This document shows, piece after piece, positions 1 to 18,309 of a stretch of 18,309 bases of DNA (position 1 is its first letter; each line of letters opens with the position of its first letter). Source of the stretch: Vitrella brassicaformis CCMP3155 (lineage: Eukaryota; Protista; Chromerida); NCBI GenBank assembly GCA_001179505.1, contig CDMY01000810.1, positions 1 through 18,309 of the forward strand. The letters run 5' to 3'. Position numbers and translations under genes: made by a program. The notes under the pieces were generated by a model. The model was not told the DNA's origin. It searched no databases and saw only the letters and a list, made by a program, of their open reading frames with translations.

Positions 1-566
1 CGTGCGGCTGCTGCTGCGGTGGGTGCTTCTCGTGAAGGACATCGAGCACCGTGACCCCCAAGGGGCGCTCCTCGGCCTGAGCAGATGGGTGGAGGACCCC
101 CCCCGCCGCCCCTCTCGGTGACGAAGCGGACGGCCGCCCGGACCTTGCCCTCGAGCATGAGCTTGTTGAAGATGCGATAGACCGACGCGTCGTCCAGCTG
201 AGGCTGAGTGGTGGGGAACTGCTGGTCCAGTCGCTCCGCCTCGCACACGAGCTCCTCCACCTGCCCCTTCTGCCACATCTCCAGCCGCCTCCAGAGCATC
301 CGCTTGACATCGCGCTTCCTCTTGACATCCGGATCTCGCTGGATGAGTGTGCGGACGAAGACGCCAGCCCGCTCGGACGGTGCCTCGAGCTTGGAGATCT
401 TCTCCACCTCATCAGCGATGGCATCGGCGATGGCGCGGCCAAGGTTGCCAAGCTTGCTGAGATCCTTCACGCACCGCAGTCGAAGCTGGCAGACCCGCTC
501 GTGATATGCCTCCCACTCAGGGAAAGTCGGTCCACCGGCGGAGTTGACGAGGGGCCCCCTAAACCC
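1..566 (-). mobile_element. 5'-truncated CRE-clade (RLE-type) non-LTR retrotransposon fragment, pre-RT region; continues off the left edge
   Basis: Manual minus-strand translation, open from 566: GFRGPLVNSAGGPTFPEWEAYHERVCQLRLRCVKDLSKLGNLGRAIADAIADEVEKISKLEAPSERAGVFVRTLIQRDPDVKRKRDVKRMLWRRLEMWQKGQVEELVCEAERLDQQFPTTQPQLDDASVYRIFNKLMLEGKVRAAVRFVTERGGGG/VLHPSAQAEERPLGVTVLDVLHEKHPP. The motifs 'RRLxxW', 'LMLEGKVRAAVR' and 'TVLDVLxEKHP' match, from recall, the region just upstream of the RT in CRE/Cnl1-like elements. No introns. One frameshift in the C8 run at 97-104. Confidence 0.8.
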
Positions 567-985
567 TCAGTCGAGTCAACTCACTGCTCAGTTTGTGCAC
601 GGTTGGTGTCGCTAGAATCACAATCGGCTGCTCTTCCTGTGTGCCCATCTCGCCGAAGAACTCCTCGAGGGTCTTGTAGTCATCGGCGTCGGTGGACGGC
701 TCACCGGCTCGACCGAACAGCACGACCTCACTCGCGGTCTTGTAGCAGTGCTGTAACACCACAACCACACCAACGTACGTGTGTGTGTGTGTGTGTGTGT
801 GTGAGGGCTGGGTTGGGTGCATCTTCCTCTTGCTTCCTCACCTTATAGTGCTTCAACAGTGCCCTCTTCAGGTCACAGACGGTCTTGATCCCAAGGGGCA
901 GCACCGGGCTGTTGAAGGCCTCCCAGCCGTCCGACCACCGAAACCACATCTGTTGTCCGTCTTCAAACAACATCTGTCCTGGCAT
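559..985 (-). CDS. Small two-exon hypothetical protein, possibly a Crinkler/ubiquitin-like N-terminal header; 3' end abuts the retroelement
   Basis: Exon 1 985(ATG)-842, phase-0 intron 841-751 (GTGAGG...(CA)n...TTACAG), exon 2 750-559. Spliced product: MPGQMLFEDGQQMWFRWSDGWEAFNSPVLPLGIKTVCDLKRALLKHYK|HCYKTASEVVLFGRAGEPSTDADDYKTLEEFFGEMGTQEEQPIVILATPTVHKLSSELTRLRV*. The family call rests only on motif resemblance (TVxDLKxAL, ASEVVLF, GTQEEQPIVI). Confidence 0.5.
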
Positions 986-1336
986 CTGTCCTGGCACCTC
1001 CTTGGTGCCAAGGAGTTTAGCTCGCAGACCGACTAGGGTGCTTCGTAAAACGCTGGCAAAGATTGTGGGGCCGCCTAGGGTGCTTCCCGAAACCGCTGCT
1101 GCGGCAGACCAGCGGCCAACAATGAGCCGTTCGGGACTCGCGAGCTTTGCGAGCGAGGCACGCTCTTACCCGAAGTTCGTGTTCGTTCGTAATTGGGGCC
1201 AAATTGGGGCCTCGAGACTTCCCCTTCGGTACCGTCTTTTTTGGGGGGCCTCATCAGAGCTTGGGGGCTTTGCATGCATTTCGTGATGCGGCGAACGCGG
1301 AGCGAGTCCCGACCCCCCGACGGAGGAGGGCAACTC

Positions 1337-2157
1337 ATGTCACATTCCGGCTGGGTACGGCAGATGGCCGAAAAGCTGAATGCCCTCACCGAAAACGACA
1401 CCGCCACCGTCGACGACATCCGCGAGTGGCTCCGCAAAAATCAGCGGCTGGAGAGCGCCGACATCGCCTTCCAGAAGTACGTCGCCAGCATAGGTGCTGC
1501 GAATTTGCTTAGATCTCTCTTGTACGTTGACTGGCAGCTTCCCCGACGTCGAGGGCGGCCAGCTGGCCCGTCATGTGTTCAAGGACGGGGATGTCATCAT
1601 CTACACGGCGGGCGGTAAGTGAGCAAGTGGGCGGATGGTGTTATCGGGATGATGCAAATGATCACATGTGTGTGAGCAGACGGTCACCATGTGGTGGACA
1701 TGGAACGGGGCGGTGAGATGGCAAATGAGCCGATGGCTGAGTGTGACGTGGGTGCGTGTGTTCGGTGTTGTAGGGGGTGGGCTAGGCATGGGACCGGCCA
1801 ACCGCACAGGTAGGTGCACATTGGAATGTTGGCAATTGCGCTTTGAGTGCTTCTGTGTGCAATTGTTGCAGGGGAGGCCGAGAGCCAGGGGGGCACCGAC
1901 AGTCAGGGCGACATCCGAGACCGTGTTACTCGCCAAAAGAGTCAGATTGCGAGACACGAGACACCCAAGATGCCAGCATCAATTGTATCTAATCGGCTGG
2001 GCTTCTTCTGTATTGCTTTGTGTGTGTGCAGCCGGTTTGGCGCTCTTCGAAAAATACTTCAAGCCCGTGTACAGGTGCTGCCTCTGCTGTGAGGGGGCAA
2101 TGGTGATGGCAAAGTGGCTGTGCCAGGCCTGCGCCCCCGCCGCCGCCGCCGCATTAA
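1337..2157 (+). CDS. Small multi-exon hypothetical protein (~120 aa), weakly SAM-domain-like
   Basis: ATG 1337. Exon 1337-1476, intron 1477-1537 (GTACGT...GGCAG), exon 1538-1614, donor GTAAGT at 1615, exon from 1872, later exons GLALFEKYFKPVYR and PAPPPPPH, TAA 2155-2157. Reads MSHSGWVRQMAEKLNALTENDTATVDDIREWLRKNQRLESADIAFQNFPDVEGGQLARHVFKDGDVIIYTAG... The middle donor is ambiguous. Confidence 0.5.
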
Positions 2158-2274
2158 ATCAGACCATCAGCAACCTGTGCGGGCATCGGTGAGAAGGACC
2201 AGACGAGAGAGAACGTACTGGTAGGTGGAGTGCGTATGTGTGTTTCGTTCGATAGGCACCAGCAGACGAACACC

Positions 2275-2553
2275 ATGGCGGGGCAGGGGGCGACGGGCAA
2301 CCAGGGGGCCCCGGGCCGGCGAGTCACCTGCATCCTCATGGTGGTCGGGTTGGTCGAGGTGTGGCTGCTGTACAACTCCTGGGTGAGGAGAACGACACAA
2401 CGCAAAAGCGGCTCAGACATGGTGTGGGTGTGTGGGTATGTGGGTGTGTGGGTGCCACAGACCACACAGCCTGCACAAGGGAGCAGCAACAACTCCGCCC
2501 CCCACACACACACTGGCACGAGCCAAAGCACACACCTCCCCCCTGCCACCTGA
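2275..2553 (+). CDS. Short hypothetical protein with an N-terminal hydrophobic segment (signal anchor)
   Basis: ATG 2275 gives MAGQGATGNQGAPGRRVTCILMVVGLVEVWLLYNSW. Candidate phase-0 intron 2383-2460 (GTGAGG...GCCACAG), then TTQPAQGSSNNSAP...PPAT*. The 3' structure is uncertain, and splice signals can also be read on the opposite strand. Confidence 0.35.
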   Translation: MAGQGATGNQGAPGRRVTCILMVVGLVEVWLLYNSWVRRTTQRKSGSDMVWVCGYVGVWVPQTTQPAQGSSNNSAPHTHTGTSQSTHLPPAT

Positions 2554-2654
2554 CCGGCACGGCACAGCACAGCACAATTCACAACCTGTTTGATGCTTGA
2601 TGTACACATAGCTACACGATACACGCTACACGTCTCACCTGCACTTGGGGAATA

Positions 2655-2702
2655 GGGAGAGGGAGGGAGAAGGAGGGAGAGGGAGGGGGGGGGGAGGGAG
2701 GG
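2655..2702. repeat. Purine (G/GA)-rich low-complexity tract; one of many microsatellites, e.g. (GT)n ~778-802 and (GA)n ~10225-10250
   Basis: Visible directly in the sequence. Confidence 0.9.
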
Positions 2703-3399
2703 ACACCGCAGAGTCACTGGCTGACTTGCATGTAGTTTATCTCCACGTACACGTGCATGTGCATGTGCGTGTGCATGTCGGTTCTCTTGATACCGGTAGT
2801 GCACTCACTAGCCATGCACTGTACTCCAGCCTTTTTCTTCAAGCCGTTCACCGACTCACTCACTCTCTCACTAGTGTACCATAGGACACGTAGGGGTGCT
2901 GCCTGTTGTTTCTTCAAACACACACTTTCTTTCATGTGCGGAGTGGTGGATGTGTGAGTGTGTGTGTGTGTGGTTGATGATTGTGTGCTCACCAGGTTGG
3001 CTGGATCTGTGTGCGAGTGTCTGGAGACTTCTGCTCGGCTCAATACGCTCTCTACCCTCCCTTGTCAGCTGCTCGCCAGCACGCTGACCTGTAAGTAGCT
3101 AGTGGTACCTGATTGGCAGGCAGACGAAGAGACAGAGAGAGAGAGAGAGAGAGACTCAGAGATAACCCGAACAGAACAGATAACTTGTAGTTCGTCTGGC
3201 TATGTGTGTCATGTGTTGTGTGTTGCGTGTTGTGTGTTGTGTGTTGTTTTGTTATTTGGCGGCCTGCATTTATATGCACGTGTTGCGTGCAAAGCTGGAG
3301 GTGGTTCTTACTCGTTTACTAGTTAGGGGAGCCAGTCTACGTGTATGTGTGCGACTCGAGGACGGACTCAAACACGTACAGACATGAGACATGAGCCAT

Positions 3400-6300
3400 T
3401 CACGCCTCTCTCGCTGACGAAGAAACAACCACAGCAGCCGACAGCCGAAACATCAGCTGCTGCGCCGCCGTCAGCACCGACTCACCACCGTGACCACCCT
3501 CCGCATCACTGCCCTCCGACAAGCCATCATCACTACACGAGGCCCCGCCACTTCCCGAATGCGATGAGGAAGACACAAGAACAGGGCTTCTCATGTCTGC
3601 CTTTGTCAACATCCCCTCTGTCTCCCTCTCCTTGCAGATGTGCTCGGGCACACCCCATTTCGCCAGGTCGCGTGTGGCCCTCTGCAGCTTGGTCAGCAGG
3701 GAGGGCTGCACGAATGATGGTCGTGCTGGTGGTGACGGTGCTGGTGACGGCTTCTGCTCGGCCGCTGCAGGCTCGGCAATTTGTGGTGGGGGTGGTGCTT
3801 CCAGCTCAGCTAGACGAGCAACAATCGCACGGTGGGCGACCTGTTGAAAGCAGAGGGAGAGACACGAGTATGCGTGCATCGGCTCAGTACTGGATGAGTG
3901 GTTGGCTTGGTGGCTGACCTCTCTGAGTCGTGCGGGTCTTATCCTGTACGGCCCCACACAGATCGGCCGGTTGTCGGCGCTGGCGTCCGTCATGAAGGTG
4001 GGATGCCTCTTGGGCGGCAGCAGAGAGGCAGAGGACCCTTCGGGCGGCCTGGATGCACAGCACACATCTATCAATGTGGGCATCAATTGTCTGTCTCTGT
4101 CCGTGTGTGTTCGTGTGTGTGGGTGTGGGTGTACAGGATTGTCTTGCGCCTCTGCCCTTCCTGCTGCGCAGACTCGATAAATGCCGCCACAAAGGTCATC
4201 AAGGATTTGTACAAGGTCTGGGCGAACAGCCAGAAGAGGCCGCTGTCGATGAAGAAGCAGCAAGTGACGGCCGCACGGGACTGCGCCTTCAGCCGGGCGT
4301 GTGTGCGCTCATCCCTTCGCAAAGCAGCACTCTTGGTGGCCGACTGCACCGCACCATACACACACGCAATGCATCCACATGCATCCATCGGTGTGTGGGT
4401 GTGTTGCAACCGACTCATTCACCTCTGTTTGTGTGCCCCAGAGGAAGTGTGTGGCTCTGTAGTGCATCATGAATTCGCTGCCCTCACGCAGAAGACGGAA
4501 CAGAGCCGACCGCTCCCTCTGCCTGCGCACCTATACGGACGGTCATGAGCATTACTGTAGTAGAGGGGGAGTGCGTGTGTGGCATGGTTACTGTGATGGT
4601 CTTGAGCAGCTCCTGGCCGAATAGCTGTTCGTAAGGCTTCAAGAGGTTGGAGTAATACGACTTCTGGATGAACCCGGCTTGCTGCCGGCGCAGTAGACTC
4701 GACAGCTCCTTCCTGTGTGGACCGATGGCCACAGACGTCTCTCTCTCTCTCTCTCTGTGCGTGTGTGTGTGTGTGTGTGTGCCTGGCGGCGGCAACGAAT
4801 GTCTTCCACTGCTTCATGTGTATGCGTCGCCACACACGAAGGGAAGCCACGCGCACACGCCACGACCGCTGAATCTGCACACACGGGTTCTCGTATGGCG
4901 TGTGGGCCTATGTGTGTGTACTCTGTGCGTACCTTCCTCAAACACAGGAGGTATCTCTTGACCGCCCGCGATACCTTCCCAGCGGCCGCACAGCCACGCA
5001 GGAAGTGAACCAGCAGCCCGACCGCAGCTGCGAGATACATTGCGAATGCACTTTGTGTGTGTGTGTGTGTGTGCAGGTACTGAGTGGGTGTAGGGTCTCC
5101 TGCTCGTCTCTCGGTGAGACAGGGGGCGGGGCTGACGGCACACTGAGTGATCGGAAACGAGCCTGCACGTAGAACGCACACACAGAAGTATACACACCAC
5201 ACCCTTTTGTGCTGCGTGTGTGTGTACCATGGCCATAAGGTGGAAGAAGATTGCCGTCCACACCAGCTGCCTATCACGCCTCTCTCCCAGCGCTTTCTCT
5301 TCCATCTGCTTCTGTCTGTACTGCTGCAGGCGGGCTCTGCGCGCCTCCTACACAAATACACACACACACACACACACAGAGAGAGAGACGTGCGTGTGGG
5401 TGGCTGTGCGGGTGCTTTGTGGTCGTGCTGACCTCCCTCTGTTCTCTGCCCATCTGCTTCTCCCTTTCTAGCATTGACAGCCGACTGCGAGCACGTTCGT
5501 AGCGAACCTGTACGTGTGATTGTGTGTGTGATTGTGTATTGGGCATTGAATGGGCATACACACACCTTCTTAAGAAGGCCAACGGACTTGGCCGTGGTCT
5601 GTGCGCGCTTGTCCTTCCACAGCTGCAGCCTTGCCTGACACCTACCAGCAGGCAGGCAAGCGGCTTGGTGGTGGTCGCTTGTGGTCTCTTTCGAATCTGT
5701 GTCTCTCTCACTCACAGAGAGTCGAATCTCTTGGAGCTCCTCCTTCTCCGATGAGGCACACTGATGCACACACCCACACCCACACCCACACAGCCACGCA
5801 CAGAGAGAAAGGTACAGTGCACACGCCTTCGTGTGGGCAAGGTAACATACCTTCTCCCCCGCTTCTCAAGGTCGCGGAATCTCGGTGTGTTGGCGAACGT
5901 CACTGCGCCGGTGGCGTGCTCGGCGAAGGACGACGTGAGGGCGGGCGGGGACGGCCCTGATGATGTCTCAGGCCGCTGAATGACACACACACACACACAC
6001 ACACATGTGTCTGTATCGGTGGGTGTCGGTGTGTTTGTGTGTGGCACACAGGCGGCTGTGCGCGTGTGGCGCGGTCGAAAGAGAGAGACGGGGCGCGGGT
6101 GTAGAGGACGCTGTGCGTCATTCTGTGTGCCCATACACACAGAAGCAGGCAGGCAGGCTGACATGCCATTGATTCCTGTCACATGCGTGTAGCTACTTGT
6201 ATTCGCCAGGCCCTGGTGTGGTTGGGAACCGCCTCGGGTGCAGGAAGTAATCCCTGCCAGCACAGCCCCGTCCAGTCCATGAAGAGTCCGTTTGCGAGGG

Positions 6301-9300
6301 ATGGGCCGGCTCACTGACTGGTGTGTGTCTCTGGGTGTGGCGGGCACCGAGTGGCACCCCCTCTCTCCTTCAAGCCGATCGCGGGCCCTTGCCACATTGT
6401 ACACACCTACACACACACACATACACACACACACGCCAGAAGTGACACACACATTTGTGCGCCCCGTCCCATCCACCGACCTGGCCCCACCCCGGCAGAC
6501 ACGACACTCTGCCGCGCAGCCAGCTTGGTGAAGGGCACTGGCTGCTGCGGACGGGGCCTGTTTGGGTTGGATGCCACACATGAGTTCAGATGAGTAGATG
6601 TGGGTGGACGGACAGAGAGGCACTGTGAGTGAGTACTCACGTTGTCAGAAGTAATGCAGTGTCGAGGTTGTACCTGCCGGGGCCAAGGGCGCCGCTGCAC
6701 ACATCAACAAACCCATCCACACACACAAACACGTACACACACACACATGTGTCTGTATCGGTGGCTCGTGGAAGCGTACGTACGTCTTGCCCGCTGGCGT
6801 GCGCAGTCGTGGTGGGGGGAATGTGTGTGCAGGCGACTGCACCCGGCCGCCTGACACATGACCTGCACCACACACACACACACACACGCATCCATACCGA
6901 CACCGGTGACGTGCGCTGCGCACATTCGGCCCGGTCTGCGTGGTGGAAAAGCAGCGGGTGCGCATTGGCAGACACCGGCCGCCGCGTATCGGCAAACCTG
7001 TTGGTGTGCTTACAGCACAGAGAAGCACGCACGTTGCCAACACACAACCCCCCGCACCAACCAACATTGTTGATTTGAGGTGCTGTGTGACGTCACCTGG
7101 GCGTGGTGTCCAGGGCGATGTGCGTGACGCCGCCCCTTGCTGTAAGAGGCGCTGCTGGCACGTCGGCAGAAGCAGGAGACGTCTTGCCGGTCTTGGTGCT
7201 CACGTCAGTGCCTGCCGAGAACGGCCTGCAACACCACACCGAGGGAGGGAGACAGAGAGAGAGGGGAATAGAGAATGCTCTGTCTTTCCGCCCACCTGCT
7301 GACAATGAGTGTTTTCCCCTTCTCATCAGGTGTCCCTTTGTCCGGTGTCCATTTGTGGTGAGTGTCAGCACTGTCAATACTGTCGATATCGATGGTGAGG
7401 CGGTCTCTTAGGGCCTGGTAGTGCACAGAAGCGTTGTGGGTGTAGCGAGGGGATGAACCGAAAGGCAGAGTCTGTCTTTCCAATTCAAGCACACATCACC
7501 CCCACACACACCCACACATAGGGTGTCTCTGGAGACAGGCAGGCATTCCTTATGTATATGTGATGGGCTGTGCCTACCTTTTCGTTGGCCGGTCCTTGTC
7601 TGAGCAGCTGCAGGTGCACCTGGTGCCTCCACGAGTCAAACCCAGCTCCCTTGCTCGCATCACGCTTGTCACTGTCCTCCTCTTCCTGGGCGTGCGACTG
7701 GTCAATGGGGACTGCACGCACAAAGACAGACAGACATGCACACACACACAGCAGGGCGGCGTCACATCCACACACATACACCTACCCACAGTCTGAGCAG
7801 GGGGTCGTCGTCTCGCGAGACACACGGTGAACTCCTCCCCGCAGGCCGCCCGCACCACCCGCCATCCGTCCATCGCCGTCACGCGACCGGGCACCGACGA
7901 ACCACTCACCAGTGGACCAAGGCCAAGCTGAGCCCGGTTCGACTCACCTAAATGAATGTGTCACACACCTGGGGAGAGAAGGAGGGGCGTTCTTGGCTGC
8001 TTGCTTTGCCTACTTACCGGCAGCATAGAGGGTGTGTGTGTCGTCGATGAAGACGCTGTGGGAGCGGCCGCAGGCTATAGACCGGATTTTGGTACCTGCA
8101 GGGAGCATACGGTGGCCTGTATGCAGCGAGTGCATCGTGGGGCTGGGAGGAAGGTACTGTACCTTACCTGTCTGGCTGAAGAGTGACGGCTGTATCAGGT
8201 GTGGCAGGTACTGGTCGGTGAAATGCCCTACGCCCAGCTGGCCCTGCGTGTGTGTCTATCATTCTTTCTGTGTCTCCGTCTGTCTCTCTGTGTGTGTCTC
8301 AGTCAGTCACCGTGTTGTTCTTGCCAAAAGCGAAAACCTTCCCCTCAGCAGTGAGGGCCAGTGTGTGTGCCGATCCGCACGCCACATGCGTCACCTGCAC
8401 ATACACACACACACATACACACACAGAGGGCTGGGTGGATGGAGGGGGGCACGGGAGTGAGCACCGACTCACTCACCTTTGGCTCACCTTTGGCCCACTC
8501 GTAGAGAAAAGGCCCAGCTCTTGCGGCGTCATGACTTGCTTGCCGACATACGGGCCGTCGTCCATCGGATCTAGCGGCACCTGCAGACAGACAGACAGAC
8601 AGCCACCTCTGCTGGCTGAATGACATCCCATTCCTTACGTGGGAGGGCAGCCCCAGACGGCCGAAGGAGCCCTCACTGAGCAGCGAGGCGACAGTTAAGA
8701 CACAATGAATGACTGTCGGTGGATCGAATATATATTGGTGTGTCCGTCCAGTCGAGTCCAGTAAGTCCCTACCTACCCGAAGACAAACACGCGATGGGCC
8801 CTCGTGACGCACACAGTGTGGTGATCACCACCTGACACACGCCATGAGTGACACGCACACGAGTGTTCGTGTGCTGTCACAGCAGAGGTGTCTCTCCCTC
8901 CTTCCCTCCTCAGCTGTCTACACACAGACCACATACACGCTGCGGCGCGCAGCTCGCCCATTGAGCGGAGGGGGGCAGGTGTGGCGGCCTCAAGCACGTC
9001 CCTCCCTAAGCCAAGCTGGCCAAACCTGTGTTGCGTGTGAACCAGTCAATGGTTCAGTGTGTGTGTCTTGGTTGAAGTAAGTTGTGTGTGGTCTCATCTC
9101 CCTCACTGGTTGGAACCCATGACGAACGCATGGTGAGCGGTCAACAAGACAGCGTGGGTGGCCTGCATAGCAGACCCCCACACAGACACACCAGACACAC
9201 CACATGGGCCCAACACAGACAGACGTCCTTCCGCTCTTCTCGTCTCACCCACCCCCATAGCAACGCTGTCGACCGGTGCGCACAGCTTCAGGTGTCTCAC

Positions 9301-10219
9301 ATTCCCGGCGCTCTTCTGCTGTGGGCCGATGAATGTGCTCCTGCGTATGGATGAGTGGCGGGAGGAGATGAAGATTTCCGCCGTTGTCTCTTGGGACACT
9401 TTGCTGCCTGCAACAGACAGAAGAGTGGACGGACGATTTGCGTGTGCGTGTGTGTGCCTCTCTCTGGTGCACTGCACACCTTTGCTGAGAGGCAGGACAT
9501 CGCTCTTGCGATGGTGGGAAGCAATTGCCTGTCGGCACACTCAGACAAGCACCGCATATGTGTGTGTGTCTTGGATGGGATGCCTACATTGTGCGCACCG
9601 CTGCTTTGTGTGAGTGTGCCGGTCCCTCCTCTGCGTGCTGTCTTCTCTTCTGTCTGGCTGCTGGCTCAAACAGCACTACACTGCCGTCCTTGAGCACCGC
9701 ACTCAGCAGGTCGCTGTGCCCGCCAAACACACACGCCGGCCTCGCTGCCAAGAAACCACCACACACAGACAGACAGACACACACATCGGTCTGTCTGTCT
9801 GTCTGTCTGGCTGGCTCTCTCTGTGTCTGTGTGTGTCTGCATCTCACCTAGCTACTTACATGTCTTGTCGGCCGCCGCGAGGTGTGTCGGGGCGTGGAAG
9901 CCGTCCACCCCCCTCCCCCAGCAGAACACACTCCCCGACTCGCCCACCACTGCACACGCACGCCTGCAGTGAATGGAATTAATGGGTGATCGAGCGCATC
10001 GGGTACAGTACACAAAAATGTCATGTGCCCTTCATGAAGCGTGTGGTGTGCAGGGCATGGGATGCGAGAGAGAGAGAGTGGGGTAATGTACCTTACCTAC
10101 CTGGCACACGCGACAGACACTGTCTGTTCAGTGTTGTCGTGTGTAAATGGCGGGTCCACCCTTATCGGCGGATACACGTCACGCAGGCCATCAGCAGCGG
10201 GCCTGCACACACACACACA

Positions 10220-10255
<36 letters not shown>

Positions 10256-10488
10256 CACAAGGACCACCCAGCATTCATCACTTCTGAACAATTAAGCTTG
10301 AACACACACAAACATACAGTGCAGTACCCGCACTCCCTCCTCCCGAAGAAGAAGACCGACAGCTGCTGGCAGTGCTGGGATGAGTCCGGTGAGGGGATAA
10401 CAGTGTGCAGGCCAGCGGGCGGCTGCTCACCCCCGCCCTCACTCCTGGTGGAGGGGCTGCTGCCTGACACTGAAGGGGACGCCGACAT
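3400..10488 (-). CDS. Large protein of about 30 exons: RCC1 repeats + PGPGxY (SHIPPO-like) repeats + coiled coil + IQ motif; probably ciliary/cytoskeletal
   Basis: ATG 10488 (MSASPSVSGSS...). Exons join in consistent phase except one junction near 6900 that I could not resolve. RCC1 blades, e.g. VTHVACGSAHTLALTAEGKVFAFGKNNT|GQLGVG and IRSIACGRSHSVFIDDTHTLYAAG|ESNRAQLGLG; then LGPGRYNL, VGPG|VYNV, TPGPGEY; a coiled-coil-like stretch (EARRARLQQYRQKQMEEK); LRK|IQRSWRVRVASLR. TGA at 3400-3402, with a possible alternative spliced end at 3065. Confidence 0.8.
4836..4874 (-). other. IQ calmodulin-binding motif
   Basis: The exon starting at 4874 reads IQRSWRVRVASLR, preceded after splicing by YLLCLRK. 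It fits a relaxed IQxxxR...R consensus. Confidence 0.6.
5993..6022. repeat. 30-bp sequence identical to 6735-6764, in a different intron of the same gene
   Basis: acacacacacacatgtgtctgtatcggtgg occurs at both positions. Confidence 0.85.
6199..6690 (-). other. Three PGPGxY-type (SHIPPO/ODF3/STPG-like) repeats
   Basis: GALGPGRYNL (~6661-6690); AGVGPG|VYNV (split by an intron, ~6397-6490); FPTTPGPGEY (TPGPGEY at 6199-6219), followed after splicing by KMTHSVLYTRAPSLSF, which matches the typical PGPGxY...APxFSF pattern. Confidence 0.6.
7810..10360 (-). other. RCC1/BLIP-II beta-propeller region (about 7 blades) of the large gene
   Basis: Spliced motifs: VSVACAR|RACAVVGESGSVFCWG; VDSVAMG|ATHAVLLTAHHAFVMGSNQ|FGQLGLG; LRAAAC|GDHHTVCVTRAHRVFVFG|EGSFGRLGL; VTHVACGSAHT...GQLGVG; IRSIACGRSHS...AQLGLG; VVRAACGEEFTVCL. 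These fit the canonical RCC1 consensus (I/V)xx(I/V)(A/S)CGxxHxxxLxxxGxVxxWGxNxxGQLG. Confidence 0.9.
9766..9801. repeat. Perfect 13-bp inverted repeat, (CAGA)n/(TCTG)n hairpin, inside an intron
   Basis: cagacagacagac (9766-9778), a 10-nt loop, then gtctgtctgtctg (9789-9801). Confidence 0.9.
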
Positions 10489-10583
10489 GCGCAGAACACA
10501 AATCGGTGTGGGCAACGTGGGGGCTGAGACGGGACTCGGAGAACTGCAAAGCTTGCATCTCCGGAGAAACCGCTGAGGGCATT
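10489..10583. promoter_or_regulatory. Very short head-to-head intergenic region, putative bidirectional promoter
   Basis: Only 95 bp separate the minus-strand ATG at 10488 from the plus-strand ATG at 10584. Start codons are inferred from exon models. Confidence 0.5.
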
Positions 10584-13500
10584 ATGTACGGCTTCTACAC
10601 CAGCAAGCGGCCGCCGCTCATCGCAGTCAAGGTGAGATTAGATCACACGAGAAGAGAGAGAGGGAAGTTCGCCTCACTGCGCTCACATCACAGCGTGGTG
10701 TGGTGTGGTTTGGTGTGCTGCAATCAGGAAGATGAGTCTGAGCGGAGAGGAGAGGGTGGCGACAAGGCGGCAGAGCAGGCCGCCGATGGTGGTGCCAACA
10801 GCGGCAAGAATGACGGCGGCGAGAAGGAGGACAATGAGAACGAAGACGACGAGGCTGCTGCCCTGTTTGAAGCACTCGCAGCCAACAGGTACCTAGATGA
10901 ATTGACTGACTGACGCTGTGTGTGCTGTCCGCGATGCATTGCCTGCAGCACACAGAACACACAGACAGACAGCAGTGAGTGATCGGTCATTATGGTGTTC
11001 TGTTGTGTGTGTGCAGGGGTGGTTCATCCTCCCATCATGCCCACCGCGAGTCCTATGAGTCGTCAGTCCCGGCCGAAGCGCTGACCTCCTTCGCCAGAAG
11101 AGATGCTGGGGTAGGTGACACAAGCCGCCCACAAACCCATACACACAGACACACACAGACACAGCACACGAGTGACACTGCTGGACTGTTGAACTCGTGT
11201 GTGTCTGTTCTGTGTGGCATCTGTTTGCAGGAGGCGCAGGCATCGTTTGACCACATATCCCTGGCCATGTCCCACCTGCACAAGAGCACCCCCACACACC
11301 TTCTGCCAACATTGCCATCAGCGGCACCATCGGCATCGCTATCGTCCACCAGCCGCCCGCCATCTGCCATGCCGCAGCACGGCTGGAGGTGGTACTTCGA
11401 CGCGCTGCCAGCATTGCTGGGCAGCAGGGCCACGAATGCCTTCAGACAGACGTACGCTGTTGTTTGAGAGGGAGAGGGAGAGGGAGCGAAATTTGTGTGT
11501 GTGAGGTATGCTATGCTTTTTGTTGTTGTGTAAGGTTGGAGGAGCTTGCGCGTGAGCTGATGCTGCCTGACAGGCGATTCGCGCTGCGGATGAAGGACCA
11601 CATGGGTGGGGGGAGGGGGTCATGCCGCATCGCACCGCACCGCAGAGACACGCTCACACGCACACGTTAGTTAGTTGTCTACACATCACTGGCTGCAGGT
11701 CGGCTGATGGCCTTGTTGGGGCGGTGTGTCCGGGCCCTCCCGCGACAAGACCTCGTAAGTGATATATATCACGGCCGTGCACAGCCGTATGCATAGCGTA
11801 GGTGGATGGATGGACGATCCCGACGGACGGACGATGTGTGCGCGTCGTGTCGTCAGGATCTCTTTGGCCTGGTGGTTGCCGCCTACTACAATATATCACT
11901 CGACCGAGTGAGTGCAGTGCGGGAGTCACGCACGCACACAAGAAAAGTGCCCCTGCATCCGATGCTCATCGTGTTCGTGTTGCCAGAGCGCCCTGGAGGA
12001 CCTTTTGAAGGATGGGGGCCAGGTGGCGCTGCTCTACCTGCTGCACCTCTCCTTCTACCTCCCATCCGACACAATGACCACATCCCCATCACTGCATCAA
12101 CAGCAGCACAGCGGCGGGCCCTCAATCACCGTCAGCAAAGCAGCGGCGGAGGTACAGTACAGCACCACTCACTCCACCTCTCACATCCACGCAGGCAGCC
12201 ACACACACTGTCTGCTCTGCAGGATTCCCAAGAGTTGATGGGATCGCCATCGCGACAGTCGCAGGACAACGAGAGCATGGCGGGGGCTGCTGGCGGCATG
12301 GGTATGCTCAAGCGGCGCAAGACCAATCCGCTCAAGAGAGAGAGGACCGAGGGCGGCTCCTCAGCAAGCGGATGCGACTCGCCTGAGTGAGCAATGAGTT
12401 TCATTCTCCTTCCCCCCAGCCCCAGCCCCAGCCCCAGCCCCACACACAGACACACTCACCCTTCCGCGTGTGTGTGTGCGTGCGTGCGTGTGTGTGTGTG
12501 TAGGCTTTACGGGAAGCAGCTGCGATCGCCTTCCCCCGCCCCATCTGCATGCTCGAGTGCGTCGTCACGCTCGCCTCTACGGCACTTCCTCAAGCGCAGC
12601 AGAAGCGACAAGACCACCACCAGCAGCGGCGACAAGAGACACACACTCCCACAATCACACCCACATATGGCCATGACAAACACGAATCCACTCGAGGTCC
12701 GCACACACACACACACACACGGCGATCTGATCCATCTCTCTCTTCATGTGTGTGTGTGCGTCAGCCGGTTCCTGAGTGTCAGCATCAGCACCACCCCGCC
12801 CCCCCGATGCATCCGCGCGTCCGTGCGCTGCTGGCCAAGTGCCGCAAGCCGCGGAGGGGCGACATGGACTTCTCATGCGTGGGGGAGGGTGGCAGTGGCA
12901 GTGGTACGAGAGAGGTGGTCATGATGCTCATGCAGACCATTCACAGGGCGCTGCTGCATCGGCACTACCCCGGCAGTAACACCAGGTCAGGGCGCCCAGG
13001 TGCCGCGCCCGACGATCCACAGGGCACAGGGAGTGCATGTGGTTCATTCGTTTGTATGTTCAGTCCTCACGTATTGATGGCCTTCAAGTTCGCCGCCTCT
13101 CTGCTGCGCCACTTCTACCCCTTTATCGTGGACGACATGCTCACCGCCATAGCCACACCGCCCATACCCGACAGCACACGTACGCACACACATAACACAT
13201 ACTTGTAAGAGAGCTACACAGACAAACATCCACACGTGTGTGGGGCCTTCTAACTTTGCAGCAGCAGGGACCGTGATTAGCACGCGGCTGCCCTTCTGGC
13301 TGTCTCTACTGGAGCTGGCCTCAGACAGCGACTTCATGCACACCAAGGAGAAGCAGGACGCCATCCACAACCAGATGCGCACACAGACCCAGGGAGAGGG
13401 CTGGGGTGGTGGTGCCGACGAGTCCGTCTTCTCCTCCCTCCTGGACACCTACACATACGACCCACACGCGCATGACGGCGGGGCCATGGCGGCGGCTGCT

Positions 13501-15596
13501 GGTGGTGGACGTGGTGGTGGCGGTGGCGGTGCTGGTGATGCTGATGCCCGATCCCCCGCAGCTCTTTCTTCATGTGTCATTGAGCGATTGCGGGGGTTCG
13601 GCAACCTGCCATTCGCACAGGTGCGGACCCATTCACCCACCCACACATACACACAAGCTGACATGTACGTCTCTCTCTCTCCCCCCACTCTCTCTCTCTC
13701 TCTCTCTTGCGTGTGTGTGTGTGTGTGGTGTGTGTGTGGAATGCAGCTGTATTGCATCATCTGGGAGGTGGTGTGCCGGTCCAGGTCCGACAGCACCACC
13801 AGCACCACCACCAGCAGCAGCAGCAGCAGTGATGCTCACCCACTGCTCGCCCCGTGCGTCAAGATCCTCAGCAACCTGACGATCAAGTCGGCCAGGTGGT
13901 GCCACGCACTCATGGCCAACATCAACAGAAACAGAGTACTCCCACCGACACACACACAGAGAGGCCCCCTCACCCTATGGATGTTATGGGCAGGTGTCCC
14001 AGGTCTTCGCGCATCATCGTGAGAAGGCGCGGCAGGTCCTGACTTGTGTGGTTGACGGCCCGTCCCTCGCGCAGTCGCTTGTGGGTCTGCTGGAGGGCCG
14101 CGCGGCCATGGCTGACGTCGACCTGCGCATCATGCTCATGAACTGCCTCATCAACTTTGCTGACAGGTGGGTGTGTCTGAGGGTGAGAGAGGATGCACAC
14201 ACCCCCATGTGTGTGAGTGTGTGTGCGGGTGTTTAGGTGTGCGGCGCACCGCAGCTATCTGCTCAACTGTCGCGTGACCACTGCGGGCGCTTTTCAATGG
14301 AGCGGCTGGAAGGACGACATTGAAGAACGGCCACAGCAGCGGGCCGCTGCTGCTGCTGCGGCGGCGGCGGCGGCTGCTGCTGATGATGGTGGTGGTTCTG
14401 AGCAGCAGCAGCAGCAGCAGCAGCAGGATCTGCTGACGGCTCTGTGCCGCACACACACGGCCCTCTACGAAGAGCTGTGTGCCAAGGAGGACCTGATCAT
14501 CGACGAGACGCCATCCAAAGCGGTGGAGGAGCCGGGTGAGCGAGTGCCACCCCTGCACTGCACTGACGTGACGTAGGTGCTCATGGGTGGTGCAGGTGAG
14601 GAGGACGACGTGTTGTCTGGTGTGGGTGTTGATGCGGCGGGTGTGAGTGCGGCGATGGGTGTGGGTGAGGTCATGATGCAGAACCACTTCACCATGGCGT
14701 ACGTGGCGCTGCTCATCGGATGCATCGCACACAAAGACACACAGGTAGCAGCAGACGGCGAACCGAACCGAACCGAACCATTGCCTGCACACCTCTCACT
14801 CGTGTGGATGGATGGCTGGTGGCTGCAGGTGTACAGGACCACCATCAGTCGCCACGTCAAACCCGACACCCTGCTGCACACGCTGCGGCTTTTCGTGGTC
14901 TTCCAAGACAAGGCCGCCCTCCTGACCCTCCCACACCTGCTCGCCATCAAGTGCGTCATGACCTCCATCGCAACACACATCCAGCAAGGTGGTCACGGCG
15001 GCCAAGCGGCACACGACAGCACCATGGAAGACACTGCACCACCACCACCACCTGGCCCACAGCCCCCACCCATTCTCACCAGACACCAGCAGCAGCAGCA
15101 GCAGCAGGATCCTGCCCTGCCCCTCCCACCCTCTCCCCCTCCCAAGCCCCCTCTCCGTGCGTCATGTAATGAAGAAATGGCAGCAGCGGCTTGCGTGTCA
15201 CAAGACGCCAACATGATGATGGTGGACAGCACCGACACACCAGTGGAGGAGCAACAGCCCAACAACAAGCCAACCAACCACCTCAACCACCCCCTCCCCA
15301 GCCCACCGTCGCCCGAGGGCAAGGCCAAGTCACGCCGGCAGTCGTCACGCGACAGGCGCGCGAGCCCATCGACAGGCGAGGGATGGACCTCGCCCCTGCT
15401 GCCGCCTGCTGCCCCACCACCACCACCACTACCACCACGCAAGGGTGGTGGTCTGCCTGTTCCAAGCCCACCCATTTGGGCCCAGAGGGGCAATGTGGAT
15501 GTGAGTATGGACGCCGGTGCTGATGTGGATGCGCCTCGGCTGAAGCGGCGGTCGTCGAGACAAAGGGCCGAGGGGGTGGCTGCCGTGAATGGGTGA
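10584..15596 (+). CDS. WAPL: WAPL (wings apart-like) cohesin release factor homolog, about 18 exons
   Basis: Exon 1 10584-10631 (MYGFYTSKRPPLIAVK|GTGAGA), exon 2 10728-10888, then phase-consistent exons to TGA 15594-15596. WAPL-like segments recognised from recall: EAQASFDHISLAMSHL; FALRMKDHMG; CVKILSNLT; LMNCLINFAD; and the C-terminal TMAYVALLIGCIAHKDTQ|VYRTTISRHVKPDTLLHTLRLFVVFQ, comparable to human 'VASYTALLLGCL...MLKKFLSF' and plant 'EAYAALLLAFL...VLERFVAF'. Confidence 0.75.
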
Positions 15597-15753
15597 TGGG
15601 TTAACTGGGTGGGGTTGGCACAGGGAAGGTACACACACATTCATTAGGTGTAGCTGACCGATCTCGGTTTTGCCTTTTCTGCCGATGTAGTTGTAGCCAT
15701 GGGTGGGGATGGGGACACACAACACACACACACACATGGGAGGGGGGAGGGGG

Positions 15754-16053
15754 NNNNNNNNNNNNNNNNNNNNNNNNNNNNNNNNNNNNNNNNNNNNNNN
15801 NNNNNNNNNNNNNNNNNNNNNNNNNNNNNNNNNNNNNNNNNNNNNNNNNNNNNNNNNNNNNNNNNNNNNNNNNNNNNNNNNNNNNNNNNNNNNNNNNNNN
15901 NNNNNNNNNNNNNNNNNNNNNNNNNNNNNNNNNNNNNNNNNNNNNNNNNNNNNNNNNNNNNNNNNNNNNNNNNNNNNNNNNNNNNNNNNNNNNNNNNNNN
16001 NNNNNNNNNNNNNNNNNNNNNNNNNNNNNNNNNNNNNNNNNNNNNNNNNNNNN
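15754..16053. other. Assembly gap (300 N)
   Basis: Run of N from 15754 to 16053. Confidence 1.
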
Positions 16054-16157
16054 TGGGTGGGTCAGTTAGTCCAACCAGTGAGACAATTAAGAGGCGGAAG
16101 GGTGTGTGTGTTGGTCCGCCAGCTCGTCGAACGTCAGCGGTGGGAGGGGCGTCTGAC

Positions 16158-16267
16158 CTGAGGCCTTCAGCTTCGCCCCTCTCACTGCTGTCGATCGACG
16201 AGTTGGCGGCCCAGCTCTGCGATGGCAGAGCTCCCTCCGTCCGCGACCGAGTGATGATCTCGACCAA
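16158..16267 (-). other. Possible orphan exon of an unresolved gene next to the gap
   Basis: Flanked by ACAACAG| (16268) and |GTCAGA (16157); reads LVEIITRSRTEGALPSQSWAANSSIDSSERGEAEGL. No start codon or partner exons could be assigned. Confidence 0.25.
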
Positions 16268-16756
16268 CTGTTGTGTGTGTTGTAAGTATGGGTACCATTA
16301 AAGGAACGACCGTAGCTCGTACGTTGTGGTGGGATTGATGTAATGTGTGTGCTGGCAGTTCGTGCGGTGTGGTGTGGTGTGGTGTCTGTTGTCAATATGG
16401 CTGCTCCTGCTTGCTTCCCGCCTCTCAGCCATGGCCAGCCCCAACTTGCTGCTGACACTCACTGTCAGTGTGTCGCTGAGACAAATCCATGCCTTCAGTC
16501 TGTCTGAAATACAGTGTCGGGTTCCTCACACCATCAAGACGTCACGCACACCATCAAGAGCTCTTCTCATGCAGCAGAACAGCACAGAATGAAGCACCCT
16601 ACAGCGAGCAGCAATGCGACCACGCATCCTGGTGCCGTGAAACTACACGCCGTCGACCAACACAGCAGATCGACAGACACCGACAGACACACCGACAGAC
16701 ACACGGACACCCCATGGTGCTCACAGCCTTCCACGGCATACATACACTCGGCTCAG

Positions 16757-17137
16757 TCACTCGAGCCGCAGCTCCACCCACTCTCTGACTTCTCCGTCGC
16801 CCTCCGTCATGATCTCGACCAGCAAGTCGAACAGCACCTTCTCGTGGCTCGGGTGGTAGTAGTAGTTGAAGTGCTCCTTGGATAGCTCGTGGTTCTTCCA
16901 CACAAGGACAAATGGCCCGTCCGGCCAGAAGTATTCGCGGAAGACGTCGTTGAGGGCGTCCAGATTCCGCCCGAACCACGATGGCAGCGGCATGGCGGCC
17001 ATAAGGGCATCGTAGAAGCCGTCCAGGGTGCTGAAGTCAGCCCCGTCTATCTCGTAGATGGGCTTGTCTGTCGTTTGGCTCATCCCGTGAAGAACAAGGA
17101 AAAGAAGCGGAAGTGCCAAAGATGGGAGCGGCCGCAT
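16757..17137 (-). CDS. Barstar (barnase inhibitor) family protein, intronless, with a possible N-terminal signal peptide
   Basis: MRPLPSLALPLLFLVLHG-MSQTTDKPIYEIDGADFSTLDGFYDALMAAMPLPSWFGRNLDALNDVFREYFWPDGPFVLVWKNHELSKEHFNYYYHPSHEKVLFDLLVEIMTEGDGEVREWVELRLE*. Hallmark barstar motifs: IDG..F, FGRNLDALND, FxLxWKN, FDxLVEI, VELxLE. ATG 17137 gives 126 aa; an alternative ATG at 17083 gives 108 aa. The ORF-track start at 17263 lies in antisense RT sequence. Confidence 0.88.
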   Translation of the reverse strand: MRPLPSLALPLLFLVLHGMSQTTDKPIYEIDGADFSTLDGFYDALMAAMPLPSWFGRNLDALNDVFREYFWPDGPFVLVWKNHELSKEHFNYYYHPSHEKVLFDLLVEIMTEGDGEVREWVELRLE

Positions 17138-17158
17138 GATGTGGGGGAAGTGTTGTAA

Positions 17159-18309
17159 TGCAGCAATCGCACCTCGTGCTGTCTGTGGAGCTGTGAAGGC
17201 GTCACACAGGGCGATTCGATGGCGATGTTCGTCTACGCCTGCGGCAGCCTTCCCCTCATCCATGCCCTGCGGGCTGCCTGCGCTGAGGAGGGATATGAGA
17301 TGCCGTCGAGTGGGGCATGGGATGAGTCAGGCAGCGATGGGTCTGGGTCAGACATGGACGAGAACGAAAACGCGCCATCAGAAGCGCAAGAGAGGCCAGA
17401 AGAAGCCAGTGACACGCCACCAGAAGCAGAGGGGGATGGTGCGGGTGTATGTGTGTGTTCTGATGTAGAAGGTGTTGGAGTTGGTGAGGAGGAGAGTTTG
17501 TCGGCCTCGTCAGCCCCGTCGGCCTCTTCATCTAGCGCTTCGCTGCGGCAGTGCTGGTATGCGGATGACTCGTCGGCGCTCGGCAAACTTCACGGCATCC
17601 TCGTGTGGTTTCGAGCCCTGCGTCGCATCGGTCCCTCATACGGCTATCACCCAGAGACCGCCAAGTCCTTCCTCGTCGTCAAACCCGAGCTCGAGCAGAT
17701 CGCAAGGGAACTCTTCGAGCCCGAGGGGGTGCAGATCGTCACGGGCAAGAGGTTCCTGGGCGGCTACGTGGGCGATGAGGGGGGAAGGGCGGCGTTCCTC
17801 TGCGAGAAGGTCGAGGGGTGGGTGCGCGGCGTGCGCGCGCTCACGTCTGCTGCCCGCAACTTCCCACACACGGCCCACGCGGCAATGACGAGGTCTCTGC
17901 AGATGGAGTGGGACTACGTCTTTCGTGTCGTGCTCACCGACGAGTGCGCTCTCAGCCCCCTCCGCGAGGCCATCGCCAAGGAGCTGCTGCCGGCCCTCCT
18001 CGGCGGCCCTGTGACGCCGTCCGAGGTCGACCTGATGCTGCTGCCTGCCCGGCATGGCGGCACCGGCATACGTGACCCTCTCGACCGTGCCGCAGCCGCC
18101 TACCCCGCTTCCCGCGCGAGCACCAAGGTGGTCTCCAAGTCCGTCCAAGGCAAGGCTCCGTTCCACCCTGGCGACCATCGTGCCACCATCCGCCACGCCC
18201 TCACCCGGAGCAAGCAGCAGCAGGACGTCGCCCACAAGACCAAGAGGGAGGCCGCCCTGCCGCACATCGACCGCCGGCGCCATCGCGTCCTCTCCCGCAG
18301 CGCCGAGTA
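17159..18309 (+). mobile_element. 5'-truncated CRE-clade non-LTR retrotransposon, RT C-terminal half and downstream region; runs off the right edge
   Basis: A single frame is open from 17159 (after TAA 17156-17158) to the window end: CSNRTSCCLWSCEGVTQGDSMAMFVYACGSLPLIHALRAAC-[87 aa acidic]-LRQCWYADDSSALGKLHGILVWFRALRRIGPSYGYHPETAKSFLVVK...KRFLGGYVG...SLQMEWDYVFRV...LMLLPARHGGTGIRDP... QGD at 17207 and WYADD at 17555-17569. GPxYGY and LPARxGGxGI are typical of CRE-like RTs. Confidence 0.92.

Follow-up and report, generated by a model that had tools for sequence, protein, structure and literature searches.

In the classic solved complex of barnase with barstar, the barstar residues D35 and D39 are the key ones for the binding of barnase, and helix 2 is the element that plugs the active site of the RNase. 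The same immunity family is found in the pairs formed by polymorphic toxins and their immunity proteins. The features given by Zhang et al. (2012) (PMC3482391, Table 3) for this family, there named Imm-Barstar, are an acidic DxxxD motif in helix 2 and the hydrophobic or aromatic residues preceding it. The same table records Imm-Barstar in dictyostelids, Naegleria and chlorophytes, with no alveolate or chromerid host on the published eukaryotic list.

A gene of this family is found close to the end of a scaffold of the chromerid alga Vitrella brassicaformis CCMP3155 (contig CDMY01000810.1). The whole stretch analysed, which is the entire contig, is 18,309 nucleotides long and is referred to here as the window. 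The protein has the same fold as B. amyloliquefaciens barstar (PDB 1BRS, 1A19), with a TM score of 0.85, and is alignable to it over barstar residues 5-61. Common to both is a helix of the form LP-aromatic-aromatic-G-x-NLDAL-x-D, which includes the D35/D39 positions, and for the Vitrella protein, docking to the active site of barnase in the same canonical way is predicted. On the other hand, the identity in the structural alignment is only about 22%, and the Vitrella protein has a longer loop (YYYHPSHEK) before helix 4. In addition, W38 of barstar is replaced by N45, and two extra residues follow helix 2, ahead of the equivalent of W44, so that the RNase specificity may differ. The Vitrella gene differs also in being nuclear, in a genome with no detectable barnase.

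The other relatives to be compared are a set of bacterial long forms, found in Planctomycetota, Acidobacteriota, Myxococcota, Bradyrhizobium and others, which reach 51-54% identity over the N-terminal 70 residues. These share with the Vitrella protein the motifs YEIDG, WGRNLDA[FL]ND, VLVWKN and F-D-x-L-V-E-I-I...VELRLE, and like it they usually have no adjacent RNase. However, they carry an insertion of about 30 residues (ETxRQLE...CHPSN...), of which Vitrella keeps only 'HPS', they have GGFGTP where Vitrella has EYFWPDGP, and they lie in dense prokaryotic gene contexts. Eukaryotic Imm-Barstar genes, and the eukaryotic homologue P0029 described below, are small stand-alone intronless nuclear ORFs without a toxin neighbour, as in Vitrella; but identity to these is at most 45%, and they form no supported common clade with it. 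Compared with the polymorphic toxin and barnase-barstar pairs, the Vitrella gene has neither a toxin neighbour nor a detectable toxin in the genome.

Family, fold and predicted interface

The barstar ORF is on the minus strand and is stop-free, with in-frame ATG codons at 17083 (108 aa, MSQTTDK...) and 17137 (126 aa, MRPLPSL...). A third in-frame ATG at 17263 (168 aa) is present in the reference only. The features of the locus, in window coordinates, are as follows.

15754..16053, unstranded: 300-N scaffold gap between the barstar fragment and the rest of the scaffold
16054..16756, minus strand: unique 3' flank, possible long 3' UTR; covered by RNA-like contigs, no codon periodicity
16757..16759, minus strand: TGA stop codon of the barstar ORF
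16760..17083, minus strand: 108-aa barstar-family CDS, MSQTTDK...ELRLE (from Pfam, PDB barstar, AF2/Foldseek and GC3)
16946..16975, minus strand: FGRNLDALND, end of loop and helix 2 (from the phmmer alignment to 1brs/1b27 barstar)
17084..17137, minus strand: in-frame 18-codon extension MRPLPSLALPLLFLVLHG, proposed signal peptide; degenerate (CTT)n tract
17138..17178, minus strand: unique upstream DNA, confirmed by read contigs
17179..17204, unstranded: 26-base block of mismatch between reference and contigs, same length, 14 mismatches
17205..18309, plus strand: 5'-truncated copy of a dispersed repeat of very high copy number, cut off by the scaffold end; RT-like ORF (QGD...YADD)

All three versions of the ORF match the Pfam family PF01337 (Barstar) with 56-58 bits (E 1.3e-15 to 3e-15; 57.6 bits for the 108-aa form), over positions 4-65 of the 96 in the profile. 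The curated cut-off is 23.4 bits, so the assignment to barstar made by the first-pass annotation, which had put forward this HMM search as a check, is well founded. No NCBIfam model matches the protein. When phmmer is run against the PDB sequences, B. amyloliquefaciens barstar is found directly (E 3e-5), with residues 12-70 aligned to 5-61. In this alignment LPSWFGRNLDALND pairs with LPEYYGENLDALWD, the sequence NLD42ALND46 is aligned to barstar NLD35ALWD39, such that D42 is equivalent to D35 and D46 to D39, and the W-F of the Vitrella protein is aligned to Y29-Y30. The acidic DxxxD motif and the aromatic residues before helix 2 are both present. Across 27 homologues, residues G38, R39, N40, L41, D42, A43 and D46 are invariant.

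The structure was predicted by AlphaFold2 using the 27 homologues (pLDDT 87.9, pTM 0.81). The predicted elements are strands at 9-13, 58-63 and 103-107 and helices at 20-30, 41-49, 65-72 and 84-93, and the α/β fold of barstar, with three parallel strands and four helices, is found over the whole of the model. A Foldseek search of the PDB with this model returns barstar at every one of ranks 1-30, with a TM score of up to 0.85 on the barstar length (2za4_B) and an rmsd of 2.2 Å. The match covers the full fold, and the C-terminal half, which is beyond the Pfam coverage, is therefore also barstar. On the basis of sequence and model together, the Vitrella protein is identified as a complete member of the barstar family.

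A complex with mature barnase (RNBR_BACAM 48-157) was also predicted. It gives an ipSAE of 0.72, a value reached by 58 of 80 solved complexes and by only 2 of 110 mismatched pairs, against 0.01 for the best control. The contacts agree between runs to at least 96%, and the pLDDT of the partner is at least 84. In the predicted complex, His102 of barnase (149 in the precursor) lies against residues 36-46 of the partner. Since barnase-barstar is such a classic solved complex, the prediction may reflect memory, and it demonstrates a likeness of interface rather than binding.

The locus and its place in the Vitrella genome

The Vitrella culture was non-axenic, and bacterial scaffolds totalling 25.65 Mb were taken out of the assembly (PMC4501334). 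The assembly was scaffolded with SSPACE, its gaps were filled with GapFiller and IMAGE, and it was corrected with ICORN (Woo et al., 2015, PMC4501334). Given this history of contaminant removal, gap filling and correction, both contamination and local assembly errors had to be tested. The genome-unique stretch that carries the barstar ORF amounts to 1,124 bases (16054-17177 in the reference). None of the read-derived contigs bridges the 300-N gap on one side of it, and so the scaffold link there rests on the original mate pairs and on the parity of depth.

This parity was measured in three DNA-like runs from three studies. The depths before and after the gap are 20.1 and 23.5 in run X1, 4.3-7.1 and 5.55 in run X4, and 6.3-9.6 and 10.1 in run X7. 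The depth of the barstar fragment thus tracks the nuclear depth in three libraries, which is not expected of a contaminant. On the other side of the fragment, two Logan contigs derived from the reads of separate runs (L091 from ERR558152, and L092 from SRR505720) contain the 108-aa ORF at 100% identity and join it to 30 nt of Vitrella repeat. A sigma-70-like promoter was looked for ahead of the ORF and was not found. The stretch (16054-17300) is found in runs of seven studies, among them marine-sediment metagenomes. The clear conclusion is that the barstar gene is physically integrated in host DNA.

Two of the marine-sediment metagenome runs, both from 2025, contain 41-52% of the sampled 31-mers of the locus, which suggests that Vitrella or a very close relative is present in natural sediments.

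The remainder of the reference scaffold, starting at 17178, is matched at no fewer than 43 further sites in the genome, many of them 100% identical, and the depth of this repeat in the DNA runs is about 100-300 times that of unique DNA. Neither the repeat ORF of the window nor a fuller 684-aa copy in L005 has a Pfam match. Copies of the repeat, for example in L005, L006 and L009, are very young and very abundant; for the TEs of Vitrella, the published total is only 1.5 Mb.

The two junction contigs depart from the reference in a single block of 26 bases, of equal length in both; beyond it, their final 30 bases again follow the repeat. The same 14 mismatches within 17179-17204 are found in contigs of runs X1 and X4, and here the reference carries the repeat consensus. 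The reference block is probably an artefact of polishing or gap filling, most simply an over-correction by the far more abundant repeat reads, a reading that we base on the assembly pipeline described above. The true repeat junction is at 17205, which is 68 nt upstream of the ATG at 17137 and 122 nt upstream of that at 17083. The read contigs carry an in-frame TGA at 17204-17206. Consequently the 168-aa ORF does not exist, and the ATG at 17137 is the farthest possible start. The 168-aa version from the ATG at 17263 was rejected also on the grounds that it needs the 26 contradicted reference bases and runs antisense within the repeat.

Some smaller features of the locus may be noted here. In the plus-strand contigs, the sequence at the repeat junction (...TCTTTCCTCTGCTCTCACAG followed directly by GGCGAT) resembles a splice acceptor. 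Within the 3' flank, the depth at positions 16362-16385 and 16671-16703 is 3-4 times that of the surroundings, with many loose ends in every one of the DNA runs; these are short dispersed or microsatellite-like repeats of the GACAGACACACC type. A 296-nt 'joint' between the two is seen in a single contig and looks spurious. In the remainder of the window, ten long ORFs have no Pfam match, and the proposed WAPL neighbour was not recovered, there being no match to PF07814 in a six-frame search of the genome.

Reading frame, leader and transcription

The barstar ORF has a clear codon periodicity, which ends at both ends of the ORF. The body of the ORF has a GC3 of 0.85, and its leucine codons are predominantly CTG. 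Using a codon model built from host HSP70 and tubulin exons, its synonymous-codon log-likelihood is -0.84, compared to -0.76 to -0.83 in highly biased host exons, and in codon usage it resembles the host. The whole of the barstar fold is colinear with the ORF, and no intron is therefore needed; in the HSP70 genes of the host, on the other hand, the match is split over many short exons. The original description of an intronless, stop-free ORF of the barstar family with the signature FGRNLDALND is thus borne out, and the ORF is real, beyond chance. The favoured start at M17083 gives the same protein as the database gene model P0001.

We judge run X5 to be most likely RNA, from its contig total (24.9 Mb for a genome of 72.7 Mb) and from a ratio of repeat to unique depth of about 5, compared to more than 100 in the DNA runs. 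Its contigs, which give no information on strand or on transcript ends, cover 16061-16498 and 16476-17102 without any mismatch or joint, and the gene is apparently transcribed and unspliced. The coverage runs for about 700 nt beyond the barstar stop, to the edge of the gap, and this could represent a long 3' UTR or read-through.

The 18 codons between the two ATGs were proposed in the first-pass annotation to encode a hydrophobic leader. The sequence around the upstream ATG at 17137 is confirmed, in that the DNA as far as 17178 matches the read contigs, and the leader has a layout resembling the n, h and c regions of a signal peptide: the n-region is basic, the hydrophobic core spans 13 residues, and position -1 has a small residue. 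Its Kyte-Doolittle (KD) hydrophobicity of 3.0 over 10 residues is reached by 0.7% of mononucleotide shuffles. The underlying tract reads CTT CCG CTT CTT TTC CTT GTT CTT, a degenerate CTT repeat, which gives poly-Leu in one frame and is unremarkable in the other two. At 0.47, the GC3 of the leader resembles that of the non-coding flank (0.53-0.59) and not the 0.85 of the body (Fisher p 0.0012 for leader and body), and five of its seven leucine codons are CTT. The homologues, bacterial and eukaryotic alike, have their N-terminus where M17083 lies, and the RNA-like contig reaches only to 17102, past the ATG at 17083 but 35 nt short of the one at 17137. The leader DNA is most likely 5' UTR or promoter.

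Relatives, partner and alternative readings

When 1.84 billion representatives are searched exhaustively with phmmer, 365 matches are obtained at E<=1e-3 and 18 at E<=1e-10; at E<=1e-30 only the protein itself is found. Within 185,579 prokaryotic species genomes the best matches have 51-54% identity over the N-terminal 68 residues. The highest identity over aligned columns (up to 51%) is to bacterial or metagenomic proteins of 130-140 aa in dense prokaryotic contexts. Among short full-length forms, the most similar are P0029 (45-47% identity) and P0043 (approximately 38%), which have a PSWFGRNLDA motif and the same short architecture. P0029 is on contig L101, which has a GC content of 26%, beside a RIO2 kinase that AT-rich spacers divide into three pieces. 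From these spacers we conclude that L101 is eukaryotic, and its barstar is therefore another eukaryotic orphan barstar, the closest short-form relative that could be placed. It is encoded by an intronless 92-aa gene at L101:1154-1432 (plus strand), divergent from the kinase at L101:1-740 (minus strand).

Three trees were calculated, of 106, 175 and 48 rows, and none of them gives a supported sister or donor lineage. In the 106-row tree the Vitrella protein is on a long branch, of 1.42 against a median of 0.35. The quick 175-row tree places it with P0029 and P0043 in a group of 14 members (SH-aLRT 86), whereas the more careful 48-row tree is star-like and does not join the three. The horizontal acquisition previously suggested for this gene is accordingly upheld in part: the family is bacterial and the gene is resident in the host genome, while the transfer itself is a matter of interpretation, with trees that point to no sister. 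A family dominated by bacteria, with patchy occurrence in eukaryotes, makes a bacterial origin the economical reading, and such an origin is plausible for the Vitrella gene. A barstar in a eukaryote is less of a novelty than it had seemed, in view of the eukaryotic Imm-Barstar proteins already published (PMC3482391).

Other observations on the relatives are as follows. The top match of the exhaustive search, P0028, has a hydrophobic N-terminal extension and was set aside as uninformative, since it comes from a GC-rich 1-kb metagenome contig and has an in-frame TAG. A long-form barstar ORF with a hydrophobic N-terminal extension and a single in-frame TAG is seen at L107:136-708 (plus strand), in a GC-rich metagenome contig; the TAG may be due to an error in the reads, to decay into a pseudogene or to recoding. 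The bacterial loci L010-L089 represent a widespread subfamily of stand-alone barstar-like proteins of 130-140 aa, with the CHPSN insertion of about 30 residues and with unrelated neighbours, among which no RNase gene recurs. L105:3343-4713 (plus strand) encodes a bacterial protein of 456 aa with a full C-terminal barstar domain (356-456) and an unexplained N-terminal 350 residues; its gene adjoins a DUF7919 gene and a CheW/response-regulator gene.

The whole genome (72,700,666 bases in 1064 pieces) was searched in six frames, and it contains one match to PF01337, of 57 bits. Barstar is thus single-copy, which answers the question of paralogues raised in the first annotation. That annotation saw no barnase-like RNase in the window, and this holds: PF00545 (barnase/N1/T1) has no match at E<=0.1 either in the window or in the six-frame genome, a search that an exon-split or divergent RNase could escape. 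All that was seen elsewhere in this respect is a sub-threshold fragment of RNase T2. The Vitrella barstar is an orphan, with no detectable partner RNase. It does not belong to a toxin-immunity pair, and is at most an 'orphan immunity' gene.

The neighbours of the bacterial homologues were scanned in the same connection. No RNase family is among the 25 commonest families listed for each scan (70 upstream and 75 downstream neighbour ORFs), beyond which single cases of an RNase could be hidden; the largest flanking ORFs, which are those that the scans took, have no family in common. The bacterial relatives are thus themselves mostly without an RNase gene, an observation that we count against the explanation as an RNase inhibitor.

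It could be argued that the barstar fragment derives from contaminating bacteria or was joined chimerically to the scaffold, the case that the first-pass annotation had named as fatal to its proposal. The fragment offers only its 1,124 unique bases, held between an unbridged gap and a scaffold-end repeat, the reference is wrong over the adjoining 26 bases, and the non-axenic culture did yield bacterial scaffolds that had to be removed (PMC4501334). Nevertheless, two independent runs span the unique DNA into Vitrella repeat, the depth equals that of the pre-gap scaffold in all three DNA-like runs, the codons are host-like, and the stretch recurs in the runs of seven studies. Furthermore, the 700-bp flank has neither coding periodicity nor a bacterial gene density, there is no bacterial promoter of the sigma-70 type ahead of the ORF, and no near-identical bacterial protein occurs among the 1.84 billion representatives or the 185,579 species genomes. 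We therefore regard contamination as extremely improbable. A gene resident in the host might still be a decaying or functionless relic, with its RNA coverage arising from read-through, antisense or repeat-driven transcription. The RNA-like coverage, unstranded and extending as far as the gap edge some 700 nt beyond the stop, would fit such a relic, as would the insertion of a repeat 68-122 nt upstream of the candidate start codons, the lack of any partner RNase found in the genome and the long terminal branch. Against this, the ORF is intact with a confidently predicted complete fold, every family-invariant residue is kept, and a GC3 of 0.85 together with a periodicity that stops at the ORF ends is what is expected of a translated gene under selection. 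A relic is thus very unlikely.

Two further alternatives accept a functional gene, and differ from our preferred explanation in where the protein acts or where the gene came from. If translation were to start at the ATG at 17137, MRPLPSLALPLLFLVLHG could be a cleaved signal peptide and barstar could be exported against bacterial RNases. This ATG has A at -3 and opens a frame that runs into the domain without a stop, it lies in DNA confirmed by the read contigs, scanning ribosomes would meet it first if transcription starts upstream, and the signal-like layout and hydrophobicity of the leader are of a kind infrequent in shuffled sequence. But the leader has the GC3 and the CTT leucine codons of non-coding DNA rather than the CTG of the body, its poly-Leu is what a degenerate CTT repeat gives in one of its three frames, homologues begin at M17083, and the RNA-like contig falls short of the ATG. 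None of these points is decisive singly; taken together they make a translated signal peptide unlikely, and they speak against the retargeting to the secretory pathway that had been suggested. A variant of this, in which the upstream ATG is used from at least some transcription starts and barstar is exported as an extracellular or endomembrane antidote to RNase toxins of the phycosphere, seems to us decidedly unlikely, though if true it would mean that a eukaryotic host deploys a captured bacterial immunity protein outside the cytosol. As to origin, the gene might be an old eukaryotic barstar, or might have passed between eukaryotes, and been kept patchily in dictyostelids, Naegleria, chlorophytes, the AT-rich eukaryote of L101 and Vitrella. 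The eukaryotic Imm-Barstar genes listed by Zhang et al. (2012) are in keeping with this, as are the status of P0029 and P0043 as the most similar short forms, one of them from a eukaryote, and the 14-member group of the 175-row tree. However, the careful tree collapses to a star and leaves the three unjoined, the bacterial or metagenomic long forms have the top identity (51%), and the occurrence in eukaryotes is extremely patchy compared to the thousands of bacterial members; we consider an origin of this kind improbable.

The explanation that we prefer is that this is a genuine single-copy nuclear gene for a 108-aa cytosolic stand-alone barstar, a likely inhibitor of foreign RNases, which entered from bacteria. 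We hold this explanation as a whole to be reasonably probable. Because the whole fold and the acidic helix are kept, the protein is predicted to be, most likely, a tight-binding RNase inhibitor, in which the NLDALND helix would plug the active site of RNases of the barnase/N1-T1 type. No such RNase was detected in the genome, and we infer from this that the target is foreign. Candidate targets would be the RNases of bacteria living with this non-axenic, coral-associated alga. The gene most likely came into the lineage from bacteria, at a time sufficiently remote for host codon usage and a long branch to have developed.

The Vitrella gene leaves the known mechanism of barstar unchanged. The locus provides a concrete case in which a reference-assembly error beside a high-copy repeat created a false longer ORF. 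A barstar in a chromerid extends the published list of hosts, consisting of dictyostelids, Naegleria and chlorophytes, to the alveolates, and orphan bacterial immunity genes in eukaryotes are candidates for 'borrowed antidotes' to bacterial toxins.
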